From Sulfolobales archaeon HS-7 (GTDB taxonomy: Archaea; Thermoproteota; Thermoprotei_A; Sulfolobales; Sulfolobaceae), in NCBI GenBank assembly GCA_019704295.1, contig AP024596.1, positions 1,792,001-1,856,000 on the forward strand: a stretch of 64,000 nt of DNA, written 5' to 3'. A program made the translations under genes and the position numbers. The notes under the pieces are model-generated. The model did no database searches. It saw nothing but the letters and a program-made list of their open reading frames with translations, and was not told the DNA's origin. Every line of letters starts with the position of its first letter. Positions within the stretch are counted from its first letter, which is position 1. Shown here one piece after another: positions 1 through 64,000 of this stretch.

Positions 1-284
1 GAGATATAACTTTTACTATTAGGAAGGGGTATGCAGTTTCCAATACCTTATACGCAAGCGAAGCCATAGAGAACGTTAAGCCGTACGTAAGCGTTAGCGG
101 TGACCATGGGTTCTTTAGAGATGAGGATTTTAGGGGAATCGTTATAGTGAAAATGAGGAACGTTAAGGCCCACAGAAACCTCAAAATAAAGATAATTGAT
201 ATTGCACCAACTATTCTTAAACTTTATAACATCCAAAAAACTCTTGATGGAAAAGTTCTGGAAGAAATATTTAACGGTAAGTAG
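1..284 (+). CDS. Alkaline phosphatase/nucleotide pyrophosphatase superfamily protein, 3' part (truncated by window)
   Basis: Open frame from nt 3 to TAG 282-284: ...SGDHGFF...IIDIAPTILKLY...LDGKVLEEIF, typical AlkP-superfamily C-terminus; not in ORF track. Confidence 0.75.
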   Translation, partial: DITFTIRKGYAVSNTLYASEAIENVKPYVSVSGDHGFFRDEDFRGIVIVKMRNVKAHRNLKIKIIDIAPTILKLYNIQKTLDGKVLEEIFNGK

Positions 285-287
285 GAA

Positions 288-1610
288 GTGCTATGTACGA
301 TGGATGTTCATTTAAGTAAAAGACATGGAAGAGCGAGAGCTAGGAGGTATTCAGAGGTTGGTATGCCATATACTATTGAAGGAATATACGATGAAGGTAA
401 ACTTCGATTCCCTATTTCCACATGGTTCCTCCACTCCCCCATTGTCAAAAACGTTCCAAGTAACGTCCTTCCACGATTTACGGGATTTTTGAATCTTCCG
501 AAGGGATATAAAAGAAACGGGATTTCAAAGGTTGAGGATATCGCCGTTAATACGCTTATTATTGGATGCGGAAGTTCGGGAATTTCTCTGCTAGAGGAAA
601 ACGCTAATGCTATGCTAGTTTGCGATAAACCGTTCGGAGAATTACCTTACGATGATTCTCCCGATCCCCATGATGAGAGGATACTTGACAAGCTCAAAAC
701 TATATGGAAGGAGAAATTGAATAAGGTCATAAATGGAAGGTATATAGGATTGTTCGATGAGGGCGTAGTGATTGTTACAGAGGAATCATTTATCATTGTT
801 AAGCCAGAAAAGACGATCTTTGCGGTTGGTGGTAGACATTTACCACCCATTATGGAGGGCAATGATTTACCGGGATTTGTTTCTTATGATTTATTTCTGG
901 AAAAATACAAAAACACTGCAAAAGATGTTGTAATTTTTGGTTCTACCAACGATGCATTACGAGCAGCACTAAACGTAAGGGGAAGGGCGTTAGTTCTTTA
1001 TAAAGAGTGGTTATTTAGTAAATTTTATATTGAAAAAGTAGAGGAAAGGGGTGTTGAATTAATTAAGGTAAAAGACGAAGCGCGATTACGTGGTAAGAAA
1101 AAGGTAAGTTCAATCGAATTTGACGGTCGTGAATTAAAGGTTAATCTTGCCGTTTTCGCCGTAATCAGACAACCCAGAATTGAAGCTACTGCGAATTTCG
1201 GTTGTAAATACGAGTTAAAAAACGGAGGAATCTACGTGCCAAAAGATTGTAATGCGGTCGGGGGTGCTATAGGAATCTCTGAGCCCCACCTTTCTTACCT
1301 TTCAGGAAAAGAAAATGTTCAAGACTTACCAGAAGTTAAGGAACTTGAACCTCAATTGTTCAACAACATTGAGGGAATCTATTTCTATAGTAGGGGTGGG
1401 TATATATGCGAATGCGAAGATGTCACTTTTGGGGACGTAAGTAAAGCAATAACGAGAGGCTACAATACTGTAGAATCCATAAAGAGGGTTACTGGAGCAT
1501 GTACTGGAGAATGTCAAGGGAGACAATGCAGCTTCTTGTTAGGAAATCTAGTAAAAGATCAAAATCTAATTACGTTTAGATCGCCGTTACTTCCGGTGGT
1601 CTCTACATGA
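288..1610 (+). CDS. Sarcosine oxidase alpha-like / dye-linked proline dehydrogenase alpha-type subunit with C-terminal Cys cluster
   Basis: IIGCGSSG Rossmann motif; C-terminal ICECEDV...KRVTGACTGECQGRQC...FRSP. Confidence 0.8.
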   Translation: MLCTMDVHLSKRHGRARARRYSEVGMPYTIEGIYDEGKLRFPISTWFLHSPIVKNVPSNVLPRFTGFLNLPKGYKRNGISKVEDIAVNTLIIGCGSSGISLLEENANAMLVCDKPFGELPYDDSPDPHDERILDKLKTIWKEKLNKVINGRYIGLFDEGVVIVTEESFIIVKPEKTIFAVGGRHLPPIMEGNDLPGFVSYDLFLEKYKNTAKDVVIFGSTNDALRAALNVRGRALVLYKEWLFSKFYIEKVEERGVELIKVKDEARLRGKKKVSSIEFDGRELKVNLAVFAVIRQPRIEATANFGCKYELKNGGIYVPKDCNAVGGAIGISEPHLSYLSGKENVQDLPEVKELEPQLFNNIEGIYFYSRGGYICECEDVTFGDVSKAITRGYNTVESIKRVTGACTGECQGRQCSFLLGNLVKDQNLITFRSPLLPVVST

Positions 1611-2710
1611 TAACCATTGTTGGGGCGGGAGTTCACGGCTTAAGCCTAGCTTATCATCTGATAAGGAAGGGAATTAACGATATAACGATAGTTGAGGCAG
1701 TCAGGGTGGGATATGGCAGTTCGGGTAGGAACCTAGCTAGGTTCAGGTTAAACTTCAATGATGAAAATAACGTCAAGTTCGCAAGGGAAGCTATACAGTA
1801 TATGTGGAAGGCTAGGAAAAAGTTGAATCTAAATCCAATGATCTACAAAGCCGGTTATCTCTGGCTTCTTAAGAAGGAAAAGGATATATCAAATTTCAGG
1901 AGGTTAGACGTTATGTGGAAGACATATGAAGTAAAGGGAGGTTTTATAGAATGTAAAGATTTTAGATACATTAACTTTGAAGGTGAGTGTTATTTTTCAC
2001 CTGAAAGCGGAGCTTTTCATCACGACTATTTAACATATGGAATCTATGATAAAATAAAGGACGTTGCAAAGTTCGTTTATGGGAACGTTACGGGAATAAA
2101 TGTAAGATCGGGAAAGGTTGCAAGTATAAGAGTAAATTCCACGGATTTGGAGACAGAAAAACTAATAGTTACGGCGGGAGCGTGGACACCGAGGCTCTTA
2201 AGTCCTATCGGAGTAAATTTACCAATAACTCCAGTAAGGAAGGAAGCGTACATAACTGAGGATATAGAGTTCAGAATAAAGCCACTTATTATAGACGCTG
2301 AAAGCGGCGTCTCGTTTTCTCAAACCCTTAAGGGGGAAATTATAGGGGGAGGGCCTGAAGAAAAGGAAGGATATGTAGAATTTTCAACATCGTTTTTTCA
2401 CATGCTAAACTTTCTAAGAACAGTAAAGAAAATCGTTAATGGCTTACATAATATTGGAGTTCTAAGATCTTGGAGCGGATATTATGAGATGACGCCCGAC
2501 AGGTCTCATATAATGGGCTATGATTCGAGCTGGCCAGAAAATCTCTTTGTGGATGCAGGATATAGTGGCCACGGTATGATGTTTGGGCTATACTCAGGGA
2601 AATTAATGAGTGACCTAGTTGCGGATAATACAGCAAGCGAATTCATAAGGATCTTTGGACCATCAAGATTTAATGAAGGAAGACTGCTCGCTGAGAGCAT
2701 GGTTATTTAG
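1607..2710 (+). CDS. FAD-dependent oxidoreductase, sarcosine oxidase beta / D-amino acid oxidase family
   Basis: IVGAGVHG, GSSGRN, WSGYYEMTPD, GYSGHGMM; ATGA overlap with alpha subunit. Confidence 0.85.
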   Translation: MITIVGAGVHGLSLAYHLIRKGINDITIVEAVRVGYGSSGRNLARFRLNFNDENNVKFAREAIQYMWKARKKLNLNPMIYKAGYLWLLKKEKDISNFRRLDVMWKTYEVKGGFIECKDFRYINFEGECYFSPESGAFHHDYLTYGIYDKIKDVAKFVYGNVTGINVRSGKVASIRVNSTDLETEKLIVTAGAWTPRLLSPIGVNLPITPVRKEAYITEDIEFRIKPLIIDAESGVSFSQTLKGEIIGGGPEEKEGYVEFSTSFFHMLNFLRTVKKIVNGLHNIGVLRSWSGYYEMTPDRSHIMGYDSSWPENLFVDAGYSGHGMMFGLYSGKLMSDLVADNTASEFIRIFGPSRFNEGRLLAESMVI

Positions 2711-2732
2711 ACAGTTGCTACTTTTTTCCGAT

Positions 2733-3029
2733 TCACTCCTCCATTAATATCTTGTATCCTAAGGAAGAGATTATGTTACTAATCTCCCTCGTATATCTTA
2801 CCACATCTGAGGACATATCGGAATTAACTCTAACTTTTAACGCAAGTGGCTTAAACTCCCTATTTTCGATAAAAATTCTAATTAAAGTCCTTTCCGAGGG
2901 TGCGCATATCATATTACCTCCGATTTTTACAATCTCACATACTCCCTTCATCTCCTCAGTTAACTTCGGGAGAATCTCCCTAATTTGTTGTGAGTTTTCC
3001 GTAAGGACGGTCATTGTTACTGAGAACAC
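2733..3029 (-). CDS. Hypothetical protein
   Basis: 98 aa ORF, GAGGTTGA SD-like site upstream, co-oriented with neighbours. Confidence 0.6.
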   Translation of the reverse strand: MFSVTMTVLTENSQQIREILPKLTEEMKGVCEIVKIGGNMICAPSERTLIRIFIENREFKPLALKVRVNSDMSSDVVRYTREISNIISSLGYKILMEE

Positions 3030-3040
3030 GAATTCAACCT

Positions 3041-3406
3041 CTAATTGATTTTTTTGACTGGTATTTTATATTGTTCTACGAACTTCTTTACGTATTCGAT
3101 CATTCTCTTCTCCCCCTTAACGTATTTTAGCTTAAGTTTTCTATAGCTAAATACTAGGGCCTCATTTTCATTACTGTATACTATTATTTTACCCCTTACC
3201 TTCCCATGTATATTCCTTACGAACCTTGCAAAGATATACGTTTCCTTCCCTATCTTAACCTTATGACACTCGCCTACTTTATAAATTGGTTCGCATCTCG
3301 ATGTAGAATTTTTCACCTCTACAATAGGATCGGCAACTTTTACTAAAATTGTCCTTACCCTATGTTTCCCAGTTCTACTATTGCAATTTTCTACTAACAA
3401 CTCCAT
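3041..3406 (-). CDS. Hypothetical basic protein
   Basis: 121 aa ORF overlapping the upstream reductase stop. Confidence 0.65.
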   Translation of the reverse strand: MELLVENCNSRTGKHRVRTILVKVADPIVEVKNSTSRCEPIYKVGECHKVKIGKETYIFARFVRNIHGKVRGKIIVYSNENEALVFSYRKLKLKYVKGEKRMIEYVKKFVEQYKIPVKKIN

Positions 3407-4373
3407 TCTTAATCTCCTCTACTGATTCTGCTATTCCTGCTAGATCTATTTTGTCCTCGAGATATGCGTCAATAAGTACCTCGTTTTTCATAAGTTTTCT
3501 CACTAATGTCCTTCGAGTATTAATAGACATGTTTCTGTATATCCTAAGTAGTATTCTCTGTATTCGTATCCTTTTTTCAATCTCCGAAAGTCCCTTGTCT
3601 AACGCTATATTTAAGTCGTCCCCCTTTGCTATGGCGTCAGATGCGATCTCAGCTGATATGGCCGATGGTCGTATCCCCTCGCCGCTCAAAGGGAATACTA
3701 GACCCCGCGCTTCACCTATTCTAAATTGTTTATTATTTACTTCAGATATTGATATAGGAGCTCCCCTTAAATCGAGGATTTCGTAATTTTTGAAGTTTCG
3801 TTTAATATAACTCAAAACAAGCTCACGTGAATTTGGATACTCAAGAAAGCCCGCTCCTACATTAATAATTCCTTCTTCGTCTGGAAAGATCCAATAAAAT
3901 CCAGTCAATGATGTATTGAATTCGAAAACTGCTGTATCATCAAAATTATCCACTTTCATAATAACTCTCGTCGTATACACCACTTTCCTATCCATCGGAT
4001 AGGGACCTCTACTATCCAAAATAAGGTCGAACCCCTCGTTAACGTTTTCTAATCTAGAGGCAACCAGAAGTCTGCTCCTACTTCTCATCGAATCTATCCA
4101 CTTACCTTTATCGATTACGAGCCACTTAGGATACCTGTAATTTACGCTATAAATCTCCTCTCCATCGAGTTTAAATAGGAATTTTTTTACCTCATATTTT
4201 ACAGGCCATTTTATTTTGGGGTAATATACATTCGGTACTACGTCTCCACACGGTTTAATGTAATGTTGAAATGGATCTATTACAGTTACGGCGTAACCTT
4301 TTTCGCTTAACAACGCTCCGGCTAACGAACCCGCTACGCCTCCACCTATTATTCCAATTCTCATAGATTTCAC
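3378..4373 (-). CDS. Geranylgeranyl reductase family FAD oxidoreductase
   Basis: GIIGGGVAG, KPCGD, FYWIFP, INVGAG, IGEARGLVFPLSGEGI; start may be ATG 4364. Confidence 0.85.
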   Translation of the reverse strand: MKSMRIGIIGGGVAGSLAGALLSEKGYAVTVIDPFQHYIKPCGDVVPNVYYPKIKWPVKYEVKKFLFKLDGEEIYSVNYRYPKWLVIDKGKWIDSMRSRSRLLVASRLENVNEGFDLILDSRGPYPMDRKVVYTTRVIMKVDNFDDTAVFEFNTSLTGFYWIFPDEEGIINVGAGFLEYPNSRELVLSYIKRNFKNYEILDLRGAPISISEVNNKQFRIGEARGLVFPLSGEGIRPSAISAEIASDAIAKGDDLNIALDKGLSEIEKRIRIQRILLRIYRNMSINTRRTLVRKLMKNEVLIDAYLEDKIDLAGIAESVEEIKNGVVSRKLQ

Positions 4374-4421
4374 GATCTATACAAATCTTTAAATATCGAA
4401 GTTTAATAGTTTGATTTAAAC

Positions 4422-4733
4422 GTGAAAGTTTTGAAGAGAAGGGAAAGCGATAATCCTCCTGAGCCATATATGTACTCGATGTTCTCAGCGTATGCCAAGG
4501 GGGCTAAAAATAAAAGCATAAGTTTAAAGCTGGGTGATGTTATTGAGACCGAAATCATAGATATAGACGATAAAGGCAGAGGTATAGGAAAGTATAAGGA
4601 CTTTAAGGTAATAGTGAATGGGGGAACTGTAGGGGACATAGTTAAGTTGAAGGTAATGAAGATAAAAGATACAGTGGCTTACGGTGTTCCGATAGAGATA
4701 TCGTTTAATAAGCGCCTAAAAGAGCTCTATTGA
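4422..4733 (+). CDS. TRAM domain protein
   Basis: EIIDIDDKGRGIGKYKDFKVIVNGGTVGDIVKLKV. Confidence 0.8.
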   Translation: MKVLKRRESDNPPEPYMYSMFSAYAKGAKNKSISLKLGDVIETEIIDIDDKGRGIGKYKDFKVIVNGGTVGDIVKLKVMKIKDTVAYGVPIEISFNKRLKELY

Positions 4734-4764
4734 ATTTATCAATTTAGATTCTTCAAATGAAGTA

Positions 4765-5655
4765 ATGAAAGGCATTATTTTAGGTGGGGGCATTGCAGGC
4801 TTACTAGTTGCAGAGAAGCTTAACTATCCAATTATAGAGAGTAACCCGAGGGTTGGCGGTACTTTTTCACAAGAAATTAATGATATTACCCTCCAGATGC
4901 CTTGCGTAGTAGGTAAGGAGTGTGCTAACTACCTTTCACAATATGACATTCCCTCGGTTGAAATTGATATCCTTCCAATGTATAGGAAGATTGAGCACTT
5001 TCAGGAAAAAGTCGGTTTTAATTTATTACGACTTGAGGAAGTCGAATGGTTATCCAAATTTACTTCAAAAAAGTTATATATTGTATATCTTAAAGATTTT
5101 GTTAATAAGCTGACGCGAAACAAGCGAATAATAAAATCTAGATTGTCCATGATAAAGGATAACGTTGTACGCTTATCGAATGGAATGACGTTTGACACGC
5201 CTGAGATAGTTAACGCTTCCAGTCGGAAAGCTCTAGCCTCAATTCTTGCTTTAGATTTAGGAAAACTCGGGTCTATTTTAGCCGCCGTTTTTGCGATAGC
5301 TACGAAGAAGGAAAACGTTGACTGGAATCTCATGCTTAATGGCGCTCGTGGGGATTTGTTTTCAATAGTTTTAAGGGATAATAGAGGGAAGGAATACGAT
5401 CTGTATTTCGTCTATTCATTCTTTAATTCCGCTTTATCGTTCCCGTCTAACTTTAGAGATAGAATATATAGTAATCTAAAAAGAAGACGAGTCTTATTAA
5501 GGGAGAAGGTAATAGCTGATAGGCTTCTTATTTTCAATGAGGGTATCGTGTTTGGAGAATTACCTATGGACGATTTTATTCATGTAGGTAGACTCGGTCT
5601 GTGGAAAAACTTCGACATATGTAGTACGATAAAAAGTGTAGACGTAGTTGGATAA
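4765..5655 (+). CDS. NAD(P)/FAD-dependent oxidoreductase (protoporphyrinogen oxidase-like N-terminus)
   Basis: ILGGGIAGL...ESNPRVGG; C-terminal HVGRLGLW. Confidence 0.7.
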   Translation: MKGIILGGGIAGLLVAEKLNYPIIESNPRVGGTFSQEINDITLQMPCVVGKECANYLSQYDIPSVEIDILPMYRKIEHFQEKVGFNLLRLEEVEWLSKFTSKKLYIVYLKDFVNKLTRNKRIIKSRLSMIKDNVVRLSNGMTFDTPEIVNASSRKALASILALDLGKLGSILAAVFAIATKKENVDWNLMLNGARGDLFSIVLRDNRGKEYDLYFVYSFFNSALSFPSNFRDRIYSNLKRRRVLLREKVIADRLLIFNEGIVFGELPMDDFIHVGRLGLWKNFDICSTIKSVDVVG

Positions 5656-5758
5656 GCCGGGGGCGGGATTCGAACCCGCGATATAACGGGTGACTAGCTA
5701 TACCCCTGCAGCCCCTAGCGCCATACGGTGTCGCCTTAGGCCGCTCGGCCACCCCGGC
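5655..5758 (-). tRNA. tRNA-Cys(GCA) with two introns (28/29, 15 nt; 37/38, 14 nt)
   Basis: GCCGGGG/CCCCGGC acceptor, U73, T-arm GCGGGTTCGAATCCCGC; removing ACCGTATGGCGCTAG and GGGTATAGCTAGTC gives the arm ACGGG-CTGCAGA-CCCGT. Confidence 0.85.
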
Positions 5759-5819
5759 ACTCATAAATATATGATCCGCGAACTTAAAATGTTTAATTAC
5801 GTCTAACGGGTGTGTAATA

Positions 5820-6380
5820 ATGATTAAGATGACAGAGATAGGCGAAATTTTAAACGAGATAAGGACGATTACCGAGTTCGTCATTGTTGGCGACACTATA
5901 GTTGATGTTACCCTTAAAAGGAAAGGTACCGAGAGTGACGTTGATATTTTCCCTACAACTATAAGCGCATTTGCTGATGAGGACGTAATAAGGAATTTTG
6001 CCTATAGTAACGGTTGGGATTTCGGTAGAACTCCGATAGATACTCCGCGGATTGTTGTGGAACTTGACGAAGGGCAACTTCAACTTGACTTCTACGATAA
6101 TATTCAAGATTTTTACGTACCGTCTAAACTTCTTGATTCGTCTATAGAGGTTAAAATTGGAAATTACACTTTCAAATCAATTCCCTTAGAAGGATATGTC
6201 GTATTGAAAGCTTATGCATATAGGGAGGAGGACGAGGATGAGCTAAGGTCCCTTTCGATGATCCTATCGGAAAAAAACATTCGTATTGAAGTAGACAAAA
6301 TTACGTCGTTCTCTGAACTATTTGAGGATTCGACTCAGAGTATAGTAAAAAGATTGAAGAACTTAGGTATTATTCGTTAA
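5820..6380 (+). CDS. Putative nucleotidyltransferase
   Basis: FVIVGD...ESDVDIF...QLDFY...[14 protein letters not shown], pol-beta NTase-like. Confidence 0.7.
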
Positions 6381-6550
6381 GCGCTCTTCTTAGAAGCTAA
6401 CTCCTTTCTTTTCAGTCTCAAGTTCTTACTATGACATCTTCTGCATTTACTTGCCTCTACAGAATTTGTTGCCCCGCAGTTCCTACAGATCTTTTTCTCT
6501 AACAATCTTTTCCTTACTATTTGCGCTTTGACAGGGTCGTTTATTGGCAT
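6377..6550 (-). CDS. rpl40e: 50S ribosomal protein L40e
   Basis: 57 aa MPINDPVK...[32 protein letters not shown]; below ORF track cutoff. Confidence 0.95.
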
Positions 6551-6612
6551 GTAAACCCCTAGAAGAACATATTAATCTAGCATATAAAGGTTTATCCAAG
6601 CGAGTGAGTCTT

Positions 6613-7116
6613 ATGAAACTTCCACTAGACTATGTATGCATAAATAGCGGACTGCTTTGTGACAGATGCCAGTCCTTAGTAGACGAGGGGCAAATTGACG
6701 ACTTTGAGATAGAGGTTATGAAGAGTTTGATAGAGATAGAGGGGGAAGTTAGGGAACTAAAAGACTCTACCTATAATAAGTCTCTACAAGTGAACAACCT
6801 AATCATAGTAGTCGTTACCAGCGGTCCTGATATGACTCAACAAAAATGGGTAAAGGTAGCTAAGATGCTTCACGAAAAGTTGGGTAAAAAAGTTAGAATA
6901 ATTGAGAATACAAATAACATTAAACAGGGAGTTATACAGGTTATGTTTCCTGCTAGGGTACTGGGGGTTAATACTGTTTGGCTTCCCGACGGTTCTGTTC
7001 AGCATATAGTCAGGATAACAAAGGAGGACAAGAAGGTACTTCCAGCTTCAGATTCAGAATTAGAGACTCTTTTAAGCAAACTGTACTCTACACAGATTAA
7101 AATAAGAGCTGAATAG
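6613..7116 (+). CDS. nusA: NusA-like transcription elongation factor (Zn-finger type)
   Basis: [20 protein letters not shown]...[16 protein letters not shown]; ATG 6613 preferred over track start. Confidence 0.8.
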
Positions 7117-7119
7117 CTA

Positions 7120-8409
7120 ATGTATAAAACCCATTTCACCTCGGAAGTAACACCAGAATTAGACGGTAAAACAGTTTTTTTGGCGGGATGGATTCACACA
7201 ATAAGGGACCTCGGGGGCAAGAAATTCATTCTCCTGAGAGATAGAAGCGGACTAATTCAGGTTGTTGTCAGTAAGGACAGCGCGGCTTATAACTCGGTGT
7301 CTGAACTTACGTTAGAGTCTACAGTTCAAGTGGAAGGAATAGTTAAGTCCGATAAAAGAGCTCCAAGTGGAGTTGAAGTGCACGCACTGTCAATTAAACC
7401 CTTTAGTATAGCGAAATCTCCGCTTCCCCTAGAAGTTTCAGGTAAAGTCGAGTCGGATATCGAAACTAGGCTTAAAGAACGGGTGCTCGATTTAAGGCGT
7501 GTAGAAATGACATCAGTTTTAAACATTTCATCGGAAGTTATTAGGTCTTTCCGGAATACGCTTTACAGTAAAAGATTTATTGAAGTATTTACGCCGAAGA
7601 TAATAGCCTCTGCGACTGAGGGGGGAGCTCAGCTTTTCCCAGTGATTTACTTTGGTCGAGAGGCATTTTTAGCCCAAAGTCCTCAGCTTTATAAGGAGTT
7701 GTTAGCGGGAAGCGTAGAAAGGGTTTTTGAAATAGCCCCAGCATGGAGGGCTGAAGAGTCAGATACCCCATATCATCTTTCAGAATTTATTAGTATGGAT
7801 GTCGAAATGGCGTTTGCCGATTATCATGACGTGATGGAATTGCTTGAGGACTTAGTGACCAACATGATTGACGTAGTAAAAACCCACTGTGGAAAAGAGC
7901 TTGCCGAACTTAAACACGAACTACCTAATATTACCAAACCTTTTCCTAAAATTTCCTATAGCGAAGCACTTGAGATACTTAGAGGGAAGGGATTCACAAT
8001 AAAGTTCGGTGATGATATTGGAACGCCTGAGGCAAGGATATTAGCGGAAGAAGTGGGAACTCCTTTCTATTTCCTTGTCGAATGGCCATCATTTACACGT
8101 CCATTTTACACCAAGTCAATCGATAGTAATCCAGACCTGAGCGAAAGCTTCGACTTAATGTACAAGTGGATTGAAATTGCCTCTGGCAGTACACGCAACC
8201 ATAACAGGAAAGTACTCGAGGAGAATCTGAGGAGGAAAGGTCTAAATCCTGAGAACTTTGAGTTCTTCTTAAGGTGGTTTGACTACGGAATGCCACCCCA
8301 TGCGGGATTTGGGATGGGCTTTGCCAGACTTATGTTGTTCTTCACTGGTTTGAATAATGTTAAGGAAGCAATACCCTTTCCACGCGACAAGAAGCGACTT
8401 ACACCATAA
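7120..8409 (+). CDS. aspS: Aspartate-tRNA(Asp/Asn) ligase, probably non-discriminating
   Basis: [35 protein letters not shown]. Confidence 0.95.
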
Positions 8410-8517
8410 TTTTTTGCAAATTGAGAAAATCTTACCTTTTTTGAAAAATAACGCCAGGAATGAACTAGCGTTAAACCTATAATGTAATCTGTTGATAATT
8501 CTACTGCGGTTATTAAA

Positions 8518-8976
8518 ATGGTAACAATGAGACAGCTACCTCCAGATAAAGTAATAGAAAAATTGGCATATTACATAAAGGAGAGTATCCAAGAGATATC
8601 TCCTCCACAATGGGTGTATTTTTCAAAAACAGCCAGCTTTAAGGAGAGAGTTCCTGACGACGTTAGGGATTGGTGGTACGTTAGAGCAGCCTCTATTCTT
8701 AGACATGTTTACATATATGGTGCAGTAAGCGTAGGAGATACAAAGATGATTTACGGTTCTAGAAAGCGAAGAGGAACGTTACCCCCTGAGTTCAGAACGG
8801 CCCCTGGCCATGCGAATAGGATGATAATGCAGCAGCTTGAAAAGGCTGGACTGGTCTTTAGAACAAAAAAAGGCAGAAGATTAACTTCTAAGGGAAGATC
8901 TCTACTTGATAATATAGCAATTCAGGTATTTGATGAAATATCAAAATATAATCCTGAGTTAGTAAAGTACAGATAA
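8518..8976 (+). CDS. rps19e: 30S ribosomal protein S19e
   Basis: DWWYVRAASILR, QQLEKAGLV, GRRLTSKG. Confidence 0.95.
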   Translation: MVTMRQLPPDKVIEKLAYYIKESIQEISPPQWVYFSKTASFKERVPDDVRDWWYVRAASILRHVYIYGAVSVGDTKMIYGSRKRRGTLPPEFRTAPGHANRMIMQQLEKAGLVFRTKKGRRLTSKGRSLLDNIAIQVFDEISKYNPELVKYR

Positions 8977-8986
8977 GGTGAGTTAA

Positions 8987-9334
8987 ACGTCAAGCGATCA
9001 AGATTATGACCCAGAATTGGAGGAAATGTTAAGGAGAAAAGCAGCTTCAATGAGGAAAAAAGAAGATGCAGCAAGAGAGGCGCAAATAAGGGCGCAAAAG
9101 GAGGCCATTCTTAGGAGCATTTTGACGGAGGAAGCTAGACAACGACTGGCAAACATAAGATTAGTTAGGCCGGAAATAGTAGACGCATTAGAAAATCAGC
9201 TAATCGCTTTAGCGCAAAGTGGAAGAGTCAGGACGCCAGTATCAGATGAAGAACTTAAGGAGTTATTGGAGCAATTATTTAACAGGGATAGAAGGGACTA
9301 TAACATCAAAATAAAAGAAAGGGGTTGGAAATGA
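8987..9334 (+). CDS. PDCD5-like dsDNA-binding protein; probable ACG start
   Basis: [18 protein letters not shown]...[12 protein letters not shown]; frame extends to ACG 8987 just after TAA and SD GGTGAG. Confidence 0.9.
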
Positions 9335-9486
9335 GTAAGCATAAGACATTACCGTTAAAGCTCAGGTTAGGCAAAGCGATGAGAAGGACTTCTCCAGTAC
9401 CAGCTTGGGTCATTGTTAGAACTAACTCTAAATTCAGGACAAATCCTATAAGGAGAGAATGGAGAAGAAATAAGCTCAAGGTGTAA
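9331..9486 (+). CDS. rpl39e: 50S ribosomal protein L39e
   Basis: 51 aa [15 protein letters not shown]...[10 protein letters not shown]...[11 protein letters not shown]; below track cutoff. Confidence 0.95.
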
Positions 9487-9490
9487 TAAA

Positions 9491-9760
9491 TTGAAGGAAA
9501 AGGAAAATTTTGAAATGGTAATTTCATTTAGGAGGCTGGTAAATACCAGGCATGCTAACAGGGCAGGTAGAGCAATAAAATTATTACGAAAAATGGTGGC
9601 AAGACACACCGGAGCAGAAAAAGTGATAATAACAAATGAACTAGTCATGTTGATAACCAGAAAAGGAATGGAGAAGCCTCCGAATAAAGTTACAGTAGTA
9701 GTAAGCAAAATAGCGGAAAAGATCTATATTGTGAAGCCCGCGGTAAAGGTTAGGACATGA
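9491..9760 (+). CDS. rpl31e: 50S ribosomal protein L31e
   Basis: RAGRAIKLLRKMVARH, RKGMEKPP; conserved operon position. Confidence 0.9.
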   Translation: MKEKENFEMVISFRRLVNTRHANRAGRAIKLLRKMVARHTGAEKVIITNELVMLITRKGMEKPPNKVTVVVSKIAEKIYIVKPAVKVRT

Positions 9761-10422
9761 ACCTAGAGAAGCTAACTATCTTCAATGTCAATGCTGTGGG
9801 CGTCTATATGTTTACCAACGATAAATTTACGCTAGTCCCTAAGGGTGTAGCCGATAGCGTAAAGGCTGAGGTAGCGAAAACGTTGCTCACCGAGGTTATT
9901 GAAGCAACCATATCAGATACAGCGCTCTTAGGTGTCATGATAGCTGGTAATAATAAAGGATTGCTCTTACCGTATAACATCAGGGATACCGAAATCGAGA
10001 CAGTAAAGAAACTTGACATCCCTTATGGAATAGTAAAGTCGAAAGCTAACGCGCTCGGAAATATAATTCTGGCCAATGATAGAGCAGTGCTAATTTACGA
10101 AAGGATGGAGGAGGAGAATTTGAAGATAATCAAGGATGTATTAGGAGTTGAGGAAATTAGGATTGGAAAAATAGCTAATATGCTAACTGTTGGAAGTGTA
10201 GGGGTAGTGACTAATAAGGGTGGTCTAGTCCATGTTGATGTTACAGAAGAGGAACTTACCCAATTGAATACCCTATTTAAAGTAAAGATTGACGTAGGTA
10301 CAGTCAATTTCGGAAACACGTTTATTAGAAGTGGACTCGTCGCAAACAGCAAAGGTATAATAGTTGGAAATGCAACTACTGGTCCTGAAATAGTAAGAAT
10401 CCAAAAAGCATTGGGTGAGTAG
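9757..10422 (+). CDS. eif6: Translation initiation factor aIF-6
   Basis: [30 protein letters not shown]. Confidence 0.95.
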
Positions 10423-10687
10423 TGTGAAAGTAAAAATATTCGTAGTAAAAGGAGAAGCAGTATTTAATGTATCAAGGTATCCAACAGTCCAGAAGTTCAC
10501 GAAATTCGTTACAGCCTTAAATGAGGTACAAGCAAAGGAAAAGGTTTACTCCGAGCTTGGAAGCAAGAATAAGATAAAAAGATACAATATTAGAATTACC
10601 GAAATAAGGGAGGTCGAACCCGAACAGGTTAAGGATAGAAGTATACTGGCATTACTTAAGTTAGACAAAATTATCCTTGAGAGGTGA
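10415..10687 (+). CDS. rpl18a: 50S ribosomal protein L18Ae/LX
   Basis: [28 protein letters not shown]. Confidence 0.9.
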
Positions 10688-10693
10688 AAAAAA

Positions 10694-11137
10694 GTGTCTC
10701 AACAAGCTATTTCTCTTGAGGAAGTGTTAGCAGCCGCAGAACAACTTAAAGCGTATATTGAGAATTTACAGAATGTCCTTAATGAATTGGGGGAAAGACT
10801 AGAGTCCATTACCTCCTCTAAGGAGGCAATAGCCGCTATTCCCAACAAAACCGATTACATAGTGTCTCTGGATAAGAGAGGATATGCTCTAGCTAAAGTT
10901 ACTGGGTTTAATATAGATAAGATCTACGTTTACTTAGGACTTAACTATTATGCCTTTGCCCAACCACAAGACGTCATTAAGTTGTTAGATAGGGAGGAAG
11001 AAGATGTAAAGAAGTCCATAGAATCAGTGCAGGGGGAACTAGCTAAGGCAGTAAATGAATACAATAGAATCAGTGCAATTCTTCAGCAGGCTAGAGAGAG
11101 TTTGGACTCAGAAGAAGAAGAACCGAAAGGTGCCTAG
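10694..11137 (+). CDS. pfdA: Prefoldin alpha subunit
   Basis: Coiled coils around a DKIYVYLGLNYY hairpin; conserved position before ftsY. Confidence 0.9.
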   Translation: MSQQAISLEEVLAAAEQLKAYIENLQNVLNELGERLESITSSKEAIAAIPNKTDYIVSLDKRGYALAKVTGFNIDKIYVYLGLNYYAFAQPQDVIKLLDREEEDVKKSIESVQGELAKAVNEYNRISAILQQARESLDSEEEEPKGA

Positions 11138-11139
11138 TT

Positions 11140-12109
11140 TTGTTTCGATAAAATAAAGAAAGCCTTTTCTAGATTTTCTGATTCGATAAGGAAAGACGAT
11201 ACAAAAGAAGAGAATAGTGTACCACAAGATAGCAGAGGAGTTTTCGATTTTATTAGATACAGAGAAATTAATAGTGATAAAATAGATTCTACAATAGATG
11301 AAATAAAGGAAGAACTGATCGAGAGTGACATAACATTAGACACTTTGGAGGTAATAAGTAACAGATTAAAGTCTGAACTAGTGGGAAAAAAAGTAAAAAG
11401 AGGAAGCGAAAGCGAAATAATTATATCATCATTAAGAAACGTTGTAAAAACGATCCTTGAGAGGAGCACGTCCACTGAAGACCTTTTAGAGAAAATAAAG
11501 AATTCGCAGAGACCGTTTGTGATTATGTTTTTTGGTGCAAACGGTGTAGGGAAGACAACAACAATAGCTAAGGTCGCTTATCTGCTAAAGAAAAATGGTA
11601 TGACATCCTTAATAGCCGCTACTGACACGTTTAGAGCAGCTGCACAGGAACAGTTAGAGTATCATGCTAATAAGTTAGAAGTACCTCTCATTAAGGGTAA
11701 ATACGGGGGAGATCCATCAGCCGTCGCATTCGATGCTGTAGCTTCCGCTAAAGCTCGAAGATATGACGTTGTATTAATTGATACCGCAGGTAGAATGCAT
11801 AACGATAAGGACCTAATTGAGGAGTTGCGAAGGATGGTTAAAATAGTCCAACCGCAAGAGAAAATATTAATAATAGACTCACTGGCGGGCTATGACGCTT
11901 TGGAACAGGTAAAAGCTTACGACAGGGCAATTAATTTCACTGGACTGATCGTGACCAAAGCCGACGCAGATGTAAAGGGAGGAATAATTCTTTCTATAGC
12001 TGCAGAGTTGGCAAAACCTATATATTATCTTGGGATAGGTCAGGATTATAATGATTTAGTAAAATTTTCTCCTGAATGGTTAATACCTAAGCTACTCCCA
12101 AATAATTAG
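11140..12109 (+). CDS. ftsY: SRP receptor FtsY; N-terminus has no in-frame start (TTG 11140 is one base out of frame)
   Basis: GANGVGKTT, DTFRAAA, DTAGR, TKAD; frame open from 11138 (FCFDKIKKAF...), 69 codons upstream of the track start. Confidence 0.95.
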
Positions 12110-12140
12110 ATTTTTATAACTTACGGTAAATATTAATTAT

Positions 12141-12335
12141 ATGGCAGAGCAGGGTGGGGATCTTAAGAAATACTTCAGTGGGTTAAGGGACGGATGGAAA
12201 AGGATATTATCAGTATCAAAGAAACCAGATAGAAAGGAATTTTCATTTGATCTGAAGATAACTCTGTTAGCAATAGCGGTTGTTGGGATTATAGCATACC
12301 TAATTCAATTAGGTCTTTCCCTAGTTTTTGGGTGA
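12141..12335 (+). CDS. secE: Protein translocase SecE/Sec61-gamma
   Basis: WKRILSVSKKPDRKEF plus a TM helix. Confidence 0.9.
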   Translation: MAEQGGDLKKYFSGLRDGWKRILSVSKKPDRKEFSFDLKITLLAIAVVGIIAYLIQLGLSLVFG

Positions 12336-12801
12336 GCTTTTGGAGAGAACTAAGGCAAGTAATTTTTACGCTATAAAGGTAACCGCTGGTCAGGAAATAA
12401 ACGTTGCATTAATGATAGAGGAAAGGGCGAAATTACAAGGAGAAGTTAACATATATTCTGTGATTATTCCCCCCAATCTAAAGGGATATGTAATTGTTGA
12501 AGCAACAGGCCTTCATGTAATAAAGCCGATAATAGCTGGAATACGATATGTTAAAGGATTGGTTCCAGGCATGCTTACCGACGCAGACATCTCACAGTTT
12601 CTTGAAAAGAAAACAGTTCAACATGGTTACAAGGCCGGCGATATGGTAGAGATAATAGCAGGTCCGTTTAAGGGAATGGAAGCACAGGTTGTAAGAGTGG
12701 AGACGAGCAAAGACGAAGTGATGCTCACAGTTCTTGAATCCGCATATCCGCTTCAGGTTACGGTACCCACAGATTATATTAGGCCCTCTAAGAAAAAATA
12801 G
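12328..12801 (+). CDS. spt5: Transcription elongation factor Spt5/NusG
   Basis: YAIKVTAGQE, KGYVIVEA, KOW GDMVEIIAGPFKG. Confidence 0.95.
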   Translation: MGELLERTKASNFYAIKVTAGQEINVALMIEERAKLQGEVNIYSVIIPPNLKGYVIVEATGLHVIKPIIAGIRYVKGLVPGMLTDADISQFLEKKTVQHGYKAGDMVEIIAGPFKGMEAQVVRVETSKDEVMLTVLESAYPLQVTVPTDYIRPSKKK

Positions 12802-12811
12802 TTGAACAAAG

Positions 12812-13321
12812 TTGGTAATGAAGACTCTAAAGTTTACGGTAGAAGGTGGTCAGGCTAGGCCTGGTCCCCCATTAGGCCCCACGTTGTCACAAATGGGTAT
12901 AAATGTTGCAGAGGCCGTGAAGAGAATAAACGACGTTACAGCCGACTTCAAGGGGATGACGGTTCCTGTAACGCTTGAAATAGATACCGATACTAAGAAG
13001 TATGAGGTAAAGGTTGGTATTCCTACAACTACTGCCCTTCTACTTAAGGCTGCGGGAGCACAAACACCATCTGGAGACCCAGCACATAAAAAAATTGGAA
13101 ACATATCTCTGAAGGACGTAGTTAACGTAGCGATAACGAAGAAGGATTCTCTAACGGCCAAGACGCTAGAGGGTGCTGTAATAACTATTCTGAGCTCTGC
13201 AGCCACTATAGGATTAACAGTTGAAAATGAGGAACCTAAAAAAGTTATTTCAGATATCTATAATAATAAGTACAGCGAAATGCTAAAAGAGTTTCAAAGT
13301 AAATGGGGTAACTCGTCATGA
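12812..13321 (+). CDS. rpl11: 50S ribosomal protein L11
   Basis: VEGGQARPGPPLGPTL, GIPTTTALL. Confidence 0.95.
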   Translation: MVMKTLKFTVEGGQARPGPPLGPTLSQMGINVAEAVKRINDVTADFKGMTVPVTLEIDTDTKKYEVKVGIPTTTALLLKAAGAQTPSGDPAHKKIGNISLKDVVNVAITKKDSLTAKTLEGAVITILSSAATIGLTVENEEPKKVISDIYNNKYSEMLKEFQSKWGNSS

Positions 13322-13968
13322 TGTTTGATGAGGGTAATGTTAAGAAAGCAATAGAGCAGGCATTATCACGGGAAAATAATCCCGAGAGGAAATACTTACA
13401 ATCGGTGCAAATTGACGTAGTACTTAAGGATATAGATATGAAGAAAGGTGAGGTAAAACTAAGAGAATCAGTAGTTTTACCTAATAGACCCTCTAAAGAG
13501 AGAAGAGTATTTGTTATTCCTACCATAGAACAACTTGAGAAAGTTAAGGAGTCTAAACCCGCTACGATTATGACAAAGGACGAGCTTCAGAAACTCCAAG
13601 GAAACAAAAAGGTGGCAAAGAAAATTGCAGCTAGACATGAGTGGTTTTTGATAGCTCAAGACTCAATGGCATTAGCCGGTAGGGTGTTAGGACCTGCATT
13701 GGGGCCTAGAGGTAAATTTCCTATTCCAGTACCGGGTAACGCTGAAATGAGTGAATTAGTAGATAGGTATAAAAAGTCAACTATAGTGAAAACGAAAGAT
13801 CAGCCTCACATTCAAGTTTTCGTGGGAACAGAAAACCAAAGCGTTAACGAACTTTACGGAAATATTGAGGCGGTTATGAATGTTATTGAGAGCAAGATAA
13901 GAGTAGAGTTTATAAAACTACTTTACGTGAAGACGGACATGGGTAAACCACAGGTGATAAGGAAATGA
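13318..13968 (+). CDS. rpl1: 50S ribosomal protein L1
   Basis: GRVLGPALGPRGKFP, VKTDMGKP. Confidence 0.95.
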   Translation: MMFDEGNVKKAIEQALSRENNPERKYLQSVQIDVVLKDIDMKKGEVKLRESVVLPNRPSKERRVFVIPTIEQLEKVKESKPATIMTKDELQKLQGNKKVAKKIAARHEWFLIAQDSMALAGRVLGPALGPRGKFPIPVPGNAEMSELVDRYKKSTIVKTKDQPHIQVFVGTENQSVNELYGNIEAVMNVIESKIRVEFIKLLYVKTDMGKPQVIRK

Positions 13969-14954
13969 TGACTGAGAAGAAAATTCCTAAATGGAAGCTT
14001 GAAGAGGTAAATGAGCTAGAAAAACTTCTAAAAGAAAACAAGGGATTTATAATCGCTTCGGTGGAAAGTTTTCCTGCAGATAAACTACACGACATTAGAC
14101 GAAGGTTAAGGGGAAGGGCTTTACTTAAGGTAACTAAGAATAGTCTAATGGATATAGCATTAGAGGAAGCGGGGATTAAGAATGAGGAGATCCGGAAATA
14201 TTTAACAGGTCCTAACGTAATTATATTTACTAGCGAGAATCCGTTCCTCTTAGATTTGGAGTTATCGAAGAATAAGCTCAGGAAATTCGCTGTGGGAGGA
14301 GAGAATGCTGATGAGGACGTAATCCTGCCGGCAGGAGATACAGGTATAGCGGCAGGTCCTATGTTAAGCGTTTTTGGGAAACTGAAAATCCAGACTAAAG
14401 TTCAAGACGGAAAAATACATATAGCTAAAGATACGGTAATTGCGAAAAAAGGGGAGAAAATACCTCAGGAGATAACTCCGATTTTACAGAAGCTTGGTAT
14501 TCAGCCTGTATACATTCAACTTAAAATTAAGGGTGCTTACTACGAAGACATAGTAATTAACGGAGAAAATCTGCACCTTAATATCGATGATTATAGAATG
14601 AACGTTATAAGCGCACATCTATTCGGGAAGCAACTGGCAGTAGAAATTTCCTATCCTGCGCCAGAGGTATTAGACGAAATTATACTGATAGATGTAAGAA
14701 GGGCGATTAGCCTAGCTTCAGAATTGGGTTACGTGACGCCTGAAACAGTTCGACCTATCCTGGTTAATAGCGCTGTTAGGGCCATGGTACTAGCGTCTTC
14801 AATTAGTAATAAGGTCGACTTAGGAATTGAACTAGCAAAACCACAGGAGAAAAAGGAAGAGAAGAAGGAGGAACAGGAAAAGAAACCCGAAGAGGAGAAG
14901 AAAGGTCCCAGTGAAGAGGAAATAGCAGGGGGACTTGCGAGCCTCTTCGGATAA
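13965..14954 (+). CDS. rpl10: 50S ribosomal protein L10 (P0)
   Basis: KVTKNSL, PAGDTGIAAGP, acidic tail ending GLASLFG. Confidence 0.95.
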   Translation: MMTEKKIPKWKLEEVNELEKLLKENKGFIIASVESFPADKLHDIRRRLRGRALLKVTKNSLMDIALEEAGIKNEEIRKYLTGPNVIIFTSENPFLLDLELSKNKLRKFAVGGENADEDVILPAGDTGIAAGPMLSVFGKLKIQTKVQDGKIHIAKDTVIAKKGEKIPQEITPILQKLGIQPVYIQLKIKGAYYEDIVINGENLHLNIDDYRMNVISAHLFGKQLAVEISYPAPEVLDEIILIDVRRAISLASELGYVTPETVRPILVNSAVRAMVLASSISNKVDLGIELAKPQEKKEEKKEEQEKKPEEEKKGPSEEEIAGGLASLFG

Positions 14955-15320
14955 AAGACTTTTTAAGAGAGTATGTAATGAAAAATAGGTAGGTGTAATA
15001 TATGGAGTACATATACGCTAGTTTACTGTTACATTCTGCTAAGAAGGAAATAAGTGAGGAGTCCCTGAAAAACGTTCTTTCAGCTGCGGGGATTACTGTT
15101 GACGAAGTAAGAATAAAAGCTTTGGTAGCTGCTCTTAAGGAAGTAAATATAGACGAAGTTCTAAAGAATGCAACGGCAATGCCAGTAGCAGTGGCACAGG
15201 CAGCGCCTGCACAGGAGAAAAAGGAAGAGAAGAAGGAGGAACAGGAAAAGAAACCCGAAGAGGAGAAGAAAGGTCCCAGTGAAGAGGAAATAGCAGGGGG
15301 ACTTGCGAGCCTCTTCGGAT
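14842..15320 (+). repeat. 111-bp perfect direct repeat (14842-14952 = 15210-15320) encoding the shared L10/L12 C-terminus
   Basis: Base-by-base identity including synonymous positions. Confidence 0.95.
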
Positions 15321-15322
15321 GA
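15002..15322 (+). CDS. rpl12: 50S ribosomal protein L12 (P1)
   Basis: [20 protein letters not shown]...GLASLFG. Confidence 0.97.
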
Positions 15323-15365
15323 AAACACTTAAAGATTTTTAGACGTTTTTAAAAACTGATAACTA

Positions 15366-18053
15366 ATGGAACAACGTGAGTATAGACTATCTTTCTTTGA
15401 CAGGAATAATTACATAAGAAGGGCGTGTGTTTCGTGTGGTACTCCTTTTTGGAGCAAGGGAAATAACGATAAATGTGCCGACACGCCCTGTACTAATTAC
15501 TACTTTTTCGATATGGAACTAAACACCCCGAAACTTAATGTTAAGCAGTCGAGGGAATTATTCATTAATTTCTTTAAACGTAAAGGGCACACCTACATTT
15601 CTCCAAGGCCAGTATTAGCTAGATGGAGGGAGGATCTCTATCTCACCATTGCCAGCATAGTTGTGTTTCAGCCTCATGTGACAAGTGGATTAGTAGAACC
15701 CCCAGCAAATCCGCTGGTTATTTCTCAGCCATCAATAAGACTAGACGATATAGACAACGTTGGTGTTACATTTGGAAGACATTTGACAACTTTTGAAATG
15801 GCAGCCCATCACGCGTTCAATTACCCTGATAAATACGTATACTGGAAGGATGAAACAGTCGAGTATGCTAAGGAGTTCTTCACTGAAGAAATGAAGATCC
15901 CTGAGGAAATGCTAAACTTTAAGGAATCCTGGTGGGAAGGTGGTGGTAATGCGGGTCCGTGTTTTGAGGTTACTGTTGGAGGATTAGAGTTAGCTACTCT
16001 AGTGTTCATACAGTATAGGAAGAATGGAGATAATTATGAACCTCTTCCCCTAAAAATAGTTGACACCGGCTATGGAGTGGAAAGAATAGCTTGGTTCTCG
16101 CAGAGATCTCCTACCGCATTTCATGCAATTTACGGAGAATTAGTTGCCAAATTCTTTGATAAGATTGGGATATCTCCTCCTAACGAGGAGATTCTGAGGA
16201 AAGCCTCATATTACGCCGGCCAAATCGATACCGAGAACCCAGAAACGTTACAAAGGCATTTCAGGATGGTGGCAGAATCCTTAAAACTCGATACAAATCA
16301 GGTAAGGCAAGAACTTGAGACTTCCTCCAGAGTCTTTCAGGTTTTAGACCACACTAAGACCGTTGCTATGATGTTAGGAGATGGTTTAGTTCCGTCAAAT
16401 ACCGGTGAAGGTTATTTAGGACGATTAGTTATAAGAAGGGTTTTAAAGGTTCTTAGGCTCCTGAGATCATCCGTTGACCTACTTGATTTAATTAAAACAC
16501 AGATCGATTACTGGAAGGACGATTTCCCCCAGTTAAGCAAAAATAGGAACTACATTATCGATGCGGTAAGTAGCGAAGTTGAGAAGTTTGAGGAGGCATT
16601 GAGTAATGTAAACTCTGCTATATCTCTCCTTAAAAGAGAGGGGGGAAAGTCCCTAATAAAAATATATGATTCCTTCGGTATCCCCCCTGAAATCCTCGCC
16701 GAAGAGGCATCAAAGAGAGGAATGAAGGTTGAAATTCCTCGTGATTTTTACGCTAGGGTAGCAAAGATTCATGGAAACGCGCCGTTAAAATCGTTCCAAT
16801 CAGAAAAATTGCCACGGGAAGTAATAGAGGACGTTAGGAACTTGCCTAAGACAGAACTTCTTTACTATACCGATCCATATCTTAGGACCTTTTTTGGGAA
16901 AGTAATATGGAGTAACGGAAAATATGTTGTAATGGACAGAACAGTCTTTTACCCTGAGGGGGGTGGTCAGCTAGGTGATCAGGGAATTATTATGGACGAA
17001 AATAACGAATACAAGGTCCTAGATACCCAAGCAGTTGACGGCGTCGTGGTTCATATCCTTGAAAGTGGAACGATAAAACCTGGTTCTACCGTAAAAGGTA
17101 CAATAGATTGGGAAAGAAGGTATAGACTAATGAGGCATCATACTACGACGCATATAGTTTTGGCTGCGGCGAAAAAGATTCTTGGTTCCCATGTATGGCA
17201 AGCAGGCGCTGAGAAAAGGCCTGATAAAGCTAGACTTGACATAACCCATTTCAGAATGCCTACGACGGAAGAAATCCAAAGTATAGAGGAATCCGCTAAT
17301 AAAATAGTGCTGGATAGAAGAGATGTTACTCCTTTAGTTATAAACAAAAATGAGGCTGAAGCAAAATACGGTTTTGATATATATGAGGGAGGACCTCAAC
17401 TTAGGAGGGATCTTAGGCTAATAGAGGTAAGAGATTGGGATATAGAGGCGTGCGGAGGAACTCATGTCAAAAACACAAGTGAAATAGGGGGGATAAAAAT
17501 TGTCAATGTTGATAAAATACAGGATGGTATTATACGATTAGAGTACGTCGCGGGAGACATCGTATCTAAATACGCATTAAGCCTCGAAAATAGACTAAAT
17601 AAGATAGCAACGCTTCTTAATACTTCTCCCTCTGAAGTTGAAGAAAGACTTACGTCATATCTCAAAAGGACTTCTGAAAATGACAGAGTGTTAAGGGAAT
17701 ACCGGACGATGTTTGTAAGGAACCTAGAAAACACTTTAAGACCTGAGATCATTAACGATAAGCGGTTATACATTATTCCAGAACTTCCCGAGGAGTCAAT
17801 TCTACAAGATATTATGAGAAAGATCACTACTAATCCGAAGACCTTAGTGGTCTACTTTAGAGAGAGTAATAACGCGACAAGGGTGGAAATAGCCTGTTCC
17901 AGCGATCTCAATGTAGAGGCAGTAATCGCAGAGTTGATAAGAAAGTTCAATGGAAGAGGAGGTGGAAAAGGAACTAAAGGACAAGTAGTGACAAATGTTG
18001 CAGGAAAAGATAAAGCTATCCAGGAAATTAAGGGAATCCTATACCGATTATAA
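15366..18053 (+). CDS. alaS: Alanine-tRNA ligase
   Basis: WEGGGNAGPCFEV, DTGYGVER, FYPEGGGQ, editing HTTTH...ACGGTH. Confidence 0.97.
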   Translation: MEQREYRLSFFDRNNYIRRACVSCGTPFWSKGNNDKCADTPCTNYYFFDMELNTPKLNVKQSRELFINFFKRKGHTYISPRPVLARWREDLYLTIASIVVFQPHVTSGLVEPPANPLVISQPSIRLDDIDNVGVTFGRHLTTFEMAAHHAFNYPDKYVYWKDETVEYAKEFFTEEMKIPEEMLNFKESWWEGGGNAGPCFEVTVGGLELATLVFIQYRKNGDNYEPLPLKIVDTGYGVERIAWFSQRSPTAFHAIYGELVAKFFDKIGISPPNEEILRKASYYAGQIDTENPETLQRHFRMVAESLKLDTNQVRQELETSSRVFQVLDHTKTVAMMLGDGLVPSNTGEGYLGRLVIRRVLKVLRLLRSSVDLLDLIKTQIDYWKDDFPQLSKNRNYIIDAVSSEVEKFEEALSNVNSAISLLKREGGKSLIKIYDSFGIPPEILAEEASKRGMKVEIPRDFYARVAKIHGNAPLKSFQSEKLPREVIEDVRNLPKTELLYYTDPYLRTFFGKVIWSNGKYVVMDRTVFYPEGGGQLGDQGIIMDENNEYKVLDTQAVDGVVVHILESGTIKPGSTVKGTIDWERRYRLMRHHTTTHIVLAAAKKILGSHVWQAGAEKRPDKARLDITHFRMPTTEEIQSIEESANKIVLDRRDVTPLVINKNEAEAKYGFDIYEGGPQLRRDLRLIEVRDWDIEACGGTHVKNTSEIGGIKIVNVDKIQDGIIRLEYVAGDIVSKYALSLENRLNKIATLLNTSPSEVEERLTSYLKRTSENDRVLREYRTMFVRNLENTLRPEIINDKRLYIIPELPEESILQDIMRKITTNPKTLVVYFRESNNATRVEIACSSDLNVEAVIAELIRKFNGRGGGKGTKGQVVTNVAGKDKAIQEIKGILYRL

Positions 18054-18618
18054 GTATCTACTTAACAGGGGATATAAAAGGGAATTAGCACTAAGGGTGG
18101 TCACAGACAGGTACACTCTTACGTCAGAGGAAAGATTAATTCTATATAGATGTACACATTCGGATTATGAAATATATCAAATAAGGGCAAAGTTACGAGA
18201 CTCTAATGTAGTTGTAGTAGACGGGTTTAATATAGCCTCAATTATCATTAACTTAATAAAAGGAGATGATGTATACGAATGCGATGATGGATTCCCTCGC
18301 GATAAGTCGTTAGGCAAATATAAGGGAGAATCAAATTTGGTGATAGATGCAATAATTCTATTGGCCGAGGAGCTAGGACGTCAATTGATAATATACTTTG
18401 ACTATCCCGTTAGTAGAAGCGGAGAAATTGCATCAGGTTTAAGAAAAAAGGGAATCTTAGCGGAGGCAGTTAATAGCGTTGACAAGAAATTAATAGAATC
18501 TAATATACCTGTTTTATCTACTGATTTCGTAGTATTGATTAAAACTCAGTATTTATTTAATCCGTTTCCTTTTCTGTTAAAAAAATGGGGTTTTTCTTTA
18601 TTTAGCTTATTTGATTAA
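17995..18618 (+). CDS. DUF434 family protein (PIN-like)
   Basis: DYKYLLNRGY, VDGFN, CDDGFPRD, DYPVSRSG. Confidence 0.8.
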   Translation: MLQEKIKLSRKLRESYTDYKYLLNRGYKRELALRVVTDRYTLTSEERLILYRCTHSDYEIYQIRAKLRDSNVVVVDGFNIASIIINLIKGDDVYECDDGFPRDKSLGKYKGESNLVIDAIILLAEELGRQLIIYFDYPVSRSGEIASGLRKKGILAEAVNSVDKKLIESNIPVLSTDFVVLIKTQYLFNPFPFLLKKWGFSLFSLFD

Positions 18619-19025
18619 TCTCTATATATTATTTTTAACCATAATAAAGTGGTGAGAATTATGAGGATAATATTCAGTATAGCAGCAGGAATCACTATTG
18701 AGCTGGGCGGAAGTGGTTGATTTAGTAGAGGTCCAGAAACCTTAAATGCAAAAAACAAAAGAAGGGAATTTATTACATAAAGCGTGAAAATAATAGGTAT
18801 CAATCTTCTTGTACCACTTAATATTTCATACGCTGCGAATAAGTAAAGTGCAGAAGCGAATCCAAAATACTCTGCATACTCCGCGAATACGAAAGAATAA
18901 TGGCCTGTTACTGAGGCGGCAAACGTCGCAGCACCATATCCAACATAAAAATGATAAATGGCCCAGCTAACAGAAAATACACCTAATGCATACCTTAGGA
19001 ATCTTTCGTTCAAGGTTTCTAACAT
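18615..19025 (-). CDS. Hypothetical 4-TM membrane protein
   Basis: Four hydrophobic segments; His in TM1. Confidence 0.7.
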   Translation of the reverse strand: MLETLNERFLRYALGVFSVSWAIYHFYVGYGAATFAASVTGHYSFVFAEYAEYFGFASALYLFAAYEILSGTRRLIPIIFTLYVINSLLLFFAFKVSGPLLNQPLPPSSIVIPAAILNIILIILTTLLWLKIIYRD

Positions 19026-19028
19026 CTG

Positions 19029-19238
19029 TTAACCCCACACGTATCCAGAGGAACTTGATGTTGTAGAAGAGTTTGATGTTGTAGAAGAAACAACTGATGA
19101 AGTCTCCGACGAACTCGTAGCTTGAGCTTTGTGTTGAGGAATTATATTAACCAACGCTGACGTTAACAAGATAACATTAGCAGCAACTACTAACAAAGAA
19201 ACTAATAATAATAACCCTACACCTAATTTCTTTTTCAT
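19029..19238 (-). CDS. Small exported or anchored Ser/Thr-rich protein
   Basis: MKKK plus hydrophobic stretch, S/T-rich tail ending GYVWG; GGTG SD upstream. Confidence 0.65.
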   Translation of the reverse strand: MKKKLGVGLLLLVSLLVVAANVILLTSALVNIIPQHKAQATSSSETSSVVSSTTSNSSTTSSSSGYVWG

Positions 19239-19485
19239 AATGACACCGTGTGATCAGTTGGTAAAAAAATTGATTAAAAATTTTTTGTTATTTATCTTGA
19301 CTGGGTATATCCAGTAATAACTATGCCGATTCAACTTCTAGAATAATATTAGCTGAGATTGAAATATGAAATGAAGCGTTTATGGGTCAACGAGGGGTGG
19401 ATCACCTAGAACTGTAAGGGGCTTGGACTTTATAGGATTTCATATTTCATCTCGATCCTTAGCCCTCGGACTTCATTAAAGTCAC

Positions 19486-20778
19486 GGGACAGTGTCCAAT
19501 GCACAATAAATGTAATCTGCTTTATTAACTAAATTTTTATGAGAAAGACAAATTTAAAGAACTTACATGGAAGGATAATACTTAAGGGGGATTACACCTA
19601 GGTTATACCGTGGTAATGATCTACCAAGACGTAATTCCCCAAGAGTACTTGAGTTGGAAGAGTAAATATCTTTTGGAGTGCGAGCGAATCCTGAGTGAGT
19701 TAGAGGACGTAATTGTTAGCGAGTTCAAGGATCACAAGTTCTCCAAGTATGAACGCGGTCTACTTGAAGATGCTGATCGTGAGGGTACTTTTCGGAGAGT
19801 CGTATAGGGGAGTAATTGAGCTAGCGGTTACCAATGAAGTGGTCAAGGTTTTCCTCAGCGTTAAAGAGGTTCCCTCGAGGTCCTCTTGAACTGGTTTGTG
19901 TACAAGTACGAAGATAGAGTTAGGGATCTACTCCTCAAGGTCTTCAGGAGATTGGAGTCGCGAGTTAACGAGGAGCAACTTCCACCACTTCCTAGCGAAG
20001 GACAAGTTCGGAATGCAAAGGCTGATGGACAGCTTTCCCGTGGAGCTTCCTCACGGGGAGAAGATCGTGGAAACGCACATTGAGAAACTAGTGTTGGATC
20101 TAAGGGAAATTGATCCGAGGAAGAAACCTCATGAAGTGTTTGCGACACTCGATGAGAGGAAAAGGGATCAACTCTTTTCTCATTTCCCTGTAAATTACAC
20201 CCTTAGCGAACATGAGGGTAGCTGGAGGAAGAAGTGGGGGAAAGCCTGGTTCGGGGGGGAAGTGCTTCGCCGAGATCTCGACGAAGACCCTCATGGTTTG
20301 CAAGGTTAAGATAGTTCCGGCCAACGTCTCCGACTTTAAATCTCCCATAAAGCCAAACGTGATCGCGCTTGTGGACAGGGGGTTTGCGGAGAAAGGCAAG
20401 GTGATCAGAGTCAAGAATGGCTTGGGAATACTGAGAGGAGGCGTTAAATTCTTCGGAACTTTCCTCAGAACACGAGGCCTTACGCGAGGAGCATGAGGAG
20501 ATTGAATGTCTTTGCCAGCCTCTTGGGCCTAGCTTACAATATTCAGCGGTTTAGCTCCGCTAGAAAGCGCTGAAATCTCCACTTAAAACCCCGCTAGAGA
20601 AGCTCGTCCCTAGCCTTGATTCTCGAAAGTTTCAAGATTACTTGCAAGTGTACTTAATAAACTGATTTTATATTGTTTCTTCACTAGTAATTAAGCGAAT
20701 TTAATTCTAGACTTACGTGTTTTATAACTTTTTACTTTATTTAGTTATTCACATTAATTACACATTGGACACTGTCTC
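19486..20778 (+). mobile_element. IS5-family element (ISC1234/ISC1290-like), about 1293 bp, transposase disrupted
   Basis: Terminal inverted repeats GGGACAGTGTCCAATG / GAGACAGTGTCCAATG (rc); GC-richer interior with broken transposase frames; family name from recall. Confidence 0.8.
19610..20572 (+). pseudogene. Frameshifted DDE transposase
   Basis: Consecutive fragments 19610-19807, 19886-20083, 19896-20309 and 20212-20496 in different frames (DSFPV..., VPANVSD, VDRGF). Confidence 0.8.
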
Positions 20779-20780
20779 GA

Positions 20781-21350
20781 GGCAAATCCGTCGTTATATT
20801 CGTAGGGGCTGAGTGGTGTCCTTACTGTGGTGCCGAAATGTAGGCCTTAATGCTAACCTTAGACAGATTCTGCAATATTACGTCACTGAGATACATGATA
20901 TCCTCCTCCCAAGAGAAAATAAAGAATGTACCCATATTCACTTTATACGGAGTCAATTACTTGAGTCCTTATATTTCGCTATTAGAGTACGAGTTCGAGA
21001 ATAGACAACACCAGCCGCTTCAACAGGTACCATCTAACATTTACTAGTTTTAGCAAGGAGTGGGCGGGGCGATACCGTTCATATACGTGGGTGGTTTTTG
21101 CTACCAAGTCGGCACTATGATAAATCCCACACTAATGGCAAATACTAACTGGAGTTTTGTTATATCGCAACTAACTAATCCGAGTTCTCCAATATCGGAA
21201 CAGGTTTATTCTGAAGCGAGTGTCCTTACAGCAGAAATATGTTCAGTTGATGGGAACTCTCCCTCTAGTGTATGTGGAGCTCATATTATAATGGCGTTAG
21301 AAGCCAAGTTAAAGAATAAAACAAATTATCAAACTGGAGGAAACGTTTTT
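20781..21350 (+). pseudogene. DUF929-family (thioredoxin-like) pseudogene, cut by the IS
   Basis: GKSVVIFVGAEWCPYCGAEM*ALMLTLDRF...IPFIYVGG...EICSVDGNSPSSVC with internal stops; FIKVT fragment just left of the IS. Confidence 0.7.
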
Positions 21351-21426
21351 GAGAGTCAGCCTAGGTCCTTTCCGCAAGTTAGCTCAAAAGTACAGGGGAA
21401 TCCATCATTAGGGGAAAACGATTTAA

Positions 21427-22731
<1,305 letters not shown>

Positions 22732-22866
22732 CCATTTCGAAATTATATAATCGATAACTCTGTATTAACAGATTTCTTTACTTTCCTGTATTTTACGCTA
22801 TCTCTCTAGGAAGTGATCTAGAAAAGAGGTAACAAGGTTAAATATGTTAAATGTGTATAATAGTTT

Positions 22867-23208
22867 ATGTCAGAGCCACTGATTACAGAATTGAAGATGC
22901 TATTCTCGGCATTGGCTGATAACACGCGATTGCAAATTGTAACCTATCTTATAGATAAAGGGGAGGCTACTGTCCAGCAAATCTCAGAGTCCATCGGTAA
23001 ATCACAGTCATTAATATCCCATCACCTTACGTGTTTAAGGAATTGTGGCGTAGTGTCCGTTAGGAAAAACGGAAAATACTCCGTGTATTCGATCAATGGA
23101 AGTGAGATAAGGGAAATAGTTAAGATGTCAATTAATCACGTAAACAAGTACAGCAAATCAATACTGGCATGCGATATAATAAAAGAACCTATTTCTGTAG
23201 AGCATTAA
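22867..23208 (+). CDS. ArsR/SmtB family regulator
   Basis: FSALADNTRLQI...SQSLISHHLTCLRNCGVV. Confidence 0.9.
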   Translation: MSEPLITELKMLFSALADNTRLQIVTYLIDKGEATVQQISESIGKSQSLISHHLTCLRNCGVVSVRKNGKYSVYSINGSEIREIVKMSINHVNKYSKSILACDIIKEPISVEH

Positions 23209-23323
23209 CTTTCTTAATGGGACGTTGGGAAGCTTGCGCGGAAAAACGTTTTCATGAAAGCTTTCTAATGATTACTTCTTCGGTGATTTCAAATGCTGAC
23301 TTTCCGTATTTTCACAACCATGT

Positions 23324-24085
23324 TCACAGAATTGAGGAACCTTTAATTGACTCTCCAGAATCCATGAGGAATATCCCTCCAGTTAGAGATTCTATTTTGA
23401 CTATACTCGCAGCTAATTCGGCTACATCCTCAGGCTGTAATATTTTCCCCATTAATGAAACCCTCTTAGCGAACTGTTCCTCAGTGAGGTTCAGGAGGGA
23501 TGCCATACTTTCCCCCAACTTAGTCTTAGTGAACCCTGGAACTAGAACGTTAACCCTAATACGTGGAGCCATTTCGAGAGCTAGGTATCTGGTTAGTGTG
23601 ATTACAGCTGCTTTCATCGAACCGTATACCAAGAGTCCTACAATAGGTGAGACTCCCGCTATTGATGATACGTTGAGAATTTCCCCTCCATCAGATATAG
23701 CAGAGGAAAATACCTTTGAACAATAGAGAACGGATTTAAAGTTGGTCGAGATCTGCCTCTCAATTACCTTTTCATCAATGGAATTGAGCGTTGTATAGAT
23801 TCCGATCCCCGCATTATTTACGAGTACGTCTACCTTTTTTCTATGCTTTAGCGTTGTCTCTAAGAGAAGTTTACATCCTTCTTCAGTTGAAACGTCTGCC
23901 ATTACCCCTATTGACTTTCCACCGTTCTTTACGATCTCCTCTACAGTCTGATTCATCTCGTTTTCCCTTTTTCTCGCGTTAACAACAACAAATGCGCCTT
24001 CAGTGGCCATCCTGATTGCTATTGCCCTTCCTATACCCCTCCCCGAACCTGTAACTACAACGGTTTTATCCCTTAACTCGAACGT
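23324..24085 (-). CDS. Short-chain dehydrogenase/reductase; probable ACG start
   Basis: Frame extends upstream of the track start through VVVTGSGRGIG to ACG 24085 (stop 2 codons earlier); NNAG, YGSMK. Confidence 0.9.
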   Translation of the reverse strand, partial: TFELRDKTVVVTGSGRGIGRAIAIRMATEGAFVVVNARKRENEMNQTVEEIVKNGGKSIGVMADVSTEEGCKLLLETTLKHRKKVDVLVNNAGIGIYTTLNSIDEKVIERQISTNFKSVLYCSKVFSSAISDGGEILNVSSIAGVSPIVGLLVYGSMKAAVITLTRYLALEMAPRIRVNVLVPGFTKTKLGESMASLLNLTEEQFAKRVSLMGKILQPEDVAELAASIVKIESLTGGIFLMDSGESIKGSSIL

Positions 24086-24900
24086 TGTTCATCCCCTGCG
24101 GCCTGATTCAAGAGGAGAGAAAATACGTTTTTCCCAATCTTGTATCCGGTAAACTTGTTTTCGAAATTATTTACCTCTACCCAGGTTCTCAGGTCTCTAT
24201 ACCCAAGTTTGGCTAGAGCTTTTTTTATTTCCTCCTCATGTTCCTCGACGTCAATCATCTCCTCCTTCATGAAAGTTGCTCTCCATATCTCATATATCCT
24301 CCTTAATTCCCTTAGTGGTTGTTTATGATCGTCAACTCTAATGTCTATTACTTTTCCTACTGAAAGCGGATCTATTTCCCCCTCTTGATTCCGTTGATTA
24401 GTAACTGCAATAAGGGCCGCGCTCTGTCTACCTCTCTTATCTCCTCCTGCCCTATCTCCAGCCTCTAACGCTCTGACTACTTTCTCTATTATGTCCCCCT
24501 TTTCTTCTGCTACTCGCGCCATAGCTTCGAGTACTTCTTCTCCTGCCAGTATGTTTCCCTGAACTGTGAAGTTATGACCTACAATATGGGATGCGTATGA
24601 ATGACACTCTTTCCCTGTAAACGCAAAGGCGTTACCTTTAGCATCTACTACTCCTACCTGTCTCCTTTCCCTCAGAGGATCTGAGGCAACTAACCTGTTT
24701 ACTGTCTCTTTTGCGTCGTATTTCTCTAGCAACTTAAGACCTTCTACGCCGTATTGCAAGTTCGCCAGAGCTTGAGTTGCTATAGCGCCTACTCCCGGTT
24801 TTAACCATGGCACCAGTGCGCCTACAGCTAAAAATTTACTTGCTACGCCAATACCCCAAACGCTTTGGTCGGGATCGTAAATCACAATCGAAAACGTCAT
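24073..24900 (-). CDS. DUF1028 family protein (Ntn-hydrolase-like)
   Basis: MTFSIV, GAIATQA, RQVGVVD, QGNILAG, GGDKRGRQSAAL, DIRVDDH. Confidence 0.9.
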   Translation of the reverse strand: MTFSIVIYDPDQSVWGIGVASKFLAVGALVPWLKPGVGAIATQALANLQYGVEGLKLLEKYDAKETVNRLVASDPLRERRQVGVVDAKGNAFAFTGKECHSYASHIVGHNFTVQGNILAGEEVLEAMARVAEEKGDIIEKVVRALEAGDRAGGDKRGRQSAALIAVTNQRNQEGEIDPLSVGKVIDIRVDDHKQPLRELRRIYEIWRATFMKEEMIDVEEHEEEIKKALAKLGYRDLRTWVEVNNFENKFTGYKIGKNVFSLLLNQAAGDEQRSS

Positions 24901-25415
24901 AGAGTATTTTTCACATGACAGATTTAATAGTTTCCTAATACTTTGGGGATCTTATCGAAGTGAGAGGGTAATCTGAGGTCATTTTCCTGAACTTTGCGCA
25001 GAACACGTCAAAAGCTTCTGAAATATCATTATAGTAAACTACAGTGTTTAGTTCATCTCCGGGAAAAAAAATATCTACTATAAGCTAAGCAGGCAATTCA
25101 GGTTTTCTTTTTGAATTCGCTTTGTTCCTATAATTTAAGAGAAAATATTACGATCATGCTCACTAAAAACGTTTAGTTAGCAGGATAATTTCGTTGAATA
25201 TCCATCTTATAATTCTTTATTATTCCAATTCGCAATAGATTTGTGATCTGCCCGTTACCGATCCAGCAATGAATTCGTTAATTTCAAACTAATAAAAGAA
25301 AGTGAACTCACAATGAATGCGTGAACGGCTCTATCTAGTTTTCCTTAATAGTTTATCAAAAATTCATGAGAATAATCGGCATACCCTTTTTAATGTTTTC
25401 AACAAACACATAATT

Positions 25416-25565
25416 ATGAGAATTGTTGAGGATGAGTACGGGAATAGGTTTTTGGAGTTTGAGACTAAAGAAGATTTAGAGGAGTTTAGGAAAATGTTAA
25501 TTGAAGCTTATTATGAGCTCAATCCCGACCATAAACGTCCTTGTGAGACCCAATCTCCCAAATAA
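25416..25565 (+). CDS. Small acidic protein (49 aa), possible antitoxin
   Basis: MRIVEDEYGNRFLEFETKEDLEEFRKMLIEAYYELNP...; TTTTTAAT about 25 nt upstream (leaderless). Confidence 0.65.
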   Translation: MRIVEDEYGNRFLEFETKEDLEEFRKMLIEAYYELNPDHKRPCETQSPK

Positions 25566-25830
25566 ATATGATACAGTTTTTCGGATCCACGCTGAATAGT
25601 ATCCTTATATCGCCCGTAACTTCTATTGAGAACATCGAATTACCGTATATGTCTCTTCCAAGTTTCTCTCTGGCATATTTGAAAGGATTTTCCTTCAATA
25701 ACTCCAACTTATCGACTATTAACATCAAAACCTCTAAGTTGGAAAACCTCCTAACCACAAACTTAGCTAGATCTTTAACGTCTCTAACATCACTCGTCAG
25801 AAACCTCATATTCCACTTCTCGCAGACCAC
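25519..25830 (-). CDS. RelE/ParE family toxin
   Basis: KLELLKENP...SIEVTGDIRILFSVD...IWEIGSHKDVY. Confidence 0.8.
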   Translation of the reverse strand: MVCEKWNMRFLTSDVRDVKDLAKFVVRRFSNLEVLMLIVDKLELLKENPFKYAREKLGRDIYGNSMFSIEVTGDIRILFSVDPKNCIIFIWEIGSHKDVYGRD

Positions 25831-26149
25831 ATTAACATAAAAAGAAAGACATATTTAAGAATCTTTTTTCTTCGTATATTATCCCATTAGAAATAATAAT
25901 ATATGTAAATAATATTATACACAATTAATAGAAACAGAAAACCGATAAAGATTGCCAAACCATCAGTCTTGTTTGCCAAAAAATCTCATTTTTGTAAGAT
26001 ATTATTAGTATAATTCATGTATAAAAATATAGGATTAAGTTAAATTAAAAGAAATAACAATATGATATGTTTAGTCAAAATCTGCTACATTTTACAAGTT
26101 AATGATAACAAAAGGAAGAAATTCTGAATTTATTTCACGAGTCCAAAAC

Positions 26150-27128
26150 GAGGTACATAGTCCACCCTGAAGCTTGAAAACGTCTAGAGGAGATTGACGA
26201 ACTGGTCAAGCATGAAGGGCTTTTCTTTCGGTGCCTTGAAGTTAAACAAGAGGTAGAAGTACAAGTTTCAGGAAGTGTCGAGAAGTGGGTAGATCAGGTA
26301 GAGGTAAAGCTTGTTGCACAACCTCCTAATAAGTTCTATTCTAGCCTTCCTCGTCTTGAGCCCTTCCTCTATTTACCACCTCGACCTGTAGGTCTCGGCC
26401 AACTCGTAAGGATCTTTGTCAACGTTTGAGACGAAAACGAAGTGCATTGGTTTCCCCTTGTGTTTCACGTAAATCACGTCGTAATAGTAGAGTCCCTTGT
26501 GATCTAGCCTTCTATAAGCAACGTAAGTTCTGTCGTTAACTGCGTGGTACCTCACGGTAAGGGGCTGGGCAAAGAGTTCCTTGACTCCCTTCAAGTTAGT
26601 TTTCCCTCTGATCACGGTTTTAGCGGGTAACTCCTTGAGGATCTCGAGGTTGAGGAATCCAGCGTCAGCAACAACGTAACTCAAGTTAACGTGCTGTAAA
26701 GCCCTATTGACGAACTCTTGAAGAAACTCGGAGGGCTTTTGATCCCCCCGGAACTGCGAATTGGGTAACCACGTTACATCTCACGGGAGACAAGAGATCT
26801 GCGGATCTAACCTTGGCCTTTCCCGAGAAGAGTTTGTCCCCCACTCTCTCCGCCTCCTTCTCTCCCACCCTCAAGAAGGTCTCGTCGAATCCCAGCACGA
26901 TCTTCTCATTAGTGAAAATTGTACACAGCTCCCAGAACTCGAAGGTTTTACCCAGAAGTTTACCTAGCTTTTTCCCTTGTCTTACAAGGGAAATGCAATC
27001 CTTTCCTCTATTTTCCGAGAGGAGGGATTTGCTCCTCTTGATAACGTCCCGGGGATTAGAGGAAATCTTCTTAAACGCTTCCTCTACTATTAGCGAGGGA
27101 CTTGTTACGTGGTTTGCTTGTCCTCATA
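26150..27128 (-). pseudogene. Degraded IS4-superfamily-type DDE transposase
   Basis: VLGFDETF, VVADAGF, YRSRW*IEEG (Y-R-E motif with nonsense codon); frameshifts; element ends not defined. Confidence 0.75.
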
Positions 27129-27509
27129 ACTAGGTCTGGGAGGTTCCTCACTTAAACTTTAACGTTATCATTTCTACCCTCTTGATAATACCAAATGCAA
27201 GGTATTACTATACGTGTAAAAACTAGGTTACGTGCCTTTCTCTGAGATAAAAATCGATCTTTTCTCCACTTCAACGGAAATTTAGTTGATTTCTACTCTT
27301 AAGCGGAATTTTCCCGTATTTTAGAAATTGTCTCATATTTAGTAAAATTAAGGAAACAACTGCTCTTCCTCTAATTTATTGACGTCGTTCTTTACCATAA
27401 TATCACGTTCTATTGTTAAACTGACACACTGTTGCAAAAATATCCTTCGCTGTTGCAAATGCCTTACCTAAATAGAGAAGGTAATTCCCTTGAAATTAAC
27501 GTAAAACAA

Positions 27510-27582
<73 letters not shown>

Positions 27583-27626
27583 ACTGCGCAGTAGTAAGAC
27601 TATATCATTATTTCTATTATTTTAAG

Positions 27627-28214
27627 TTAACGTCTCCTAGGACTTCCCCCTAGATTCATGATTTGCCTTACCCTAAAATAAGAGAGAATAATCCATACGT
27701 CAATGCACCCTATTCCCCATGCCTCTATCGTGGCAGCCGAAGGCCAATGAACCGTGGCAGCAACTACGGTGGCTATTAGGAAAAGAAAGATCATTAAAAT
27801 CCCGAGGTCTCTTGATGCGAAAAGTAATGAGAGTCCGTTTACCAAAACAGCCATGTCAAACTGTATGAAAAACCAGGTTGATACGAAAACATGTGGATAA
27901 GTGCCTTCATGATACACTCCTATAAGTGCAAGGAATATAGCAGCAATGATGACCAGCGTTGCCGAGACGGTCTCCACCTTGTTTTGGCTTAAGTATACTA
28001 AATAGCTACCATATAGCGCAGTAAATAAAGCTACAACGATTAAGCCAACGTTGTATAGATACGGATCCGTCGCTCTGGGCCCACCTAGGTCGCTAAACGC
28101 ATTTACCGTCAGTTTGAACCACGGATTAATTACCACGCATAAACCTATAATCACCCAGGCGAGAACTGCTGCAAATATGCCCGTATATCTCAGGAATGAA
28201 ACGAATCCATTCAT
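27627..28214 (-). CDS. DUF998 family membrane protein
   Basis: NPWF...NAFSDLG...YNVGL...LIGVYHEGTYPH...E. Confidence 0.8.
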   Translation of the reverse strand: MNGFVSFLRYTGIFAAVLAWVIIGLCVVINPWFKLTVNAFSDLGGPRATDPYLYNVGLIVVALFTALYGSYLVYLSQNKVETVSATLVIIAAIFLALIGVYHEGTYPHVFVSTWFFIQFDMAVLVNGLSLLFASRDLGILMIFLFLIATVVAATVHWPSAATIEAWGIGCIDVWIILSYFRVRQIMNLGGSPRRR

Positions 28215-28717
28215 AATTCCCTAGCCATGACGAAGGCATCCTCCCCGTCCATGTAGTAGTGCTTTAAAGTCCTCACCTTCTTAAAGCCCTTCTTCTCATA
28301 CAGGCGTATTGCTACGTCATTACTTACCCTTACCTCAAGATAAACTTCCTGAGCTCCGTAGTCCGATTTCATATGCGATAAGGAGTAATCTAACAAGTTT
28401 CCTCCTATACCCATTCCTCTATAACTCGGTAAAACCGCTATGGAGACAACGTGCCCCTTTTTGACGAAGTTCGGAAAGGACCTAATAACACTAAAGCCTG
28501 ATTCGATCCTAGGCATTATATAGCCAACAACCTCCCCTTTTACTTCCGCGACGAAAAAAGCCCTCGCATACTCAACAACATGTTCCTGAAAGAAGTAGTA
28601 TGGGTAGTTTTCAGGAAGTGATATCCTGTTAATTGACATAATATCTTCAACGTCATTTAGGGTAGCGTTTCTTATAGAGAACTGCACTTCCTTATCTGTT
28701 TGCAACTCTGACCACAT
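28211..28717 (-). CDS. rimI: N-alpha-acetyltransferase (Ard1/RimI family)
   Basis: LPENYPYYFF, GHVVSIAV, LEVRVSN, YYMDGEDA. Confidence 0.92.
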   Translation of the reverse strand: MWSELQTDKEVQFSIRNATLNDVEDIMSINRISLPENYPYYFFQEHVVEYARAFFVAEVKGEVVGYIMPRIESGFSVIRSFPNFVKKGHVVSIAVLPSYRGMGIGGNLLDYSLSHMKSDYGAQEVYLEVRVSNDVAIRLYEKKGFKKVRTLKHYYMDGEDAFVMAREL

Positions 28718-29245
28718 AAAGTTTAGGATTTAACGTTTAAATTATTTGTTAATAAACTCTCATTGTCAGGCATCTGATTTTACTATTATGGCAAGGCGAG
28801 GTTTAAAGTTAAGGGATTCACGGACCATTGTCAAATACGCAATTAACATGAAAAACTAGATAAACTAAAAAGTTATAAAATACGTCTGCCAACAACTAAG
28901 TTCGTTTAATTAAGAGTAGAATAATAAGATAAATTTATTTGTTAGGTGTTATACCAAATCTTAACATATTTTTCGAAAATTAAGACTAGAAAATGAGCTT
29001 TTCTAGTGTTATGAGTTCTGTTATTAAGGGTCTTAAACTGCCAGATATTGCAAGCTATAAGGTTAACAAGGGTGTTCAATCTCCGTGATCCTCTTATATT
29101 ATCCTCCTAATTGAGCGCTATAAGACATGTTATTTCTATATCCCCAAATTTAGTTTTTAAAGCAACATTTACTGTTAGACACAGTTACAAGAAAACCGTA
29201 ATAGGGGAATGAAGTTAAACGGAACTGTGAGATGTGTCTAGTATT

Positions 29246-29527
29246 TCATGTTACCCGTCGTAGTTCCAATACCTTTTTATAAATAAGATTAAGCGTCTTT
29301 CTTTTCGAATCTACCTTTTTAACTACTATTGCAATATTATCTTGAATATTTTTTGGATACGCCTTATTCAGTTGTACAGGTTCTAATCCTAATTCTGTAC
29401 CCGCACGGATAATCTCTTCTACTTTCAGATTAGGAATCTTCTTCATTCGTAGTCCTTTACTTTTCGTCGAATTAAAATAACTCGCCCATATTATACATTT
29501 CTTATCTTTTAATTCCCGTAAGCTCAT
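29246..29527 (-). CDS. srp19: Signal recognition particle protein SRP19
   Basis: IIWASYFNS...ELGL...KAYP; follows rps8e. Confidence 0.85.
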   Translation of the reverse strand: MSLRELKDKKCIIWASYFNSTKSKGLRMKKIPNLKVEEIIRAGTELGLEPVQLNKAYPKNIQDNIAIVVKKVDSKRKTLNLIYKKVLELRRVT

Positions 29528-29913
29528 TATTCAGACACTAGTATCGCGTTTATTACACCGTCCTGTCCAGGCCTTGATGTAACGATAGCTGTTCCCTTTT
29601 CTGTTTTAATTTTCGCCCCTTTAACAATAATCCCACGTCGTGCATACTCTCTGTTGGAGGGCGTCTCAATCACCTGTAATATTTTTGATTTCTCACTTTT
29701 TTTGCTCGCTGGATCGTATACATTAGCTACTACTGCATATCGCAGTTTAAGCTTAAAATTACCCCCCATGGTTCTTTGCTTTACCCTAAGCTCCTGCCCA
29801 CTGAGTGTTGTCTCCGTCATCGGCCTTCCTAGCTCGAATTTCCTTTTCCCTCTATATCTTCTCTTTTCTCCCCCAGATATTTTCTTTAAATCTGATCCTT
29901 GGAATACTCCCAT
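29527..29913 (-). CDS. rps8e: 30S ribosomal protein S8e
   Basis: KRKFELGR, TSRPGQDGVINA. Confidence 0.97.
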   Translation of the reverse strand: MGVFQGSDLKKISGGEKRRYRGKRKFELGRPMTETTLSGQELRVKQRTMGGNFKLKLRYAVVANVYDPASKKSEKSKILQVIETPSNREYARRGIIVKGAKIKTEKGTAIVTSRPGQDGVINAILVSE

Positions 29914-30152
29914 TAGTTATCAGATTTAGAGATCAGTAGAATGAAAATAAGCTTTACTTTTGTTCTACCTACTTTCAGTAATCGACTTGCAGAACTTCAC
30001 TATGTCTTAGGGACTCCTATATTTCGAACGAAGTTATCGAAAACCGTTTTCCATATCAACGTTTTAATGTAGTATAGCTGTGTAAGGAGAAGGTACTGTT
30101 TTTTGTATATTTAATAAGTATAGTTAAATTCCCGACGCTAAATAGGAAATCG

Positions 30153-31757
30153 TTATCCCTTCACGGGGAGAACAGCCGATTCGAATTTTTTATCAAGTTC
30201 TACAATTATTATTCTAGTCCCTGTATCCTTTAACACCTTCTCTAGCTCTTGCCCTTTTTCAACCTTTTCGGCACCAGGGAGTTCAGGTACTTTAGGCTCT
30301 TCACTCCTTTGGGTTTTCTCTATAAAGGGTGAATCTCCCTCAGTTACGTTTATACGGCTAATCCCGTGATCATTTACTACGATTAGTGTACCCTTAATAA
30401 AATTAGGGATAACTCCTTGGTAGTTCATGAAAGTATATACGTCGGTTACTCCAATCGACTTTTCGTTTTCTAATACACCTGCTATCGAAAGTCCTTTACT
30501 TATAATCGAGGTTGAGGTTACCCAGCCTCTAGGCTTATCTATCGGGAGCCTAATCATGTCAATTGTCGTAGATGATATGTCAACGTATATAGTGTCAAAG
30601 GATATTTTGCTTATCTCGTTCATAATATCATGAGGCCATATACCATCGTGGGTTTTCATTTCCTTTTGCACTTTTAGTTTCTTAAGCATCTCCCTTTTAC
30701 CAGTATCCCTTTTTTCTTTGATCTTATCCTTGAGTGAGTTCAGTAATTCCTTCAGGAAAAGTCCAGTATCTGCAACCGCGGGTAGGTGTGGGACGTATAC
30801 CTTCCCTAACTCCTCTCCATCAACGTTATTATGGACTAATAAGCCCTTAAATGGTGCTGACCATCCTCCAAAAGACAACTGTCCAAACCTTGTACCGAGT
30901 GCTAGAATTACATCAGCGTTTTCGAGCAAATAATTAGTTGCCGAAGTCCCCACCACACCTAATGCCTCACCTGCGTACAATTCGTGTGATGCTGGAAACG
31001 CACCTTTCGCCTTTATAGTGGAGATGACCGGCACGTCTAATAATTCAGCTAGCGTCTTAAGCTCGTTCCATGCATTAGCTACTAATACTCCGTACCCTGC
31101 GATTATAACCGGGTTCTTTGCATTAATTAGGAGTTCGGCGGTTTTCAACACCGAGTTCTTATCAGGAGTCTTCTTTTCTGGTATTTGCTTGCTCCCAGCC
31201 AGTGGATAACCCTTAAGCTTAAAGAGGTCCTCCGCTACTTCAGCGTATACGGGTCTTGGCCTATTACTTACTGCGTCTTTGTAAGCTTTTTCAAGGGTTG
31301 TAGTTATCTCTTCTATCGTAACAGTCCTCTCTCTTACTTTAGTCACCGCAGACAACATAAAGGGCACATCTTCATTAGTCCTTAATTCCCCGATTCTAGA
31401 TTTTGATACGTCACGATACGACCTTATGGTTCCTATCATGAAGAGGGGAATAGAGTCCACAAAGGCCTGAGCTATTATATCCATTCCCTCTAACAAGCTT
31501 GAACCAGGCATTGCTATTACTGTTCCCGCATTTCCTGAACTTCTTGAATACGTGTCTGCCATAAGAAGGGCGGTTCTCATAGTAGGGGCTATCGTAACAT
31601 CAATTTTATACTCATTAAGTTTCGATATAAGAGAGGAAATAGTATCATTCGATGTAAAGACCTTTGTAATGCCCGTTTCATTCAACGTATAGGCGATTGC
31701 TTCATCAGCGGCCATTTGCTTTCCTACAGTTTCTTCCTTTCTCTTTGGCTGACTCAT
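30153..31757 (-). CDS. Thiamine-pyrophosphate-binding protein (acetolactate synthase large subunit-like, divergent)
   Basis: NPVIIAGYG, KAKGAFPASH, ADVILALGTRF; canonical GDG motif not evident. Confidence 0.8.
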   Translation of the reverse strand: MSQPKRKEETVGKQMAADEAIAYTLNETGITKVFTSNDTISSLISKLNEYKIDVTIAPTMRTALLMADTYSRSSGNAGTVIAMPGSSLLEGMDIIAQAFVDSIPLFMIGTIRSYRDVSKSRIGELRTNEDVPFMLSAVTKVRERTVTIEEITTTLEKAYKDAVSNRPRPVYAEVAEDLFKLKGYPLAGSKQIPEKKTPDKNSVLKTAELLINAKNPVIIAGYGVLVANAWNELKTLAELLDVPVISTIKAKGAFPASHELYAGEALGVVGTSATNYLLENADVILALGTRFGQLSFGGWSAPFKGLLVHNNVDGEELGKVYVPHLPAVADTGLFLKELLNSLKDKIKEKRDTGKREMLKKLKVQKEMKTHDGIWPHDIMNEISKISFDTIYVDISSTTIDMIRLPIDKPRGWVTSTSIISKGLSIAGVLENEKSIGVTDVYTFMNYQGVIPNFIKGTLIVVNDHGISRINVTEGDSPFIEKTQRSEEPKVPELPGAEKVEKGQELEKVLKDTGTRIIIVELDKKFESAVLPVKG

Positions 31758-31848
31758 ACAGTGTATTGAGTCGTAAAATAATTAAAGACTTACCTTTCCC
31801 TTAGTAGTATAGAGAAATCTTAAATTCAGAAAGAGAGTAGTAAAATAT

Positions 31849-31923
31849 GGGCCCGTCGTCTAGCTTGGTTAGGACGTCGCCCTGACGCGGCGAAAATCCT
31901 GGGTTCAAGTCCCAGCGGGCCCA
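31849..31923 (+). tRNA. tRNA-Val(GAC)
   Basis: GGGCCCG acceptor; arm TCGCC-CTGACGC-GGCGA; TTAAA box upstream. Confidence 0.97.
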
Positions 31924-32554
31924 ATATTTTACGCCTTAATGTCAGCGAAGTTTTAAGGCAGCAGAACTATAAAGGAAAATATCGAACTTTTATGGTTAAA
32001 AGAGTGTCTAAGTGTTAGCATAGAGGTTACGAGAGATATTAAGGACATTTTACGGTCGTTCCATGAATGAGGTGGAATACTTTCCTAAATTCCCACATAT
32101 TCAGTTATATTTCGCAAAAGACCATTAGGCACTTTTAGTTCCGCAACGAGAGATAATTCAGGGCTCTTTTACGAACTGTAATTTATGAATAAAATAGTTT
32201 AATAATTGACCTATTGAGCGTAAATCCCTACCTTATAGACGCAATAATATTCAATTGAATTCGTCACCCTCTCTTAAATAAATTGAATTCGTAAAGGACC
32301 TGTGAGTTCCCAGATTACTGTAACTTTTGCCCTGTTAATAAAAATTTGAATTGTTATTTCATAAGATTATCAGCACTGTAGCTTTTAGTATTTTTACTAA
32401 ATTTAAGACTTATAATTTTTACATTAGTACCTCCCCCTTAAGAGAGTTAATTATTTTCATCCTTTTTCGCATTTTTAAATAAAAGTCGTTACTAACAGTT
32501 TCCGATGAAACGCGGAGTTTAATACTTTATACATTATTTTATAGACGTTGTAGC

Positions 32555-32712
32555 CAATTGCGGACGAACTTTCCCGAAAGGTAACAGGGCATTACACAAG
32601 ATGTGTGAATTTACCCGCATCCACGAGCAGGTTTGAGTTAAGGTTATCCCGGTAAAGGAGTGCAGAAGGATGAAAGAGCAATGCCCCTGTCACTTCGGTC
32701 AAGTCCTAGCGT
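32555..32712 (-). ncRNA. Candidate structured ncRNA of unknown family
   Basis: About 26-bp long-range stem with G-U pairs only on the minus strand; TTTTTATAAA box at 32739-32730. Confidence 0.6.
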
Positions 32713-32948
32713 TAAGGAGTGAATATAAATTTATAAAAATTCAATAAAGCCTAACCCCTTGTTTCACACCCTTCCTTCTCACTTCGGAAACATTCCCAAA
32801 GCAGAGTGGTCCATCATACAATGAAGCTTTAGTATTTCTCATAGTTAAAGTTACTCGCAAAGTCTTTATTACAGAATTCTATGAAGTAATGATATTTTCA
32901 GTATAAGTAAAAAAACCTTTTATAACCGGTTAAGGGTAAGAAAGTACA

Positions 32949-34277
32949 ATGTCTGATGAAAAAGAAATTAAGCGTAATACAAACGACAAAAGTAGAAAAC
33001 TTTCGACGGGCGACCTGTTCTTTCTTTCCTTTGGAGGACAAGCTCCCTTTATTTCACTCTTAACTTTCGGCACAGTTATGATATCTGAGGTAGGCAGGCA
33101 AGGTGCCTTCGCTATGTTAGTAGCTACTATTATTGTAGCTTTAAACGGATTAGTCGTAAATAGGCTAAGTAACAGATTTAAGAGAGGTGGAGGATACTAC
33201 ACTTATGCCCACTATGGCTTAACGGAAAACTTAGGTACGAGTACTGGATGGGTTTATCTAGCTTATGCGTTATCATATGGAGGTACATTACTATCTGGAG
33301 GTGCTTACGTAACTTATTATATATTACAAGTTCTTCCTTTTTCCTTACCACCCTTTGTTTTTAATCAATGGTTTATTGCATTGATAATAAGTGGACTGGC
33401 ATCGGGATTAGTTGTGGCGGGGGTGAAAGCTTCAGCTAAATACGCTATGGTAATGTCGTCAATTGAAATGATAGTTATTATAGCGTTATCGATATTCTTT
33501 CTGAGAGATTCTGGATGGCGTTTCTACAATCCGATTTCTTTGAGAATTTCTCCTGCGTTTTTTGAAGCTGTAGTTTTCGGATTAGGAATTCCAACAGGCT
33601 ATGGTTCTATAGCTCCCTTAGGTTACGAAGCTGCGTCAAAAAGCATCGGGAAGGCGGCTATCATAGTAGTATTTTACGGCGGGTTACTAGCAACTTTCTT
33701 TTTCTACTCTTTAGGAGCGCTAGGATTTACGGGCAACCTGGTCCAATACTTACTCACTGACTTCGGAATAATTGGGGCTTTAATCATAGGATTTATTGCC
33801 CTGAATGACGGTACGCTTGGGGGTGTAGCTTACATTCTGGCCAATTCAAGAACACTAAAAGCTATGTCTGAGGACAAAGTCTTTCCCTCTATATTAGGTA
33901 AAAACGTGTCCGGTAAGCCGCTGTATTCGGAGATTCTTATCTCAGGAATTTTTATCACTATAATATCAGTATTAGCAAAATTTATTGGCCTTTATGGGGT
34001 ATTTGTGGTTTTGGGAGGTCTAGCGGGAATTTTCAATCTGTTCATTCATTCTTCCGCAGATCTCTCCCTCGTAAGAATTGCCGCCAAAAGAATGAAAAGG
34101 CATTGGCAGGAGGTCGTCGTAGGCATAGTAGCTACATTAGTGAGCATTGGGGTAATGCTTTATTCCTTTGCCTCCTTTTCGCTAACAATGATAACCATAT
34201 TCCTAGGGTGGATAGTCCTAGGATTTTTCTATTTAGAAATTAAAGAAATGTTATCGTCTTCGACTGAAGAGGGCTAG
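32949..34277 (+). CDS. APC-family amino acid permease
   Basis: About 12 TM helices, GGGYYTYA, GWVY; leaderless with TTTTTATAA upstream. Confidence 0.85.
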   Translation: MSDEKEIKRNTNDKSRKLSTGDLFFLSFGGQAPFISLLTFGTVMISEVGRQGAFAMLVATIIVALNGLVVNRLSNRFKRGGGYYTYAHYGLTENLGTSTGWVYLAYALSYGGTLLSGGAYVTYYILQVLPFSLPPFVFNQWFIALIISGLASGLVVAGVKASAKYAMVMSSIEMIVIIALSIFFLRDSGWRFYNPISLRISPAFFEAVVFGLGIPTGYGSIAPLGYEAASKSIGKAAIIVVFYGGLLATFFFYSLGALGFTGNLVQYLLTDFGIIGALIIGFIALNDGTLGGVAYILANSRTLKAMSEDKVFPSILGKNVSGKPLYSEILISGIFITIISVLAKFIGLYGVFVVLGGLAGIFNLFIHSSADLSLVRIAAKRMKRHWQEVVVGIVATLVSIGVMLYSFASFSLTMITIFLGWIVLGFFYLEIKEMLSSSTEEG

Positions 34278-34307
34278 ATTAGTCTTCACAGTATTTTTCA
34301 ATAAACC

Positions 34308-34547
34308 TCATTCAGCACGTATAATAACTGCATATCTAAAGGTATAAAACGGTATATCTGGATCAAACTGTATTACGTCGAATCTTTCTAGGGGATCTGA
34401 AATATCTACAATCTGAATTTCGAAACCGTTGTATAGTCTCTTGGCCAGCTGATAACACGAATCTATCTCCTCTTTTGAATTAGATAAACAAAAGACTCCA
34501 GCGTTATTGGTTATTACAGGTCCGAAAACCGACTTAAAACTTCCCAC
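34308..34547 (-). CDS. Hypothetical protein
   Basis: 79 aa ORF with TTTAAA promoter-like element. Confidence 0.6.
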   Translation of the reverse strand: MGSFKSVFGPVITNNAGVFCLSNSKEEIDSCYQLAKRLYNGFEIQIVDISDPLERFDVIQFDPDIPFYTFRYAVIIRAE

Positions 34548-34927
34548 CCCTTGATTATTTAAAGTATGTTAATTTAAGGTTACGGCACCTCATATCCCTT
34601 CAAAGACGATGATTCGCTTCGAACTCCTTTATAGCAATTCTGAACTTTATGCAAATAGAGTTAAATAAGTGATTAAATTAACTTATAGGAATTAAAAATC
34701 CTTCGATTGCTTTTTATTTAGCGCCGTAAAAACTACTGAAATCTAGAAAAGTTCCGTAAGGATTGCACGTTGTTGGACTTTTACTACACGCAAACAATAT
34801 CGTAACTCGGAATTGATAGATTTCAATAATTTCCCGAGAAGATGGATTCCCAAAAACTGAGGAATATCGTAAGGAGTAAATCTTATGGCTTGTAACGAAT
34901 GCTTTAACAAGTTATTCTTTAAGACCT

Positions 34928-35239
34928 TTAGAAAACAACCGATAAATTGTCAAAGGAAGGCCTCTTAAACCCATACCTAATTGGAAGTATTGCTTCGTCT
35001 TCTTTTTCCTTTCCTGAAACTACGCTAAGAATCCTTTCTTTTAATTTGTTCAAGTCTTCAGTAAAATTCAGGACATGACCGTCAACCTCTAAATATACTT
35101 CGTCATTAACAAGTAAGTCCGATTCCGTCTCTATATAAATTCCTCCTATCGAATTCTCCAATTCCGACTTTAGTTGATACATTGTACTTACGGCTTCAGC
35201 ACCACTTCCTAACCCATGAATAACCTTTATCTCAACCAT
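34928..35239 (-). CDS. Hypothetical protein
   Basis: 103 aa ATG ORF, TTATATAA upstream. Confidence 0.65.
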   Translation of the reverse strand: MVEIKVIHGLGSGAEAVSTMYQLKSELENSIGGIYIETESDLLVNDEVYLEVDGHVLNFTEDLNKLKERILSVVSGKEKEDEAILPIRYGFKRPSFDNLSVVF

Positions 35240-35567
35240 TAAACCACGTTATTTAGATTATGAGTGAAGTGTTATATAATCAGTTTGTCGTGATATTACC
35301 ATGTCTTGATCCGCAATACACCCAGATGAAACCCCTTAACGAGGTATGTTAAGTGATCTTCTACATGCGTTTTAGAAGTCAGCATTATCTAGAATATACG
35401 CAAGAGCCGTTATTATCTATTTTAATGATCTTGTTATAATGTAAGTCCTCAGTTGGCTTCTGCGAAAATATTACAGCATCTGTTGGAATTTCAGACATGC
35501 TGATTTATCGTCACTAATAGTATTAATGGTATGTATAAGTACTCGCGTTATTTATGTTAAATTCAGA

Positions 35568-36182
35568 CTATTTTAGGATAGTCCCTGTCTCACGATACCA
35601 AAGGTAGAGGTCTAGAATTCCTGGTTTCAAATTAAAATTACGGGAAATTGAACTCAATACGGATTCTAGGTAAAGATACCTTTTTCTCGTTAATGACGTT
35701 TTAACGGGAACATATTCCGATAAATAGTCAATTACATGCCTATCGATTATACCCAATTCATAAAAACCTACATTTCTAAGAAAATGACTTGCCTCCTTAA
35801 GACCAATTCCATCGATTTGTAACAGGAATTCCCGTGCCTCAAACTGATCCCTTTTCGCAACGGGGAAAACTGCGTCCCTTAGGCTCCGCCTCCACTTCAA
35901 TGCACTAACTAAATATCCAGATTTAATGTTATAAAACCTATACCCTGAGTCCCTTAACCTTTTGGAAATTAAGTTGCGGTCGCCCGTTAAAATTATATCA
36001 TAGATATTATTCCATGCCCCATAGGCTGATATAAATGAAGAGTTAGCTGTTAGTATACAAAGTAACAGTTCCCTAAACCATTTCTCGTTACTTGCTCTTC
36101 TGTTAAGTTCGAACTCCTCAACCCTTTCTAATACTCTTGCCCTTAGTCTTTCGTCTTTTACGAGTTCTTTTAGTCCTCGCAT
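35568..36182 (-). CDS. ogg: 8-oxoguanine DNA glycosylase/AP lyase
   Basis: ELLLCILTANSS, GIGLKEASHFLRNVG, IIDRHV, LDLYLW. Confidence 0.93.
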   Translation of the reverse strand: MRGLKELVKDERLRARVLERVEEFELNRRASNEKWFRELLLCILTANSSFISAYGAWNNIYDIILTGDRNLISKRLRDSGYRFYNIKSGYLVSALKWRRSLRDAVFPVAKRDQFEAREFLLQIDGIGLKEASHFLRNVGFYELGIIDRHVIDYLSEYVPVKTSLTRKRYLYLESVLSSISRNFNLKPGILDLYLWYRETGTILK

Positions 36183-36615
36183 TTTTCTGTTTTTTCTTAC
36201 TCTCGATTTTAGGTTTACTTTGCTCTTTCTCTGTTTTAGTAACGATCTTTACATTGCCGTTTCCCCAGAAGGTAACTAGTTCTACTTTTTCTGACAACTC
36301 TACGTCGCCTTTGAAAAGAAGGGTATTCTCTAACGGATATTCTGTTATTGCGTTTTCCTGTTCTGCGGAATTTACTACAGTTAACTTGGTTATTGGAGTA
36401 GGCGTGGGAAACAGTAAATTTCCCCTTCCTCCATTAATGAATATTAGGGAATCATCAGCATTAGTTATCCTATACACCCTTTCCCCGTCATTCATATGTT
36501 CCGCATCGGACTCTGTAATGTTTGCCTCCTCTTCCTTAACTTTCTTCACCATATCGAAGGTTACACCATAAATAGATACTTTTTGCTGTTCGTAGACTTC
36601 TACTTTCATCTTCAA
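36118..36615 (-). CDS. Hypothetical protein with basic C-terminal tail
   Basis: 165 aa ORF overlapping the ogg start. Confidence 0.65.
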   Translation of the reverse strand: MKMKVEVYEQQKVSIYGVTFDMVKKVKEEEANITESDAEHMNDGERVYRITNADDSLIFINGGRGNLLFPTPTPITKLTVVNSAEQENAITEYPLENTLLFKGDVELSEKVELVTFWGNGNVKIVTKTEKEQSKPKIESKKKQKNARTKRTRKRRKTKGKSIRKG

Positions 36616-37247
36616 TGTGAAATACCGGAAACTATTCTTCGTGTACTGTTTTAAATCTTTTTGACTTGCTGATGAGAGAATAAGTTAGTATTTTCGGGAA
36701 ATATAATACTTCATCACAGTTATTAATTTACATAAGTCCTAATAATAAAGAATTTAATCGTTTTTAGTATTCAAAGGTATATCATAATTTACCAAACTCT
36801 TACTTTCCCTAGCCTCCTTACTTTCTAAGAATGTTCGATAAATGCCTAGGGTTTAATGTAGTACGTCATGAGATGACAGTAAAAACTAGCTGGTATTATC
36901 GTCCCTATAAACTAAGGCCTATGTAAGTCTTTAACATTCATTAAGATGAAAGCGACGAAATATTGAAACTTAGCTCTTGCAAAAAAGCATCCTTACCGAC
37001 ACTTTCCTGACTCTTACCTACTAACGTTAGTGACATTTTAAAATGTAAATATTGGAATTATAGGCTTTCAGTTACTTCATCGTAAATATATAGTAATCTT
37101 GAAAACTCAGTAAAGCGTGGGAGGGGAATTTATTAGTAACGCTTTCTCTTTTTAGGTATAAATAGCTACTTACTATTATAGGAACTGAGAAAAATCTGCT
37201 CAAGCAAGGACATACCGGATCCCATTACGTTACCTTAATCAAATGTA

Positions 37248-37335
<88 letters not shown>

Positions 37336-37419
37336 ACGATATTAACCCGCTATTAATTAATAAAAGATTAACTAACACTCGCTTTCCCTAAGAATCGACT
37401 CTCGGTAGAAGTATCTTCT

Positions 37420-38145
37420 TTAGGCTAGCTTCGTCCATACAAGAGGTATTATTTTCTCATATTTTAAGTCGTTTATAATTACGCTAATTTCGACCCTGTT
37501 TAGATTTGGATCCCTCTTAATACTTATTGAAGGTGTTCCCAAGTAAGTCAGTTTATCTTTTATAATATTCTCATTAAGTTCATATTCTAAATTGAAACAA
37601 GTAAGTAGCGTAAGAAGTTGATTATTCTTAATTTTTCCATCAGAGGCTTTACACTTTTTTGATATAAATGACGAAATTAGATAGTCGAGAGTTATTGGTA
37701 TCTCGGATGCAGATAATCCCACTGGGGGAAGAAGCAATTTAATGTTCCTTTTGCTTTTTTCAACTTTCTTTATCAAGAGTTCGGTGTCTAAGAAAAAGAA
37801 CCTTTTGTTACAACATGCTATCTCGTCTACATCAAGTTTGACTATTTCAGCCTTACCTTCTGTCCTTCCGTGAAACTTCGATATGAACGTCTCTTTGGTC
37901 GGAGAGGCAAAGAAAACTGCCATAATTTTAGATTCAACTAATGCAGGAATTCTCTCATGAATGTTATATGAGAGAAAATACACATCATGATATTTGAGAT
38001 GGAATGATTTTACCGTGTCTGCTACGATCTCAAATACTGTAGAAAGCAGTTTGTTTCTCCTTATGATTAACCATTCTCCAAATTCGTCCTCATATATCAT
38101 CTCTTTACCGTCATTATGCTTCTTGAAAAGCCGCACAAAAGTCAC
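37420..38145 (-). CDS. Hypothetical protein
   Basis: 241 aa ORF downstream of tbp. Confidence 0.7.
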   Translation of the reverse strand: MTFVRLFKKHNDGKEMIYEDEFGEWLIIRRNKLLSTVFEIVADTVKSFHLKYHDVYFLSYNIHERIPALVESKIMAVFFASPTKETFISKFHGRTEGKAEIVKLDVDEIACCNKRFFFLDTELLIKKVEKSKRNIKLLLPPVGLSASEIPITLDYLISSFISKKCKASDGKIKNNQLLTLLTCFNLEYELNENIIKDKLTYLGTPSISIKRDPNLNRVEISVIINDLKYEKIIPLVWTKLA

Positions 38146-38219
38146 TTAATTATATCTCTTGTCTCAAGAATAAAAAAATAAGGCTAAATAGTGTAGATTG
38201 AGGAGGTCAGATTTCACAG

Positions 38220-38822
38220 CTAAAATTCTATATCCTCTTCTTCCTCTTGTTGTCTAACACACTGTATTTCAACAAGCTTATCAAATATTTTCCTGACAGC
38301 CTTTACCACTTCCTCCTCACTCTTTGCACCGGTTATGACCATTTTCCCACTGCTAAATATCAAAAGAACAACACGAGGGTCAAACATTCTGTAAATAAGT
38401 CCCGGAAACTGTTCAGGTTCATACATTATGTTCTCAAGGAGATATGCCGCCTTATCTAAGTTTACTATTAAATGGAGATTTGCGGACGCTACGATATTCT
38501 GGATCTGAATTTTAGGCCTCCCAGTAATATTTATTCCATATTTCTTTAAGGTCCTTATAATTCTTTTTACCGCCGTGATTAATTCATCTGTGCTCTTTGC
38601 ACCAGTTACTACCATTTTACCCGACTTGAATATCAGAGACGTAACCTTGGGATTCTCTAAACGAAAAATTAGACCCGGAAACTGATCTGGATCGTACTCG
38701 ACATTAGGTACACTCCTCTCCATAGCGTAGAGATCCAATCCCTGTTCAAGTGAAACAGTAGCAACTATATTCTCTACGTTTTGAGCAGCCGTATACTCTA
38801 TCTTTTCTTTACCGTTGCTCAT
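38220..38822 (-). CDS. tbp: TATA-binding protein
   Basis: Two repeats [12 protein letters not shown] / [12 protein letters not shown], IFxSGKMV. Confidence 0.98.
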
Positions 38823-38975
38823 CTCATCACCTCATAATTTGAAGAATGTGAGCGTTCTCTCATGTTCTCCTAAAAAGATATATATACCTCCTATTTAAAT
38901 CCATCACTTATAAACACTGAGTATGCCACTGCCAGTATAGTTAGCTTAATAAGTTGTTTAAAGAATCATATTTCA

Positions 38976-39030
38976 TAGATGATATACCGCTGTAAGGGCT
39001 GAAAAAGTGATGTGAACTGGGCTGTTGAAC
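38976..39030 (+). ncRNA. Possible C/D-box sRNA with degenerate boxes
   Basis: ATGATAT-ACCGCTGTAAGGG-CTGA-AAAA-GTGATGT-GAACTGGGCTG-TTGA. Confidence 0.35.
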
Positions 39031-39306
39031 ATGAAGTGGTTTAAGAAGAGGGAGATAATAGCTTATATGTTATTGAGGCAGAATTTTGGAGATAAGGAAT
39101 TCACTTTGTTCGAGGGAATCGAGCTACTAAGCCCTTATTTTTCTAAAAGAGTTGCTAAAAACATAGTTATTTACCTCAAAAAGAGAGGACTATTAGTATG
39201 CAAGGGAAATAACCTAAAGGTTGAGGATTTGTACTTGTACCTACAGGAAAAGCTGCTCCCAGAATACTTGAACAGGAGAATTACTCTTCGTCAAAAATCT
39301 CAATAG
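39031..39306 (+). CDS. Hypothetical protein, possible winged helix
   Basis: MKWFKKREIIAYMLLR...YLKKRGLL. Confidence 0.65.
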   Translation: MKWFKKREIIAYMLLRQNFGDKEFTLFEGIELLSPYFSKRVAKNIVIYLKKRGLLVCKGNNLKVEDLYLYLQEKLLPEYLNRRITLRQKSQ

Positions 39307-39607
39307 TGACCTTAGCTTTAACCTCCTTTCTACTGAGTGGAGGAACAGACGTTCCTAAGTCAACTCCGGCTACTACTGTATTTCCCAAGGAATCAGTAAA
39401 AGATACTTCTGCCAGGAACTTTTTACTCATTTCGGGATTCTGCATCATCTTCATAACCTCGCTGTATATTCGACTAAGAGCCATTTGGAGTGATAACGGA
39501 CTTGTAAAATCTTCCGGTTTTAGTTGAATTGACACTAGATTACCCATCACTTCTCCTATCTTAGCCTTTGCTTCAAACTCTACTTTGAAACTAGGTTGAG
39601 AACTCAT
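39281..39607 (-). CDS. Hypothetical protein
   Basis: 108 aa ATG ORF with TTTAATA upstream. Confidence 0.7.
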   Translation of the reverse strand: MSSQPSFKVEFEAKAKIGEVMGNLVSIQLKPEDFTSPLSLQMALSRIYSEVMKMMQNPEMSKKFLAEVSFTDSLGNTVVAGVDLGTSVPPLSRKEVKAKVTIEIFDEE

Positions 39608-39685
39608 ATCTACCTGACAATATTAAGGAGGAATGCATATTAAAACTTTGTAGTAAGCAGTAAAAACTGAAACATTTAAAAATTT

Positions 39686-39982
39686 TTATGCCTTCTTGCT
39701 TACGCCTATTTCTATCGTGGATACTCTAGATTGCCTTCCATCTTGACTTGTTACAACTTGGCTTCCTATCTTTATTTCCTTTATAGTTATCTTATCAGGA
39801 AGGAACCTGTTCCTTACAATTTCTACAGTATCTACGGCTTTACTTATGGCCCTGCCCCTAGCCTTTATGGTTATTTCTGGCACTCCCTGATTTAACAGGG
39901 TTAGGGACGCTAACACATAGTTCATTACAGGTTTCTTTCCTACTAAGACTACATTACTTGGTGTTGGAGACGTTGTGGACAT
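39686..39982 (-). CDS. albA: Chromatin protein Alba1
   Basis: [37 protein letters not shown]; ATG 39982 after GGTGA. Confidence 0.97.
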
Positions 39983-40057
39983 CTTATCACCCATACCGTC
40001 AGGGTTACATAAGATATTTAGAGTTTTAAAAGCTAACGCATTGAGTGGTTGCGTTTT

Positions 40058-41857
40058 TTACGTAGCCTCTTCAGAGGACTCGCTCTTTATCTCCATCCTT
40101 GAATTATTATACATTTCAATGATCTCATCGGTAGTTGTAGCGTCTTCAGGGGATTTATCGTCTCTCCATCTAATAAAACGGGGGAATCTCACAGACAGTC
40201 CAACATCTTTCTTGAATACGTCGGAACAACATGGGTGATTTAGTGATAGTGTAAGTTCAGCACCTCTAATTTCCATCAGAACAGCAGGTTCAAGCCATAT
40301 ATCAGGTTCGAGTTTGCTCTCAACACGGGGATGCTTATTTTCTCTCCTCCACTGCAAAATCCTCTTTTGTAACTCCGCCAAATCGTCCTCACTGAATCCA
40401 GACGCTACCTTACACAACGCTTCAAACACGTCTTTATGTGGATTGTAGGCAGCAGCTAGTACCGAACTATAGATTCCACCTCTTTTTCCTCTTCCGTAGA
40501 ATGCTCCAACGGCCACTAAGTCCAACGTGTCCGCCATCTCATTACGGTAATCTCGTTTTAGCTTTATCCACTGCCATCCTCTAGCCCCCGCTTGATACTT
40601 AGAATCCTCTGAAATCGATTTAACCATAACTCCCTCTGCTCCTTCATTTATTGCCTGATAAAAGAATCTCTCTAGCTCGGTCACATTACTTACTATAACA
40701 CTATTAGCAATAGTTACATTCTCATTCTGCTCTACTATTCCTTCAAGCGCTTTTCTCCTCTCTAGTTGACCTTTTACTGTATAATCCTCGTCATTGAGGA
40801 ACATTAGATCGAATAAAAAAACTTTTACCGGATACTCCTTTACTGCCGAATGAATGTCATTCTTTCTCTTTCTGTGCATGAGTTCTTGAAAGGGTCTCAT
40901 TTCCTGACTTTCTGGATCAATTGCTACTATTTCGCCTTCTATAATGAAATTATTGGCTTTGACTGATTTATTGATGTATTCAACAACGTCTGGATACTGA
41001 GAGCTTATATTTTCAAGCCTCCTAGAGTAGATGAAAGTTTTACCTTCCCTCCGATGTATTTGTCCTCTTTCCCCATCATATTTATAATCAACTAATGCCC
41101 TTCCATTAACTTTTGTTATTATCTCTGAAGGTTCTGATAATCTTTCAGCCAACATGGGCCTTATCGGAATTCCTGGTTCCGGTTTTACGTTTTTAATTGC
41201 CTCGATACCGTCTTTGACCAGAATTTTCGCTATTGTTCCGAGATCTGCCCTCAAGTTATATGCCCTCTCTATTATTTCGCTGTTCTGCTGTTCACCGGTA
41301 TATGCTAAGGCCATCGCATCAATTATAGTAGAATCTCCTATGCCGACTCTCAGTTTGCCTTCTACAAACCTCACAATGTATTTTGCCTCTAAGGGTGAGG
41401 ACTGTTTTATTAGACCTGTTAGGAGTTTGATTTTAAGATCTCTACTTCTCTCTCCCGTCATTGTTGCAATTCTAGTTAGCGTATCATATACCATTTCCAC
41501 TGTAAGGGAATTCTGATTTATCCCGAGAAAGGTCGATAACGATTTGGAATCAACTTTTCCTTTTAGTTCCGCTACAACCTCACCAAGGTCTCCAACCTCA
41601 TTAAGCCGTTTATCGATAGAACTTTCGGATATGCCCGTAGCCGCTTCTACTGCTTTTATAATAAATCTCTCACCTATGCCAAGTTCGGGCATTCCCAGAA
41701 AATCAGGCCAGAGCTTACCCTGAATAATGTAAATTATCTTATCAACGTGCTGTTTATCAGTTTTAAGGAAAAGTTCTGACAATAGATTGGTAAGCTGAAT
41801 TCTCGACGATATCTTTTCCAATCTATCGAAATACTCTGCAACGATTTTGAAATCCAT
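40058..41857 (-). CDS. lig: ATP-dependent DNA ligase
   Basis: [33 protein letters not shown]. Confidence 0.97.
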
Positions 41858-41911
41858 AATAAGAAATAATAGTATTCTACAAATAAAACCTCTAACTCAA
41901 GTATTGGCGTT

Positions 41912-42265
41912 TCAGAAAAAAGTTCTCTCAGAAAAGAGCTTATCGTCAGCTCGAATTTCTACCTCAGGATACATATCCATTAGTATTTTATCAAAGTCTA
42001 CTTTACTCAATGTCTTTAGGTAATCCTTTAAGTTTTCGCTATTTACATCTCGAGTCTTCACAACGAGGTTACATATATATGTAGCCATCTGCGTATTACA
42101 CACTATTGCCTTAATTATTCTAATTTCATCCACTTCAAGGTCGAAATTAAAATATGCAATTAGACCACTAATTTTCTTCTTAGTCGGAATTATTGTATCA
42201 ATTATCATTAAATTATTCTCCTCTACTGTCGTTACCTGTAAGCCGTTCATTAAGATTTTTTTCAA
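41912..42265 (-). CDS. Hypothetical protein
   Basis: 117 aa ORF. Confidence 0.6.
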   Translation of the reverse strand: MKKILMNGLQVTTVEENNLMIIDTIIPTKKKISGLIAYFNFDLEVDEIRIIKAIVCNTQMATYICNLVVKTRDVNSENLKDYLKTLSKVDFDKILMDMYPEVEIRADDKLFSERTFF

Positions 42266-42297
42266 GTGACAAAACCTTAAGATAGTTTAGTAGTAGT

Positions 42298-42513
42298 TCA
42301 TATAGTAATTAGTTGTTCCCCACAAAAGGGACATTTGTATTTAACGTTCCTTGCATCAGCCTCACAAAAATACGCTCTTAGTTTCTCAGCATCTTTTGGA
42401 CACGTATATATGATAGTGCCTCCTACCCTAATGCTCCTACTGCATATCACGCACTTATGCGTCAACCATCCAGAGTGGCCATAGGCGTTAGTTCCCTTCA
42501 TTCTTATACTCAT
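42298..42513 (-). CDS. Small Cys-rich zinc-finger protein
   Basis: CVIC...CPKD...FCEAD...CPFCG. Confidence 0.75.
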   Translation of the reverse strand: MSIRMKGTNAYGHSGWLTHKCVICSRSIRVGGTIIYTCPKDAEKLRAYFCEADARNVKYKCPFCGEQLITI

Positions 42514-42950
42514 TTAGCAATCACACGTGTTGTTAAGTTAACTACACTATAAATAATTTCCGCTATTATTACCTACCTTAAGCAATGGAAAAACATTGAT
42601 AAAACTAACCAGTGGTAATTCAGGGTTCTTTTACTAATGTAACTTATGAGAAAGGTCGACGAAATAAAGTAAATTGTTGAGCGTAAATTCCCATGCCGTC
42701 ATTGCTGTAGTATTGAATTAAATTGTTACAATTATTGAAATAAACTGAATTTGCAAGGGAGAACTGAATTACCCATTTTCAAGAACAGATTATATTCTTC
42801 ACCATTAAGGAATTTCTAAGTTAACCGTAATAACAACTTCCTTAACTCGAATTAAAAAAAGATTCTTCGAAATTTACTAGGTTTCCTTGAATGTAATAAT
42901 TGGCATATGCTTTTAATTTAAGCAATGTAGACATAAAGATAGAATACCTG

Positions 42951-43844
42951 ATGTCTGAGAAGAGGCAAGAAACGGAATTTTATCAGCAAATAACCGAGTT
43001 AAGGGATAAAATCAATAACCTTATAGATGAGAGCAGAACACTTAAGGAAGAGAAAACTAAGTTAATTTCAGAGAAAGACGAAATTATAAAGAAAATAAGG
43101 GAACATAAAGAGAATATACGAAGCCAACTATCAGATTATCAGAAGAAGAAAGCAGAAATTTCGTCATTATTCGAGAAGAAGAAGGACCTTTTTAACACAC
43201 TACTTCAGTATCGCGAGAAAATAAAGAGTAACAGAGATGTAAAGGTAGAACAAAAAGACATTATTAATATAAAGAGAAGGATCAAGGAATTGGAGTGGAG
43301 AATTCAGACTTCGTCTTTATCAATGGAAGAAGAGAAGAAAATAATTAAAAAAATAGAACAGTTGGAGAAAGAGCTCAAGGAAAAAGAGAAGATTAGACAG
43401 GCCCAGAGAATACTTATAGAGGATAAGGCTGATTTTGTAGCTAAGAAGGTGGAATACAAAACCCTCTCCGATAACATAAAAAACATTAAAGAGGAAATGA
43501 GTAAGATAAGGCAGAGGATAGAACAGGAGAGAGAAAGTATTAAAAAATTAGTAGAGAAATTAAATCAGATAAAACAACGATTAGAGGAAATAAAGAGTAA
43601 AAGGGAGGAAATTGATAAAAGTATAGAAGAGTTAAAAAATCAACTAAACCAAAATTTCGCTAAAAGTAGGGAAAGGAAAGAACAGAGGAGAAACGAGGAA
43701 AAGAGTATTCAAGAGAGCAAAGAAAAAGAAATAATGGAAAGGAAAAAAAGAGAGATAGAAGAAAAAATGAAAAGAGGAAGCAGGCTCTCCTTTGAGGAGT
43801 TTTTAATATTGTATGGTAAAGATATAAATAGAGATGGAGAATAA
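42951..43844 (+). CDS. Archaeal coiled-coil protein (COG1340-like)
   Basis: Heptads, LEWRIQTSSLSMEEEK, GSRLSFEEF; ATG 42951 preferred. Confidence 0.8.
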   Translation: MSEKRQETEFYQQITELRDKINNLIDESRTLKEEKTKLISEKDEIIKKIREHKENIRSQLSDYQKKKAEISSLFEKKKDLFNTLLQYREKIKSNRDVKVEQKDIINIKRRIKELEWRIQTSSLSMEEEKKIIKKIEQLEKELKEKEKIRQAQRILIEDKADFVAKKVEYKTLSDNIKNIKEEMSKIRQRIEQERESIKKLVEKLNQIKQRLEEIKSKREEIDKSIEELKNQLNQNFAKSRERKEQRRNEEKSIQESKEKEIMERKKREIEEKMKRGSRLSFEEFLILYGKDINRDGE

Positions 43845-44883
43845 GCTCTTAGTAATCTACGTAGATATTGACGACGATCTAGGCGCCTTTGGAATATCTA
43901 CGCCTGTAATAGGAAGCGAAAACGTAAAAAAAGTTATTGATGTGGCATCTAAAGTTATGCCAACGGATTCGGACTTCAATACAATGGTAGTAGCACTAAA
44001 CACATTTGACAAGCTAAAAGCTGAGGGAAGACAAGCCGAGATATGCATAATAGCAGGCTCAGAAAAGGGAGGTATTGAAGCGCAGCTCAGTTTCGGAGAG
44101 AAACTGGACGAGGTAATACGAAAGGTCTCACCTTCTGGTGCCATAGTTGTTTTTGACAGTCCGGAAGATGAAAAAGCGTTACCTATTATCCAATCAAGAC
44201 TTCCAATAGCGGGGATAGAAAAAGTAATTGTGGAGCAATCTAAAGGTGTGGAGGAAACGTATGCATTACTAGCTAGATATATAAAAAAGGCCCTAACGGA
44301 ACCCAGGTTCTCAAGGATCTTTCTAGGAGTCCCTGGTATAATTTTACTAGTTCTCTCACTAATGGAGTTGCTGGGTTTGTTACGATACGGTACAATAGTT
44401 GTTCTCTTTATAATAGGGATTGCAATGATTATTCGTGGCCTTAGCATAGATGATATATTCGAGAAATGGTGGGAAAATTCTCCAATAATGGTTACAAGCG
44501 CAATATTGGCTGGTATTGCAATAATAGTGACAATAGTGGAGGGCTTAACTATTGGCTACCAGCTCCACGTAGTTAACTCAGTGACGGTTGCTGCGTTTAC
44601 ATTAAATATCTTACCTTTAATTATGTTAACGTTAATAATTTTAATAGCAGGTAAAGCGATATCTAGATTCCTAGAGAAGAATGTTAAAATTTGGCATGAT
44701 GTGTTACAAATAGCCACTATAATAGTTGGGTATTACGTCATTGCCGAAGTTTTAAGACAAGTGGAACTTCAGACGACAATTTTAACATATCAGGTAATAT
44801 TCACTTTAGTAATTTCGTCTATTCTAATTTCTTCAATATACGGCGTTCTATCAAGAGTTGAAAAAAGAATTTCGAAGGTATGA
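43834..44883 (+). CDS. DUF373 family membrane protein
   Basis: LVIYVDIDDDLG, DSDFN, VIVEQS, C-terminal TM helices. Confidence 0.85.
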   Translation: MENKLLVIYVDIDDDLGAFGISTPVIGSENVKKVIDVASKVMPTDSDFNTMVVALNTFDKLKAEGRQAEICIIAGSEKGGIEAQLSFGEKLDEVIRKVSPSGAIVVFDSPEDEKALPIIQSRLPIAGIEKVIVEQSKGVEETYALLARYIKKALTEPRFSRIFLGVPGIILLVLSLMELLGLLRYGTIVVLFIIGIAMIIRGLSIDDIFEKWWENSPIMVTSAILAGIAIIVTIVEGLTIGYQLHVVNSVTVAAFTLNILPLIMLTLIILIAGKAISRFLEKNVKIWHDVLQIATIIVGYYVIAEVLRQVELQTTILTYQVIFTLVISSILISSIYGVLSRVEKRISKV

Positions 44884-45307
44884 AAAGCTCTTCTTAGTTT
44901 CAGAGTAGTCCTATATATTCCGCGAATAGTAATGGAGCATTTTTAAGTCAGAGAAGATCATCATAACAAGTGTAGACAAATAATTACGTAAAATTCAGAA
45001 AGTAATATACTTACACATCATGTCTCCTGATTTTTATGCGTAATATTTTCTCTGGGGTAATCGCAACAGTCCCCAAGTTAGGGAAATTAGGATTTAGTTT
45101 TACATAATTTAAATATTTATATTATAAAAATACTTTCTAACCTAAATTAGACTATATGGTATGAATATTCTAGACAGATGAATTATTTTATCGGGATCCA
45201 AATAATTAGTATTGAAAAAGAATAAGCCAAGGAATATAGCCATCGTAACACTCAGTCTCCGTATATATAAACGATATTGTGTGGACTATGAAAACTAGTG
45301 CTAACTA

Positions 45308-48300
45308 ATGATCTCTATAACTTACCAATCGGGTTGCCCTAACTGCGGCGGTCCTATTACTGGGTATAGAAGCTATAACGGCCTTCCATGTGAGAAGTGT
45401 CTTCCACTTTCGCCAAACGCCTTACCTGAACAAAGTAGAACTAAGGCGATATACGATCTTCTGGTTGAGTTTGGCAATCTGAAAGGTTTTTGGCGAATAA
45501 ACGACATAGAAGAAAGTGTAGATACCATAAATAAATTTTTCGTTCAAATAACAGGTCATAAACCCTGGGGTTTGCAAACCTATTGGTTAAAAAGGTACAT
45601 ACAGGAGGAGAGCTTCTCAATGTCCGCACCTACAGGACTAGGGAAGTCAACAACCATCATGGTTATTACAGCCCATCTAGCTTTGCAAGGAAAGAGTGTC
45701 TATTACATAACGCCGACCAAGTCCCTAGCTGAACAAACGTGTGATAAGTTAAAATCAATGAAGTTAGACTACGCATGTAACGCTATTGATAACTCTTCAG
45801 TGATAGTTTCCACATATCAAATGTTGAATAGAAATTTCGATAAGTTAGAAAACAGAAAATTCGATCTTGTTGCCGTAGATGATGCAGATGCCATAATAAG
45901 AAGTGGTAAAACCGCAGAGAGGGTAGTGAAACTACTCGGAATACCTAATGAACTTTTTGAAAACGCAGTCAAGTTAGTTAAATTGAAGCGCCTTCTTTCA
46001 TTTTACAAGGTTATGAAACCAGATGATGTTGATGCTCTTCAGCAGAAAATTGATGAATTAGTAGTTACCATTGCTAAAAATAAAGTTGATATATCACAAC
46101 TAATTATTGCAAGCGCTACCGCTAGACCCAAAGGAATAAAGCAAGAGGCGCTTAAATACCTTCTTGGATTTGAAGCGTCAACAATCCAATTTTACATGAG
46201 AAATATTGTTGACGCTTTTACAAAAATTGACTTGGAAAGCGTTATATCCAAAATCGGACGAGGGGGACTTATTTTAGTCTCGAAGGATAAAGGGAAAACT
46301 CTACTTAAACAATTAAGAGAAAGAGTGGAAAGTTTAGGATATAAGGCTGACTTAGCCGTTAGTGGTAAGAAATTCATGGACAAATTCTCTAGGGGAGAGA
46401 CTGACATGTTAATAGGGACTGCTTCATACTATGGGGTCGCCGTCAGGGGTCTTGATGAACCCTACAGACTTAGGTATGTGGTATTTTATGGTGTTCCTAA
46501 GAATAGAATTAAACTTATAGACGCAGTTAAAAATCCCTTAAACTCAATAAAAATCGGAAGGGTTTTAGGATTTAAGACCGACCAATGGGAAAATCAAGTA
46601 TTATCTCTATCGCCTCAGGAAATGCAAATTATTAAAATTGCCAATATTAGAGGAGAAAAACTGTCCGGAAAATTAGGTGAGATCCAGGAAAGGTCCAACA
46701 ACCTAGCTGAGCAGATCCTTGACTACGTTAAAGATTTAAATCGCAGAATTGTCGGAGATTCCTTCATTATCTACAAGGAAAATGGAGTTTTCCTAGCTTA
46801 TCCAGATATGATGACATACATACAAGGTTCTGGTAGATCAAGCAGGCTTTTCAACGGAGGATTAACTAAGGGGTTAGCGATAACAATAATTGATGACGAC
46901 GAACTATATAAAATATTAAGGAAGCGATTAGAATATTTAATCGACGCTTTCACTCCAGTGCAATTCGAAGAAGTTAATTTACCACCGTTATTGGAGGAAA
47001 TGGAAAAGACTCGTATCGATGGAGGTAAGAAATTTGATATAAAAACATCACTATTGATAGTAGAATCCCCTACAAAAGCTAAAACGATTGCTAAGATGTT
47101 TGGCTATCCCGTGAAAAGAATGTTCTCTCCTACAGTAATGGGCTATGAAACGATCATTACTGACGAAAGTACCATGACTTCTAGATTAGTTACTGTTATC
47201 GCTACGCGGGGGCATTTATTCGATCTGACACTTGACAACATAGGTGAGTTTGGCATAGAGATCGAGGGTGAAGAAATAAAACCTCATTACAGTCCCCTTA
47301 ACAGATGCAAAAGTTGTGGTAGAATTTTATCTACAAATCAGGAGAAGTGTCCATATTGTAACGTTGAACTAATACCTCATTCTACTCCTATTATAGATGC
47401 AATACGTAAAGTTTCTCTCGAAGTAGATGAGGTATTAATAGCTACGGATCCTGACGTCGAAGGGGAAAAAATTGCTTACGATGTAGCATCTATGGTGATA
47501 CCGTATAATAAAAATGTGAAAAGAGTAAAATACCACGCAGTTACTAAAGATGAAATTCTAACTGCCATTAGAAATGCAGGGTCAATTAGTATCCCTTTAG
47601 TGGAAAGCGAAGTTATAAGGAGAATTGAGGACAGATGGATTGGCTTCTATCTCAGTTCTATGTTAAAAGCTCACTTTTCATCGCAAAATCATGGAGCAGG
47701 AAGAGTCCAGACACCTGTCCTAGGATGGATAACGGATTACACTAAGGAGTATAAATCCCACCTAGGATGGATTGCCGTCCTGAAAGTTGACGATCTGAGA
47801 GTAGAGAAATTCTTTAGAAGTAAAAAAGAGGCTGAAAAATATATCAATGAAATATCCGAGATTTCCATTAGCAAAATAAATGAAAAAGTAGAAGTTTTCT
47901 CCGCGCCTTCTCCGTTTACAACAGACCAGCTACTCATGGAGGCTTCGGTGCGTTACCGCTTCTCTCCTGAGCTTGTAATGAGTGTGCTACAGAATTTATT
48001 CGAGATTGGTGTAATTACATATCACAGAACCGATAGTACGTATGTCTCCCCTACTGGAATCGGTATAGCCAAAACCTACCTTTATCAAAAGGGTTTAGGA
48101 AATTTCTATTCCGGTAGAAGTTGGGGTCATAGCGGAACACATGAGGCAATAAGGCCAACGAAATCTATGGATGTAGAAGAGCTCAAAAACGAGATAAGAT
48201 CTAACCCCTACAGGTATTCAATAAAGTTCAGTGAAATTCACTTTAAAATTTATGATTTAATATTCAGGAGATTCCTGGCATCACAAATGACTGACGCCTT

Positions 48301-48793
48301 ATTAAGTATAACTAAATATGAGATAGATGTCGGAAACGAAAGATTCGTACAAGAACTGCCAACAAAAATGTCAGGAGGATTTTCCGCTCTGTATCAATTA
48401 AAACTCTATAATGTAAGCGAAGGTAAGTTTAGACCAGAAAAGGTATTAAGAAGAGGTTCGACCTTCAAGCTACCGAATTATGCTGATGTCATCCACATGA
48501 TGAAGAATAAGAACATAGGGAGACCCAGCACTTATTCTAAAACTCTTCAACAATTGAAAAGACACGGATACGTTATCGAAAGCAAGAAAAATAAGATGCT
48601 TGTAGCCACTAGGAGAGGTATGAATGTGTACACCTACCTAACCGAAAAGTTCCCTGATATGATTTCGGAAACTAGAACGGCATATCTATTGAAACAGATG
48701 GACTTGGTAGCGCAAGGACAGCTCTCTCCTGATGTAGTAGTAGGAGAGTTAAGAAGTGATATTAGGAGAAGCATTTCTAGTATTTCTTCCTAA
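45308..48793 (+). CDS. rgy: Reverse gyrase
   Basis: CPNCGG Zn finger, APTGLGKST, DDAD, QGSGRSSR, VESPTKA, ITYHRTD. Confidence 0.96.
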   Translation: MISITYQSGCPNCGGPITGYRSYNGLPCEKCLPLSPNALPEQSRTKAIYDLLVEFGNLKGFWRINDIEESVDTINKFFVQITGHKPWGLQTYWLKRYIQEESFSMSAPTGLGKSTTIMVITAHLALQGKSVYYITPTKSLAEQTCDKLKSMKLDYACNAIDNSSVIVSTYQMLNRNFDKLENRKFDLVAVDDADAIIRSGKTAERVVKLLGIPNELFENAVKLVKLKRLLSFYKVMKPDDVDALQQKIDELVVTIAKNKVDISQLIIASATARPKGIKQEALKYLLGFEASTIQFYMRNIVDAFTKIDLESVISKIGRGGLILVSKDKGKTLLKQLRERVESLGYKADLAVSGKKFMDKFSRGETDMLIGTASYYGVAVRGLDEPYRLRYVVFYGVPKNRIKLIDAVKNPLNSIKIGRVLGFKTDQWENQVLSLSPQEMQIIKIANIRGEKLSGKLGEIQERSNNLAEQILDYVKDLNRRIVGDSFIIYKENGVFLAYPDMMTYIQGSGRSSRLFNGGLTKGLAITIIDDDELYKILRKRLEYLIDAFTPVQFEEVNLPPLLEEMEKTRIDGGKKFDIKTSLLIVESPTKAKTIAKMFGYPVKRMFSPTVMGYETIITDESTMTSRLVTVIATRGHLFDLTLDNIGEFGIEIEGEEIKPHYSPLNRCKSCGRILSTNQEKCPYCNVELIPHSTPIIDAIRKVSLEVDEVLIATDPDVEGEKIAYDVASMVIPYNKNVKRVKYHAVTKDEILTAIRNAGSISIPLVESEVIRRIEDRWIGFYLSSMLKAHFSSQNHGAGRVQTPVLGWITDYTKEYKSHLGWIAVLKVDDLRVEKFFRSKKEAEKYINEISEISISKINEKVEVFSAPSPFTTDQLLMEASVRYRFSPELVMSVLQNLFEIGVITYHRTDSTYVSPTGIGIAKTYLYQKGLGNFYSGRSWGHSGTHEAIRPTKSMDVEELKNEIRSNPYRYSIKFSEIHFKIYDLIFRRFLASQMTDALLSITKYEIDVGNERFVQELPTKMSGGFSALYQLKLYNVSEGKFRPEKVLRRGSTFKLPNYADVIHMMKNKNIGRPSTYSKTLQQLKRHGYVIESKKNKMLVATRRGMNVYTYLTEKFPDMISETRTAYLLKQMDLVAQGQLSPDVVVGELRSDIRRSISSISS

Positions 48794-49058
48794 TCAATAC
48801 CTCAATATATGAGACAGGGCGAGGATGAATTTCCCCTTTTTTAACTGTTCCCGTAGATATCGTTTCAACGATAATGCCCTCACCTAATCTATCCTTAAGT
48901 ACATTCACAAGATCTATGGTCTTAGAGATCTCATCCCCAAATCCCCTTAGCAAAATTGACTCAACCCCTGTATTGAACTTTAGAATTACATCTAAAGCCT
49001 GTTCGTTCACTTTTTTATTTCTTGAAACTTGATAGATTTCGTAGTTACTCTTTGACAT
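48777..49058 (-). CDS. Alba2 (Sso10b2-like) paralogue
   Basis: LRGFGDEISKTIDLVNVLKDRLG...VSYIEVLI; convergent with rgy. Confidence 0.8.
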   Translation of the reverse strand: MSKSNYEIYQVSRNKKVNEQALDVILKFNTGVESILLRGFGDEISKTIDLVNVLKDRLGEGIIVETISTGTVKKGEIHPRPVSYIEVLIRKKY

Positions 49059-49092
49059 ACCTCATATTTCATTTGAACCATTTTAAAAATCT

Positions 49093-49146
49093 GAATCAGA
49101 AACACGAGCCCATTTCATCTATCAACTTAAGGGCTTTCATCATCTT
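49093..49146 (-). ncRNA. C/D-box sRNA
   Basis: C ATGATGA, AAGCCCTTAAG, D' TTGA, C' TAGATGA, AATGGGCTCGTGTTT, D CTGA. Confidence 0.7.
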
Positions 49147-49679
49147 TGTTATCCTAGTAAATGAAATGCGTTTTCTTAGCTCCCCAGTACGTTATTAAGA
49201 TATCTCATACTCTTTAGACTTACTCTTACATTTAAGGATTTTTGATTCAAATCCGCAATATCGAAGATGTTGGTAGTTCAATGACGTTCTTGTTCATTAG
49301 GATAACATAAAACCATAAGAATAAGATAAAAATCTACTGGAAATACCAGTCTTCTCAGGTTTCCCAGGGGGCTTTGTTGTGGAAGCAGTACATGTTTTGC
49401 CTCTAACACAGCCATGGGAACAGTGAGTCCAGAACTTTTCCCGCATTAACGTCGTATTCCTTGACGCTTTTTAGCTTGGGCACCTTCGACCCCCTAAGCC
49501 AAACCATTGCAGGCACTTGCTATCCTCGTCCCTAATGGTATGCGTTTCCTCCTTAGAAGGGTGTGATTAGGCTGCTTTAACTGAGTTCTCCTTATCGCTA
49601 AATTTATGTTAGGGAATTCATTTCGATAAAGATATTCACTCATACGACTTTCGAACCCCAATCTTTGTAAAATAGCCTG

Positions 49680-52466
49680 TTAATACCTGACGTATTGAAT
49701 GACTGTTATTAGATTCAGAATTAAATGCGGTAAATCTTCCTTACGTACAAAGTAATATCTAGGAACTACAGAGGGGATTAATGCCTCGGAATGCGTTTTA
49801 ACCTTAAGTTCGGTTATCTCTTGATAAGCGATTTTCTTTAGTACTTCACCTGATGAATTCAAAAGATCTTCTGCCCTTACTATGAGTTCTGCAAATGACG
49901 ACTCATCGTCTCCCCGTAACATTATATGAAACGGTTCCTTAGTATCTAACGGGGAAAAGGAGGATAGGTATTCGTCGGAATCTACTATTCTGTGAAATTC
50001 GCGTGCTAGACACCACCTAGTTTCTAAAGTATCTATGTCAATGAAACTTACGGTCCTACTCGAGTTGCTTGATTTCCTTAGCCTTTTAAGTTTGTTTTCA
50101 ATCAGCTTCTGTGGTAGACTTAGGATCTCGCTTAATTCCTTAACGGTATATGCTCCACCACTAAGAGTAGAAATAATTGCGTAAGTGGTGTCATGTAACC
50201 AGGGTCTTATTGTTGAATGGGAGAGAACAGCTAACCCTAGTGGCGTAAGCTCATTACTGGTTACAAGCTTTATCCTTCCTCTTCGTATCTCTTTCAGGTA
50301 TTTAACGGTACCGCGTATGGAAAAATACCTAGATATAGTCTGTCTCATAGCCTCCCTGAGGAGAATGGAGTCGCTTTTCTCGAGCTTTCCGATTTTTCCG
50401 AAACTTCTTTCAAGTTCTTTTAATGTAGCGTAGAATAACGAGGAATGCATGACTGCTTTCATTACGATTTTCTTAATCTCTCTCTCATTCTTACTCGCGA
50501 GTTTTATTAAAGCATTAGCATCTAATCCCTTTATCGCAAATCCATAGATCGATGCTCGTGCGTAGGAGTTCAGTGACGTAGTTGACGCTAGGCTAAGAAG
50601 AGTATATGCTATAGTATTCGAAATCTTCTCTGATAAGAGAGAACTAAAAATCGTTTCGTTATTATACTTCTCTATGTAAATCACTCTACTTGAGGGAGCC
50701 GGTAATCCCTTTTCTTCATAGAAACTCAAGACGCTTTCGATCTTGTTTAAACTCGACTCGTCACTAATTAGTGTCTTCAAAATTCCTAGGTTTGATAGTA
50801 GTTTGTCAATAGCATGAACAAGAAGAGGAGATTTTGCGATATTTTCCCCTCTCCATATAGGCACCTCTCCTTTCCTCCCGATATCAGGAACAACTTCTAC
50901 CGTTAGATTCATCGGGTTAATCCTAACAACTCTCCATAGTTTTCCGCTTATTCGTATTACGTCATTTACTCTAATATGCCTATAAACGTAAACAGAATCA
51001 ATATCTCCTACTACTGTGTCCTTGTATCTCACAGTGAAAGTCTCCCCAGAGTTTATAAAGGAGAAAAATTCCGAAAAATCGTGAGACCATGGAGTCCTCC
51101 CTTTTCCAAAACGCCACTGACGGAAGAAAAAAGGCCCTATTTTAATTCTGTCATTAACAACATTTAATAGCTTATTCTTCGAGAGATATTCTAAAAGTTC
51201 CCAGAAAGTATCTCTAGAGAGCGACGTAAAAGGATAGGCATTATGTAACACTGTATAAATCACGTCGGCTGAAATGTCCTTATACTGTAAGGCCATACCT
51301 AAAGTTTCCCTGGCTGCCACGTCCAATGGATTTTTTGCAATTTTGATTTGTTCTATGTTTCCCGTTCTTGCAAGGTAAAGAAGTGCAGTAGCTTCTAACA
51401 CATCAGAGTCGTAAAGGCAAATGATCTCTCCGTATGCCTTCTCTTCCATACTATGACCACTTCTGCCTAAACGTTGCAAGAACGAAGCAACTGTAGGTGG
51501 AGGCCTGAAGAGAATTACCTTCTTGATATCACCTATGTGAATCCCTAGTTCTAACGTTTTAGTACAAATAACAGCAAGCGCCTTACCACACCTAAGATTT
51601 TCCTCAACGTCCTTTTTCAACTCCCTTGAAACCGAGGAATGGTGTACATAAATATTTCCCTTAGATACCTTCTCTAATGCCTCATGAAGTCTTTCAGTCG
51701 AAAACCTAGAATTCGTAAAGATGAGAGTAGTGCTCTCGACCAAGTTGGATACATATTCTGCTATTCTAGACCAATCGTTATCTTGAGGTATCTTCCTTAT
51801 ATTACACTCAAATTTTTTCGAAACTGAACTAGATATTACCTTTTTACTTCTCAGCGAAGAACCGGATAAAAAGTCAAGTATCTCCCCCGAGTTTCTCACC
51901 GTTGCTGAAAGGCCTATTCGTTGGAAATCGTAACCCGTTAGAAGTTTCAATCTCTCAAGTAACACAGCTAGTTGGGCGCCTCTTTTAGTATTAGCCAGTT
52001 CATGAACCTCATCAATGATCACCCATTTTATGCCCCTCAGATTTTCTCTAAATTTAGGTGCCCAGTCCAGGTCGATTTCAAGTCCTTCTGGCGTTGTAAT
52101 AAAAATATCAGGTATTTTTCTAAGTCGTTCTAGTTTTTCCCGTGCAGGAACTTCCCCATGTTTTCTACCTACATACAAACCCAGTTTCGACGACCACCAC
52201 TCTATTCTATTTTGCAAGTCGTTTATGAGCGCCTTTAGGGGAGTGATATATAGTAATGAGACCGGCTTCGTATACTGGCTCAATAAGGTATTAAATATTG
52301 GTAAAATTGCGGCTTCGGTTTTGCCAAAACCTGTAGGAGCTACAAGAAGTACGTTGTCTCCAGCTGATATCGCATTAAACGATGATATCTGAAATTCTGA
52401 AAGACCTTTCCATCCCCGTAGATTTATTAACGCTGCTATTCTATCGTTAACTGCAAACTCCTTCAT
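49680..52466 (-). CDS. Lhr-family SF2 helicase with C-terminal HTH
   Basis: APTGFGKT, DEVH, SAT, VHHSS, TLELGI, QRLGRSGH, PIWRGE. Confidence 0.9.
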   Translation of the reverse strand: MKEFAVNDRIAALINLRGWKGLSEFQISSFNAISAGDNVLLVAPTGFGKTEAAILPIFNTLLSQYTKPVSLLYITPLKALINDLQNRIEWWSSKLGLYVGRKHGEVPAREKLERLRKIPDIFITTPEGLEIDLDWAPKFRENLRGIKWVIIDEVHELANTKRGAQLAVLLERLKLLTGYDFQRIGLSATVRNSGEILDFLSGSSLRSKKVISSSVSKKFECNIRKIPQDNDWSRIAEYVSNLVESTTLIFTNSRFSTERLHEALEKVSKGNIYVHHSSVSRELKKDVEENLRCGKALAVICTKTLELGIHIGDIKKVILFRPPPTVASFLQRLGRSGHSMEEKAYGEIICLYDSDVLEATALLYLARTGNIEQIKIAKNPLDVAARETLGMALQYKDISADVIYTVLHNAYPFTSLSRDTFWELLEYLSKNKLLNVVNDRIKIGPFFFRQWRFGKGRTPWSHDFSEFFSFINSGETFTVRYKDTVVGDIDSVYVYRHIRVNDVIRISGKLWRVVRINPMNLTVEVVPDIGRKGEVPIWRGENIAKSPLLVHAIDKLLSNLGILKTLISDESSLNKIESVLSFYEEKGLPAPSSRVIYIEKYNNETIFSSLLSEKISNTIAYTLLSLASTTSLNSYARASIYGFAIKGLDANALIKLASKNEREIKKIVMKAVMHSSLFYATLKELERSFGKIGKLEKSDSILLREAMRQTISRYFSIRGTVKYLKEIRRGRIKLVTSNELTPLGLAVLSHSTIRPWLHDTTYAIISTLSGGAYTVKELSEILSLPQKLIENKLKRLRKSSNSSRTVSFIDIDTLETRWCLAREFHRIVDSDEYLSSFSPLDTKEPFHIMLRGDDESSFAELIVRAEDLLNSSGEVLKKIAYQEITELKVKTHSEALIPSVVPRYYFVRKEDLPHLILNLITVIQYVRY

Positions 52467-52547
52467 CTACTCACCAGATAATACTACTCCGTTAATTGAC
52501 AGGCGGAATAGTTTTTTACTCTAAACTTTTAAAGTCTTCTATACATC

Positions 52548-52787
52548 ATGACGTCAAAAATGAGATGCATGACATGTGGTAGATTTTTCCCCGAGGGTCA
52601 AGGAGTATCGTTAAAGATAGGCGACGACTCCCTCCTATTTCATAGCAATTCCTGTGCCTTCAAGTTCGTGAGAGAAGTTTTATTAGAGGTAGATAGGGAA
52701 TGTATTACGGGACCTCTGGAAGATACTAAGAAACGTTTTAACGAGAAAATAAAGCTTTTAGATGAGAAAAAACAAAAAAAGATATAA
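52548..52787 (+). CDS. Small TRASH-like metal-binding protein
   Basis: CMTCGRFFPEGQG...FHSNSC. Confidence 0.75.
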   Translation: MTSKMRCMTCGRFFPEGQGVSLKIGDDSLLFHSNSCAFKFVREVLLEVDRECITGPLEDTKKRFNEKIKLLDEKKQKKI

Positions 52788-53024
52788 GTATATATTTATA
52801 TAATATAAAATTATTAAAGATATATATAACAGTCATATTGTTAGTCTTTATGAAGGTATACCAATTCCCGCTTAGACGTTTTACAGCACTTGTCCTGAAG
52901 GCTTACCTTGAATATTATTCTTCTATGCATGGAGAGTGATCTAACATTATTACGTATTCCCTTTTACGTAAGTCGTGCCGTCCCAATTAACGCAGAATTA
53001 ACTTTATTACTTTGATTACTATCG

Positions 53025-53080
53025 CCCTCAGAAGGTTTTTCTCATCATATCATGTCAGAGTCCGCTACATTCAGCATTAA
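53025..53080 (-). ncRNA. C/D-box sRNA, probable 23S rRNA guide
   Basis: C ATGCTGA, ATGTAGCGGACT, D' CTGA, C' ATGATGA, GAAAAACCTT, D CTGA. Confidence 0.7.
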
Positions 53081-53088
53081 AACTTAAT

Positions 53089-53422
53089 GTTCCCAGATCT
53101 TTTTAAAGAGTTTGCGACTTTCCTGATTTCGACCGAGCGAACTCACCCTTTTTGGTTGAAGAGGGTTTCCGCTTCACACCTCTACCTTGCCCGGAGGGCT
53201 CTACACGCTCTGAGGGTTGCACCCCGAAGTGAGCGTTAGTGTCCCACATAGGACTGTAATTGGAGCAGAGGTATACCACATCAACCCTCGCTTAAGCGTT
53301 ACGGTGACGCTTCCTCCGTCGATGACTGTCATTGATGTATTGACTGCGAACTGAAACTCGAACTTAATACAAAGGGGCTACCCATCCCTGTGGGTCTTCC
53401 GCCCCCTTTGAACCCATATAGA
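53089..53422 (-). mobile_element. Non-autonomous IS remnant, probably an internally deleted IS110-family element
   Basis: GC-rich island; left hairpin, ATG ACA GTC ATC GAC stub, then a multi-stem noncoding end; IS110 assignment is from recall of Sulfolobus elements. Confidence 0.55.
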
Positions 53423-53495
53423 TAAATCCACATTCTTCGGGCTTTCTTTAGACTTAATATACAGAAAAACGTCGCTGCCTCAGTGAAAAGAACTT

Positions 53496-54693
53496 TTAGG
53501 AATTAGAAATATAATCTGTCGGTATTAAACGGATTATTGTATCAATTATATTAGATGAATTAGATAATACTGAATTTGTCTTATATATCAACATAATGTC
53601 TGGGTCTTTTAATGCATGTCCTGTAATTACGTTAACTACAACGTCGCTTAAGCTAATGATCCCTAATTCTAATGCTTTTTTATATCCCGCAAGGGTTGAT
53701 GCTGATGCTAATTCCGCCTCTATCCCTTCTAATCTTGCAAGGTCCTTTTGTGCACTCAAAATCCCATCATCAGTGACCTCTAATGCTGAACCTTCGGATA
53801 TCCTTATTGCCCTTATCGCTTTTCTCCAATTTACTGGTCTTCCAATCTTAATCGCGCTGGCTACGGTCTCTGGATTTTCCTTAATCATAAGTTCGTCCTT
53901 ACTTTCGATTATCGTTCTCGCTACCGTAGATGCACCCTTTGCTTGAACACCTATCATTTTCGGAACTCGTTCTATCAAACCCACATCCCTCATCTCCATA
54001 AATCCTTTCCAGATTGCGTATATGTTTCCTCCATTACCAACTGGAACTATAACAAAATCTGATACTCTGATCTCCTCTACTATTTCATAAGCGATTGTCT
54101 TTTGACCTTCTAACCTCAATGGATTAAATGAATTTAACGGGTAAATCGTGCCGTACTTTTTATAGAGCTCAAGAACGGCTTTCATGCCATCGTCGAAATT
54201 TCCCTCTAACTCAATCACTCTAGCACCGTGTAGATATGATTGGCCCATCTTCCCTACGGCAACTTTCCCTCGAGGCAAAATTAGCACTACAGTCATACCT
54301 GTACGTGCAGAATAAGCAGATGCTGAAGCAGCAGTATTACCAGTTGATGCTGCTATAACAACCGAGTAATTAAAGTTCTTAGCACATGTAATTGCAACTG
54401 TCATACCCCTATCCTTGAAGCTTCCGGTAGGATTCAAGCTTTCTAGTTTAGAGTAAACATTACGGTTTAGCATTGCTTTTGGCTATGGGAGTCCCTCCTT
54501 CTCCCATAGTCGCTATTTCCTTAAATCGAGCTGGAATAGTATCTCTATATCTCCACGCGCCTCTACCCCTGAGTCTATTCAAGGAGAGTGTAGAAGGTAA
54601 TTTAACCTCTATCTCCAATAATCCTCCACAACGTGGACAACTTATTACATTTGGTTCGATTCCAAAAAGATTACCACACTCTAAGCATTTCAT
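53496..54693 (-). pseudogene. thrC: Threonine synthase, frameshifted
   Basis: Zn-ribbon and GEGGTP in 54460-54693; NPTGSFKDRG, ASTGNT, EGQKT in a different frame; shift near 54462. Confidence 0.88.
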
Positions 54694-54835
54694 ATATCCA
54701 TCTAACTTGTTTCCAAGTAATTCACTGTCATTGAAATAATTGTATATGTTATATTTAATGGTTACGCTTTTCTAGCCAGGAGACTCTATAACACGTAGGT
54801 TAGGACTTATTACTTAATTTTTATGATTCTTATGT

Positions 54836-57210
<2,375 letters not shown>

Positions 57211-57238
57211 GTATTTGCAATATAGTGGTGAAAGCTGA

Positions 57239-58831
57239 TTGTCAACAACTAAAGAGAAATTTAGTAGCCTATCCCCTGCCGAGTTCTTTAAGAGAAACGC
57301 TGAACTAGTAGGTTTCTCTAATCCTACTAAGGCATTATATCAATCGGTAAGAGAACTTGTTGAGAACTCTCTTGACGCTACAGATATTCACTTAATTTTA
57401 CCTAATATTAAATTATCTATAAATAGGATAGAAAGCGAACAAGAAATATATAAAATAACAATAGAGGATAATGGGATAGGCATACCCCAATCGGTAATAC
57501 CAAATGCCTTTGCTAGAGTTCTTTACAGTTCAAAATACGTGATAAGACAGTCGCGAGGTATGTACGGACTAGGAGTTAAGGCAGTGGTATTATATAGTCA
57601 GATGTATCAAGAGAGACCAATAGAGGTCATAAGCTCTACAATTGGTTCTAAGAGGATTTACGGATTTAAACTTAAAATCGATATTAATAAAAACGAGCCC
57701 ATAATTTACGGTAGATACTCCATCGAGAATAGCGCTAACTGGCATGGGACTATCGTTACAGTTTACATACTAGGGGATTGGAGCAAGTCAAAGCAAAGAA
57801 TTTACGAGTACATAAAAAGAACTCACGTAATAACCCCATACGCTGATTTTACATTTCTTGATCCAGAAGGAAAAATAACACATCTTCCAAGGATAACTAA
57901 TAAAATGCCTAAGCCTCCTCAGGAGGTTAAGCCACATCCCTACGGCGTAGATATAGAGTTAATTAAGCAGATAATAGCTAACATGAGGAAAAAAGGCGCT
58001 GATGTAAAATGGTTCCTCATGAATGAATTTCAAGGAATTGGAGAGAAGACAGCTCAGGAACTCCTCAATATGAGTGGAATTAATGAGAAAAAAAAGGTAG
58101 AGCGCCTTACAGAAGAAGAATTGTCAAAACTCACTGAGGCTATGAAAAACTACGCTAAATTCAGATCTCCCTCAGCCGATGCTCTATCCTCTATAGGAGA
58201 GGAATTAATAGAGATAGGATTGAGAAGTTCATTTAATCCCGAGTTTGCAGTAGCAGTAACTAGGAATCCTGAAGCTTACCAAGGTCATCCTTTCATAGTC
58301 GAAGCAGGTATAGCATATGGTGGGAATATATTACCAGTGGAAGAACCGATAGTCCTAAGATATGCAAATAAAATTCCTCTAATCTATGACGAAAAAGCAG
58401 ATGTCGTGTGGAAAGTTGTTAGCGAACTGGATTGGAAACGTTATGGTATAGACACTTTTCCAGCACCACTAGTAGTAATGACTCATATATGTAGCACCAA
58501 AATACCCTACAAGAGTGCAGGTAAGGAAAGTATAGCAGATGTAGAAGAGATTGAGAAGGAACTAAAAAATGGGTTAATGGAAGCTGCGAGACGACTCAAA
58601 CTGTACTTGTCAGAGAAGAAGAAGGAGGAGAGTGCTAGAAGAAAGGCCCTAACTTATATGAAGTACATACCGGAGGTTAGTAGATCATTAGCAATATTTA
58701 AAGCGGGGAAGAAAGAAGAGGCCAGACAATACGAACAAGACATAACAAATAAGTTAAAGACATTAATTGCTGAAAGGCTAAATATGAAGGATCTTCAACT
58801 ACTTGAAGAGGTAAAGGTCGAAGCAGTATGA
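57239..58831 (+). CDS. top6B: DNA topoisomerase VI subunit B
   Basis: ELVENSLDA, EDNGIG, QSRGMYGLG, KPHP, YKSAGKE. Confidence 0.97.
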   Translation: MSTTKEKFSSLSPAEFFKRNAELVGFSNPTKALYQSVRELVENSLDATDIHLILPNIKLSINRIESEQEIYKITIEDNGIGIPQSVIPNAFARVLYSSKYVIRQSRGMYGLGVKAVVLYSQMYQERPIEVISSTIGSKRIYGFKLKIDINKNEPIIYGRYSIENSANWHGTIVTVYILGDWSKSKQRIYEYIKRTHVITPYADFTFLDPEGKITHLPRITNKMPKPPQEVKPHPYGVDIELIKQIIANMRKKGADVKWFLMNEFQGIGEKTAQELLNMSGINEKKKVERLTEEELSKLTEAMKNYAKFRSPSADALSSIGEELIEIGLRSSFNPEFAVAVTRNPEAYQGHPFIVEAGIAYGGNILPVEEPIVLRYANKIPLIYDEKADVVWKVVSELDWKRYGIDTFPAPLVVMTHICSTKIPYKSAGKESIADVEEIEKELKNGLMEAARRLKLYLSEKKKEESARRKALTYMKYIPEVSRSLAIFKAGKKEEARQYEQDITNKLKTLIAERLNMKDLQLLEEVKVEAV

Positions 58832-59988
58832 GTGAGTTCCAATCAAAAGTTGATAAAGAGGCGAGACAGAGGGCATCGAGAGCTTTGAGAGACAAGTTCC
58901 TCGAAGTGTTACGGCAAATAGAAAATAACGAACCCCCGGTCCTAGTTATCCCGAAAAGGACACTTGCAAATACAGTTTACGATAATACAAGGAAGCTCCT
59001 ACTATTAGGGGTGGGACAGTTAAGAAGGAGTTTTCTCGACCTAAATGAGGCTAAGCGTTTCATGCAAACAACATTAATGGCATCGATTATTTATGATGCT
59101 CTAATTAATGACGAATATCCCACTATTCGTGATCTATACTATAGGGGGAAACACTCAATTATTATAAAGGATAATAAAGGTAAGACACATGAGGAAAATA
59201 CATGGGATGAACAAAAGGAGTCTGATAGCGTTATTATTGATATAGAGGTATTAACGTCGCTCTTACGGGAGGAAATGCTCATCCTAAGTAAAGAAAAGGG
59301 AAAGGTAGTAGGGGAGATGAGAGTAAGAAGTGGTAATGACGTTATAGATTTAAGCAAAATGGGACACGGAGCATACAGTATAGAACCGACGCCTGACCTC
59401 ATAGAATTCTTAGATGTAAATGCTGAATTCGTATTAGTCGTAGAGAAAGACGCAGTATTTCAACAACTGCATAGAGCAGGATTTTGGAAACAATACAAAT
59501 GCATATTAGTTACTAGCGCAGGCCAACCAGACAGAGCGACTAGACGATTCGTTAGGAGATTACATGAGGAAATAAAGTTACCGGTGTATATTCTAACTGA
59601 TGCGGATCCATATGGGTGGTACATCTACAGTGTCTTTAGAATAGGTTCGATCTCCCTTTCATATGAAAGCGAAAGATTGGCAACGCCTAATGCTAAGTTC
59701 TTAGGCGTTTCCATGTCAGATATATTCGGTTCCGCTTCGAAAAAACCATACTTATCCGAGGCAGAACGCCAAAATTTCATAATTAAGGCAAAGGACTTCG
59801 ATATTAAAAGAGCAAACGAGATCAAGAACTATCCGTGGTTTAAGACGAAGAACTGGGAGAAGGAAATTCAGGACTTTTTAAATCGAAAGGCTAAGTTGGA
59901 AATAGAAGCAATGGCAAGTAAGGGACTAAAGTTTTTGGCATATCAATATATACCAGATAAGATTAATAATAGGGATTACGTGGAGTAG
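58828..59988 (+). CDS. top6A: DNA topoisomerase VI subunit A
   Basis: TIRDLYY, VEKDA, TDADPYG. Confidence 0.97.
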   Translation: MSEFQSKVDKEARQRASRALRDKFLEVLRQIENNEPPVLVIPKRTLANTVYDNTRKLLLLGVGQLRRSFLDLNEAKRFMQTTLMASIIYDALINDEYPTIRDLYYRGKHSIIIKDNKGKTHEENTWDEQKESDSVIIDIEVLTSLLREEMLILSKEKGKVVGEMRVRSGNDVIDLSKMGHGAYSIEPTPDLIEFLDVNAEFVLVVEKDAVFQQLHRAGFWKQYKCILVTSAGQPDRATRRFVRRLHEEIKLPVYILTDADPYGWYIYSVFRIGSISLSYESERLATPNAKFLGVSMSDIFGSASKKPYLSEAERQNFIIKAKDFDIKRANEIKNYPWFKTKNWEKEIQDFLNRKAKLEIEAMASKGLKFLAYQYIPDKINNRDYVE

Positions 59989-59997
59989 TGCGATCAT

Positions 59998-60171
59998 ATG
60001 CCTTGGAAACTAAAGTGTAACGAGTGCAACACCACATGGGAATTAGATATTAGTTTTGATATAGGTAAGCAGAAACACTTATATATATATTGTAAAACAT
60101 GTAAGAGGAATACACTAAACGATATTCTCGAATACTATGAAAATGATGAGAAAGAAGCTAATGATAAGTGA
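59998..60171 (+). CDS. Small zinc-ribbon protein (57 aa)
   Basis: MPWKLKCNEC...YCKTCKRNT; GGAG SD upstream; below track cutoff. Confidence 0.75.
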   Translation: MPWKLKCNECNTTWELDISFDIGKQKHLYIYCKTCKRNTLNDILEYYENDEKEANDK

Positions 60172-60193
60172 TTAAACCTGTCTCGTCTGATAA
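60140..60193 (+). ncRNA. C/D-box sRNA, 23S rRNA guide
   Basis: C ATGATGA, GAAAGAAGCTA, D' ATGA, C' GTGATTA, AACCTGTCTCGT, D CTGA; guide complementary to conserved 23S CGAGACAGGU. Confidence 0.8.
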
Positions 60194-60224
60194 CTTTAAT
60201 ACTTATTGTAAAGAACTCATTACG

Positions 60225-60281
60225 TGCGCAGTGAAGATAGTTTTTAACTGAAAGTGATGACGGGCCAAAGCGCGGAGCGCA
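60225..60281 (+). ncRNA. C/D-box sRNA guiding tRNA-Gln(UUG) U34 methylation (sR14-like)
   Basis: Stem TGCGC/GCGCA; C GTGAAGA, D' CTGA, C' GTGATGA, guide CGGGCCAAAGCG, D CGGA. Confidence 0.8.
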
Positions 60282-60324
60282 ATAGATTTTAATAAATCCC
60301 TATCAAATAATGCTTTGAATAGTA

Positions 60325-60720
60325 ATGACGTATAACTATGCTGCAGTAGGAGATCTTAAACAAGGTAGTTACGTAATAATTGATGGAGAACCTTGTAGAG
60401 TCGTGGAAGTAACCAAAGCTAAAACAGGGAAACACGGAAGCGCTAAGGCCAACGTCATAGCGGTTGGTCTTTTCACCGGAAACAAGAAGACTATAATGGC
60501 CCCAGTAGATCAAAGAGTGGAGGTACCTATAATAGAGAAGCATGTAGGACAGGTAATCTCAGACAGAGGTGAGCTCGTGGAAATAATGGATTTAGAAAGC
60601 TATGAAACGTTTCAAATAGAGAAACCAAAAGAAGAGGACATAGCGTCGAAAATAAGACCTGAGGCCGAAGTTGAGTATTGGAATATTGCAGGGAGGAAGA
60701 AGATAGTAAGGGTTAAATAA
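60325..60720 (+). CDS. eif5a: Translation factor aIF-5A
   Basis: KTGKHGSAK hypusine motif. Confidence 0.98.
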
Positions 60721-60721
60721 A

Positions 60722-62056
60722 TTGCTTGAGTCGATAAGAGAGAGCGTAAGGAAATTTTTATCGGGTTCGTCCCCCTATGACAAAGCAGTCGAGACGTTTA
60801 TAAGGGATTTACAAAAAATCCTAATCCAGTCTGATGTTAACATAAAACTTGTCTCTCAACTTACAACAAAAATTAAACAACGTTTGAACAACGAAAAGCC
60901 TCCTACTTATGCCGATAAAAGGGAGTGGTTCATTAAGATAGTTTATGAGGAGTTAGCGAACCTTTTTGGAGGAGACAAGGAACCTGATGTTCTGCCATCG
61001 AAGATACCATATGTAATTATGCTAGTTGGTATTCAGGGTAGTGGAAAAACCACCACCGCCGGAAAGCTAGCCTATTTCTACAAGAGGAAAAGTTACAGAG
61101 TGGGAGTAATAGCTGCAGATATTTACAGACCTGCTGCTTACGAGCAGTTAAGGCAACTATCGCTTCAAGCGTCAGCCGATTTTTACGGAGAGCAAGAAAA
61201 CAAAAATCCTACAGAGATAGCGATGAACGGCATAAAACAATTACTTTCACACAAATGTCAGGTGATCATCATTGATACGGCTGGAAGACATGGATACGGC
61301 AACGAGGAATATCTGTTACAAGAAATGAAATCGATGAGTGATGCGGTAAAGCCAGATGAGGTTATCCTCGTACTTGACGCGTCCATTGGGCAAAAAGCAT
61401 ACGACCTAGCATCAAGATTCCATAACGTAACCCCAATAGGTTCAATAATAATCACGAAGATGGACGGTACGGCTAAGGGTGGTGGTGCCTTATCAGCCGC
61501 TGCAATAACTGGGGCCTCAATAAAGTTCATTGGAACAGGAGAAAAGATAGACGAGTTAGAGGTATTCAATCCAAGAAGATACGTAAGCAGGATCCTTGGC
61601 ATGGGTGATATAGAGTCGATATTAGAGAGATTATCGTCTATAGAAGAGTATGAAGAGATTGAAGAGAAGATGGAAGAGGTACTTCAAGGTAAGGGAAAAA
61701 TAACACTAAGGGATATTTACAAGCAAATAAAGGCGGTAAAGAAGATGGGCCCTCTGTCAAAAGTTCTTGATAAAATCCCTGGTTTTAATATGCTCCCAAA
61801 ACTGCCATCAGAGGACGAGATAAAAATGAGCGAAGAGAAGATGAACAAATGGTTGTCAATAATAAACTCAATGACTTATGAAGAATTAGATAACCCCTCA
61901 ATTGTAGACAAAAATAGAGTGCGTAGAATAGCTAGAGGAGCTGGAGTAAGACCGGAAGAAGTAAGAGAACTCCTTAAACAATACGAACTAACGAATAGGG
62001 CGTTAAAGACACTAAGAAAGAAGAGAGACATTGGGAAGTTACTTGGAACTCAATAA
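60722..62056 (+). CDS. srp54: Signal recognition particle protein SRP54
   Basis: GIQGSGKTT, DTAGRH, TKMDGTAKGGG, RILGMGD, M-domain RRIARGAG. Confidence 0.97.
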   Translation: MLESIRESVRKFLSGSSPYDKAVETFIRDLQKILIQSDVNIKLVSQLTTKIKQRLNNEKPPTYADKREWFIKIVYEELANLFGGDKEPDVLPSKIPYVIMLVGIQGSGKTTTAGKLAYFYKRKSYRVGVIAADIYRPAAYEQLRQLSLQASADFYGEQENKNPTEIAMNGIKQLLSHKCQVIIIDTAGRHGYGNEEYLLQEMKSMSDAVKPDEVILVLDASIGQKAYDLASRFHNVTPIGSIIITKMDGTAKGGGALSAAAITGASIKFIGTGEKIDELEVFNPRRYVSRILGMGDIESILERLSSIEEYEEIEEKMEEVLQGKGKITLRDIYKQIKAVKKMGPLSKVLDKIPGFNMLPKLPSEDEIKMSEEKMNKWLSIINSMTYEELDNPSIVDKNRVRRIARGAGVRPEEVRELLKQYELTNRALKTLRKKRDIGKLLGTQ

Positions 62057-63095
62057 TATTACTCAACTTTCTTATAAAATCCTATCGGAAATTCCCTTGT
62101 GTGATAGATGTCTAGGAAGAGTTTTCTCAATACTTTCAACTTCATTGACAAACGAAGAACGCGGAAAATCTATAAAGATTACTTTGGCAATGGAAATTGA
62201 TTCGCTAATAAGGGAAAGGAGAGTAAAAGATCTGAGCGAGGTCCTACCGGTATTAAAGAACATGGGAACGATAGGTGAAACTGTGCTGAGGAAATACGGA
62301 GTTAATGAGCCCGTAAATTACGCCTGCTGGTTATGCAAAGGTAGGTTAAGTTATTATGAGAGCGAGCTCTATCAAGGTGTGAAAAAGTTAGTTACTGAAA
62401 AGTCAACGAGAATTGCGCTAGGCGTTAGACTAAGCAGGGAATTAAGTGCGTCCGAAAACACATTAATATCGAAGTATAAATTAACATACTACGAAAGTAT
62501 TAAAAATGAAATAAAAAGGGAGACGGGAAAAAGACTGAAACAGGAGGGCTTTATTATTGACCTCAATACCCCAGAACTTTTCATAATATACGACGTAGAA
62601 GCAAACGTAACTTATCTGGAGTGGAGTAAAGAAAGAGTTTTTGGGACGTATAGCAGGCTAGTAAGGGGAATTCCTCTAGAAACATGGGAAGAAAAAGAAG
62701 ACATGAGAACTCTAACTAAGGCAAAATTCTACGTACCCTTTTCTGAACCAAAAGATGTAAGGATTTTCTGCGAGTATCCAATATTCTTAGAAAAATTGCC
62801 TGAAAATGCCATAGAGGGATTTCAAATAAGAGTTATTAAAAAAATACCGAGGCGAAACAGAATTCTACTTTCCTCTACACCAAAATCCAGAAAATATAGA
62901 GTAACTCTTTATACAAAGAGACAAATTTCAGGAATTAAGATAACAGATAACGTCTATGACGTGTTCATTGAAGCTAGAGATTATAAGGACTTATTGCTCA
63001 AAATAAAGAATGCATTATCCGACGCAGAGATCATTTCAATAGATGCAATTTCATTAGATCAGAAAACTCAAGAGATGATTAAGAGAAACGAGTAA
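62031..63095 (+). CDS. Pus10-like protein with degenerate catalytic motif
   Basis: LCDRCLGR, CWLC, ESIKNEIKRETGK, GTYSRLVRGIP; position after srp54. Confidence 0.8.
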   Translation: MGSYLELNNITQLSYKILSEIPLCDRCLGRVFSILSTSLTNEERGKSIKITLAMEIDSLIRERRVKDLSEVLPVLKNMGTIGETVLRKYGVNEPVNYACWLCKGRLSYYESELYQGVKKLVTEKSTRIALGVRLSRELSASENTLISKYKLTYYESIKNEIKRETGKRLKQEGFIIDLNTPELFIIYDVEANVTYLEWSKERVFGTYSRLVRGIPLETWEEKEDMRTLTKAKFYVPFSEPKDVRIFCEYPIFLEKLPENAIEGFQIRVIKKIPRRNRILLSSTPKSRKYRVTLYTKRQISGIKITDNVYDVFIEARDYKDLLLKIKNALSDAEIISIDAISLDQKTQEMIKRNE

Positions 63096-63148
63096 AATCG
63101 ACATTGTCCCTTAAATACTTTCCCTCGTGTAAAAAAAGGGGAAATGTA

Positions 63149-63237
<89 letters not shown>

Positions 63238-63363
63238 CATTATCATAACATAATTTCTTTATTTAAATCTGTGCACCGGAAAAGCTCATAGTATACGCTA
63301 AAAAGTGGGATAGTTATAAATTAGTTTTTTTACTTCCAACTTGCTTTATAACGCGGTGAATAA

Positions 63364-63684
63364 TTGGCTAAGAAAAGAGGAGAATCGTCTTCAAGAGAAC
63401 CAGTAAGACCTGCAGAAGGCGAGGTAATTTGCGTAGTCAAGAAAATGTTAGGAGGAGAACATCTAATTCTACTTTGCCTAGACGGGAAGCAAAGACAGGG
63501 TAGAATCCCGGGCAGATTAAAGAAGAGAGTATGGATAAACGAAGGTGACGTCGTTCTAGCATCTCCGTGGGACTTTCAATTAGATAAATGTGACGTAGTA
63601 CATAAGTACAGTAACGATGAACTGAAGAAACTAGAGGAGGAAAAGATAGTTGATAGAACAGTGATAGATCAATTGAGGGATTAA
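63364..63684 (+). CDS. eif1a: Translation initiation factor aIF-1A
   Basis: [25 protein letters not shown]. Confidence 0.95.
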
Positions 63685-64000
63685 ATGCCTAAACAAAAGG
63701 AAAGGAAAGTCCTAAAAGATAAGGATCTTTCTAAGGTAGTAAATGACGTAATTGACGTAAGGACTTATGAACTTCTAGAAAGAATATCTTCCAGGCTAAG
63801 AATTGAACAGATAAGTGGACCAATTAGTTCAGGTAAGGAATCTAAAATTTTCTACGGAAGAGGAAAGGAAGAATATGCAATGAAAGTGTATCATATCACG
63901 ACTGCCACTCATAAAAGAGCAATCCGCAGATACCTAGTTACAGATAAAAGAATTGGTAGCATGAATTCATCTACTTTTCAATTAATACAAATATGGGCAA
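63685..64000 (+). CDS. rio1: RIO1-family kinase, 5' part (truncated by window)
   Basis: GPISSGKESKIF...YAMKVY...WA; follows aIF-1A. Confidence 0.88.
   Translation, partial: MPKQKERKVLKDKDLSKVVNDVIDVRTYELLERISSRLRIEQISGPISSGKESKIFYGRGKEEYAMKVYHITTATHKRAIRRYLVTDKRIGSMNSSTFQLIQIWA

Follow-up and report, generated by a model that had tools for sequence, protein, structure and literature searches.

An out-of-frame start of ftsY conserved in the Sulfolobaceae and its probable translation by a +1 ribosomal frameshift at codon 2

How is the SRP receptor FtsY translated in an archaeon whose ftsY frame holds no ATG, GTG or TTG until well inside the gene? The question is raised by the window, a stretch of 64,000 nucleotides from Sulfolobales archaeon HS-7 (contig AP024596.1, positions 1,792,001 to 1,856,000), in which a start-like codon with a well-placed Shine-Dalgarno (SD) sequence lies one base out of frame with the protein.

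The ftsY junction in the window

The genome is a complete-contig assembly of 2.15 Mb from a deep-branching member of the family that includes Sulfolobus, Saccharolobus, Acidianus and Metallosphaera. Its ftsY is intact and single-copy and lies in an operon with the order aIF6, rpl18a, pfdA, ftsY, secE, spt5, rpl11, rpl1, rpl10, rpl12. The junction comprises the following features.

10694..11137, plus strand: pfdA (prefoldin alpha; PF02996, E 1.3e-18), the 5' neighbour, whose final codons hold the ftsY SD
11128..11132, plus strand: Shine-Dalgarno AGGTG, 7 nt 5' of the start, a complement of the anti-SD-like GGATCACCTC present in this genome
11135..11137, plus strand: pfdA stop TAG, which closes the FtsY frame 2 nt ahead of the start (read from the sequence)
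11140..11142, plus strand: TTG, putative near-cognate start codon in frame 0, from family comparison
11143..11146, plus strand: TTT-C, proposed +1 shift site (UUU to UUY, tRNA-Phe reading both; TTT invariant in 47/47)
11140..11151, plus strand: frame-0 mini-ORF M-F-R-stop (TTG TTT CGA TAA), from the sequence
11144..12109, plus strand: FtsY coding frame (+1); with an initiator Met the product would have 322 aa and start MFDKIKKAF
11144..11191, plus strand: N-terminal amphipathic helix of FtsY, homologous to the in-frame MFDKLK starts of other Sulfolobales
12141..12335, plus strand: secE-like gene, next in the operon 3' of ftsY

An earlier note on this DNA had placed AGGTG at 11128-11132, TTG TTT CGA TAA at 11140-11151 and the FtsY frame from 11138 onward, and re-reading gives the same layout. 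From 11138 the frame reads FCFDKIKKAF and is open for 323 codons. Its first ATG, GTG or TTG is indeed the TTG at 11345, codon 70, inside the N domain and within the SRP54_N match (residues 40-91). CGA, described in that note as a minor Arg codon, makes up 5% of the Arg codons of the genome, the commonest being AGA.

The protein is an SRP54-type GTPase with an N domain (PF00448, E 1.3e-72; PF02881, E 8.3e-7), and its best PDB matches are 5l3w and 5l3s. It carries the M-F-x-x-L helix, aligning from residue 2 of the in-frame relative P0078. The helix has a hydrophobic moment of 0.77-0.82, ranking 2nd and 5th among the 311 windows of this calculation. The A/alphaN1 region of S. acidocaldarius FtsY has been implicated in membrane interaction (bioRxiv 2022.04.13.488184).

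Annotations of Sulfolobaceae FtsY (P0001-P0066) either place the start against the SD, giving M-I/N/S/V-C-F, or cut the protein to 248-356 aa. Public proteins open MICFDRLKKAF or MNCFDKIKKAF (P0023, P0026), so that the odd '..CFD.LKKAF' beginning given in the earlier note does exist. A shift at codon 2 would explain why databases show either a fictitious MxCF start or an N-terminus cut short. Recombinant FtsY produced from such annotations would be incorrect at the N-terminus, in a helix tied to membrane binding. No FtsY entry was found in the published supplements searched. Further along the operon, Rpl10 (window positions 13965-14954) and Rpl12 (15002-15322) share an identical C-terminal tail of about 35 residues, which suggests gene conversion.

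Conservation and coding constraint in the Sulfolobaceae

Of the 47 family genomes, 44 supplied the junction, two having no match and one being cut by a contig end; with three metagenome contigs of the family, 47 ftsY rows were compared. SD-N6/7-(TTG/CTG/ACG)-TTT-YGA, followed by FtsY in the +1 frame, is present in 44/44 Sulfolobaceae genomes with an intact junction and in the three contigs. An SD score of 4-7 at the YTG and TTT as codon 2 are common to all 47 rows, and TGTTT is invariant. The out-of-frame layout is confirmed by sequence comparison as real and conserved, far beyond chance.

The start-like codon is TTG in 32 of the 44 genomes, CTG in 11 and ACG in one, each a single base away from ATG; neither ATG nor GTG was ever seen. 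On the tree, its first base changes only five times, mostly by transitions. The pfdA of the same loci begins with ATG in 38 of 41 resolved cases. This pattern is suggestive of selection against ATG and GTG at the ftsY start but does not prove it.

Other parts of the junction vary. Codon 3 is CGA in 27 of the 44 genomes and TGA in 17, with at least seven switches on the tree, and CGA-TAA occurs in just 8/44. From the window, a conserved SD-NTG-TTT-CGA-TAR had been predicted; the SD, the start-like codon and TTT are kept, and CGA-TAR is not. The frame-0 ORF, 2-18 codons long, is not conserved in length. The pfdA stop sits 1, 2 or 5 nt 5' of the ftsY start, in the FtsY frame in 17/44 genomes (window included) and in another frame in 27/44, and the type of stop codon varies. 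The next in-frame NTG of FtsY lies 3-165 codons downstream, at no position shared across the family.

Outside the family, an in-frame start of the same FtsY N-terminus is found in 99 of 101 other Sulfolobales (TTG 42, ATG 33, GTG 24) and in 24/24 further genomes. The shifted family forms a single clade in the FtsY tree (SH-aLRT 100), which indicates that the layout arose once and never reverted in the sampled genomes, though deletion of one T would revert it.

Two out-of-frame ftsY starts were met outside the family, in separate clades: TTG TTT CAA in G003 (locus L026) and TTG TTT CGG in G138 (L123). Each is known from a single draft assembly, and they may represent independent origins or assembly errors. 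In the 79% complete draft G161 (L062), ftsY starts at ACG, and its coding frame, closed by a stop, is open only from CGT onward.

Where reading in the FtsY frame begins can be judged from the kind of variation. Codons ahead of the TGT have no conserved meaning and some are stops. The third base of this apparent Cys codon shows no change on the tree and TGC is never seen, whereas 42 invariant two-fold sites within ftsY, taken as a control, change 3-16 times on the same tree; kin are not independent, and the comparison is a tree-based count of changes, not a P value. TGC accounts for 41% of the Cys codons in the genome of the window and would be expected were the codon real, so its absence argues that the TGT is not read as Cys. 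Starting with the Phe codon, the differences among genomes are synonymous when read in +1 (TTC/TTT, GAY/GAR, AAR/AGR) and radical when read in frame 0 (Arg or stop), which indicates that Phe and all that follows are read in the +1 frame. The YGA of codon 3 is forced by the F-D/E encoded in that frame.

An upstream frame-0 ORF in which YTG would serve as a Leu codon was tried and rejected: there is no conserved SD-led upstream start, and 10 of the 47 rows have none whatever. TTG and CTG together make up 19% of Leu codons, which also counts against this use of YTG. It appears that FtsY cannot be made from one frame, a conserved in-frame start being absent, and the shift site, at which re-pairing is possible, is kept at the nucleotide level beyond what the protein needs.

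rbkR, the proposed slip and its rivals

A scan of the genome of the window sought long frames whose SD-led start is out of frame by one base and whose second codon allows re-pairing. Two convincing cases emerged, ftsY and G000:C1:1970414 (+) (L291:1915-2575; family loci L293-L339). The latter is rbkR, a MarR-type HTH joined to a CTP-dependent riboflavin kinase (PMC5397151), and lies directly 3' of taw1. The rbkR of 22 family genomes out of 47, spread over 8 genera, opens with SD-YTG-AAA-AG; the protein lies in the +1 frame and lacks an in-frame NTG ahead of a conserved Cys. The remaining 25 start in frame, mostly at ATG. Mapped on the FtsY tree, the frame state switches at least four times. 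Of the 22 shifted genomes, 19 have AGA as codon 3. The TGA at the rbkR start doubles as the taw1 stop in 20/22 of them, which accounts for part of the conservation of the site; in G174 and G175, taw1 ends two codons earlier, yet YTG-AAA-AG is kept.

Two further candidates were discarded. ATG CTG TTT CGT was considered as the rbkR shift site, but the conserved site is TTG AAA AG, 21 nt upstream. A HAD-family gene (G000:C1:148410) also shows TTG AAA AG, but its family matches begin at an in-frame Met. Pattern scans of five genomes found no third shifted gene.

The taw1 gene adjoining the shifted rbkR (G000:C1:1970106-1970417; taw3 is at 714521-715036) helps make wyosine on tRNA-Phe. Wyosine has been tied to frameshifting at U-rich sites (PMC5009743). 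The proximity of taw1 to a shifted gene may be a coincidence.

In both ftsY and rbkR, the SD is spaced for initiation, the start codon is near-cognate and the tRNA of codon 2 is cognate in either frame. The layout of ftsY fits the following course of events. The SD in the pfdA tail would position the ribosome, probably through termination-reinitiation (PMC7531240), and the ribosome would start at the weak UUG, CUG or ACG, then accept Phe-tRNA at UUU. Part of the time, the M-F peptidyl-tRNA would re-pair one base on, with the cognate UUC or UUU, most plausibly during the first translocation. Translation would then go on in the FtsY frame, giving an M-F-D/E N-terminus, and non-shifted ribosomes would stop within 2-18 codons. 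As a likely effect, a ribosomal-protein operon would yield SRP receptor at a constant low level.

From these comparisons it is judged probable that the Sulfolobaceae express ftsY through a +1 ribosomal frameshift at codon 2 that is conserved in the family. Broadened to take in an initiation-coupled variant yielding the same protein, the statement becomes very likely. The central proposal of the earlier note, a conserved out-of-frame start needing a +1 shift at UUU-Y to give M-F-D/E, is thus upheld at the level of the layout (44/44). Its proposed trigger, a slow CGA codon as in influenza PA-X, is not: codon 3 is UGA in 17/44 genomes, switches repeatedly and is forced by the protein, and rbkR uses the commonest Arg codon, AGA. 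Since codon 3 may be a stop, a rare codon or an abundant one, the trigger common to both genes is not a hungry A site. The idea of a recoding switch that limits the SRP receptor survives in part; a regulated switch lacks support, and a constitutive limiter of FtsY dose would fit better, with regulation possible.

The shift must be partial, because some in-frame genes begin SD-TTG-AAA-AG (n=4 and n=1 in two scans) and ftsY genes of other families have in-frame NTG-TTT-CGN starts. The slip codon UUU follows the SD at a distance of 9-10 nt. No conserved stimulatory RNA structure was found at the junction (consensus fold energy 0, mean z 0.05). A frameshift-suppressor loop was found neither in the initiator tRNA, whose loop is a normal 7-nt one, nor in tRNA-Lys. 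tRNA-Phe was not located in the genome of the window, tRNA-Phe, Tyr and Cys being uncalled by ARAGORN; the ARAGORN tRNA-Phe(aaa) at G000:C1:2094112-2094201 (-) resembles a tRNA-Glu(CUC) with a D-arm intron. In bacteria, UUU_Ynn is intrinsically prone to +1 slippage (PMC5009743), and +1 shifts in E. coli arise most readily at codon 2 (PMC6335274).

The alternative that survives best is a frame reset at initiation, in which the initiator tRNA is weakly paired on the near-cognate codon and the first aminoacyl-tRNA binds out of frame on UUY (or AAA), making the start in effect four bases long. The product would be the same, a weak start would be required and codon 3 would be irrelevant. Starts are solely TTG, CTG or ACG in the 47 ftsY and 22 rbkR rows, as this reading expects, and ATG prevails in pfdA and in the in-frame rbkR alleles, while 57 of 99 outgroup ftsY have ATG or GTG; the freedom of codon 3 agrees with it as well. 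The skipped base should then be free, yet it is the first base of codon 2 (T in 47/47, A in 22/22), as re-pairing predicts. Moreover, TTG was probably a common ancestral start already (42/99 in the outgroup), and the normal loop of the initiator tRNA offers this reading no help. A reset of this kind is considered unlikely.

Translation might instead start in frame at a non-canonical or downstream codon, with no shift, at the annotators' ATA or GTG, at UGU, at a Leu or Ile codon 5 or at the first in-frame NTG. Curated and automatic annotations use such codons, and FtsY without residues 1-72 retains part of its in vitro activity (bioRxiv 2022.04.13.488184). In-frame CTG and ACG starts also seem to be present in the genome of the window: three genes without an early ATG, GTG or TTG (G000:C1:1562411, 1201066 and 1114419, all on the minus strand) have an SD-led in-frame ACG or CTG, which suggests near-cognate starts. 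Nevertheless, no spacer separates the annotated ATA or GTG from the SD, and many genomes have a stop, GTA, TTC or TCT in place of this codon; in G161 the frame is not open before CGT, and the scattered downstream NTG offer no conserved start. F-D/E-K/R would be left untranslated, yet it shows coding-type conservation. We regard such a start as very unlikely.

Very unlikely, too, is an altered mRNA, read in frame after transcriptional slippage, base-deletion editing or removal of a bulge-helix-bulge (BHB) intron. Short homopolymers do occur at both sites (TTT/TTTT and AAAA), and Crenarchaea splice a BHB intron out of cbf5 mRNA, which is a precedent. The runs are just 3-4 bases, far shorter than known slippage tracts; no conserved BHB intron of the cbf5 type or consensus structure was found at the junction, and two unrelated genes would need to lose a U and an A, respectively.

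Stop-codon readthrough from pfdA or taw1 into a fusion protein is highly improbable. It draws on the pfdA stop being in the FtsY frame in the window and in 17/44 genomes, and on the taw1 stop being in the rbkR frame in 20/22; against it, pfdA ends in another frame in 27/44 with a variable stop codon, G174 and G175 have two in-frame stops ahead of rbkR, and the SD and YTG would go unexplained. The unshared NTG positions speak against the downstream start, and these observations against the PfdA-FtsY readthrough, that the earlier note had named as possible refutations. A further worry of that note, an assembly error, is practically dismissed by the identical layout in 44 independent assemblies, many of them complete, and in metagenome contigs, as is a pseudogene by the intact, single-copy ftsY.

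Relation to known frameshifting and significance

The codon-2 shift proposed here would work like a programmed +1 frameshift at UUU_Y, outside the PA-X and prfB classes. In bacterial prfB (RF2), an SD lies 3 nt ahead of the shift codon. ftsY resembles prfB in its upstream SD, its pyrimidine-rich P-site codon, an A-site UGA in 17/44 genomes and an essential trans-frame product. It differs in that its SD, 9-10 nt ahead of UUU, is spaced for initiation (6-7 nt), the stop is not conserved and there is no evident feedback on termination. The UUU_CGN shifts of influenza PA-X and amalgaviruses (PMC3498833, PMC5009743) find a counterpart in the UUU_CGA of 27/44 ftsY, including that of the window, but the A-site CGN is not conserved (CGA 27, UGA 17), CG is forced by the +1 protein, the gene is cellular and the shift falls at the start rather than mid-gene.

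At UUU_Ynn in E. coli argI and Yersinia YopN-TyeA (PMC5009743), P-site tRNA-Phe also moves from UUU to UUY with no need of downstream structure. In argI the slip is an error, whereas in ftsY an essential protein would depend on it entirely, and it would lie at codon 2, behind a near-cognate start, throughout the family. The codon-2 CCC-C shifts of E. coli (Gamper et al. 2015, as cited in PMC6335274) also involve a slippery codon after the start and the transition from initiation to elongation; there the shift is described as an error of tRNA-Pro suppressed by m1G37 and EF-P, while the Sulfolobaceae apparently make use of it, the tRNA being tRNA-Phe or tRNA-Lys.

Recoding in the same family is known from fucA1 of Saccharolobus solfataricus (PMC8211752), which is unlike ftsY in being a -1 shift with a heptamer and stem-loop, placed mid-gene in a dispensable enzyme of narrow distribution. 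A 2021 review of archaeal recoding (PMC8211752) gives fucA1 as the sole demonstrated cellular frameshift and +1 shifting in one virus only, with no mention of FtsY or of a cellular +1 case. No prior report of a frameshift or start-codon anomaly in Sulfolobus FtsY was found in the largely open-access literature searched. A +1 slip of this sort would therefore be, within the reviews searched, so far unreported for a cellular archaeal gene.

A wider proposal is tentative and on balance doubtful. The Sulfolobaceae could possess a general start-coupled recoding device, composed of an SD, a near-cognate start as part of the mechanism and a re-pairable codon 2 (YUG-UUU-Y or YUG-AAA-A), in which the frame would change in the first elongation cycle. 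It would determine how much is made of two or more housekeeping proteins, FtsY and RbkR among them, and might respond to tRNA modification, e.g., wyosine. A frame change at codon 2 leaves almost no upstream ORF, and frameshift screens would be expected to miss it; more cases may exist.

If true, the codon-2 shift would be a cellular archaeal +1 frameshift in a universal gene, fixed across a family that holds genetically tractable crenarchaeal models. It would also represent a natural, selected use of codon-2 slippage, until now studied as an error.
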